NCBI GenBank assembly: GCA_030167865.1 | Contig: JALAGF010001544.1 | Span: forward strand, 1-37,784 | Length of the DNA: 37,784 nt | DNA from: Craspedostauros australis | Taxonomy: Eukaryota | Direction of reading: 5' to 3' | Shown: positions 1-37,784 of the stretch, piece after piece | Numbering within the stretch: position 1 is the stretch's first letter | Layout: every line of letters begins with the position of its first letter | Program-made: the position numbers and the translations under genes | The notes under the pieces: model-generated | Databases searched by the model: none | What the model was told of the DNA's origin: nothing | The model's input: the letters and a program-made list of their open reading frames with translations, nothing else

Positions 1-630
1 CATGCGTATCCAACTTGCTTCAACTCAAGCAATGGAATCCGAGTGTCAGCTTCAGCCACAGCCACTGCTTCATGACCGTCACCACTGATTGTCATGACCT
101 ACACTGCAGTGTAACTACATGTGCGGAGAGCAAGGTACTGTATTGACTGTCTACTCTGTTGCACTGAATCAAGTGCATCAGTGCAGGGTCTCGCCAAGTT
201 GTGTGGCATCGTTTCTTCACCCTACTAACACCAATAAGCTAACTCATAATAACGGACTAGGATTAGCTACAAAGCACTCTACTTCTCATCGTCACAAGTT
301 ATAACTATTCAAACAGCACACCTCTCTTGAACTGCATCACACGGCTATCCCGAAGCCGGCAGATTCACGAGGCATTCTCCACCGATTCGCGACGCCTACG
401 CACGAATCCTAACTTATCAGCATCAATTGCGCCAAATCCAAGTTGGAGGCAAGCAGTAGCCATTGTCTTGCTTTTGAATGTAGACCGTGTGTAAGAGCTT
501 CGTTCAAGCATGTCGTTATTGCTTAGCTCCGCCAGCCGCATTCTGAGATGATGATTGCTGTGTTGACTTTGTTGATCAGGTGCGTGGATGTGGATGTGGC
601 ACAGCCTGAATGCACCGGCCAACCCGACTC

Positions 631-654
631 GTTGGTTGGTTGGTTGGTTGGTTG
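631..654. repeat. (GTTG)n microsatellite
   Basis: gttggttggttggttggttggttg read directly. Confidence 0.9.
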
Positions 655-1611
655 ATCCATGTGTCTCGCGGCCCTCTCAACAACTGAGGATCGGCAGCTG
701 CAGCTACGCGTACGAATCAGGCTCATGCGCTAGCGCCGTGACTTGCGGGTGTGGATATGAGCGGAGCACAGCATACTCGGCACATGCATTGCGTTTACGA
801 CAAGCATGCATTTTGGTTTGGGATGTTGCAATCGGGACAAGAATGGCAACAACAACGTTGAGGACCATGGCGATGACGAATCGCAACAGGCTCCTACATC
901 CGTGTCACTCTGAAGCTCTGCACCATGCACTTCCCACAAGACACATCCTCATGACATTCGATTCTCAATACTCCAGCAATAGGAGTACTGGAACACGTAC
1001 GATTTCATCGGGTCCAACACAGAGTATCCTAAACACAAGGTGTGCCTCCCACATGATCGCCGTACTCGCTTTGACTTCTTTGGTGTCGTCGGAGATGGAA
1101 TACTCTCATCGACTGCGTGCGTTTGCTGGATCGGGGTATGGGTTGCATGGGTTTGACTGATGATGGCAGCGGACGAACACACGCAACTATCGTGCTGTGA
1201 GAGTTGGAATCCTGTGACAGCAGTGGCGCTGATGGACAGCCATTCCTCGCGAAGTCTGCTCCTGGCGTGAAGAGTTGGAGATGAGATCGAGCATTATTGT
1301 GAAGTATCACTGCAAATGTATGTACGGACAGCAGCTCCATCACAAGAAGAGCTCATCACAAAGCACGTCGGCGCGGACGGTAACATCTCCATTAGCGCCA
1401 GTTCGCGTATACTCCGAAGCCGATTCCACTACTGACACATGACAGGAGGGTCGGTGTGGTGACGGTGTGCAAGCGGCTTGTCGAAGCATCCGAGAGATGA
1501 TTGCCAACAACACGGCTGCTGTCGATTGTGTATTCGGTACAAGTGGATTGGCCAGCGATGGTGCGGTCTTGTGTTGTTCCTGTTGCTGTTGTCGATTCGG
1601 TGGTGGGTGGG

Positions 1612-1642
1612 TGGATGGATGGATGGATGGATGGATGGATGG
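1612..1642. repeat. (TGGA)n microsatellite
   Basis: tggatggatgga... run read directly. Confidence 0.9.
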
Positions 1643-2682
1643 GCTCGTGTGTGGTTTTGTGACCTCTGTGTTGGATCCGTCAAAAGCGTCTTTGCATTCT
1701 CAACTCACGATCGCCCATCACAAATCGGCCACAAAGTGAACACATCAATGACAAAACGGAACAACCACCAGCGTACGAGTGTTCATGACCACAACACAGA
1801 TCTCCGCTCTACTCGTGCTGTGGATCCATCCGGGATCACCGCTATCGACCGAGCATCATGCTGCCTCTCGATCATCGCATCAAGCAGGACCGCCCGACCG
1901 CAGACGAGGTGAGTTCCGCTGCCGTTGTCTGAGACTTTCTCGTCGTCTCCGCCGTCTGAAGGTGCAAGCCAAGCATTTGCGGAAGATGGAGCCACGAGGG
2001 ATGAATCCGGCAACCGCACTCCCAACACCACACTGTGCATGAGCACGCTCACACCAAGACCGAGCACAAATGACACTCAATTGAATTCATCATCGATGTT
2101 GTGAAGGACGTCAACGATGTCCATGGTGGCAGCGGAAGCACTGCCAATGGATGTCTCCTCCCAGCATACGGATGTTGAGGACTCCACACGGTCTCCTCTC
2201 CGCCATGCCGTCAAGATGTGCTTTGAATGCCGCTGAACGTTGTTCTTCATGTTGCCTTCTCGTCAATTCCTGATCGATTCGTGCTCTTGGCTGCCAGCAT
2301 GAGCTGCGGCCGCGGATGTAGCGTTGCGCGCGTCGGAAATGCTGCACGCACACATCTACTGGCCGATGGCTGCTCGATCTATCCATCGCTTGCACCCGAT
2401 CTGCAGTCATATCCTCCCAAGTTGGGAGTGTCGCCGTCCGAACTTGTACTATGTTGTGCCCAATGGTCCGCGAGGAGCGAGTCAAGCGCGATTCTCGAGT
2501 CACGAATCCTCACATTTCTCTTCGACACGCACATCGGCAACAAGCTGGAGCAATACCACTCTGGGGCGAAGTTCCCTCCATCGTGGACACACTCAAGGGA
2601 GATGAGTTGTGACAGGTGAGCTCAAGACAGATAGAAAGAGATGGCGACGATGTCCGCGATGATTGTGATGTGGAGAGGATCG

Positions 2683-2748
2683 CAAACAAAACAAAACAAA
2701 ACAAAACAAAACAAAACAAAACAAAACAAAACAACAACAACAACAACA
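2683..2748. repeat. compound (AAAAC)n + (AAC)n microsatellite
   Basis: Run of aaaac units followed by aacaacaac, downstream of the Tic20-like gene. Confidence 0.9.
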
Positions 2749-2960
2749 TCATCCACTTCGAATGTCTGTTTGTCTGTCTGTTGATGTGTTGGTCTATATA
2801 CATGTATGTCTGTTTACACATGTCCGTTTGAATACGTGTCTGTCTGTTCGGATGTGTGTGTATGTGTTGGCGTTTGTATTGTTGGTTACAGTTGTGGTTT
2901 TGCTTGTTGTGTTCGACTCCACATTTTCCTTCATGTGTTGCTTTGCGCCCCTCGTTTCAT

Positions 2961-4175
2961 TTACTTCCCATCCTTGTCGTCCTTCTTGTTGTCGGTCTGG
3001 GCTTCATCTTCGTCGCGCATGTTGCGTGGGATGAATCGGCCAGTGTCATCGAACATGTCGGCCGACAGGGTTCTGTCTTCGACTGCCTTGGAGATGAGGG
3101 GGAGCTTGTTCGGCGTGGCCCCGGCCAGGGAGCTGACGGTGCAGTAGGCCACGGCCAGGAGGAGACTGCCGAAGATGAGGTCCGAACCGAGCTCAGTGAC
3201 GACGGATGGGACACTGACACCGGCACCGCCCATGACGAGCGCGAAGATGGCGGCAAGGAGACCAGGGAAGAAGAGAGCGATGTCCAAGAAGATGGCCTGC
3301 TGCATGTTGAATCGGATGAGGCGGTTCAATCCTGGGTTTCCGGAAAGGACGTTGAGGACGAGGAAAGTGATGAATCCGGAGAATGGGACGGATCTGTACA
3401 GCGTGTACAGCAAGGCCAAGGCGATGGCGGCGGGGTTGTCCTGGTTCTCCATGACGAGGAAACGTCCGAATTGGAGGCTGTCCATCAGGGGGAACAGGTA
3501 CGGCAACACCGACAGGACCTTGTCCTTCGTCGTGGGTGCCTTGTCGTTGATGAGATCCAGCTTGGCCTGTGCCAGGGCGGCATTTTCGGCTGCCAGCTGC
3601 GCCTGCTTAGCCGCCTCTCTTGCCTGCGCCTTCTCCTCCCGCGCGAGTGCCTCGATCTTGTTTCGGAACTTGTCCACGCCGACAAATTCATCCAGCTGCA
3701 GGGCGCCGTCGCCGGACACGTCGAAATCCTCCATGAGCTTTCTCACGCGCTGATCCGGGAGATCCGTTTTGAGGATCTTCTCCAGTCCCGCCTTGAGCTC
3801 ATCGAAGGAGACTTCGCCGTCCTTGTTGGTGTCGAATTTGCGGAAAGCATTCTCGGCGGCCTCGGCGAGTTCGTCCGCGCGGTCGGCTTCCAGGGCGGCT
3901 GCCTCCGCACGCAGCTTGGCGGCCATGGACTTGAGGCGTTCGATTTCATCGTCGTTCTTGACCTGCGCATCGGTGGATTGGGAGTACAGTTGCGTGGAGG
4001 CGGCGATTCTGGCAGTCGGCGACAACGAAAGCGTCGGTGTGCTGTGGACGTTCATGCGGTTGCGACTCAGAGAATTGGCTCCGCGGGGAGTTGGCGTCGA
4101 AAAGGCATCGGCCTGCTGGGTGCTGCAGAGAACGGCGGCGCCCATGATGGTGGATGTGGCAAGTGTGAGCTTCAT
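2961..4175 (-). CDS. Plastid-targeted Tic20/Ycf60-family membrane protein with an EF-hand pair
   Basis: 404-aa intronless ORF. Signal peptide ends ...QQADA-F followed by a Ser/Thr/Arg-rich transit peptide. EF loops are DTNKDGEVSFDE and DVSGDGALQLDE. The C-terminal region has Tic20-like motifs (DKVLSVLPYLFPLMDSLQFGRF; LNRLIRFNMQQAIFLDIALFFP; GATPNKLPLISKAV). Confidence 0.85.
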   Translation of the reverse strand: MKLTLATSTIMGAAVLCSTQQADAFSTPTPRGANSLSRNRMNVHSTPTLSLSPTARIAASTQLYSQSTDAQVKNDDEIERLKSMAAKLRAEAAALEADRADELAEAAENAFRKFDTNKDGEVSFDELKAGLEKILKTDLPDQRVRKLMEDFDVSGDGALQLDEFVGVDKFRNKIEALAREEKAQAREAAKQAQLAAENAALAQAKLDLINDKAPTTKDKVLSVLPYLFPLMDSLQFGRFLVMENQDNPAAIALALLYTLYRSVPFSGFITFLVLNVLSGNPGLNRLIRFNMQQAIFLDIALFFPGLLAAIFALVMGGAGVSVPSVVTELGSDLIFGSLLLAVAYCTVSSLAGATPNKLPLISKAVEDRTLSADMFDDTGRFIPRNMRDEDEAQTDNKKDDKDGK

Positions 4176-5587
4176 GTTGTTATTCTTGTGATTGGTGGTA
4201 TTGAAGGTATTGGTTATTGTCGTGTGTGTTATTGTGGTTGTGATGTGGCTTGTGTCAAGTTGTCTTTTTGTTGAATTACTTTACTTTTGGTGTGCTTGTT
4301 TGTTGTTGCGGTTTCAATTTTATGAGCCGAGTTGGTTTGGATGGGATGGATGGATGGATCGACGGATTGGCCGATGGATGAACACAGTACCGAATTGGGT
4401 TTCGCTTGTGATGACTGTTGCTTTGGGTGCTGTTTGCGAACTTGCTCTTTCTTGGAACCACCAAGATGCGATGAGATGGCTAGTGAAGGGTGTGGTTTGT
4501 TGTCTGATGTGTGTTGTCTGATGTGTGTTGTGGCGGGTGACACCAGAAGGTTCAATGAGTTGGATGTTGGATGTTGACACCCAGTGCCGTGTTTGTTTGT
4601 GCCACCGCTATCGATGCGGTCATCTCCACACTGGAGCTCGTTTCCGCCATGGTCTTAATTTCTCCTTCTCTGCGATGATTTTGCGTGTGTTTGTGCGTTG
4701 TTGGCATTGCGGATCGGAGAAGAAAAGATACGAGGCGTTGCTGCTGACGTCAGTGTCGTGTTTGGTTGGGTGGCGATTGCAAACGTGACATGGCGACTGG
4801 TTTGGGTTGAGCTGGTGACGGTGTTTTGGATCTTCAACGAAGGAATTCTCCAACAAACGAACTCTTGTGCAAGTTTTGTCGAGTCGTTCTTCCAAAATGA
4901 TAGCTGTGTGACTCTTTTGTTGATCGTGGCATCGCGCGCATCTGTGAATGCCGATGAGTGGCAGAATCTTGACGATAGATGAAAGTAATTCAACGGTGTC
5001 ACTTGATTACACGTATACTATTATGTGGAATACAAGCAACTATTGATGTACCATGCGCACGAGCATACTACACAAGTGAAGAAGCAAAAGAAGGCTATTC
5101 GCACGTCGGCCGTTCATCATGCTCATGTGTGGTGACAATGTGTAGAGAAAGTGCGAGAAAGAAAACCTGCCAGAGCGCTCTAGGTACTTTGCCGTACGAG
5201 CAAGCGCATGCGCAATGTACATGCTCCATGGCAATGATGATAGAGAGTGGAATATATGGCAGACTTTCATTGTGATTCTTCTTCATCAACTAATTGATGA
5301 ATGATTGACTACATAGCGTTGCTCGGATGAGTACTCGTACTGGTCGCTTGCGTGTTGCCTGGGCTGACAGATTGACTCCGATGCCTCGTCCCCTCGATGG
5401 AGAATGGATGGAGCCCAGCTCGCATCCCCCAGAATCCAGTACTGTCGGTTGATCATTCTGCTGTCAACTCGATGTTGTCTTAAAGTATTGTTCTATATCA
5501 GATCTTACTTAGACGACACGATCCGGCGTGCTGCCTTCTTCCGCCCTTCCCATCCTCGTGGTTTGCGTGCGAATGGTGGTCATCGAT

Positions 5588-7656
5588 TTACCATCTCAGC
5601 ACATCGCTTCCGCTCTCATCGCCGCCGTTGTTGCCATTGTTGTCGTCCCAGCGGTTCTGGTTGTTCTGTTTTCCGGAAGGACGGGCGGTGGCCTCGGACA
5701 CGCGGATGATGCGGTCATCGAGCTCCATGCCGTCGAGGTTGTCGAGAGCAGATTGGGCGTCTTCTTTGCTCATGGTGACGAACGCAAATCCCTTGCGGTT
5801 GCCGGTGTCGCGGTCCGTTGGTACGTAGCAGTCCAGAACTTCGCCGAACTCGCTGAACACGTCCTCAAGAGTCTCTGGGTTGGTGTCCCAAGAAAGGTTG
5901 CCGCAGAACATCTTCACGCTTTTGACTGTTGTGATGCGTGGGCAGGTTATGGAATGCATATGGCGTAGTGATGGTGGGCGATGGTGATGGTTGCCATTGG
6001 GGATGGATGGATTAGGCGTCGTGGAGTTTCGGGTTTACGATCACGTGCCAAATGGAAACAATAGGAAGGCGCGACAGGGGAGATTGTTAGAGCACATTTC
6101 CAGTGAGGTTGTCAAAGCATAAAATGAGGCGGATGCTCCCCCATGTCGGTCGCGACGAGAGTAGTGGAGGCAGCAGTATATACACCAGACGTAGCAGGAT
6201 GCCAATGGGGTGTTGCAGATCCGCGCAACATCGATTCGAGCAGACCCAAACTGCACTCACCTCTTTGACCGCGGTTCTTCTGCGGTGGACGCGGGTGGCT
6301 CACCGTCACCCGTCGGCCCAAAGATTCATCTCCCTGCATTCGTTCGGTTGCGTCATTGATGTCGGTTGTGAATTTCATTGTCATGGATTGTATTGGAGTA
6401 GTGTTGTATCATGTTGAGTAGCATCGTATGAGAACGTGATATCAGACGGTGAAGGATGAGCGGACCAGGCGCGTGAGAGAGTTGTTCACGAGAGGAACCG
6501 AGAAGATGAGAATACGGAACGAGGGAAGTTGATCGTACAAACCATAAACAGCATGGGCATCCGATGCGAAGTTGCATGGAGCGCAATTGAATAGAGCAGT
6601 GCACAAGATGAACACAATATTTGCATGGTAGGTGTGCGCACTCATGACCACGGAACGCACGGGATATTTCCGAAGGGTTTCATCATGAAGTTCAACGCAT
6701 ACCAGAACGGCAGCACGACAGGCGCTGGTGTTGCTCTCTCATTGGCCACGCATGTTGCATGTTGTTTGACTCACGTTCAAGGTGTCGATGGCGGTTTCGA
6801 TGGCATCGGACTCAATCGTGACGAATCCGAATCCCTTCAAAACACCATCATCTCTCTTTGGAAGGTAGATATCGCGGACCTCTCCGAACTGAACGAAGAG
6901 CTCCTTGATGTCAGCCTCCGTGACGTCGAATGGAAGGCTTCCGATGTAGACCTTGCCGAAGCCTTCGTCGACATGCTTGATTTTTGGTTTGGCGGTTTGG
7001 CGATCGTCAGAGTTCTCGACGCGGATTTGACGTCCTGCGATGTCGCGGCCATTGGTGCCCGTGATGGCAAGATCCATTTCCTCCTTGGAGGACATGTCGA
7101 CGAACGCGAAACCGCGTCCGCGTCCGGTCTGTCTGTGGCGTGGGAGGCTGACGAATTTGACGCCGCCAAACTCGGCGTACACCTCCTTGATCTCTTCGAC
7201 GGTGACGTCGAATGGCAGGTTGCCGATGAAGATGGTGAAGCGCTCTTCGTCCTTGTTGAAGAAACCGGTCGTCATTGGCTTGGCAGGCACGGCTTCTGCG
7301 CCTTCCTCCGATGCGGATTCAACGGCGGTCTCCTCCGAAGCGGATGCAACGGTGGTCTCCTCCGAAGTGGATTCAACGGTGGTCTCCTCTGAAGCGGATT
7401 CAACGGCGGTCTCCTCCGAAGCGGATTCAACGGTGGTCTCCTCCGAAGCGGATTCAACGGCGGTCTCCTCTGCTGGCGTGTCAACGACGTTGACGGCGTC
7501 GCCAACCTCGTCGCCTGCAACGGCATGGAGGGCGGTGAAGACGGATTGCTTCTGGCGCTGGACGACAGAGGTGAGCGGTTTGGATGGAAGAACCCAGGCT
7601 TCGCACACGGTGGCGCTGAGCGAGAGCAGCAGAACGACTTGCTTGGTGATGATCAT
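5588..7656 (-). CDS. Plastid-targeted RNA-binding protein with 3 RRMs; exons 7656-6775, 6333-6261, 5925-5588
   Basis: Signal peptide ends VCEA-W. RNP2/RNP1 pairs: IFIGNL/RGFAFVDM, VYIGSL/KGFGFVTI, MFCGNL/KGFAFVTM. GTGAGT donors at 6774 and 6260 and CAG acceptors at 6334 and 5926 give consistent phases (0, then 1) and join as DTLN|GDESLGRRVTVS and QR-V|KSVKMFCGNL. Confidence 0.9.
7304..7470 (-). repeat. Coding tandem repeat, 6 x 27 bp (EET[AT]V[EA]S[AT]S), in the acidic linker of the RRM protein
   Basis: Unit tcctccgaagcggattcaacggYggtc starts at 7304, 7331, 7358, 7385, 7412 and 7439. Confidence 0.9.
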
Positions 7657-8042
7657 GATGGAGCTGTTGGGGGTTGATGATCTGCGAGTTCAATTATAAC
7701 CGAACAATAAAATTGTAAGAAGACGAGCCTACTTGCTTTTGATACGAATGTGGGTTGCTCTGGCCGAGTGTGTTGTGGCGACGAATTGTTGCGAATGGTA
7801 TCACAAGTGCTTTCGTTGACGACTGGCGGTGAGAGCCTCCCCCTGGTTGAAGCTCTCTCTGGTGTGTTGCGTGGAAGAAGTTGGGCATTCTGCGGCGAGG
7901 AGTGCGTGGAGGCTGTTGCGTGAAAGGAGACTTCCAGACGGAACACGAACGCATTCTGAAACATTGGGTTATCAGCTCAAAAATGCTCCATCCAGTCATG
8001 GATGATATCCTCGACTGCAACAATCGCAACAACTTCGCGAAC

Positions 8043-8047
8043 AAAAA
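8043..8047 (-). terminator. RNA polymerase III oligo-T terminator of tRNA-Pro
   Basis: TTTTT directly follows the discriminator base on the minus strand. Confidence 0.75.
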
Positions 8048-8119
8048 GGTCGTCTCCGGGAATCGAACCCGGGACCTCCACCACCCTAAAGTGGAATCAT
8101 GCCCCTAGACCAAGACGAC
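8048..8119 (-). tRNA. tRNA-Pro (anticodon AGG)
   Basis: Reverse complement folds as GTCGTCT/AGACGAC acceptor stem, D-arm GTCTAGGGGCATGAT, anticodon arm CCACT-TTAGGGT-GGTGG and T-arm CCGGG-TTCGATT-CCCGG; 72 nt, no intron. Confidence 0.95.
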
Positions 8120-8140
8120 TTGCCATACGCATGTCAAATT

Positions 8141-8160
8141 TATGCTATAAATATTCTAAT
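8141..8160 (-). promoter_or_regulatory. TATA-like AT-rich element about 25-35 nt upstream of tRNA-Pro
   Basis: Minus strand reads ATTAGAATATTTATAGCATA in an otherwise mixed-GC context, at the usual TFIIIB position. Confidence 0.5.
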
Positions 8161-8453
8161 TTCTTGTTGTCTCAGTATTTGGAACTTCATGGACTTTGTG
8201 GCTTTGAAATCCGTTTCTTTGGTGGTCATGGCATCTTGACTCGCTCCCGCTCTCAGGTACTCCGACACTTGGAGTGTGCATAAAATAAATAGTACAACAG
8301 TAGCATGGAAAGGAAGTCCACAATTCGTTCGCGCTTGCGAAAGCTGAGAGTGACTTCAACACATTGCCAGCCCACGAAGTCGCTGTTATTCAAAGGAGAA
8401 AGAGAGAGCCTCAAGTTCTATTATCTCCACGGTTTTCTCTGCTCAACTCTGCT

Positions 8454-9596
8454 TTATTCCTCCATGGTTTGGTCTGCCGTTTCTTCCACAGGGAGCTTCT
8501 TACGGATGCGCTCCGCGAAGCCTGCGAACGCCTTGCTCGCCTTGCTGGTTGGATGGGACGCCACCACCGACTGGCCATTTTCACAGCAGGTCAAGATGGC
8601 TTTGTCCAGCGGCAGCATCCCCCAGTACTCCAAACCGTACCTCTCCGCCATGGCCTGAGGACCGCCAGTGTTCGGACTGAAGATGTTGGACGTGATGAAG
8701 GTGTCCAGAACATCTGGGCACTTCTCTCGCAGCGTGGCCAGCACCTCCTCCGTGCGGTCCTCACCTGCGGCGCTCTCGAAGTTCATGGACGAAAGCTGCG
8801 CTTCGTACCTGCCCATGTTCTCGATGACGCCGAGGATGGGGACCTTCGTCTTCTGGCAGAAGCTGATCTCCTTGCGGACGTCGGCCAGCGATACCTCCTC
8901 GGGCGTTGTGACGATGACGGCCCCCGCCACGGATCCGGCCTTTTGCAGGTACTGCACAGTCGAAATGTGCTCGTCGCTGGTTCCAGGAGGCGTATCGACG
9001 ATGAGGTAGTCCAGGCCGTCGGTGTCCCCGGTCCAATCCACCTCCGTCAGAAATTGCTGGATCAGACCGTTCTTTCTGGGACCACGCCACACCACCGCAG
9101 CGTCATGATCCTGCAGCATGAAGCTGATGCTCATCACGGCCAGGTTTGGGTTGGCGTAGACGGGCGTCCATGCCCCCGAGCTGGAACGCGTGATCTGTGC
9201 TGAGAGGAAGGACGATCCCATGGCCATCCGCGGCGCAGACGGTCCGCAAAGGTCGACGTCCAGCAACCCGACGGCGTAACCCTGACCTGCCAGGGTGTGG
9301 CAAAGCTGTGCCGCCACCGTCGACTTGCCGACGCCGCCCTTGCCACTGAGAACGAGGATGACGTGGGACACGTTGTCGAGGCTGGACTTCAACGCCTCAA
9401 CCTGTTGCTTGGCTGCATCCTGAGCATCTGGGGAGTTGAACTTCCCGCTCGCACAGGCCGACTGGTTGGGACATCCATCGCACGCGGAAGACTTGCCGGC
9501 ATCCTGGCTGGTCGGTCCAACGCACTCCGCGTTGGCATCATCCGGCACATCGGATGGCGTCGTCTTGTTGCTGCTGCCGTTGCTCTCCGTTGTCAT
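8454..9596 (-). CDS. NBP35: Cytosolic Fe-S cluster assembly factor NBP35/NUBP1 (P-loop NTPase)
   Basis: N-terminal CX13CX2CX5C (CVGPTSQDAGKSSACDGCPNQSAC), deviant Walker A SGKGGVGKST, VWRGPRK, DYLIVDTPPGTSDEH, TTPEEVSLADVRKEISFC and GVIENM. The first in-frame ATG is at 9596. Confidence 0.95.
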   Translation of the reverse strand: MTTESNGSSNKTTPSDVPDDANAECVGPTSQDAGKSSACDGCPNQSACASGKFNSPDAQDAAKQQVEALKSSLDNVSHVILVLSGKGGVGKSTVAAQLCHTLAGQGYAVGLLDVDLCGPSAPRMAMGSSFLSAQITRSSSGAWTPVYANPNLAVMSISFMLQDHDAAVVWRGPRKNGLIQQFLTEVDWTGDTDGLDYLIVDTPPGTSDEHISTVQYLQKAGSVAGAVIVTTPEEVSLADVRKEISFCQKTKVPILGVIENMGRYEAQLSSMNFESAAGEDRTEEVLATLREKCPDVLDTFITSNIFSPNTGGPQAMAERYGLEYWGMLPLDKAILTCCENGQSVVASHPTSKASKAFAGFAERIRKKLPVEETADQTMEE

Positions 9597-11491
9597 GGTT
9601 GCGATTGTTGTTGCGGGCACTCGACTTTATCTGTTTGGTATTATCGTTCTCTATGTTTGACGCAGGTTTGCGATCTACGAGCCACGAGTACGCTGCTCCG
9701 TCTGTATTGGTGTGTACGAGGATGTACGAGGATGAATGTTTGCACAACGATTATACGACCTGTGTCGGAATAAGTATCGCTCTGTAGGCTGGAACACGAA
9801 GCAGCTCAGCACTTGATGGACGTGAGTGTGTGCTGCTGTCCTCTTTGCTTTCAGTGTCGTTGTTGCCTCTGTTTCTGTTGTGTGGCAGTGTTCGCTTCCA
9901 CAAGAATCGAACCTCATCTCACATCACTTCGCATTGTCGTGGTGGGTGGCATTGCGTTCGATTGTGTTCGATTGTGGTGGTGTTCGTGTCACCAACAACA
10001 CGAACACGAAAATGGCGGGAAAAATGAGTCTATCTAGTCAAGGATCCCGCAGACAACGATTCCGTTTCGCCAAGCCCTGCAATTCCATCACCAACAACGA
10101 CACAGCAATCTGCCCCAACGGAATGATGATCATTCTCGTAGAGCACATTACCAGATGCTGCGCACCGTCGAAGCGTCGTCCATGGTTGCGATGGCTGAAC
10201 TGGTCGGCATGGTTGCAACACCGGTGACGGCGCTGACAACATCATGCCTCTCCCCGAAGTCGAGGCAACTCATGGACAACGACAACGTCATGTGACATTG
10301 ACGCCGGTTGAGACAGCTCGATCTATTCGCCAGTGCCGTGTTTGCGCTCTCGCATTCAACACTTTCTCTCTCCGAAGAGATCAAATGGGGAGATGGGGCG
10401 AAGAGGGGAGCGAGGAGAGCAGAGCAGAGGACCAGCAACTATGCTGATTGAGTTTCAAATGGAAATGATGGTTTTGGAACGACTCGTGGACAGTGATGAC
10501 GATGAGAGAGATGGTGGCCTCGAGCGAAGTCTCAATTCCAAGCCAAAGCCGCCTTGCAGATGGAATCTGGTCTCCGAGGGTTGCACGATCAGGACATCGC
10601 TCGAGGTGCCATTCTTCCTGTCGGTACCCCGTAACCGTACAGGCTCTTCTGGACGACTGGGTGGTATGTCGCCAAATGCTGCATACACTCACCATCTCTC
10701 GACTTGTCTCATTTTGGAACGACACGTCGTCTGTGATTGCAGGGTACCACCCACGACCAACATTTCGCCGTTCACCGTTCGTGGCTATGGGGATACACAA
10801 CAACACTAACCTTGTCATTGGCATTGTGGCATTGTGGCAGTGTGACAGTGTGACAGTGTGGCAGTGGGAGAACAAACATGGGGAAGACAACGCTTCTGTG
10901 TATGTGTTGTTCACAAAGAGATCGCCAATGCTCTCGACCGGTGAACCGCTCGCTTCATCAACCAGCCTATTCTCGGGATCGGCACCGGCTGTTCCTGGTT
11001 GTGTTGGACGAAAGGGGGTGATAAATGTGTTTTCATCAAACTGGTGACGTTGTTGCGAATGCAAATGACAAGGGAACAACAACAACAACAGCAACAACGA
11101 ATGCAACAACAATGCATTACATTGCTTTGCGTTGGAGTGTACTGTGCATGTTGCCGACATGTCATCCTTCTCCCCCTGTCCGGTCTTGCGCATGAGTGAG
11201 CGCGTGAGCGTGTCACTTCATCCGATGTCCACTCATCCCATCATCTGCTCACAAAATCAAAAGCGAAACAAGAACAAGCACAACAGCAGCAGCAGCAACA
11301 ACAACACCCATAGAACCAGAACATCAGCGAACGCGACAAAGCAATACAAAGATCAACAGTTAGAAGCCAGAATCCTATCAAATCAAGAGGATTCCAACAA
11401 AGCACAACCCACAACTCAGCACAGCCCAAACTAATAGAGTTCCGACATGACCATGAGCACCGAAAGCATCGAGAAGCGACTCAGAAGCAAC

Positions 11492-12433
11492 ATGAAACTC
11501 TCTCGCTTCCTTGGATTGATCGTCCTCGCAGCACCATGCGCCAACAATCAAGTACACGCATTCACCACGAGACAACCAACCGCATCGACACCAACTAGTG
11601 GTAGCAGCAGCCGACTTCTTGCAACCTCGTTCGAGACAGAGAAAGCACCAACATCCCGTTTTTCCTTCCTTCAGAACGTGAGGCAAGCCGTGCAAGGCAC
11701 CACCGTCGCCGAGCAACCATCCACTGTCTCATCCAACGTGCCACAACAAGCATTCCACGATTCAGTCGCACCTGCAGATCCTCTCTGGAGCACCACCACT
11801 AAGCAGCTCGGTGAGTACCAGCGCACCACTATCAACACCAACGCCCGCGACACTGCATCCCTGCCATCAACATCAACGACCCGACGTGCATGGATGCAGT
11901 CTATGGCCGCCCTGGCTGTTGTCGCCACCTGCAGAACAGAGCACAAGCAGCTCAATCTCCCAGAAGAGCAGCTAGCGCAGATCATGATCAACGACATCGT
12001 CAACAAAAAGTCACTCGTCACCGCCGACATCACCAGATCCATCTACGACGAGCAAGCCACCTTCAAGGACGGATCCGACCTCGACGGCAAGTACTACCTT
12101 GAGCAATGGGTACGCGGCTGCCGCATGCTGTTTGATGCATCCAAATGCGACTCGCGACTTGTTGAAGACACGCTGTCGGTGACGAAGCACGCCGTCACAT
12201 TTCGCTTCGAGGAGGACCTGACATTCCGCGGTCCATTCTCACCAAAGTGCTTCCTGAGCGGAACCGTCGTCATGAAGCGCTGCCCCATGTCCGGACTGAT
12301 CAAGTCGTACGAGGAGATCTGGGACAAGGATGTGTCAAGTATTGTGAAGTCTGCGAAGCTTCAGGGCGGCAACCGCATGACCGACCTCTTCATGGCTCGG
12401 CTCCAGTCTTCGGATGATAACTGCACGGCGTAA
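11492..12433 (+). CDS. Plastid-targeted DUF2358/SnoaL(NTF2)-like protein
   Basis: Probable start MKLSRFLGLIVLAAP...VHA-F (an upstream ATG at 11447 is also in frame). The C-terminal domain ADITRSIYDEQATFKD...FRFEEDLTFR...LSGTVVMKR...GLIKSYEEIWD resembles DUF2358/NTF2-like folds. Confidence 0.65.
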   Translation: MKLSRFLGLIVLAAPCANNQVHAFTTRQPTASTPTSGSSSRLLATSFETEKAPTSRFSFLQNVRQAVQGTTVAEQPSTVSSNVPQQAFHDSVAPADPLWSTTTKQLGEYQRTTINTNARDTASLPSTSTTRRAWMQSMAALAVVATCRTEHKQLNLPEEQLAQIMINDIVNKKSLVTADITRSIYDEQATFKDGSDLDGKYYLEQWVRGCRMLFDASKCDSRLVEDTLSVTKHAVTFRFEEDLTFRGPFSPKCFLSGTVVMKRCPMSGLIKSYEEIWDKDVSSIVKSAKLQGGNRMTDLFMARLQSSDDNCTA

Positions 12434-12986
12434 ACAAATGCGCTGCAGTAGAACAAGGACTATCCTGAGTCCTCATTCATCCTCGCACATCTCCACACAC
12501 ACACACTTTTTCACGCAAAGAAGTGAATCCCATCACAACCGACCACCAATACAGCAACGATATGCATAGCAACCATACAGCGCCCCCATACGGCATCCCC
12601 ATACACCATAGAATATAGAAAACACGCAATAGAATAGAACATAACATATAATACCATAGACAATCGACCACTTTACAATCATCATCTTGTAGACCGTTCA
12701 GCAGTCTTCTCCGGCTTGATTTCGAAGTCGCCCTCGCGACCTGCGTTCTTTGAAACATGTGCATACTTCCACGGGATCGTTTCGGGTCCGTTCTTTTTGC
12801 AACCAATGCACTGCGCCAGCAGCAGAAAGGGAATCTCTTCAGTTCATTCAGAAGTCATCGTGAACATTGCTTAGTATTCATTCATACTTCACAGCATTCA
12901 TCTAACTTGAAGTTGTGATGCTAAAGAGCCAACCATCGCAAGTTCTACAACGCATCACAGCAACAAGCAACAAATAGACAAGCAAG

Positions 12987-14723
12987 ATGGATCTCATTCA
13001 GCTCGTCAAGTCGGTGTACTCCACCGGACTCTTCATCTTCTCGATCACCATCGTCTGCGGACTCATCTTCAATGAGCAGACCAAGGTCTCGTCCGAGGTC
13101 CACCCAGTGGTCGCCTTGGTCGTCATGATCACGGCCCTCGTATGGCTCAACATGGTGGAGAGAGGACAGGGGTCCCTCGTCGGTCTCCCACCAGTCGACC
13201 GCGACCTCTACGTCGAATCCCACCCAACCAGCCACCACTGCACCTCCCTCGCCCACAAGGGTGACAACCTCGATCGCTACCTCATGGTCTTCACCATCAA
13301 CCAGTGCGATGCCCCCCCCCCCCCCCTCGCCGATGCCCGAGTCTTCGGCTTCCCAGACATCATCATCCAGATTTTCCTCGGATCCGGAGCCGCCATGATC
13401 CTCATGACCGCTCAAGCCGGACAGCTCAACTCCCAAGTGAACGCCTCCCTGTGCATGCTTGACTACATCAACAACTTCTTCGCCGTCTTCACCCTCTATG
13501 TTGCCCTCGCCATTGAGTTCTCTGGACTTCTGCACTCGTGCTACCTCGTCCAGATGTTCTTCGTCTGGGCCTCTGGCAAGGAAATCGAGTCGAAGGAACC
13601 ACCACGTGACGGTGCCCAGAACCTCTTCTACTGGGGCCGCATCCTCATCTCCCTCGCCATCCTGTGCTATGCCATGGCTGTCACCCTGGTCGCCCTCTTC
13701 GATGGAAAGACCACCATGTGGGCCGGAGTGACAAACGGAGTCGCTGTCATCCTCTTCTTCCTCTTCATGTCCATCGTTGGTATGCTCGAGGGTATGCAGA
13801 TCGCCTTCTTCGCCGTCGCCAAGCTTCCAAAGGAGGAGCGTGGAGACCATCCAATGGCCCGCAAGACCTGCGAGCTCCTCTTCCGCGGTGACGGACGCAA
13901 CCTTCCAGGATTCATGATCGGACGTCAGATCTTCGTGACGATGTGCTTCTTCATCATCGCTTGTGTCACCACTCTTGATGTCGAGGTCGGAACTGGCGAG
14001 AACATCTTCGGAGTCTCCGATAGCACCCAGGAATTCTTCAACACTGGACTTCTCGGAGCCCTCATCACCACCATCATCGCCTCCATCGCATGGCAGCTGG
14101 TTGTATCCATCTTCCCAATCGCCTTCCTTTCCAGCCCAATCGTCCACATCTTCCTCGAGTTCTCTCTGTTGTTGGAAGCCACCGGTATCTTCTCCGGAGC
14201 CTGTGTCCTCGCTTCCGTCCACAAGGCCGTCTCTGGCTTCCAGCTTGATGAGGTGTACATTGGCACCCCAGAGGAGCGCGTCGTCGGCATGAAGCCAGAC
14301 CACAAGAGCAACCGTAACCTGCACCTCGGAACCAACGTCCTTGTCAACGAGGCAAGTTCCACTGCCGTTCCAAAGGAATACCTCGAGCTCCAGAAAGCTC
14401 TCGCCGCACAGAACGAGTCTTACCCCGTCCGCCGCGAGCGCATTCTGTCGAACATCAAGAGCCTCCGCGAAGAGATCAACGCCTGCAGCAACGAGGAGGA
14501 TGCCGTCGTTTTCGAGTCTGCTCTTCGCATGGAGACTGCTGCCATGAACGAGCTGAACCAGGACGAGGAGAATGAAGGTTCTGAGGCTGACGCCGATGAG
14601 GAGATGGGCATGCAGAAGTATGCACTATGTGCATTAAGGGGCAACCAGAGTGCGCCGTACCAATACACCAAAGCATCAACACATGCGTCACGTTGCCAAA
14701 GGTATCTTGGAGATGCATCGTGA
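12987..14723 (+). CDS. SIT: Silicon transporter (SIT family), degenerate in its N-terminal half; may be a young pseudogene
   Basis: SIT hallmarks: QGSLVGLPPVDRDLY.ESHP, KGDNLDRYLM, GQLNSQVNASLCMLDYINN, LEGMQIAFFAV, NLPGFMIGRQ, FFNTGLLGALITTI and a C-terminal coiled coil. Open reading frame of 578 aa. The first EGXQ reads ERGQ and the first GRQ is absent. Confidence 0.93.
   Translation: MDLIQLVKSVYSTGLFIFSITIVCGLIFNEQTKVSSEVHPVVALVVMITALVWLNMVERGQGSLVGLPPVDRDLYVESHPTSHHCTSLAHKGDNLDRYLMVFTINQCDAPPPPLADARVFGFPDIIIQIFLGSGAAMILMTAQAGQLNSQVNASLCMLDYINNFFAVFTLYVALAIEFSGLLHSCYLVQMFFVWASGKEIESKEPPRDGAQNLFYWGRILISLAILCYAMAVTLVALFDGKTTMWAGVTNGVAVILFFLFMSIVGMLEGMQIAFFAVAKLPKEERGDHPMARKTCELLFRGDGRNLPGFMIGRQIFVTMCFFIIACVTTLDVEVGTGENIFGVSDSTQEFFNTGLLGALITTIIASIAWQLVVSIFPIAFLSSPIVHIFLEFSLLLEATGIFSGACVLASVHKAVSGFQLDEVYIGTPEERVVGMKPDHKSNRNLHLGTNVLVNEASSTAVPKEYLELQKALAAQNESYPVRRERILSNIKSLREEINACSNEEDAVVFESALRMETAAMNELNQDEENEGSEADADEEMGMQKYALCALRGNQSAPYQYTKASTHASRCQRYLGDAS
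13312..13326 (+). repeat. C15 homopolymer inside the SIT coding sequence (in-frame, encodes APPPPL)
   Basis: gat gcc ccc ccc ccc ccc ctc read directly. Confidence 0.9.
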
Positions 14724-15471
14724 ATCTCAGACCATGGCGTCGCTCTCCTCCAAATGACGCAAAACGCAATCGCATACTATACCTGTCGCAACACATGAGC
14801 TGAACAGAGGTATCATAGCCTTGCAACACGAAGCGGTATTGAACAGAGTGCAGCAAACTATGCCATAGTAAAAAATTGTAGTCCACTGAACATTCATTGA
14901 ATCACCTGATTTACATCAGTGATGGATGTGAAACACTTGGCAGCTGCTCATGGAGACAATAGTACATTGGCGGGTGGTTGGTTGTCGTTCGTTCTCGCTC
15001 TTCTTCACTCGCAGGTACTTCGTTCGCATCCAACACTTGCGCAACGAAGGTTGGGCACGATGAGAATTTGCAGCTCGCGCTGGTCGTCCTCTCCACAAGT
15101 GTGCATACCTGTACCGAAGCAGGACACGATGGAGAGATAGAGACTAACACAGAAACCAAGCGGCAGAAAGAGAGAGAGAGAGAGAACCACAACGAAAGAC
15201 AACGAGAGAAAGCGATACGACCAGGTGGCAACGAGCCACAACACGCCATCCAAACCCACGCTCAAACATGCCAACAACGGGCATTGATTGGATGTCTATC
15301 GCGTGGTACGTACTCGCGGAATTGAGACATCCAATCGATATCTCCACCGGGGTAGGAGACATCAAACCATAAAACATCCTCAACAACTCATCACCCGGCG
15401 ATCACTATCCAATAATCGTCCAACAATCATCCATCGAACAGAACCCAACAATCGTCAACCGTCATCACGAC

Positions 15472-15610
15472 ATGCCGACTATTTCGAACAAACAACTCCT
15501 TGATGCCTCCAAAACAGGCGATTTGGAGCGTGTCGAGCAATTCGTCGAATCAACCAAGGCTGATACCGATATACAAAGCCACAAAGACAAAGCACCCCTC
15601 GATGTGATCG
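15472..15610 (+). pseudogene. Degenerate ankyrin-repeat gene fragment
   Basis: QLLDASKTGDLERVEQFVESTKADTDIQSHKDKAPLDV follows the ankyrin consensus (LL.A...GDLE.V..L....AD.......TPL), then the frame loses protein-like character and stops at 15759. Confidence 0.5.
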
Positions 15611-16630
15611 GTACAGACGATCAGATCAACGTGCAAATTTCAATCATCACTAGTCTCAATCACCACATCTCACGACTGCAGCTACAGCCGCAGATGAAGA
15701 TGTCATGGAATCATCCTTTTGACACCTGGTGCCAAGCGAAATGCTGTAACCACAGCTAATGAAAAGCGAACGCGTCATGAAATAGCTCAGGGGCGAGCAG
15801 ATTCACACGCAAGGTTGACACCACCAGCATCATCACCAGCACTCGTGCCGCTCCATCATCACCATCCGACTAAGCACACAAGTTCATGTGAGTCATGATG
15901 GAGTCCGATACGAGCATGATGACACAGAAAGCAATCGCCATCCCCGACCTCCATTCAAACGTCTTGCTCCTCCCTTCCCTCCTTGTCTTTGTATTTTAAA
16001 CGCAGTGATGGGTGGCGGGAATTTGTGAGGTGATGAAGGCAGTCAGCGCATTCGTGGAATGCCAGGACGGCGCTGATGATGCCGAGGTTGCGCAAACGCA
16101 TGGCAGCCACACGGTTGGTTAACGTCCAATCCACCCTCATGCGCGACCGTCGAAATTAATTGTTTAACACCATTCCCCACCTGGCTCGCAAGTCCCGCCG
16201 CCTCACATTTTGATTTTGTTCTTCTCACATCATTTACGACTTTTCAAAACAAAGCCACAAGTGCTAACATCGTGCTTCCTCGTGCTCGTGGCACACTCAA
16301 TTTGATTCCGTCTTGGCTGTTCCCAAGAGGATGCAACTTCCTACTACTCACTCGTACTCGTACCTACCCACGGTTGCGGGTGTTGCTGCAGCCACCTGCA
16401 CCAACATCACCTGTGGATGCTGTGTGCCTGAGTTTGAAGGAGTTCAGGCGAGCAACATGAAATGAGCCGCGACAGCATCGTGTGTATGCGTGGCCAAACA
16501 TCTCGACCCAACTGCTCCGACATATTATAATTGCACGACAAATATCAACAACAGGACCAACAGCACCAACGACAGACTCAACAACACCGAATCAAGACGC
16601 ATCGATAGCAACGTATTCAATAGCACGACC

Positions 16631-18394
16631 ATGAAGTTCGCGGCCTTTTTTGGCATCTGTTCGCTGATTGTTGCCGCCTTGTCGACAACTCTCTGCACAT
16701 CAGCCGTGGCTGTGGAGCAGCAAGATGCTTTCATCATTCGCATTCCGAGTGGAACCGACCATTCTTCTCTGGATCTTCAGGTGCGACGCATGCTCCGTAA
16801 CACCAGCAGGCAGCTGGCAACCAGCAATGGGCTACTCGAGCTGTGCTACCGATGCTTGTGCTCCCTTCAAGATGGCAAAGAAGTCTGCGAGTGCGAAAAC
16901 AACGGCACGGATCCCAGATGCTCCGAGACTTCAACCTTCAAGGCAACCAAGAGCGAAACCTTGAGCGCTCTGGCCGCTGATACGGGCTCGGCACCCTCAT
17001 CATCAGTGACAACAACAGGAATCACAACAACGACGACGACGACGATTGTCAATGACGCAGCCCCAACGAAAAGTTCAAAGGCCAAGTCGGCAAAAGCTGG
17101 CAGCACTGGAGGACTCAGCAAAACAAACAAGGCCACCACCCAGCAGAGCAACGAAGGACCAGCTGGATCGAGCGGCAGCGATGGCAACAGTAGCCTCTGC
17201 GAATCATCCAGCTCTTGCATTACATGCACCCTTTCCAGCAACAATGTTTGCATTTGCGAGCCCAATGGCACCTGCAACGGATCATCACCCACCAAGACAA
17301 GCAAGAACGCCAAGGGATCAAGCACACCCTCTACTACGGCCGTCGTGAAGGGAAGCAAGGCAGCGAAAATGGCAGGACCCGGTATGTCACAATCGGGCAG
17401 CGAAGGTGACTCGAGCAACACGAGCGCGGCAGATGGCAGCGACAGTGATGCAAGCCAGTCTGCCGAGAGCAGCAAGTCTTCGAAATCGAGCAAGGCAGAC
17501 GACGGTGCGACTGCTCAAAACAAGTCCCCCAAGGCCATCAAGTCCAGTAAGGAATCCAAGAAGGGTTCCAAGAGTGCCAAGCAGGATCTATGCTACATCG
17601 ATGAGTGTTTCGATTGCGCCTACGACGGTGATGACTGTCGGTGCAACTGGAATGGTGACTGCGCATCCAGCCCATCCTCACCGTCGGGACCCAGCTCAAG
17701 TTCGAATAACTCTCCAAGTCAGAGCTCCGACACCTCTCCAAGCCAGAGCAAGAGTAGCGGATCATCTCCGTCAAAGAGCAAGTCCTCAGGCCCTTCCAGC
17801 AGCCAAACGGCGACTCAATCCAAGAGCAAGAGCAAGAGTGACGAAAGTTCTCCATCAAAGAGCAAATCCGCCGGCGCCGCCAAAAGTGGAACAGCTTCTC
17901 AATCCAAGAGCGTGAGCAAGTCCGCGGATAGTGGGGACGGCCAACCAGCCTCTCAGTCCAAGAGCAAGAGCAAGAGCAAATCCGCAGGCGCTGCCAAGAG
18001 CCAAGGAGCTTCATCTTCCAAGGCCAAATCGGCCGGTGCCACCAAGAGCCCAACGGCTACCCAATCCAAGAGCAAGAGCAAGAGCAAGAACAAGTCCGCG
18101 GGCACCGCCAACAACCAAACGACGCCTCCAACAAACAGCAGATCCGAAGGCGCCCCTGATACTCCGACGGCATCTCAGTCCAAGAGCAAAAGCGCAGGTC
18201 CCGCGAAGTCGAGCACCAACAACGCAAGCAAAAGCACCGGCAAATCCAAGACCAAGGGCGCAAGTCCAGCTACAGGCGACGCCATGGGCACCACCGACAA
18301 CAACAGCGGCGCAGAAGCGAGTCCATCCAAGCGAGGACCACGAGGAAAAGTCTCTGAAGCTCGCAGCTACCCGCTGATCCCAGATGATCGATAA
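16631..18394 (+). CDS. Secreted Ser/Lys-rich silaffin-like protein with RXL sites, KxxK clusters and three 6-Cys modules
   Basis: ATG at 16631 begins the signal peptide MKFAAFFGICSLIVAALSTTLCTSAVA. RRML and RQL motifs follow. Lys clusters include KSSKAKSAK, KGSKAAK, KSSKSSK and KSPKAIKSSKESKKGSKSAK. The C-terminal half is (SK)n repeats and there is no TM segment. Confidence 0.8.
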   Translation: MKFAAFFGICSLIVAALSTTLCTSAVAVEQQDAFIIRIPSGTDHSSLDLQVRRMLRNTSRQLATSNGLLELCYRCLCSLQDGKEVCECENNGTDPRCSETSTFKATKSETLSALAADTGSAPSSSVTTTGITTTTTTTIVNDAAPTKSSKAKSAKAGSTGGLSKTNKATTQQSNEGPAGSSGSDGNSSLCESSSSCITCTLSSNNVCICEPNGTCNGSSPTKTSKNAKGSSTPSTTAVVKGSKAAKMAGPGMSQSGSEGDSSNTSAADGSDSDASQSAESSKSSKSSKADDGATAQNKSPKAIKSSKESKKGSKSAKQDLCYIDECFDCAYDGDDCRCNWNGDCASSPSSPSGPSSSSNNSPSQSSDTSPSQSKSSGSSPSKSKSSGPSSSQTATQSKSKSKSDESSPSKSKSAGAAKSGTASQSKSVSKSADSGDGQPASQSKSKSKSKSAGAAKSQGASSSKAKSAGATKSPTATQSKSKSKSKNKSAGTANNQTTPPTNSRSEGAPDTPTASQSKSKSAGPAKSSTNNASKSTGKSKTKGASPATGDAMGTTDNNSGAEASPSKRGPRGKVSEARSYPLIPDDR

Positions 18395-19215
18395 ACGCGC
18401 AAGCCTCAACCACGGTACACCCGCGAACATGACGTTCCAGTGGCAATGCATGTCCTCCTGGATGAATGATCGTGCGGCACGACACGTGATTGGACAGAAC
18501 GAACAACGCGAGACTAAAAGCAAGCAGGGTTGTGAGATCTTCTTCGAAGATCTTGTGACACAATCCAAGCACTGACTCCCAAGCAACCAGATCTTTGCAG
18601 GCTTGTGACAAATGTATTATACAATTAAAACTAAAACCCGATTCATACACAGCATGACTCTAGAAAGAACTGTACCGCGACCCCCACGCTCCAAGCGGGT
18701 TCTTCTTGATGCTGGTGTGTGTCTTCTTGTGCAGCAACAATTGCACGTGGTGGAAAAAACAGATGAGGCGACCAACATATTCGAGTAACCGGTCTCGCCG
18801 CCGTGGCTCATGGAGACAAGCACATCGACTGCCTGTTATGGTTTGTTCTTTCTGGTGGTCCACACTATTAGTTTGGGTGAATGCGAGCAAATATCGTGGA
18901 TTATGGTTTTGCATTCACGCTAACTGCTCTACTCTACTCGACGCTTCCTCACAACGACCCACCCATCAACATGCCATTTCATCGATGTCATTGGAGTGTA
19001 TCGAATCCCGAGCAAATCTCCATTCGCGAATCGATTGAACGAATGGACAAAGGATTGATGGCCGACATCAACAAAAAGAAATTGGTTCGTTTTCCCAAAC
19101 TCTCTCCGCCCCAACCGCGAGGTGCCACAATTCGTATCCTCGCACGGAGCAGCCGATTGCCGTCCTCACCCTGCACAATTGCATTTGTCCCCAAAGGACG
19201 ATCAGTGGCTCTAGC

Positions 19216-20971
19216 ATGAAGGTCGGGCTTCAACGTTGTCTCAGACCGCTCCAACCACTGTCGCGAGGCAAGGCGGCGGCTTGGTTTGGTGGATCTCGCT
19301 GCGCGAACTGGATCACTCCAGTCACCATGGACGGCAACACGAGGCTGGCATCGTCCAAGCCAACACCATCGTCGCTGTCGAGCCCGCGCGCGCAGCACGC
19401 CGTTTCCCTCTTGCCGTCCTACCTGACGGATGCAAGAGCAGTCGAGATTTACTCTGAGTCCACACCTGATGGCGTGCTGCAACTCAGCGTCGCCGAGAAT
19501 CAGATGTTGGAAGACCTGCTGCTGCCGGCCATTCACAAGTTCAGCATCACCGCCCATACAGCAGACGGCCTCTGCTTTCCTGCGGACGGCATCTACTACC
19601 AAACCACGCACGGACGCGAGTCCTGCCGGAAGGTCGTGGCGGACTATTTCACGCAAACCCTCAAGCTGTCCAAGCCGATGGATGCCGATGGTGTTGTCAT
19701 TGGTGCTGGATGCAATGCCGTTCTGGAGAACCTGTGCATCACCTTGACATCTCCGGGAGATGGCGTCCTGGTGCCAACGCCGTACTATGCCGCATTCGAA
19801 TTTGATCTTGGTTGTCGAGCGGGTGAGTAGGTCTGACGTGGGTGCGTTCGCAATGTGCTCGTGTCGTTGAACCGACATCTAGGCGCAGAATTGTTTGGAG
19901 CAATACTCGTACACTTTGGCTGATACAATCACCCCCTCGCACCGATTCACTCATTCATTCATTCACTCATTCATTCCGCTCACTCTCTGCCTCTCTGATG
20001 ATCCACGCCCACAATCAAAATCGCAAACAACATCCAAACCTGTAGGACTGACCATCATCCCGGTCCAAACCATGGATTATCATGATGACAGCACCACCAT
20101 CGACCGCTCTGGTCCAATCCCACAGCACATGTACTACCCAAACAAGAAGTCGCTGGGCGCGGCATACGCCAAGGCCGTCGAAGCGGGCAACCCGCCACGC
20201 ATCTTGCTCATCAGCCATCCCATGAATCCTCTCGGAATCAGTTACCCGGAGTCCGTCATCCAGGAGTGCACCGACTGGTGCCGCGAAAAGAAGGTGCATC
20301 TCGTCAGCGATGAGATCTACGCCGGAAGCGTGCATGCAGGCGAAGATGCTGGCTTCGTGTCGGCCTTGGAGGTTGCCGCGACGCAAGACGACGATGGCTC
20401 CGCAGGTCTGGGTGTGGGTCCGTACGTTCACTTCGTGTGGTCCATGTCGAAGGACTACGCGTCCAGCGGATTGCGCGTGGGTGCGCTATATTCTGAGAAT
20501 GAAGAGATCCGTCTGCCCTTGCAGAAGTTGAATGATCTGTGCAGTGTGTCGTCACAAACTCAATTGTTGGTGGAAAGCATGCTGTCAACGGAGACGGAGG
20601 CAGCGGCCGGAAACGGAGCATGGTTCGAGGCATTCCTCGAAGAAAATCAATCGCGCTGCGCTACGCGCGGCGGTGAGTGGCAAAGCTGCCTGGAGGAGCT
20701 GGACATCCCGCATCTCAAGCCAACATCAGGATTGTTCATTTGGATGGATCTGCGCGAGTTCCTGCCCGAGGATGGCACGGATGCCGAGCGCGAGCGCAAG
20801 CTGTACTTGGATCTCATGCAGCACGGTCTGCTGTTCACGCCAGGGGCGAGCATGAAGAACGAGCTGCCGGGATTCTTTCGCTGTGTCTTCACTGCAGCAT
20901 CCCAACACACCAGCGATCTGGGCATCGAGCGATTGAAGGAATTCGTTGCCAAGAAGCGTAGCAGCGCATAA
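19216..20971 (+). CDS. ACC-synthase-like PLP-dependent class I/II aminotransferase; exons 19216(or 19327)-19822 and 20046-20971
   Basis: ACS-like boxes: QLSVAENQM, VPTPYYAAFEFDL, SHPMNPLG, HLVSDEIYAGS, WSMSKDYASSGLRVG (PLP Lys) and PGFFRCVF. The phase-1 intron GTGAGT(19823)...TAG(20045) joins CRA-G-LTIIPV. The start codon is uncertain. Confidence 0.88.
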
Positions 20972-21147
20972 GGTTGCTTTGACAACAACAGGTAGCGGCA
21001 CCATCTTCACTCTAGACAGAGAGAGAGAGGACTCCACAATCATCATTTTGGTTCGTTCTAATGTCTCTAGAGAGTCCTGCTACAGTTTCATGGGTGTTTA
21101 TGCCATACTTTCAAAATTGAGTTGCCATCCACTCCCAACTTCTGCTT

Positions 21148-21817
21148 TCAGAACTTCTTCTCCAGCACGTAGCAATCCGGTGGCTCCAACCTCCGATAGT
21201 AGTTCCGGACCAAACCACCCTTCGTGAAATCGAATCGCTGCGTGTAAAAGTCAATGGCATCCTCATTCGACACTTGGACATGCAACCGTATCGATCGCAG
21301 CTTGCCATACGTCCCATCACGATGCAGCTCGCAATGATCCAACACCGACTGCAACAGCTGCGACCCAATACCCCGACTCCGATACGGTGCCAACACGCCC
21401 AACGTCATGATGTAGACGTGTGCATCTTTGTTAGCATGACGCTTCGCGGGAGTCTCCACGCGACAGCAGACGGCACCGACGATCTTGCCATTGACGCTGG
21501 CGAATTTGCAGAATCCATCATCCTTGCGTTGCACGATGGTGTCGTAGAACGACTTTTGGTAGTGTATGGGAAAGCAGGCGTGATGAATTCGTCGGAGCTG
21601 TGCGTATGCATGGATGAGTGTATGCATGGAGTGTGAGTGTATGTGAGTGACGATAACAGCACGGACTCAACGCAACGCAATGCCACGAAACACAATGCCG
21701 CGGATTGCCACAGAGCAGACAATGCCATGCAATGACACCAACCTTCCCATCGCATCATACGGCACTCACATGTTTGACGTTGTGTTCGTTGATGCCTTCG
21801 AACTTCACCTTGAGCAT
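21148..21817 (-). CDS. NAA50: N-alpha-acetyltransferase 50 (NatE catalytic subunit, GNAT); exons 21817-21770 and 21597-21148
   Basis: The spliced product MLKVKFEGINEHNVKH|LRRIHHACFPIHYQKSFY...VGAVCCR...YIMTLGVLAPYRSRGIGS...LHVQVSNEDAIDFY...NYYRRLEPPDCYVLEK matches NAA50/San. Phase-0 GTGAGT...CAG intron. Confidence 0.92.
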
Positions 21818-22621
21818 CGTTGCGCGGGTATTCGAAAGTAGAATGCGATGCAATTGGTATCAGAGTATCCGTAGTGTATTATGAACTCCAGCTCCGACGC
21901 ACACTCCAATGCGCTGCTGTCGACAAAACAATGCAACGTCGAATGCAATCAGGATGATGAAATTCGTTGCGCCCTCTTCCGCCGTTGTTGAGTGTTGGGA
22001 TTCTGAACTTGTTGTGTGGTTGTGGTTGTGGTTGTCTTTGAGTGAACAGTGCACGATGGAGGGATTGGCCGATGCAACAACTGAATGGCGGAACATCAAG
22101 GAACCCCCGTCTTGATGTTTCTGTTGTTGTTCTTTGCACTTTGATGTGTGTGTGTGTGTTGAAGTGCTGAAATGTTGATGTCACAACCCGTGGACAGCCA
22201 TCAACCATGCAGACCGAATTCGTGGACTCTGTCTACTCGTAATTTGTCTGTTTGGTTGCGTCGAAAGGGATGTGAATTCTTGGCGCGCAATTGCTTCTCG
22301 ATTCGTTTTTGAAGGTACATAAACAGCCTCTTTCGAATCATGGCGAAGTCGTGGGAAGAAAAGCACAAAGCTCGAAACGACGCAACATGTGCGGTGCCCA
22401 CCAACCAAACACTACCGCAGTGCCACGCTGGGAGAGACGGCAGATGGCGTTGATGTGGATGCTCATCATTCACACCATCATTCGCACCATCGGCCGCACC
22501 ATCGGTCGCACCACCATTCGCACCATCCCTCTGCGTGTGCGGTCCGTCATAGCTGGAAAAAGGCGATGCATAGCTCCAGATAGCGACAGATATTGTAGAT
22601 AGCAGCGATAGAACGGCCAAG

Positions 22622-24241
22622 ATGGAAGTCGGCGACAAGGCATACTGCTTCGAGATCGCACGACGTTCCGTGAGCAGAGCAGCGCTGCACTTGGGCATCG
22701 AGAGCATGTCGGAAGAGTCGCTGGATGCGATGGCGGACATCCTGCTGGAGTACCTGGGCCGGTTCGGCAAGACGCTGTCGCATCTGGTGGAGACGTCGGG
22801 CAGGACGTCGTCGCATTGCAACGTGCTGGACGCCTTCGCGACCGCGGAGCTCGTGACGTCGCCGTCCGTCTCAAGGCTGCACTTCGATGCGTCGGGCGGC
22901 CATGATTCCATGCTGCTGGGCGATGCCGGGGCGTCCGCCACGCAGAAGGCCGCCATGAAGCAGCGCAGCATGAACAACGTGGGGTGGAGGCAGCTTGCGG
23001 AGTTCTGCTTTGGACACAAGTGGTTGGATCTCAAGGTGTCCGGCGTGCACGATCGCAGCCACCCGCTCAACGTCGGCACCGCGCGCGGGGGCAAGCAGGG
23101 ACCGTCCGCCGCCCAGAGCGCTGCGGCTGCCAGCGCCAACGGAGATGCCAACGGCACGGCCAAGGGAGCAAAGGCGGATGGATGGATCGCACCGTACCTG
23201 CATGAAGTCGTGCCGTTTCCGAGAGCGAGTCCCGATTGTGCCAACCCGCATTGTTTGGATCCCAAGATCGCGCTGTCCCTGCATCCCAAGGAGACCTACA
23301 CGGTGGAGGACACCGTGGAGCAGGAGATCGTCACGACCGAAGCCGACATGGCCAACCTGCCGGACGAGCTCTTCTCCATCGTCACGGAGCATCACACGGG
23401 ATGGGGGAACCCGATGTCGCAGAGAAAACGGAAGATGGATTCCATGGGTCGGGACGGGGGTGCTGGTGGCATTGCGGGTGCGGATGATACGAGCAACGAC
23501 GTCGCCATGAAGGATGCGGATGGCAAGAAGTCCGCGTCGTCCAAGAAGGATAAGGCCATGTCGCCACCACCGAGCAAAAAGGCCAAGACAGCAGCGAGTG
23601 CTGGCGACGGTTCCAGCAAGCAACAGGGCAAGTCACGGTCACAAGCCAAAGGCAAGGGCAAGTCGAAGGCGGCCGCAGCAGCAGCAGCTAGCAGCAAGGC
23701 TGGCGGCAATGCAAGTAATAACAATGAGGGCAACAAAGCGGATGCAGATGGCAACGACAATGACGAGGGACGTGAAGCAGCGGTGGCCCGACCAGCGTAT
23801 CTCCCGTCCTTCTACCCACTCCCACCTCCGATTGCAACCGACACAGCCCAAAAGAACAAACGTTCCATCGTTGACGATTCCAAGATTGCAGGTCTGGTAT
23901 TGCCGACACCGAATGCGTCCTCGACAGCAGCGGGCGCATCTTCATCATCAACAGCAGCGACGGCAGCAGCCACAACAGCAACCACAAAGAGCGGATCGGC
24001 ATCACAACAGTGGAACGATGGCGATGTCAAATCATCGCTCGTAGAATTGGGCACGTACTGGGGATCCGGATGGGACGATGCCATCGCGGCCGCCAAGCTC
24101 GCGGTGCCGCTGGGACGCAAGAACGGCCAAGGCGGCTCTTCCTCCGATTCCAACGCGGCCATCGTTCCATTGGGACGTGCCAGCGGCTCGCGAATAAGTC
24201 GCATTCTGGAAGGTAGCATGGATGCGGCGGCGATGCAATGA
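22622..24241 (+). CDS. Bromodomain-associated (Bromo_TP) histone-fold protein, TAF8/TAF3-like TFIID subunit
   Basis: N-terminal histone fold (ARRSVSRAALHLGIESMSEESLDAMADILLEYLGRFGK...SGRT...CNVLD), then VVPFP, NLS-like RKRK and PPSKKAK, and RPAYLPSFYPLPP, which recalls the TAF8 C-terminal Pro motif. Confidence 0.75.
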   Translation: MEVGDKAYCFEIARRSVSRAALHLGIESMSEESLDAMADILLEYLGRFGKTLSHLVETSGRTSSHCNVLDAFATAELVTSPSVSRLHFDASGGHDSMLLGDAGASATQKAAMKQRSMNNVGWRQLAEFCFGHKWLDLKVSGVHDRSHPLNVGTARGGKQGPSAAQSAAAASANGDANGTAKGAKADGWIAPYLHEVVPFPRASPDCANPHCLDPKIALSLHPKETYTVEDTVEQEIVTTEADMANLPDELFSIVTEHHTGWGNPMSQRKRKMDSMGRDGGAGGIAGADDTSNDVAMKDADGKKSASSKKDKAMSPPPSKKAKTAASAGDGSSKQQGKSRSQAKGKGKSKAAAAAAASSKAGGNASNNNEGNKADADGNDNDEGREAAVARPAYLPSFYPLPPPIATDTAQKNKRSIVDDSKIAGLVLPTPNASSTAAGASSSSTAATAAATTATTKSGSASQQWNDGDVKSSLVELGTYWGSGWDDAIAAAKLAVPLGRKNGQGGSSSDSNAAIVPLGRASGSRISRILEGSMDAAAMQ

Positions 24242-24409
24242 CGCAAGCGGAGGCAACCGCAACGATGGCGACCGCGATGCTACACTACTTTAGTATTCTC
24301 CCGTGTCCTTCTGCTCTTCACTTTTTTCTCCATGTGATGTACTCCACTCGTAGTCCTTGCAATATAGCCGCACTTTGTGTACGGCTCACTTCTCTCTCTC
24401 TCTAGAAAG

Positions 24410-24913
24410 CTAGTTGTCCAACGACTCGTACATCATCATCTTCATCCTGCACATGTTGATGTCGATCCCGCTCAACCCGTCCATCGCCACATGATTGTCC
24501 ATCTGCACGACCAAAGCCACGATCGCGCCCACCACGGCTGCAAGGCTCAGAACTTCCGCCACTTCCACCGCGCGCTGCGCGCCGTCCCAACACTCGTTGC
24601 GGCTGGGACGCTGCTGCGTCACAATCCACACGAACACCGTGACACCGGCCGATACAAGCACGCCCTGATAGCAGAATCGCTCCAGCCAGTTGGCCATCTG
24701 CAGCGGACCGCAGCCCGTTGTCACGACGGCGTACTCGCTCCACAGCACACCGACGGAGCAGCCCATGCTGATGTCGGCCACGCCCGATGCGATGCCCTCG
24801 TCGCGTTGCGTCAGCTGCAGCGCGGTCGTTTGGTGTGCGCGTTGCGGCGTGATGAAGGCGGCCGTGGCGCGCAGGTGCAGGAGGCACGCGATGAGGAAGG
24901 ATCGCATCATCAT
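24410..24913 (-). CDS. Small plastid-targeted membrane protein of unknown function (WSEY...TTGCG motif)
   Basis: Presequence MMMRSFLIACLLHLRATAA-FITP, three hydrophobic segments, and motif VLWSEYAVVTTGCGP, which recalls uncharacterised algal/plant plastid membrane proteins. Confidence 0.65.
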   Translation of the reverse strand: MMMRSFLIACLLHLRATAAFITPQRAHQTTALQLTQRDEGIASGVADISMGCSVGVLWSEYAVVTTGCGPLQMANWLERFCYQGVLVSAGVTVFVWIVTQQRPSRNECWDGAQRAVEVAEVLSLAAVVGAIVALVVQMDNHVAMDGLSGIDINMCRMKMMMYESLDN

Positions 24914-25477
24914 CGTTGTTGCTGTTGCTGATGCTGTTGCTTGTGGATCAGTGTTCGTTGAGAGGATGGTATGGTGACTGGGATCGGTTCCGATGGATGA
25001 TTGATTGTTGTGTGACAAGCATCCATCAAAGATCGGGGCGAGAGGGGGGTGTCTCAATTCGCATTCCGAAGTTTTGGCGCCAAGGATACCACCACCTCAT
25101 TCGCAACGAACTGGAGTGGCGATGTGTAGCACTTAGTCAATACTCTACCAGTGCTGTGCTTCAGCTACACTCGTAGGGGACGCAAACTTCACAACCACAA
25201 ACTCTCCAACTCATGCTCCATGCGACACAGTTTATTTTGCTTATTGTCTTGTGCTCTTGGCCATTTAAATGGTCAGCCCGTCCAAGATCTCACTTGATGG
25301 GACCTCTCCGTGGAGTATCCCAATCATCGTTCCAACCTTCGCTCCAATGTACTCTACAATACTTGTAACTCCCATCATCATCGGTGTTGTCGTCGTTGCC
25401 GTCTGAGACGAGACGTGAATTCCTTTCTGAATTGACGCGACGACCCGAACGTCCATTCGTCTGAAGCCCTTGCTCGT

Positions 25478-25480
<3 letters not shown>

Positions 25481-25510
<30 letters not shown>
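25481..25510. repeat. (CT)15 microsatellite
   Basis: Read directly. Confidence 0.9.
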
Positions 25511-25512
<2 letters not shown>

Positions 25513-25869
25513 GCCCGTCAAGACTCGGGCCATCTTCCTCGTATGTAATAGCTCTTCTATCATTCACTAGTCCAATCATTCGCGCTCGTGAGGTGTAGCA
25601 TGCAATGCCGCTCAAAATCTTGGGCCACATCTCCCATACTTGTTCTCGCATTTCACCATTCCATTGAGTATGCCATTGAGGATGCAATACTATGACGCAG
25701 CACAGCACAATAGCAACGCTCTCTGGCGTCGTCCTCGAATCACTCTTTTCCGCCCGGTTCCGCTCTCCATCCAATTCGCATGCTGCGATGCAAGTGTTTC
25801 ACCATGTGCACACACCGTCCAATGAAAGAATTGGATTCGCCAGCCAACCATCCAACCAGCTGACTCTGT

Positions 25870-27111
25870 CTAGTACTGCGCATACCCTTGTGGCTGCTGC
25901 GCATATCCATACTGCGGTGCCGGTGGCTGGCCGTACATACCGGCTGGCGGTGGCTGCGGCGGCTGTCTGGGTGGCTGAGCAAAGGAAGGTGCCGATCCGT
26001 AACTCACCATGCTCTGGTTGCTGGGGCTGGTGAGATTGGGCGGTGCGCTTCCGTAGGCTGGTGCGCCTCCATAGGCTGGTGCGCCGTACGCCGATTGCGG
26101 GGCGAGAGGAGGCATGCCGGCCGGGGGCGGAGCTGGAGCTTGGCTGTAGTACGGCGTGATGGCGCCGGGAGCTGGAGCACCGAATGGCTGAGTCGTCTGC
26201 TGCGGTGGAAGCGGCGGTTGTCCCCAGGGCTGCGGCGGAGCGGCGGCCGGTGGTTGCGGCGGCATCTGCTGAGGAGGCAGCGCGTAGTTGTTGTACACTG
26301 CTCCCGCCGGCGGAGGTGGCTGCTGCTGGTGATGTTGCTGCAGCGATGGATCCAGCGTGAGGCTCGACACCAACGTCGGCTGTCCCCTTTGGGGAATAGG
26401 AGGCGGCACGGGATCGTCGAAGGAGATGAGACTGGCCTCGTCCTTGGCTCCGACCGAACTGGAATGGGAATACGACTTGGTGATCTGCTGATCCCCGCTG
26501 AGCTGCTGCGTCTGATAGTCCTGCAGACTTGCCCGCTTGGCCGCCTCGATGGCCTCCCTCTCCTCCGCGGTGAGATCGTCACCACCACCGCGGCTCCTGT
26601 GGGAGTGGGCATGCGATCGTCCGTGACCTCTGCGCCCGGAGCGGCCACGGTGCACGGGACGCACCATCATGGCGGGCGTTCCGAGCTGGAAGATCTTGGA
26701 GAAGGCAAAGTAGCTGACGCCGCTGAGCCTGAGGTCGAACGGGCGCGAGCCTGGAACGTCCTTGGATGCCGGGGCGGTGATGAGGTGGCACTTGAGCGGG
26801 CTGCTGATGCCGGGCACCTTGAGGGGGAACTTGTGCTGAAAGACCTGGTCGGCCGTCCAGCCGTTCTGGCCGGACTCGCTGTAGTGCACGTCCTTGCCAT
26901 CGGCCAGGATCTGGCGCTTGCCGGAGTTGAGGGACCAGATGAAGATGACCTCGTGCTCGCTGCCGCGGCAATCGGGACCGCTCTTTCCGCTGGCGATGAA
27001 GTCGTTGTTGGCGACGCCGAACTTGAACGAGACCCTCTTCTTGGAGAAGCCGAACGTCTTGGACACGTTCTGGTCCGAGTAGTCCACCTGGTAGGGGACG
27101 AAGGTGGCCAT
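25870..27111 (-). CDS. Protein with FAIM1-like beta domain, UIM-like helix, clathrin-box-like motif and Pro/Gln/Tyr-rich tail
   Basis: 413-aa ORF with strong C/G3 codon bias. Motifs: HEVIFIWSLNSGKRQILADGKDV, EEREAIEAAKRASLQDY, LISFDD, and a PPQ/AYG-rich C-terminus. Confidence 0.75.
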   Translation of the reverse strand: MATFVPYQVDYSDQNVSKTFGFSKKRVSFKFGVANNDFIASGKSGPDCRGSEHEVIFIWSLNSGKRQILADGKDVHYSESGQNGWTADQVFQHKFPLKVPGISSPLKCHLITAPASKDVPGSRPFDLRLSGVSYFAFSKIFQLGTPAMMVRPVHRGRSGRRGHGRSHAHSHRSRGGGDDLTAEEREAIEAAKRASLQDYQTQQLSGDQQITKSYSHSSSVGAKDEASLISFDDPVPPPIPQRGQPTLVSSLTLDPSLQQHHQQQPPPPAGAVYNNYALPPQQMPPQPPAAAPPQPWGQPPLPPQQTTQPFGAPAPGAITPYYSQAPAPPPAGMPPLAPQSAYGAPAYGGAPAYGSAPPNLTSPSNQSMVSYGSAPSFAQPPRQPPQPPPAGMYGQPPAPQYGYAQQPQGYAQY

Positions 27112-28054
27112 GTTGCTGTTGCTACTGCTGCTATGACTGCGATTACTGCTATTATTACTGTCGCTGTCGACCCTTCTGTGGTTGTTTGGTCAGATGCAGG
27201 CGCAGATGGAGACAACGCGGATTATGCGAAGCGTGTGATTGGTGTTGATGCTGGTGCTGGTGCTGATGCTGACTGTTGCTCTGCAATCGCTGCAAGCCGC
27301 GCCTTCATGTACTCGTACGATCTATGCTATACACGACACCGCGATCAGTCGTGCCCGTTCTCTGTTGTGATAGTGATGCACGAGATGGCTTGTTCACTTG
27401 TCTTCACTCCACTTCACTTCGTGGACAGGGTATGGCCTCTCTCTCTCTTGGGAATCCTCTTGTCTGTTGCTGCTTCGCATGTGTGTTTGTGCAACCGGCG
27501 GCGATGAAGGCGGAGGGGACACAGAGAGAGGAAGAATTGGGTGGAGAGGCCTTCTTCCCTCGGAACGAAGCAAACCGAACAACTGCCGTGGACCTCACGA
27601 ACACCGAAGACGATGCGGTCGGAGGTGGTTTGGATCCTCGGTGACTCGTCCGTCGAGATCCTTCTTGTGAAGCTTTTTCACTCACGGCACGCGGTGGGAT
27701 CGTGCATTTCAAATTGTCCATGACGGACAAACAATTGCCATCGTTGATTTATTTAGCACTAACAACTTGGCCGTTCACAAAACACATTTTGGAGAAATCC
27801 GGCGAAAGGGACATCGGATCCGATCAGTCGATGGTGCAGAACTGCTTTTGGCACGATTGGAGTGTCTCTTCCATTCGTGGAGTTAGCAAGCGCATTGAGA
27901 CAAGAGCGTCTGCATCAGTATGGAAGGGTATTGTCAGGGATGTGCATTCGTAGTAAGCGATGGCATTACCATACGTGCACAAAGTCGCCATTCATATGAG
28001 TGCTACATATGCTCGGCAAGAGGATCAGAGCATGCTCGAGTACTCTGTTATCGT

Positions 28055-30874
28055 TCACTGCTCCGTCACGCCGTCCATGTCAGAGTCGGGCAGATGCGGA
28101 CAATCCTCCAAATGCAGCGCATGGACCTGAAAGCAAGCCAGCACGGTCTCCGGAAGCTCGTGCTGTTCGGCAGCTTCGATGATGAAGGCGAAGGCGATGC
28201 TCAACGACTTCGTGTGACCCTTCACGACGGACAGGATGCCCTTGGCGATGCGCGACGCCGTGATGATCACGTCGACCTCGTACACCCCCTTTCGGTTGCC
28301 GTCGGGTTCGTTGAAGAAGTACTGCAGCGGGATCACCTGGCCCAGTAGAGCCGGGGCCGTTCCGTTTCCCACTGCTGCACGCACTATCCAAGGGCCGTCG
28401 ACGACGACGGGAAGCAGCTTCAGTCGGGCATCGCGATACTGCTGGTCGCCCTTCAGGAATTTCTGCCACACGTCGCGCAGCTTTCCCGGGAACTCCTCCA
28501 GCGGTGGGATTGTGAAGTAGGACACCAGGTTTCCAAAGGGGAGCAGGAAGTTCACGAGGAACGTGTCTTCGTCACCAAGTTTGCCACCCAGCACGCTGGG
28601 ATGCCGCGCGATATGTCTGGGCGGGTTGTCGGTCAACCAAACATCGACGCCACGGCACTTCAGCGGCGATTGTCCCGACGGTATCTTGATCTTATCCTCC
28701 AGATAGTTGTGACCACGCACGCGGAATATCTTGTCCTCGGGGAGGGACCAACACGAAGCACCGCCGTTCTCTGGATACACTGGCAGCGGCGACGACAGGC
28801 GGTCATTGTTGATGGTGTCGGCATCCTCAATCCCATCGCTATCATCGTCATGGATCTCGCCGTCGACAGTCTCCGTGTCATCGCCCTCGTCAATGACCGC
28901 GCTCGGACCCAAGACGACTCCATCGCTCGCCAAAGAAGCTGCGGCGGGACCGACCGGCCCAACATCGTCGGACGACTCTTCCACGCTGATGGTGGTATTT
29001 GGCAATCCTGTGAGCCGCTTGGCGCCGTTGTTTCGGCTGCCGCGACCGGTCGCCGCGGACTGCTTTGAAAGCGCAGATCTACGAGTGCCTGACACGTTCG
29101 GAACGGATCGTCTGGACGTTCGTTGCCTGCCGTGTGAATTGATTTGCGCAGACGCCCTCGATGACGTGCTGTACAGTCCAAGACCAAATGCCGTTATCCA
29201 AGATAGAATAAGAATATCGATCCGCATTGAGACGTTCCACGCAACGTAACGTTGATAGACATTCCACAGCGGTCCGACACAGGCAAGCACAACGCCGCCA
29301 CACACGATGATCGTCCACAAGTAGAGCTGTGCCAGAAGCAGTTGCCATTTGGGCAGCAGCGTTCGATTGTTCTTTGTGTCTTTCGCCAGCCAATTCTTGA
29401 CGAAAAGGTCGGTGGAGATGGACGGTGCGGGCTGCGCCGTTTGAGTGTACGCCACGTATTGGGGATCATGCAGCGTCCACCACGTCGACGGCATTTCTTT
29501 GGGCTGCGTCGGCGCTTTTGCTTTGGTTTTCGACGACGCCTTTCCAGAACGCTTAGTGGATGACGTGGACTGATAGTCGAGCAAACCGAAACACTTGCGG
29601 ATCGTTTGCGAATTAACAATGACAGGGTCCATTGATACGGCACGCAGAATCCCGTCCACGGTGGAACACGCACGCTGAAAATCTTCCGGGATGCAAAGTG
29701 ACGTCGGAAGCGCCGCCGTCGTTGTGTTAGCAGCGATGGTGGGGACCGTCAACATGCGCTTTTGCAGCTTGGTGACGAAGGGCAGCTTGAGAGGAGATTT
29801 ACGATCGACCTCCGTGCCAAGGCGATCCATGATGGCCTCGAGATCTTGCAAGGTTCGCATCGCGCGTCGTTCGGAGACGCTGATCAAGGTATCATTTCGC
29901 AACTGCAGCAGGAGGAGGTGTATATCGTAGGCAACTTCGAATTGCAGGGAGCGTATCCGAACGACACGGGCCTTGTGGACCTTGGTGACGACGATGGTCT
30001 TTGTTTTAACGTTGGCCTCGTTGCCCTCCAGCTCCGTCTTGGAAATGAAGCTGACGTCGCCCATGCTGTTGCTGTCGTTGGTAGCGATCGATGTGTCCCC
30101 GGCCATCTGCTGAACCACCTTTCCGGCCGGTGTGACCAACGACCGTTGCTGCGAGAACGTGACGGTTGGCGGGGATTGCGCTGTACTGAGCTGCGCAGAA
30201 GTTGGCGATGCGGCGAAGGGCGATGTGTAGGTCACCGGAGAGGAGGTAACGTGCCGTCCCGGAGTGATGAAGGCGGGGGAGGACCCGTGGAAGCTGCCGG
30301 AGCTGGCACGTGAGAGGCTGGGCCGCGCCTGACACATGGTGGCCGCCCACTGCAACGCGATGACCCAGGTCTGGGCCTCGACGAGGGTGGAGACCGCGCA
30401 GAAGAAGTCCCTTGGCATGACAGGCTCCGGAGGACCACAGGCGGCAAGCATCTCCGGCGATGACACGACCTGCTGTCGCTGGCCTCGGAAGAGGAAGCCG
30501 AAGGAACCACGCGGAAGCCCCACGTGCAGATCTCTGAGAGTTGTGACATCGATGATGCGAGCATTGAGGATGAAGAGAGTGTCCTTGGGGATCATGTTAA
30601 CGTGCGCCCAATCGCTGTCCTCGGGAAGCGCGATGTCCGCGGTCGGAGGCAGCTCATAGTATCTCACAAGACCCGAATCCAGGACCTCCATGTAGCGAGG
30701 CCTCCACACCCGTCGTATCTTGCCTCGGATGTGAGCTCTGCCAGCATGACGGATGGGTTGTTCTGATGGGTTCTGTCTTGCCGGAGGGTTCAGCTGGTGT
30801 TGTTGCTGATGTTGCTGTTGTTGCTGCTGTCGGTCTTCAGAGTCGTTCATCATGACTGTTGTATAATATGACAT
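28055..30874 (-). CDS. PH-domain plus EDR2 C-terminal (DUF1336) protein with two central hydrophobic segments
   Basis: PH-like region RRVWRPRYMEVL...LVRYYE...EAQTWVIALQWA. EDR2_C region CWSLPEDKIFRVRGHNYLEDKIKIPS...RDARLKLLPVVVDGPWIVRAAVG...YEVDVII...FAFIIEAAEQHELPETVLACFQ. First in-frame ATG at 30874 (or 30853). Confidence 0.85.
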   Translation of the reverse strand: MSYYTTVMMNDSEDRQQQQQQHQQQHQLNPPARQNPSEQPIRHAGRAHIRGKIRRVWRPRYMEVLDSGLVRYYELPPTADIALPEDSDWAHVNMIPKDTLFILNARIIDVTTLRDLHVGLPRGSFGFLFRGQRQQVVSSPEMLAACGPPEPVMPRDFFCAVSTLVEAQTWVIALQWAATMCQARPSLSRASSGSFHGSSPAFITPGRHVTSSPVTYTSPFAASPTSAQLSTAQSPPTVTFSQQRSLVTPAGKVVQQMAGDTSIATNDSNSMGDVSFISKTELEGNEANVKTKTIVVTKVHKARVVRIRSLQFEVAYDIHLLLLQLRNDTLISVSERRAMRTLQDLEAIMDRLGTEVDRKSPLKLPFVTKLQKRMLTVPTIAANTTTAALPTSLCIPEDFQRACSTVDGILRAVSMDPVIVNSQTIRKCFGLLDYQSTSSTKRSGKASSKTKAKAPTQPKEMPSTWWTLHDPQYVAYTQTAQPAPSISTDLFVKNWLAKDTKNNRTLLPKWQLLLAQLYLWTIIVCGGVVLACVGPLWNVYQRYVAWNVSMRIDILILSWITAFGLGLYSTSSRASAQINSHGRQRTSRRSVPNVSGTRRSALSKQSAATGRGSRNNGAKRLTGLPNTTISVEESSDDVGPVGPAAASLASDGVVLGPSAVIDEGDDTETVDGEIHDDDSDGIEDADTINNDRLSSPLPVYPENGGASCWSLPEDKIFRVRGHNYLEDKIKIPSGQSPLKCRGVDVWLTDNPPRHIARHPSVLGGKLGDEDTFLVNFLLPFGNLVSYFTIPPLEEFPGKLRDVWQKFLKGDQQYRDARLKLLPVVVDGPWIVRAAVGNGTAPALLGQVIPLQYFFNEPDGNRKGVYEVDVIITASRIAKGILSVVKGHTKSLSIAFAFIIEAAEQHELPETVLACFQVHALHLEDCPHLPDSDMDGVTEQ

Positions 30875-32052
30875 GTAGAGTGTGGTATGGAGTGATTTCG
30901 ATCTCGATGGCGGATCGGAGCGGCGAAGTTGCGATTGTCGGAGGCAGCTCTCGGCGGTGGAGAACAGGTGTGATGTGATGGCTTCACGGAAGGAATGCCC
31001 ATCACAGGCTCCAACTTGTGGAGTCAAGAAGAATCTCCTTTTGTCTGTTATCTGTGATCTGTTGCTTGTTGCTTGTGGATCCGCTGCGAGTGTTCCAATG
31101 ACGCTCGTCAGCACTGCAGTGCAATGCGACACAATGTGTCCTGTCTCAACCGATGTATACCGCGTATACTTTGTATTGACTGCTCTCAGTGTTGATGCAG
31201 ATGTGAATGTGAATGGAACGCAGATGCGTCCCTACTCTGCAAAGATAGGAATTACTCTTGGTTGGAAAGAGAAAGAAAGCAGGAACGCCTGAACCGCGAC
31301 TGCGCCTGTGGAGGCGTGGGTGGCAGAGTAAAAGCGCGGAAGGTGTGCAGCTCGTGGAGAACCTGGGCAGCAACGTACTCGGACGCGCAGAGCGAGTGGA
31401 CTCTCTGCAAACACAAGGTGTGGATGTGTTCGCAGTGTACGTGTATAGGACTAATATCAGTGTCCGCAGTAGAGTAGTATAACGCGATCCACTAATATGC
31501 AACTGTGCGGCCCGTTGACTGTGTGAAGAAAGTGGAGACAGGGACCTCTCGTGCGCTGCACTTGTACAGTACGATGATCTCGGTGATGGCAGCGATGGTG
31601 GTGGTTTCGATGATGGCAATGATGGCAATGATGGCTGAGGTCTTCGCATGCTGCGCTCTTGCCCCGATTGGGCCGATCTTGCCAAAGAAAAAGGGGATCA
31701 ACACAAAAGGAACAGAGAAGTCGTGGTTGATGCCACACACAAAAAGAGAAACAGAGATCAAGAGGCTCCGTTCCGTTCTGTCGCTGTTTTCCGTGTGCGT
31801 TGTGCAAAACGGATCTTTTTGTGGTCGAGTTGGTCAATTTGCCTCCAAACGCGAACCAGTCAACACCGCGCCACGAGTCATCAAATCGCCGTTCCTTCGA
31901 AACGTCTCCATCGCCTTCCGGACCGCCATCGTCAATCGCCACCATCTCTCTCCTCTTCGTCCTCTCCATCTCTCAGTCTCCGTTCATCACAATGACACAA
32001 ACACCGCCAACAGCCAATTCAACGACAGAGCGCACGACAAAGCACACAAGGA

Positions 32053-33150
32053 ATGTCGACCAACATGAACCAAAAGGAACGAGAGGAGTACCTGCGCGAA
32101 CACGGCATCCAGATCGAGACGCCGGAGGACAGGAAGAAGGCCAAGTCCGCCACCACCGCAGCGGAGTCCGTGGTGCACCAGCTCTCCGATCTGCGTCTGG
32201 CCGCGCATGATGCGCAGGAAGGCAGTGGTGACGACGGCAAGGTCAAGGAACTGCGCGATGCCGGCATTGAGTTCTGCCTCATCCCCCAGGACAGCACCAA
32301 ACCAATCCAACCCCTCTTCCTGCCCAAGGCCTTCGCTGACAAATCGCCCGGCGACGCCCTGCCCAGCTACGTCCAATCCTACTTCGCGGATTCGCGCGCC
32401 ATCGACGCCAACCTCCTGCAGGAACAGGCCACGAAGCACATGACGTCGGGCAAGTTCAAGGACATGGACCTGTCCCGCATCTCGACGGCTTCCATGAGCG
32501 CCGTGGCCGCGCAAGGCACCGTCGAGACCTTCCCCGTCGTACGACCGGCCGACACCAATCACTATCAGGGCGTCTACATCTACCTCGACGAGATGGGCAT
32601 GCTCAAGAAGCTGCCGCCCAACAGCCGTGCCGCCGCCATCGCGGGTGCCTGCGGCTTCCAGCCGGAGCCAATCTTTTACGGCGACGTCTTCATCGGCCGG
32701 GTGCAGACCAAGCCCGCCATGTCTAATCGTCCTTTCGTGGCCGGTCAGGACACGGATCGCGGTGCCGAGTGGATGCGGCGCGCAGTGTCGGAGAATCTGG
32801 CGTGGCAGAGCACGGCCAACAGCATCGCGGCGTCCAAGAATGCCGAACAGCCCGCGGTTGCTGGTACGGATGGCAACGTGGCGTCGGAGGAGCAGTTCGA
32901 TTGGACGCAGGACGAGGAGGAAGTGGAGCTGTCGGTGCGACTCGATGGCAAGCCCATTGCCAAGAATGCGGTCAAGGTCAAGTTCCTGCCGAAATCGATC
33001 ACGATCGTTTACGACGGAAAGGAACATCTGCAATTGAAATGGTACGGTGCGGTCGACGTTGACGGTTGCACGTGGACGGTCGACGGGGACAAGCTCGTCA
33101 TCACTGCGGAGAAGGCATCGCCAGCAACATGGCCAAGAGTTCGGATATAG
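32053..33150 (+). CDS. CS (p23/NudC-like) domain protein with an uncharacterised N-terminal domain
   Basis: 365-aa ORF with strong codon bias. The C-terminal FDWTQDEEEVELSV...VKVKF...GAVDVDGCTWTVDGDKLVITAEK...WPRV is a typical CS domain. Confidence 0.85.
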   Translation: MSTNMNQKEREEYLREHGIQIETPEDRKKAKSATTAAESVVHQLSDLRLAAHDAQEGSGDDGKVKELRDAGIEFCLIPQDSTKPIQPLFLPKAFADKSPGDALPSYVQSYFADSRAIDANLLQEQATKHMTSGKFKDMDLSRISTASMSAVAAQGTVETFPVVRPADTNHYQGVYIYLDEMGMLKKLPPNSRAAAIAGACGFQPEPIFYGDVFIGRVQTKPAMSNRPFVAGQDTDRGAEWMRRAVSENLAWQSTANSIAASKNAEQPAVAGTDGNVASEEQFDWTQDEEEVELSVRLDGKPIAKNAVKVKFLPKSITIVYDGKEHLQLKWYGAVDVDGCTWTVDGDKLVITAEKASPATWPRVRI

Positions 33151-33369
33151 CACGTAATGCCTACCAGTGCGCTACACCACAATGTGTACACTTCGATGAT
33201 ACAACAATTTAGTCAAGAACGTCGCGACTCTCAAACGTTCAGTATCATGTCCAACAAAAGACCTGGGGCGCGCTAGAGAACGTATTACATCGAGTACTCT
33301 GCTCGTACTCGCGCCATGCTCGAACAGCCCAGATATTTCCCCGCATTCGCCAGTTAACGATCCCCGCTG

Positions 33370-35178
33370 CTAGGCGCTGGGCGTGCCCTTGCTGATGCGA
33401 TCCAACGTCTTGCGCAGCGCGTTGCCGGCCGTGGTACGCTGATCCAAACAGAGGGCGACGGATTCGAAGTAATCCAGCACTTCGTCTTCGTTGGGTCGGC
33501 TCGTGCTGTCGTTCAGCAGTAGCTGTTCAAAATCTTTCAAGGCATCCATTTCCAAACGCAGCGTCTCCATGATCTGATCAACGTGGCTCTTGTGAGCATC
33601 CAGAATTTCATTGGCGATGCCCCAGTGCTCCGGGTCCTGCGTCACGCCGTTGCTTTTGAGTGGCGCTGGCGCCTCCTCATTCTGCTGCGTGCCCAACAGA
33701 TCGTCCAGAAGATCCTCGTCGCCAGCGCCCTCGCTGGGTTCGCTCACGCTCATGTTCTTCATCGAGTTGGAGAGGTTGGAGCTCGATCTCAGGATGCGTT
33801 GCTGCAGCATGGACGTGCGACGACTGCTGCTCCGTCTCTTGGCGGCCTGCTCTTTCAGATCGATCTTGTTCGCGATGGGTGGCAGATCCGGTTCGTCTGT
33901 GGAATCAAAGCTCTGGTTGCGGCCGGCGCTGGTCAGCGTGATCTTGACCTGCTTCTTCGACACCGTGGGCGATGACGTCAGCCCGTCCATCGACAATCTG
34001 GGTGATGACGGTGTGGATCGGCTGGGGGAGTCGGCGGCCGAACGCATGCTGGAGCCTTGCGAGGCGGGTCTTCCCATGCGCACGGCAGGTCCGAGACCGC
34101 CCGATGATGACGATGCGAGTCTGGAGACCCGTTTCTGCGGCGTGCTGACTGCGATGTTGGCTGGAATACCAACTCTTTCCGTGGATCCGTTGCTGCGACG
34201 ACCCAGGTTGCTTCTGGATGTGTTGTTGTTGTTGTTGCCATGGGACGGCCGGCTGTGATGGCCGTTGCCATGTGAATTCTGAGTCGGCCGCGAGGACGTG
34301 TCGCGCCCAGTGACGCTGCGGCCGCTGGTGAAGGCCGAGTAGCTGCGCGTGGATGTGACGGACGCGCCGCCAACACGGCTGCTCGCAACACTGACATTGT
34401 CATCACCCGCCGATTCGCCAGACTGGATGCGTTCCAGCATACGTTTGACTCTGTTATCGCGCGTCAACGTCGTATTCTGCATGAGCTGGAAGATGATCTC
34501 CGGTTGGTACGCCCGCACCGTCTCCAAACCTCGTTTGGCATTTTGCCGGACCGGATGCGCAGGGTCACGCAGCGCCCGGGCAAGACTCGTCGACACCTGA
34601 TTCCAGATCTCCTTGGTGAGGTAGCCAGCATCCGTCCATTCCTGCAATCCGACGCCCAGGTACAAGGCGCAGGCCTCCCGCACTGTGCGCGACTTGTCCG
34701 ACTTCAACCTCTCCAACCACGTGGGCATTGTCATTTTGCAGGGCACAACTCGCAAAGTCTCCACGACCATGTCCTGTACGGCGGCTCGGATGACGGCGAC
34801 GGTCTGCGCGTGGACGCTGAGGATGGCGGACATGAGGTCCTTGAGCAGGTACCTCGCATCCGCCTGGCACTTTTGAAATAGTTCCAAGAGCGAGTCGCAG
34901 GTGCGCTTGACGACGGTGGAACGCGGATCGAGGAGCAGCTCGGAAAGCGGATTCGCCAGGTGCCTGAGGATGGGCGGTGAGTTATACCAGGACTGCGTGA
35001 TGTTGTACTCCGAACCAGCGGGGATGAGCTGCACCAAGGTGACCAAGGCGCTAGTACGCTTTTGCCATGCGTCCGGGGTTGTGTTCTCGACGACGCGCCA
35101 CAGGTCGTGGATGGGACCTTCGGGCACTCGCTTTCGGTTTGCCGCGGCCATTCGTTTGTGCGATGGCGAGTTGTACAT
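33370..35178 (-). CDS. CLASP N-terminal (TOG/HEAT) domain protein with S/R-rich linker and helical C-terminal tail
   Basis: DAWQKRTSAL, LLLDPRSTVVKRTC, AQTVAVIRAA, DKSRTVREAC and ALRDPAHPVRQNAK are TOG/CLASP_N HEAT loops, followed by a basic Ser/Arg linker. The first plausible ATG is at 35178. Confidence 0.85.
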   Translation of the reverse strand: MYNSPSHKRMAAANRKRVPEGPIHDLWRVVENTTPDAWQKRTSALVTLVQLIPAGSEYNITQSWYNSPPILRHLANPLSELLLDPRSTVVKRTCDSLLELFQKCQADARYLLKDLMSAILSVHAQTVAVIRAAVQDMVVETLRVVPCKMTMPTWLERLKSDKSRTVREACALYLGVGLQEWTDAGYLTKEIWNQVSTSLARALRDPAHPVRQNAKRGLETVRAYQPEIIFQLMQNTTLTRDNRVKRMLERIQSGESAGDDNVSVASSRVGGASVTSTRSYSAFTSGRSVTGRDTSSRPTQNSHGNGHHSRPSHGNNNNNTSRSNLGRRSNGSTERVGIPANIAVSTPQKRVSRLASSSSGGLGPAVRMGRPASQGSSMRSAADSPSRSTPSSPRLSMDGLTSSPTVSKKQVKITLTSAGRNQSFDSTDEPDLPPIANKIDLKEQAAKRRSSSRRTSMLQQRILRSSSNLSNSMKNMSVSEPSEGAGDEDLLDDLLGTQQNEEAPAPLKSNGVTQDPEHWGIANEILDAHKSHVDQIMETLRLEMDALKDFEQLLLNDSTSRPNEDEVLDYFESVALCLDQRTTAGNALRKTLDRISKGTPSA

Positions 35179-36544
35179 GATTGGTGTGGGGCAGTAGTGT
35201 GTTATACCTGCGAGATCGCAGCAGTAGCAGGATGAGTTGCGATGGCCTTGATTGTCACAGCAGATGCACCGTCGCAGCAAGCGGCTTGGGATGTGCGCAA
35301 GCTCTGGTCGGCGCTAAAAGTGCGACGAATGGATGAATGATGTGATGGCGTGAGACGGTTGGTTGTTCAGCGAAGCGTTCAGCGAAATGGCCTTCGATCG
35401 TTTGCGGCTGTTTGTGATGAGTGGGCGAACCGTTGCTTGTCAACCCTTGATGTCAGATGTGGTAGTCCAAACGGCGATGCTCGTTGTCTTTCTCTGTCTG
35501 TCTGGCTGGTATGCCTCTGCGTTTCCCTCCCTTTCTCGTCTCTCTCTCTGTCTCTCTGGCAAAAGCAGTCGTAGAGTGTGACACAATACGAGTGTGAAGT
35601 ACCTACGATCTATCTGCACCTCCGTTCTTTCGCAGATGCCAACGAACGTCTGCTTTTTTGGCTGCTTCAATTTCGAATGTGGAAAATTTGGCCAAGAACA
35701 ACAATCTCAACGAATCTCCTTCTGTTCTCCTTCGTATCGTGCTCTGCTGCGCTGCAGGGTGTATTGTATGATAAAATACTGCAACAAATACAATACTCTT
35801 CTTGTTTTGTCTCGTCTTGTGCAGTTTGCGTGGTCTGCGCTGCCCGGCGTATTGGTGGGATGAAAGCAAGAGCCGTAACGTCACTCGTCGGATCCTCCAA
35901 TGCTGGTGTGATTGTGAACGCTCTGTTGGGCGATTGGCAACCGCACTCTCTGGACTTTATGTTGTGGGAATGGTATCACAGCGCATCCGTGTTGGCGATC
36001 GTATGGTACGCGCTTGCATCCAGCGTCACTTCGCAGTCCTTGCGTACTTGGATACTCTCTGGAATGGGGATGGTGTGAACCCTTGTGCACAACTTCCACA
36101 CACGAACGCAGATGTTCACAAAGGTGCCCCTGCGTTGCTCTTTCCTCGTTTTCTTGGTCATCGTGGTGGTCGGTGTGTGTCACAGACGCAAATCTGGCGG
36201 CGTTGGAGGTGCCGGTGCCAATTTGAAATCTACACTCGTGATTCAATGATACTCGTGAATCAGATGGAGCAACTGCGGCACGATCGCAAATACGCACTGC
36301 ACCCCATGCACAACGCGTAGTCAACCGCGCAATGGTGTGCTCACAAACCACACGATGAATGAGAGGACTATGTGTACCAGTGTGGTATTTACTGATCCTG
36401 GTCGCTGATTCTATGAGAGTGCGCGAGTATGATAGAGTACTATTGTATTGCATGATACTGCGACGTGCTATGCTATCCTTTACTATCCTCTGCAATATGA
36501 TGCTCCTTCGGCATTGCGCAGCTCCGAAAGGATACCGCGCCGTG

Positions 36545-37449
36545 TGCATTCAGCGACGTGCATGGCCAAGGTACTCCATGCGCTGTTGCAGGTTGCCTTG
36601 AGTGATCATCCAGAATCTTTCCGACACCGTTTCCAAGATGGTGTTGATGCCTTTTTCCTGGGTCTGCGTTGCTGACAAAGGACGTCATCATCAAACATAG
36701 ATCGCAGGTATGTCAAGTAGGCATAGATTTTGGCATGGGTCTTTGCGCATGTGGCGATGTTGCCTTCTGTCTGTGTGCTGTTTGTGGGATGCGACGACTC
36801 GTCAAACGCCTCCTCCCAATACTACTGCAGTTCTCTGGCAACCCTTGTGCTGCTGCTTTTGCAATTATGGGCACACAGCAGCTTGGGGTTGCGCTTGACA
36901 GCCTGCTTCAGCATATCCTATCCCCACAGGTTGGCAAGGAAATTGTAGAATGGCTTCAACGCGACTGCAACGTCCTTGCACAAGATGCGCGGTTGCGTTT
37001 GAATGGTGTTCTGTGCCACATGTAGATGGAAGATGACAGGCAAAGGACACAAAGTTGAGCATGCCCTGCACTTATTGCATGGACAACCAATTATAAATGT
37101 GGTGCCATTGCACCCGCGACTTGACCCATTCCTTCTGGATGGATTGACTGTGCGATGCGGCTTCATTTCGTAGACGCTCTCAGACGAAGGAGTGCGTGTC
37201 CTCATCTTGTACTCGGTCAACATGCAACTGTATGGCATTCATGAGGTGCCGCACCTTGATGTTGATGTTGGATGATGACAGTGGTGCCAGCATGTCTGTC
37301 TTGGCACTCGTCCTGGCATTCATCCTGACGTCTGGCGGAGCTGACTGGAATGTATCGGTCGTTGAGGCCAGCAATCTGGAGCATTCATTCTGCGTCGGCA
37401 CATTCACGAATATTGGCACTGGTGGCAGATGAGTGTTGGCAAGTTCCAC
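36545..37449 (-). pseudogene. Possible decayed mTERF-like helical-repeat gene (stops and frameshifts)
   Basis: Fragments IQTQPRILCKDVAVALKPFYNFLANLWG*DMLKQAVKRNPKLL and ERFWMITQGNLQQRMEYL resemble mTERF repeats. ORFs 37180-37449 and 36865-37071 are in the same frame but separated by stops. Confidence 0.3.
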
Positions 37450-37624
37450 GCACGGTAACCTACGATCGTGGAAGATGGTGTTGGTTGATAGTCGTTCGTT
37501 TGCTATTTCATTACTTGGCTACTCCAATGCTCTCGGTGTACGCCCGTTCTCTTGCCCGATGCTCTCGGCACTTCAATCTGTTTCGTAGATTCGGTCTCCG
37601 ACTATGAGTCGGTACGCGAGATAC

Positions 37625-37670
37625 TCTCTCGCTTCTCTCTCTCTGTATTCTCTCTCTCTCTCTCTCTCTC
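37625..37670. repeat. Interrupted (CT)n microsatellite
   Basis: Read directly. Confidence 0.85.
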
Positions 37671-37784
37671 AACATCGTGTACTCGTCGTGCACGATACTT
37701 CGTGTTCGATACGTACTCCGTATTCAACACTCCGTTCATTCAGTACTGGCTCCTACTCCATGAGTACTCGCCATTTGAAGTTCA

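Follow-up and report, generated by a model that had tools for sequence, protein, structure and literature searches.

An open silicon transporter frame with an altered first motif and an in-frame deletion in transmembrane helix 3

Introduction

Is a silicon transporter (SIT) gene whose first-half motifs are damaged, and whose reading frame is open, a functional variant or a copy that has recently been lost? The question is raised by P0001, the open frame of 578 codons described here, located in a window of 37,784 bases (the whole stretch of DNA that was analysed). In the available text of Marron et al. (PMC5100055), a full SIT is defined by two EGXQ-GRQ pairs and ten transmembrane (TM) helices, and the SIT-L proteins are half-length, with 5 TMDs and one EGXQ-GRQ pair. 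The same text (Marron et al. 2016) gives only two GRQ variants across the family: GRH in the SIT-beta of Diaphanoeca grandis and GQS in the SIT2 of Paraphysomonas. Frequent duplication, relaxed selection and the recurrent loss of one lineage have been reported for SITs in the consulted part of PMC10700740, and PtSIT3 is discussed as a possible pseudogene in that of PMC2758714.

Gene identity and closest relatives

P0001 is a member of the SIT family PF03842 (Silic_transp). The match scored 741.3 bits against a gathering cutoff of 26.8 (E 5.6e-223) and spanned residues 3–531 of the protein and positions 4–507 of the 513 of the profile, with both halves present. It was the single SIT match found by tblastn in the window. 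No premature stop or frameshift, of the kind that marks a classical pseudogene, was observed over the 578 codons. As in a full SIT, the CMLD motif sits between TM4 and TM5 (residues 156–159); of the two EGXQ-GRQ pairs in the definition of Marron et al., only the second was found. The features of the gene are listed in Table 1.

The closest relative found was P0015, a normal SIT from a transcriptome (source label MMETSP1352 'Stauro...'), with 71–72% identity over 93% of the query. Among the best 120 listed of the 1396 matches in the full-length protein search, nothing exceeded 71% identity, and a scan of metagenome contigs yielded 80 SIT loci, the best of which reached 63% protein identity to P0001.

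Table 1. Features of the P0001 locus, in positions of the window.
Feature	Position	Strand	Basis
SIT gene P0001, open frame of 578 codons	12987..14723	+	ORF list, Pfam PF03842, tblastn
Motif 1 (EGXQ), reads ERGQ; Arg codon AGA at 13161–13163	13158..13169	+	sequence, alignments
In-frame deletion of 27 nt, junction between 13286 and 13287	13284..13289	+	alignment A1, 206-SIT alignment, models
C15 homopolymer, 9-nt (Pro-Pro-Pro) in-frame insertion, loop after the TM3 remnant	13312..13326	+	sequence, alignment
CMLD motif, unaltered	13452..13463	+	sequence, homologue alignment, 206-SIT alignment
P249T (ACA), column at least 95% conserved	13731..13733	+	sequence, conservation count
Second EGXQ motif, EGMQ, unaltered	13788..13799	+	sequence, homologue alignment, 206-SIT alignment
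Second GRQ motif, unaltered	13920..13928	+	sequence, homologue alignment, 206-SIT alignment
R326C (TGT), column at least 95% conserved, TM8	13962..13964	+	sequence, alignments
A373V (GTA), column at least 98% conserved	14103..14105	+	sequence, conservation count
W406C (TGT), column at least 95% conserved	14202..14204	+	sequence, alignments
Last 34 codons and stop, probably read-through of 3' UTR or of an intron	14619..14723	+	alignment, codon bias, pLDDT

Lesions in the first half

Motif 1 of P0001 corresponded to E58-R59-G60-Q61, encoded by GAG AGA GGA CAG. When 206 SITs were aligned with an HMM, the second position of this motif was a glycine in all 205 other sequences and an arginine in P0001. 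Further along, the frame read DNLDRYLM up to M100 (ATG, 13284–13286) and continued directly with VFTINQC from V101 (13287). At this junction, all nine homologues in alignment A1 carried GRQFMV and three further residues; the deletion takes nine residues, three of them the first GRQ and the other six part of TM helix 3. The first-site GRQ was present in 203 of the 205 other SITs and deleted in none, the two exceptions reading GHQ and GWQ. The segment from DNLDRYLM to the next PL was free of indels in 204 of the 205, with a single-residue gap in the remaining one. Neither ERGQ nor the nine-residue deletion was seen in any other SIT (205 full-length sequences and 50 shorter fragments), the sole gaps of the fragments in the DNLDRYLM–PL region being fragment ends. 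No sequence carrying the P0001 junction came from a search with residues 45–135 among sequences of near and of shorter length. Judged by these alignments, the lesions of motif 1 and helix 3 far exceed chance variation.

The preliminary description of this DNA had reported an intact frame, an ERGQ created by the AGA codon, an in-frame passage from DNLDRYLM to VFTINQC with loss of the GRQ and part of the helix, and undamaged CMLD, EGMQ and second GRQ motifs. All of this was borne out at the positions given in Table 1.

A small intron at the junction, instead of a deletion, was rejected because sequence is missing there, not added, and because no plausible splice pair was visible by eye. A displacement of the GRQ segment to another part of the window was also rejected, since tblastn with P0015 and with the Cylindrotheca fusiformis SIT (P0038) gave one collinear match only.

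The 9-nt insertion, which was not part of the preliminary description, sits nine codons downstream of the 27-nt deletion, and less than 40 bases separate the two. The C15 run that contains it was the sole homopolymer of at least 8 bases in the window. None of the 205 other SITs showed an insertion at this site, and in the 168,445 bases of the 80 metagenome loci that carry a SIT, homopolymers reached 11 at most. Within coding sequence, a run of 15 identical bases is unstable and hypermutable. By a rough reckoning, both of two indels would be multiples of three about once in nine times if their lengths were random with respect to frame.

Substitutions at conserved sites

A total of 93 alignment columns were conserved at 95% or more. 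Five of these were deleted in P0001, and five of the 88 that it covers carried a substitution, compared with a median of 1 in the other SITs and none in P0015, which did not deviate at any of the 93 columns. Four of the five substitutions were located in the second half. With the threshold lowered to 90%, the count was nine in P0001, against a median of 3 in the other SITs and 2 in P0015, and six of the nine fell in the C-terminal half. The second half kept the motifs previously described as intact, but its conserved residues were not spared (P249T, R326C, A373V and W406C).

Predicted structure

In the AlphaFold2 model of P0015, which has EGGQ and GRQ at the first site, TM helix 3 was a full helix at residues 93–116 with a pLDDT of 93–95. 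In the model of P0001, it was reduced to two short pieces, H95–98 and H102–107, and the pLDDT was below 50 over residues 96–109. By reference to P0015, the deletion costs P0001 nine of the 24 residues of this helix. The hydropathy profiles were in line with the models. A 19-residue Kyte-Doolittle peak of 1.72 at residues 102–120 of P0015 had no counterpart in residues 57–121 of P0001, where no peak reached 1.6. Models and hydropathy together show a P0001 in which helix 3 would be unable to form, and the predicted protein falls short of the ten TM helices that Marron et al. require of a full SIT. The C-terminal helices H479–499 and H503–550 were predicted, with a pLDDT of about 90–95 over residues 481–530. 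As regards solved structures, P0015 had no sequence match, Foldseek gave no match against the PDB at an E value of 0.001 or below, and VIA-align returned only middling helical-bundle scores.

Substitution rate, codon bias and age of the lesions

In the tree, P0001 was the sister of P0015 with a support of 0.976. Its terminal branch measured 0.233, versus 0.176 for P0015, and ranked 28th of 102. Depending on which of ten outgroups was used, 33–43 changes were unique to P0001 versus 16–27 to P0015; the difference had a p value below 0.05 with six of the outgroups and was not significant with the other four. The rate excess of P0001 is modest on these counts. Its codon bias (C3 of 0.53) was the strongest of the nine ORFs in the window. 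An old pseudogene was rejected because of the branch rank, the preserved codon bias and the absence of stops.

A crude neutral simulation was run with an assumed transition:transversion ratio of 2:1, 0.05–0.1 indels per substitution and 25% of indels in frame. To reach about 4.6 changes in the 88 conserved columns, about 40 neutral substitutions were needed, and the frame then survived in 2–7% of runs; with 20 substitutions it survived in 13–29%. The 2–7% of intact frames implies that not all of the conserved-site changes can comfortably be regarded as drift after inactivation, and therefore that a phase of relaxed yet non-zero selection must be assumed.

Possible interpretations

The interpretation that fits best is a recent knock-out of P0001, a redundant copy or allele of a SIT on which constraint had relaxed, and we consider this slightly more probable than all other readings together. 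It is backed by the loss of helix 3, the substitutions in both halves, the C15 tract and lesions that are unique with respect to the 255 other sequences. Against a recent knock-out stand the absence of stops and frameshifts, the size of both indels in multiples of three and the modest rate excess. Two options had been offered in the preliminary description; the young pseudogene or null allele is the one that fits best, whereas the sensor found no positive support. It is nevertheless conceivable, although unlikely, that P0001 is a retained SIT that does not transport. Its N-terminal half-site would be dead, and it would act as a sensor through the C-terminal EGMQ and GRQ, or else regulate working SITs or exert a dominant-negative effect on them, as a partner which may bind them by its conserved helical C-terminal region. 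The open frame with its two in-frame indels, the strongest codon bias of the window, the unaltered second motif pair and CMLD and the confidently predicted long C-terminal helices are consistent with such a role, as is the low probability that the frame would stay intact under wholly neutral change at the conserved sites; a sensory role has also been proposed for a divergent SIT lineage in the accessible part of PMC10700740. However, a core TM helix has been removed, which should upset the topology downstream, and the supposedly preserved C-terminal half is the one more often changed (at the 90% level). Moreover, the lesions are shared by none of the 255 other sequences, the closest species sampled being at 72% identity, and selection would presumably remove a C15 tract from a gene that is needed. 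We regard it as quite unlikely that the lesions are real and that a half-dead SIT, with its CMLD and C-terminal region, has been kept as a non-transporting sensor or a regulatory or dominant-negative partner.

An error of assembly or sequencing is a rather unlikely explanation. P0001 would then be a normal SIT gene in which the 27-nt gap, the C15 run or both arose through mis-assembly, gap closing or homopolymer miscalling, and G59R would be an ordinary variant. The clustering of two indels within 40 bases points in this direction, together with a homopolymer exceeding the maximum observed in the 80 SIT-bearing loci and the absence of an independent sequence with the junction in the collections searched. 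The rest of the window, on the other hand, appeared well assembled, with long frames carrying Pfam domains, a clean two-exon aminotransferase and no N. Both indels are exact multiples of three, and an artefact leaves unexplained that conserved sites of the same gene carry substitutions seen rarely or nowhere else, G59R in the partner motif among them. A transporter that still works, perhaps more weakly, by binding silicic acid with the C-terminal motif pair and tolerating a short helix 3 would agree with the open frame, the strong codon bias and the unaltered second pair and CMLD. According to the consulted text of Knight et al. 2016 (PMC4912633), replacing any one of the GXQ glutamines of PtSIT1, four in all, by alanine substantially reduced transport, which is not described as abolished. 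Yet according to the same text the mutation of Q104 alone, in the first GRQ, made binding weaker by a factor of about 10 and the protein less stable, whereas P0001 is without the whole motif and six helix residues, and the helix is lost in the model. The near-invariance of the first GRQ and of the length of the helix-3 segment in the other SITs also speaks against a working protein, which seems very improbable.

We propose the following history for a recently inactivated P0001. The lesions, their uniqueness, the predicted disappearance of the helix, the preserved frame and codon bias and the modest rate excess are what the analysis shows; loss of function, redundancy, the order of events and their recency are what we infer. 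As a paralogue or allele of a gene for a diatom Na+/silicic-acid transporter, P0001 would have spent most of its past evolving under the usual constraint of a normal SIT. Constraint would then have eased, probably since the function is covered by further SIT copies, and this relaxed phase would have brought substitutions in both halves (G59R, P249T, R326C, A373V and W406C). The 27-nt deletion would have come next and taken the first GRQ and the start of TM helix 3, and the expansion of the C tract would have placed four prolines at the point where the helix is expected to leave the membrane. The predicted product would be unable to form the 10-helix SIT core or to transport silicic acid. The knock-out would be young, which would explain the open frame and the unchanged codon bias.

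Comparison with known SITs

P0001 resembles the canonical diatom SITs (PF03842, Group 1 of Marron et al. 2016; for example P0038 and PtSIT1) by its full-length profile match, and its identity to the C. fusiformis protein was 56–58%. The overall helix pattern, the CMLD, the second EGXQ/GRQ pair and the C-terminal helical tail are shared. The differences are the replacement of the invariant glycine of motif 1 by arginine, the deletion of the first GRQ with six TM3 residues and the addition of three prolines. The reference topology predicted for Skeletonema grethae (PMC10700740, in the part consulted) has four GXQ motifs, unlike P0001. Like a SIT-L, P0001 keeps one functional-looking motif pair; it is nevertheless a full-length, two-half SIT of 578 residues with a damaged first half, unlike the half-length SIT-L. 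The GRH and GQS variants reported in the available text of Marron et al. are substitutions within a full-length helix, whereas in P0001 the motif is deleted with part of the helix. The portions of the SIT literature consulted contained no description of a SIT deprived of a GRQ by deletion; such a protein might appear in the supplementary alignments of PMC5100055 and PMC4912633. PMC5129515 made no use of the words pseudogene, nonfunctional, GXQ, sensor, Staurosira or araphid.

Divergent or dispensable copies are represented by the SIT3 lineage of the Thalassiosirales (PMC10700740) and by PtSIT3 of Phaeodactylum tricornutum (PMC2758714). According to the consulted parts of these two sources, they are characterised by relaxed selection, low expression and repeated loss, and the proposals made for them are a pseudogene, a sensor or another kind of transporter. 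By analogy, the evolutionary setting of P0001 may be the same; the likeness concerns this setting, and membership of P0001 in these lineages is supported by no test here. All PtSITs possess the TM7/8 GXQ sites and the CMLD (PMC2758714, in the part consulted), whereas P0001 is without one motif and a helix.

If P0001 is indeed a recently inactivated copy, it adds an early example, whose frame is still open, to the birth-and-death turnover known for SIT genes in diatoms. An annotation pipeline would label it a normal silicon transporter, and SIT dosage would be over-counted. As a natural deletion of the first GRQ and helix 3, it is a possible ready-made negative control and could be used to probe whether the two halves of a SIT work independently. 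Only if the lesions were confirmed and the gene were expressed and conserved would it become important as a concrete candidate for the long-discussed SIT that senses and does not transport; a half-dead SIT kept in this way would be the first natural member of its kind in this pseudo-symmetric transporter family in diatoms.

The 3' end of the open reading frame

The last 34 codons of P0001 showed no homology to the tails of the other SITs in alignment A1 (columns 560–609). The C3 value dropped to 0.23 in codons 511–570 from 0.42–0.75 in the preceding codon windows, and the pLDDT was below 50 over residues 551–578 in the AlphaFold2 model. This terminal segment looks non-coding and probably corresponds to 3' UTR or to an intron that is read through. 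A donor-like GTATGC, visible by eye and a candidate splice site, begins at position 14618.

The SIT reading frame and its motifs

The silicon transporter (SIT) gene was an uninterrupted frame in the ORF list, and residues 3–531 of its predicted product, P0001, matched the Pfam silicon-transporter family PF03842 (E 5.6e-223, 741 bits). It was the only SIT-like sequence found in the window by tblastn. As the preliminary description had claimed, the first motif read ERGQ, and the first GRQ was deleted in frame. DNLDRYLM was joined directly to VFTINQC, at a place where all nine homologues aligned with P0001 (alignment A1) possessed GRQFMV and three more residues. The second half of the protein had been described as intact; its motifs were indeed kept, but conserved residues elsewhere in that half were changed. 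A second in-frame indel, previously overlooked, was located nine codons past the deletion. It corresponded to a run of 15 C encoding A-P-P-P-P-L, as compared to A-P-L in the homologues. No other homopolymer of at least 8 bases existed in the 37,784-base window, and the longest one across 80 SIT-bearing metagenome loci (168,445 bases) measured 11.

Coordinates of features in and around the SIT gene
Feature	Position	Strand	State
SIT frame, 578 codons	12987–14723	+	uninterrupted
Motif 1, E-R-G-Q (GAG AGA GGA CAG), residues 58–61	13158–13169		AGA at 13161
Deletion of the first GRQ, 27 nt	between 13286 and 13287		in frame
C15 homopolymer	13312–13326	+	in frame
CMLD	13452–13463	+	intact
EGMQ	13788–13799	+	intact
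Second GRQ	13920–13928	+	intact
Donor-like GTATGC (first base)	14618		read by eye
Last 34 codons of the SIT frame	14619–14723		no counterpart in A1
Open frame antisense to the SIT gene, 301 codons	12945–13850	-	
Aminotransferase class I/II gene	19039–19830 and 20040–20971	+	one intron

The last 34 codons had no counterpart in the tails of the other SITs, and pLDDT fell below 50 over them in the AlphaFold2 model. C3 dropped to 0.23 in codons 511–570, compared to 0.42–0.75 in the earlier codon windows. Judged from these features, the true 3' end of the gene is probably near 14618, and the annotated end would probably have to be revised by adding a 3' intron or moving the stop upstream. The antisense open frame, whose low-complexity product was rich in G, E, D and V, looked like the spurious frames that commonly lie opposite genes with strong codon bias.

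The neighbours were ordinary eukaryotic genes, encoding a NUBPL/ParA-type NTPase, an RRM protein, a two-exon aminotransferase, and Bromo_TP, EDR2_C and CLASP_N proteins, and the window contained no N bases. The aminotransferase intron measured roughly 200 bases. The second exon covered positions 131–355 of the Pfam PF00155 profile, and the first-exon frame resembled, by eye only, the N-terminal portion of an aminotransferase of this class. The clean split of this gene was taken as a sign of sound assembly.

Rarity of the lesions among SITs

The lesions were searched for in 206 SIT sequences, including P0001, aligned to a profile. The arginine of motif 1 was a glycine in all 205 other SITs. At the first GRQ site, 203 of them showed GRQ, one GHQ and one GWQ, and a deletion occurred in none of the 205. 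Between DNLDRYLM and the next PL, 204 were free of indels and the remaining one had a single-residue gap. The lesions were also absent from 50 shorter fragments, in which gaps in this stretch were end truncations only. The family-wide survey of Marron et al. (2016, PMC5100055) describes only two GRQ variants, both substitutions.

Among the 205 other sequences, 93 columns were at least 95% conserved. At these columns P0001 showed five substitutions (G59R, P249T, R326C, A373V and W406C) and five deleted positions, compared to a median of one substitution in the other sequences and none in P0015, its nearest relative (a normal SIT from transcriptome MMETSP1352, 71–72% identity). At the 90% level there were nine substitutions, six of them in the C-terminal half, versus a median of three and two in P0015. 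Five or more deviations at the 95% level were also observed in 17 of 201 other sequences, the most deviant of which (P0037, P0062, P0046 and P0075) were just 40–48% identical to P0001.

Predicted consequences for the third helix

AlphaFold2 was run by the same procedure, with about 100 homologues, on P0015 and P0001. The P0015 model (mean pLDDT 89.5) contained a 24-residue helix at 93–116 that included GRQ, with pLDDT 93–95. In the P0001 model (mean 83.8) this region was reduced to two short helices (95–98 and 102–107), with pLDDT below 50 at residues 96–109. P0015 showed a 19-residue hydropathy peak of 1.72 (residues 102–120) that had no match in P0001 residues 57–121. The remainder of the P0001 model was still confident, as the alignment would lead one to expect; this is no evidence that the protein folds. 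According to the published topology (PMC5100055; PMC4912633), the cytoplasmic end of TMD3 carries the first GRQ, and loss of the helix should upset how all later parts of the protein are oriented. For PtSIT1, replacement of any one of the four GXQ glutamines by alanine is described as substantially diminishing transport, and mutation of Q104, the glutamine of the first GRQ, as weakening binding about 10-fold and destabilising the protein (PMC4912633). Loss of the complete motif together with six residues of the helix should do no less harm.

No solved SIT structure was found by sequence search or Foldseek. The best VIA-align rows matched the C-terminal half of the P0015 model (residues 250–426) to transmembrane (DUF21) domains of CNNM/CorC Mg2+ transporters: 7cfg_A (Z 11.4, rmsd 3.7, 151/156 aligned) and 7m1u_A (Z 10.8, rmsd 3.3, 136 aligned), both in a range that the tool rates uncertain for helical bundles. 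Should this match hold, a CorC protomer would be the counterpart of each half of a SIT.

Divergence and status of the gene

P0001 was sister to P0015 (support 0.976), with terminal branches of 0.233 and 0.176, respectively; that of P0001 ranked 28 of 102. With ten outgroups, unique changes numbered 33–43 in P0001 and 16–27 in P0015 (p<0.05 in six comparisons, not significant in four). The C-ending codon bias of the SIT gene was the highest of the nine ORFs in the window. Together, these three observations indicate that the gene was constrained for most of its divergence, and the sequences suggest a modest recent excess of change in P0001, normally conserved sites included. In a crude simulation of neutral decay (assuming transitions to transversions of 2:1, 0.05–0.1 indels per substitution and 25% of indels in frame), about 40 substitutions were needed to reach about 4.6 hits among 88 conserved columns; with that number the frame survived in only 2–7% of runs, as compared to 13–29% with 20 substitutions. 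Because of this low survival, long neutral decay is less attractive than a phase in which selection on this copy would have been relaxed, not absent, followed by a recent knock-out.

The preliminary description had left the choice between a young pseudogene or null allele and a transport-dead SIT kept as a sensor or regulatory subunit. The helix loss and the hits in both halves favour the former, and on balance we lean towards a decaying SIT copy. Retention without transport function, which would account for the open frame with both indels in frame, the preserved codon bias and the confidently predicted C-terminal helices, is less favoured: a core helix is gone, substitutions strike the supposedly preserved half, the C15 tract is unstable, and the form is absent from 255 other sequences, the nearest relative being 72% identical. 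That the two indels arose in assembly has to be taken seriously, as they are close together and the C15 run stands out; such an artefact would leave G59R and the other conserved-site changes without explanation, and the rest of the window appears sound. That the gene still encodes a working transporter is the least likely reading.

The proposed history of the gene agrees with the turnover described for SIT families, with many duplications and losses and one lineage deteriorating under relaxed selection (PMC10700740), and with the case of PtSIT3, for which pseudogene status or another role has been discussed (PMC2758714).

Other database matches

Many best-scoring matches (P0002–P0014 and others) were 820–1012 residues long, with about 75% of the query covered. 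On length and coverage they fit genes of concatenated SITs, a form described from Synedra (PMC6114903). P0042, a 562-residue SIT with 57% identity to the query, was labelled by its source as a hypothetical protein and assigned to a Clostridia bacterium MAG (3,447-base contig); it probably comes from diatom DNA that ended up in a bacterial bin.

Follow-up and report, generated by a model that had tools for sequence, protein, structure and literature searches.

A candidate silaffin-like cell-wall protein with three six-cysteine modules, encoded near a silicon transporter gene in a raphid pennate diatom

An intronless gene of 587 codons plus stop (16631..18394, forward strand, as are its parts and the transporter gene described below) in the 37,784-nucleotide stretch of DNA analysed here, hereafter the window, raises the question of whether its product, P0001, belongs to the silica cell wall or to another class of secreted proteins. 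A sequence-only reading of the same DNA had proposed the segment 16631..17590 as a strong candidate for a biosilica-associated protein of silaffin-type architecture, with secreted adhesive or mucilage as the alternative. Silaffins in the strict sense are described by their tight association with silica, from which they come free only on its dissolution, their polyamine, methyl and phosphate modifications and their ability to precipitate silica in vitro; the term designates a biochemical class and not a homology family, and what the sequence of P0001 shows are the substrate motifs (Ser, KxxK). By a modest preference we incline to regard P0001 as a lineage-specific silaffin-like component of a raphid pennate diatom's silica wall, its lysine clusters being what would target it to silica.

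The ATG at 16631 is the first in-frame start codon of a stop-to-stop frame that opens at 16466, and the predicted product of ~56 kDa contains 23.9% Ser, 10.2% Lys and 5% Pro, with 13 Arg, 19 Leu, one Trp and four Tyr among its 587 residues. Such a frame might be a mere by-product of low-complexity AAG/AGC-rich DNA; long open frames do occur on both strands of the locus (215 and 201 aa in antisense), and sequence searches returned neither a relative nor a transcript of P0001. Against this, none of the other five frames fits local codon usage as well as that of P0001, which scores -4.01 per codon versus -4.16 to -4.39 when four confident genes of the window serve as reference, and 17 of the 18 copy spacings in its repeat families are divisible by three, the exception being a two-copy family of 18 nt. 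In addition, a signal-peptide-like segment starts right after the first ATG, and three modules keep six cysteines, a Leu, an Asn and a Gly in register at 36-38% identity; the module pattern was not matched even once in 20000 composition-preserving shuffles. That P0001 is not a real gene is thus a very improbable explanation. The segment singled out by the sequence-only reading covers only the first 320 of the 587 codons and ends, at 17590, on the boundary ahead of the third module; the architecture described for it is present at those positions, but the three six-cysteine modules, the repeat-built C-terminal half and the silicon transporter gene upstream had been missed.

Searches with the whole of P0001 yielded no relatives at E ≤ 0.001, either among the 7998 candidates scored in a word-indexed search or when 1.84 billion representatives were scanned in full with HMMER. 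An exact look-up found the protein absent from the searched collection, the ESM Atlas gave no usable match to the whole chain or to residues 28-110, and Pfam assigned no family to the whole protein, GDPH, CAA and vWA domains included. These negative results weigh little because low-complexity sequence is down-weighted, the signal of a short ortholog falls below threshold in databases this large and the proteome of the organism was apparently not included. A result of this kind is typical for silaffins, among which sequence similarity is stated to be lacking. Silica proteins are also reported to be disordered and of low complexity, and the disorder of P0001 fits this description: pLDDT stays below 50 in 524 of its 587 residues (~90%) in the AlphaFold model.

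The signal peptide proposed for the N-terminus is supported by a heuristic prediction. Strong hydrophobicity is confined to residues 3-21, with a 19-residue Kyte-Doolittle mean of 2.07 versus a maximum of 0.69 in the rest of the protein, the AlphaFold model places a helix at residues 4-20, and small residues at positions 25 and 27 (-3/-1) fit cleavage after residue 27, thereby delimiting a signal-peptide-like segment at residues 1-27 (16631..16711). The residue at +1 after this putative cleavage site is Val, as compared with Phe or Trp in three plastid-type presequences of the same window, and the hydropathy values beyond the first 30 residues (≤0.69) indicate that P0001 has no membrane segment. 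The following stretch, residues 28-62 (16712..16816), is a putative propeptide closing with two RXL sites, a described processing motif of diatom silica proteins. RRML (residues 52-55, 16784-16795; RML itself at 53-55, 16787-16795) and RQL (residues 60-62, 16808-16816) both stand where the sequence-only reading had placed them, no more than 35 residues past the putative signal cleavage site. A third R.L occurs at residue 74, inside the first cysteine module, and none elsewhere in P0001. Three such motifs were thus seen versus ~0.4 expected, a figure estimated by hand from 13 R and 19 L in 587 residues. The two N-terminal sites are not significant alone, because R and L concentrate in the first 100 residues; statistically weak and confined to the N-terminal part, the RXL motifs count against the silaffin-like reading.

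The KxxK arrays exceed chance. All 16 KxxK motifs of P0001 lie within residues 104-317; between residues 98 and 320 this count compares with a shuffle mean of 2.65 and was reached in none of 5000 shuffles, whereas lysine spacings of 1, 2 and 4 were not enriched in the same region by the same test. If a lysine-enriched region is taken, as published by Fattorini & Maier 2022 (PMC9650480), to consist of two or more K(X)2K motifs separated by 4 residues at most, P0001 has five of them: region 1 at residues 147-155 (17069..17095; two KxxK), regions 2 and 3 at residues 222-228 and 240-246 (17294..17368), and regions 4 (residues 282-288) and 5 (residues 298-317) together at 17474..17581, region 5 being a chain of six KxxK. 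Both the KxxK clustering and the 20-residue lysine peak claimed for 17522-17581 are confirmed, the latter to the exact position, residues 298-317. The screen of that study combines a signal peptide, no transmembrane domain and a lysine-enriched region, and P0001 would be selected on all three counts, the signal peptide by heuristic and the lysine-enriched regions five times over; as reported there, two proteins of this kind were studied in detail and the GFP fusions of both labelled the frustule (PMC9650480).

The pentalysine and KXXK screens, which also select biosilica-associated proteins by sequence only, would retain P0001 as well. The pentalysine cluster, described as five non-consecutive lysines in 12-14 residues (Poulsen 2013, via Skeffington 2021 and Brembu 2017), is found at residues 298-310 within region 5, the single match of the protein to the pattern K..K..K.{1,2}K..K, and six windows of P0001 hold five lysines within 14 residues. 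The window has 170 stop-to-stop ORFs with a length of 100 aa or more, and P0001 alone among them carries the pattern, which has been reported in 29% of soluble silica proteins versus 1.5% of background (10.1101/2021.09.18.460806); that 1.5% of background proteins likewise match is an observation against the silaffin-like reading. Six of the eight KxxK variants reported as more than 20-fold enriched are present, and KSSKA, reported as 77-fold enriched, occurs twice. P0001 also has six K[SG][SG]K motifs, two of which (304-307 and 311-314) lie three residues apart, and the KXXK screen of Brembu 2017 (PMC5501833) would select it. Ser is the commonest neighbour of Lys on both sides, 48 of the 59 lysines in the mature chain have another Lys at a distance of 2 or 3 residues, and acidic Ser-rich blocks alternate with the basic clusters, a Ser/Asp/Glu-rich block at residues 257-281 (17399..17473) having been delimited by a net-charge scan. 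The Scheffel 2011 silaffin-like screen is said to look for a domain high in Ser and Lys, reportedly with at least 18% Ser and 10% Lys per 100 residues. Values of this order are reached in 289 of the 488 100-residue windows of P0001, which is the only ORF in the 37,784-nucleotide stretch with any such windows (S ≥ 18, K ≥ 10).

The order in the lysines extends into the C-terminal half (residues 345-587, ~240 residues, 17663..18391), which is rich in Ser, Lys, Pro and Ala and built of degenerate in-frame repeats (families D1-D4 and CAAGAG hexamer arrays). The spacing there is KxK, with 15 motifs versus 4.3 expected and no shuffle out of 5000 reaching that number, and two more clusters of five lysines within 14 residues occur at 444-456 and 480-488. 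KxxK is absent from this half (0 seen versus 4.3 expected), and KxK is not the canonical unit, which speaks against a silaffin-like protein.

Between and around these arrays stand three six-cysteine modules, located by regular-expression scan and alignable with one another, at residues 72-97 (16844..16921), 190-215 (17198..17275) and 321-344 (17591..17662). They are the only parts of P0001 with a predicted fold: module 1 is modelled as a beta-hairpin (73-80/83-90) at a pLDDT of ~70, and module 3 at ~55. Elsewhere in the window the pattern turns up only in a Cys/Tyr low-complexity stretch (27111-27197) that belongs to an unrelated frame. With module fragments Pfam returned chance-level matches only at E ≤ 10 (E 3.8 and 0.16), the best PDB profile match had E 3.5, a profile of the three modules found none of 251 candidates among longer proteins at E ≤ 10, and none of 121 Foldseek matches to a model of pLDDT 63 reached E ≤ 0.001. 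The weak structural neighbours, EGF-like ones at E ~3, are no evidence of kinship.

Since the modules alone have a predicted fold and those weak neighbours include EGF-like and follistatin-type hairpins, P0001 could be imagined in some other secreted role, for instance as a carrier of three disulfide-stapled hairpin peptides or as an extracellular-matrix or mating-related protein, its Ser/Lys parts serving as linkers with no silica role. The lack of any structural match at the Foldseek threshold and of any Pfam family beyond chance level, together with the confinement of RXL to residues 53, 60 and 74, which leaves the modules without flanking processing motifs, makes this quite unlikely; the lysine spacing is strongly ordered over ~450 residues, which argues that the so-called linkers are the functional part of the protein.

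The same modules lend real support to the adhesive or mucilage alternative of the sequence-only reading, and the main rival explanation is that P0001 is a mucin-like glycoprotein of the cell surface or of adhesive secretions (mucilage or trails). Its Ser/Thr/Pro stretches would then be heavily O-glycosylated spacers and its modules folded, disulfide-stabilised knots for modular elasticity or cross-linking, and its lysine clusters would serve to attach the protein electrostatically to substrata or to negatively charged silica instead of incorporating it into silica. The organism is a raphid pennate, as judged from the 71% match of the neighbouring transporter to Stauroneis constricta, and trail proteins of the raphid Craspedostauros australis, all of them with signal peptides, are reported to be made of Pro/Thr/Ser-rich regions in alternation with repeats in which six cysteines are conserved and which correspond to no known domain (10.1101/2023.03.06.531300). 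That six-cysteine repeats in Ser/Thr-rich sequence are the architecture stated for trail and mucin-like surface proteins of a raphid diatom runs against the silaffin-like interpretation. Compared by description only, CaFAP1, CaTrailin3, CaTrailin4 and Ca5609 of C. australis resemble P0001 in being secreted and in alternating low-complexity Ser/Thr-rich sequence with six-cysteine repeats; besides its three modules, P0001 has a Thr run at 127-139, 12 N-x-S/T sequons and a Pro+Thr+Ser+Gly content (273 of 587 residues, 46.5%) inside the 40-78% range reported for trail proteins. On the other hand, P0001 combines 10% Lys in ordered KxxK chains with just 5% Pro and carries no GDPH, CAA, vWA or other Pfam family, whereas the published account of the C. 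australis trail and mucin-like proteins calls them Pro/Thr/Ser-rich, does not speak of lysine clusters and quotes much larger sizes (95-894 kDa). Lysine clusters do not figure as a described trait of trail proteins, because the word lysine is absent from the main text of that report (10.1101/2023.03.06.531300). Moreover, in Amphora, also a raphid, a secreted Lys-rich protein chosen as an adhesive candidate turned out to belong to the insoluble matrix associated with biosilica (PMC4220933). An adhesive or mucilage role is on these grounds a serious but doubtful explanation, and the silaffin-like cell-wall protein remains our preferred reading: its architecture is real and published screens would select it, even if the RXL evidence is weak and the comparison with cingulins fails, as discussed below.

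In the silaffin-like reading P0001 would enter the ER co-translationally and lose a short propeptide at RML55 or RQL62, and since no RXL lies past residue 74 it should thereafter stay one chain of ~525 residues. In the ER and Golgi its serines may be phosphorylated and its clustered lysines methylated, hydroxylated or aminopropylated, with KxxK as the proposed recognition unit of the lysine-modifying enzymes, and each cysteine module, probably a stapled beta-hairpin, may contain as many as three disulfides. Guided by the pentalysine cluster at 298-310 and the other lysine-enriched regions, the protein would then reach the silica deposition vesicle and the silica growing there, where a zwitterionic chain, with phosphoserine and acidic blocks set against modified lysines, could assemble and promote or shape silica deposition, while the cysteine modules may anchor it in the insoluble organic matrix.

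The genomic surroundings also favour the silaffin-like reading. A silicon transporter gene (12987..14723; Pfam Silic_transp, E 3.4e-223, profile positions 2-507 of 513) lies 1.9 kb upstream of P0001 on the same strand; its product has 1396 relatives at E ≤ 1e-50, the best full-length match being the Stauroneis constricta transcript cited above, and a different pennate diatom has been reported to carry its silicon-responsive genes in clusters (PMC2758714). It may be speculated that the two genes form a functional tandem pair linking silicon uptake with deposition, and that the six-cysteine units are an undescribed disulfide-stapled beta-hairpin module that makes a silaffin-like polyampholyte into a cross-linkable block of the insoluble matrix, a hybrid of silaffin and mucin or adhesive; taken as a whole, we consider this proposal unlikely. 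The upstream regions of the two genes have no k-mer of 9-12 bases in common, a lower count than shuffles give, and their co-regulation is therefore unsupported.

Another lineage-specific secreted Ser/Lys-rich protein in a diatom genome is in itself expected, composition and motif screens of Thalassiosira pseudonana having already given many such proteins (55 regulated silaffin-like and 10 new ones, as reported). Known silica-wall proteins of raphid pennates are nonetheless few, and the targeting rules applied here come almost entirely from centric Thalassiosira and relatives, which counts against the silaffin-like reading. By combining a canonical pentalysine cluster, five lysine-enriched regions and a second, KxK-spaced lysine array in a pennate, P0001 would provide a direct test of the generality of these rules, and through its cysteine modules one may approach the question of how chains of the soluble silaffin-like kind could become fixed in the insoluble matrix.

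Among known systems, Sil1p of Cylindrotheca fusiformis, the precursor of silaffin-1A/1B, resembles P0001 in its pennate origin, in a signal peptide followed by RXL and in its basic Lys/Ser-rich composition. It is described as a polyprotein from which peptides are cut, built of short repeats with RRIL or RRNL at the end of each; a multi-peptide precursor of this type was rejected for P0001 on the positions of its R.L motifs. The cingulins of the T. pseudonana girdle-band microrings likewise have a signal peptide, Ser-rich KXXK regions and possible membership of the insoluble matrix, but their KXXK regions are reported to alternate with Trp- and/or Tyr-rich ones, a position taken in P0001 by the cysteine modules. 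The likeness to cingulins drawn earlier does not hold, because P0001, with one Trp and four Tyr in 587 residues, has no aromatic-rich regions, and its assignment as a cingulin was rejected. Further parallels are the silaffin-like and lysine-enriched-region proteins tpSil3, Tp5357 and Tp12162 of T. pseudonana. P0001 differs from them in having no detectable sequence kinship, in its three six-cysteine modules and KxK-spaced C-terminal half, and in belonging to a raphid pennate and not to a centric diatom. It shares with them a signal peptide, an N-terminal RXL, the lack of a membrane segment and a long single disordered Ser/Lys-rich polypeptide with K(X)2K regions of 7-20 residues and one pentalysine match; Tp5357 is reported to be 593 aa long and to carry two RXL motifs and a single lysine-enriched region of 24 residues (PMC9650480).

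P0001, the 587-aa protein of the gene studied, is encoded in a single and uninterrupted ORF of 587 codons (16631-18394, +) which starts at the first in-frame ATG (16631) of a stop-to-stop frame opening at 16466. The sequence-only reading had placed silaffin-type features within 16631..17590; these are indeed present, but the gene extends past 17590, with a further 804 bases of ORF, and the cysteine modules and the KxK-spaced tail had been missed. That this ORF represents a real gene is favoured by its codon-usage fit, judged against four confident genes of the window (-4.01 per codon, the best; the remaining five frames at the locus score between -4.16 and -4.39), by the phase of its repeats, with 17 out of 18 copy spacings being multiples of three, by a signal-peptide-like segment starting directly after the first ATG and by cysteine-module residues that stay in register across all three modules. 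AAG makes up 0.77 of the Lys codons, against 0.78 in the four reference genes, and the module pattern did not appear at all in 20000 composition-preserving shuffles. An ORF which is not a gene is hardly credible here. Long frames are also open on the opposite strand (16867-17514, -, 215 aa; 18011-18616, -, 201 aa) because of the AAG/AGC-rich low-complexity coding sequence, and ORF length is therefore a poor gene criterion at this locus.

The N-terminus fits the signal peptide proposed earlier: the sole hydrophobic stretch spans residues 3-21 (19-residue hydropathy 2.07; maximum elsewhere 0.69) and is followed by small residues at -3/-1 of a putative cleavage site before residue 28. In diatoms, plastid import is marked by Phe or Trp immediately following a cleavage-like site rich in Ala, and three other ORFs of the window (2961-4175, -; 6739-7656, -; 11447-12433, +) combine a signal-peptide-like start with Phe or Trp after an Ala-rich or Ala-containing cleavage-like site. 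The second of these encodes an RRM protein in which a tandem acidic repeat of ~8 residues (Glu/Thr/Ala/Val/Ser) precedes two RRM domains. P0001 carries Val at +1 and has no later hydrophobic segment, and therefore fits a secretory route rather than a plastid or membrane destination. A secreted role outside both silica and adhesion is considered improbable. RRML (residues 52-55) and RQL (60-62) were found as claimed. There are three R.L motifs in total, one of them within a cysteine module, and Arg and Leu cluster in the first 100 residues, the RXL motifs being comparatively weak evidence.

P0001 is rich in Ser (23.9%), Ala (10.9%), Lys (10.2%) and Thr (9.5%), and its unmodified mature chain has ~52-56 kDa and a pI of 9.3. 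All 16 KxxK motifs lie within residues 104-317, as compared with a mean of 2.65 in shuffles of residues 98-320, none of 5000 reaching 16; lysines 1, 2 or 4 positions apart show no enrichment in this region. The predicted peak of the KxxK arrays was confirmed as a 20-residue stretch (298-317, nt 17522-17581), and the basic clusters alternate with acidic blocks rich in Ser, Asp and Glu (residues 257-281). The C-terminal half (345-587) is made of degenerate in-frame repeats, CAAGAG arrays among them; here KxxK is absent, KxK occurs 15 times against 4.3 expected (0/5000 shuffles), and there are two more clusters, each with five lysines within 14 residues.

These features can be set against published sequence rules. 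Fattorini and Maier 2022 (PMC9650480) call a region lysine-enriched when it has two or more K(X)2K motifs not more than 4 residues apart, and their screen asks for a signal peptide, the absence of a membrane domain and, thirdly, either lysine-enriched regions or an alternative motif; both proteins that they investigated in detail went to the frustule. P0001 has all three attributes, the signal peptide being predicted, with five lysine-enriched regions (residues 147-155, 222-228, 240-246, 282-288 and 298-317). The pentalysine pattern K..K..K.{1,2}K..K of the Skeffington et al. preprint (10.1101/2021.09.18.460806), reported there in 29% of soluble silica proteins vs 1.5% of the background, matches P0001 at residues 298-310 and none of the window's other ORFs of 100 aa or more (170 in all with P0001). 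Six of the eight KxxK variants reported in that preprint as >20-fold enriched are also found, KSSKA twice, and P0001 passes the KXXK (X = Ser or Gly) screen of Brembu et al. 2017 (PMC5501833).

Eighteen of the 20 cysteines sit in three related modules, the other two in the signal peptide. Cysteine pattern and alignment delimit module 1 (residues 72-97, nt 16844-16921, +), module 2 (190-215, nt 17198-17275, +) and module 3 (321-344, nt 17591-17662, +), which are 36-38% identical in pairs, follow the spacing C-x(2-5)-C-x(1-2)-C-x(6-8)-C-x-C-x(5-8)-C and share an invariant Leu before the first Cys and Asn-Gly before the last. Single-sequence AlphaFold gave a mean pLDDT of 39.3 (524/587 residues <50), with some confidence outside the signal-peptide helix only for modules 1 (~70) and 3 (~55). 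A model made from the alignment of all three modules predicts a beta-hairpin for module 1 (pLDDT ~75), in which two C-x-C pairs lie opposite each other and may form a disulfide ladder. A Cys/Tyr-rich low-complexity stretch at 27111-27197 (+, frame 3) matches a loose module pattern in a frame differing from that of the long ORF 25864-27507; it is probably a repeat-DNA artefact.

Pfam assigned no family to whole P0001 and gave chance-level matches only for module fragments (E<=10). Relatives were likewise absent from a word-indexed protein search (7998 candidates scored, 0 at E<=0.001, in a collection apparently without the source organism's proteins), an exhaustive HMMER scan of 1.84 billion representatives, a module-profile search of longer proteins (251 candidates) and ESM Atlas; the best PDB profile hit had E 3.5, and none of 121 Foldseek matches reached E<=0.001, with hairpins of laminin-type EGF and of follistatin among the weak ones. 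For so low-complex a protein this is a weak null, and lack of sequence similarity has been stated to be the norm for silaffins.

The window is eukaryotic DNA, from a diatom. The P0001 gene is preceded at a distance of 1.9 kb, on the same strand, by a complete silicon transporter gene (12987-14723, +; Pfam Silic_transp, E 3.4e-223). Among the full-length relatives of the transporter a Stauroneis constricta transcript ranks first (71% identical), and numerous sequences from raphid pennates come next; the last ~40 residues of the transporter look unlike the family, and an intron may be involved at its actual 3' end. In Phaeodactylum, genes responsive to silicon occur in clusters (PMC2758714), and co-expression of P0001 and the transporter is therefore plausible. 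The adjacency is circumstantial: the upstream regions of the two genes have no k-mers of 9-12 bases in common, and no other neighbour looks silica-related. The gap contains a 95-codon ORF (15472-15759, +; no Pfam match at E<=10) and a short (GA)n-type run (15165-15190). Elsewhere, a tRNA-Pro gene with anticodon AGG (8048-8119, -; Rfam and ARAGORN agree) adjoins a NUBP/ParA-type P-loop ATPase gene (8454-9596, -), and two adjacent frames (19039-19830 and 19883-20971, +) each hold part of a class I/II aminotransferase, probably as two exons with a short intron between.

On balance we lean, with some reserve, towards P0001 being a silaffin-like protein acting in silica. It would be imported into the ER and lose a propeptide of ~28-35 residues at RML55 or RQL62; serines would then be phosphorylated and lysines methylated, hydroxylated or aminopropylated, keyed to KxxK units, KXXK having been proposed in a review as an enzyme recognition unit. 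Disulfides would form in the three cysteine modules, the lysine clusters would deliver the protein into forming silica, and charge-driven assembly there would promote or pattern the silica, the modules possibly fixing the chain in the insoluble matrix.

The main rival, an adhesive or mucin-like surface protein, is unlikely but deserves weight. Trail and surface proteins of Craspedostauros australis are described as secreted, with Pro/Thr/Ser-rich regions alternating with six-conserved-cysteine repeats that match no known domain (10.1101/2023.03.06.531300). P0001 fits this modular plan; it also contains a stretch of Thr and 12 N-glycosylation sequons, and Pro, Thr, Ser and Gly together account for 46.5% of its residues. 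However, Pro makes up just 5% of P0001, lysine goes unmentioned in the main text of that preprint, and a Lys-rich secreted adhesive candidate of Amphora turned out to belong to the insoluble matrix associated with silica (PMC4220933). Both readings overlap, because a location on the surface of the silica is also possible.

Among known silica proteins, cingulins were rejected as a match: a review describes their KXXK regions as alternating with Trp/Tyr-rich regions, whereas P0001 has only 1 Trp and 4 Tyr. The earlier biosilica proposal is partly supported: P0001 passes the published screens, but the cingulin likeness fails and the RXL component is weak. A Sil1p-type polyprotein was also rejected; R.L is absent beyond residue 74, and release of short peptides is therefore not expected. 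Two features are unusual, the modules of six cysteines and the tail with its KxK spacing, and the silicon transporter neighbour is suggestive. By its sequence P0001 may be called silaffin-like, silaffins proper being defined by biochemistry, and it adds a new, apparently lineage-specific protein to the secreted silaffin-like proteins, a class that is known and heterogeneous.
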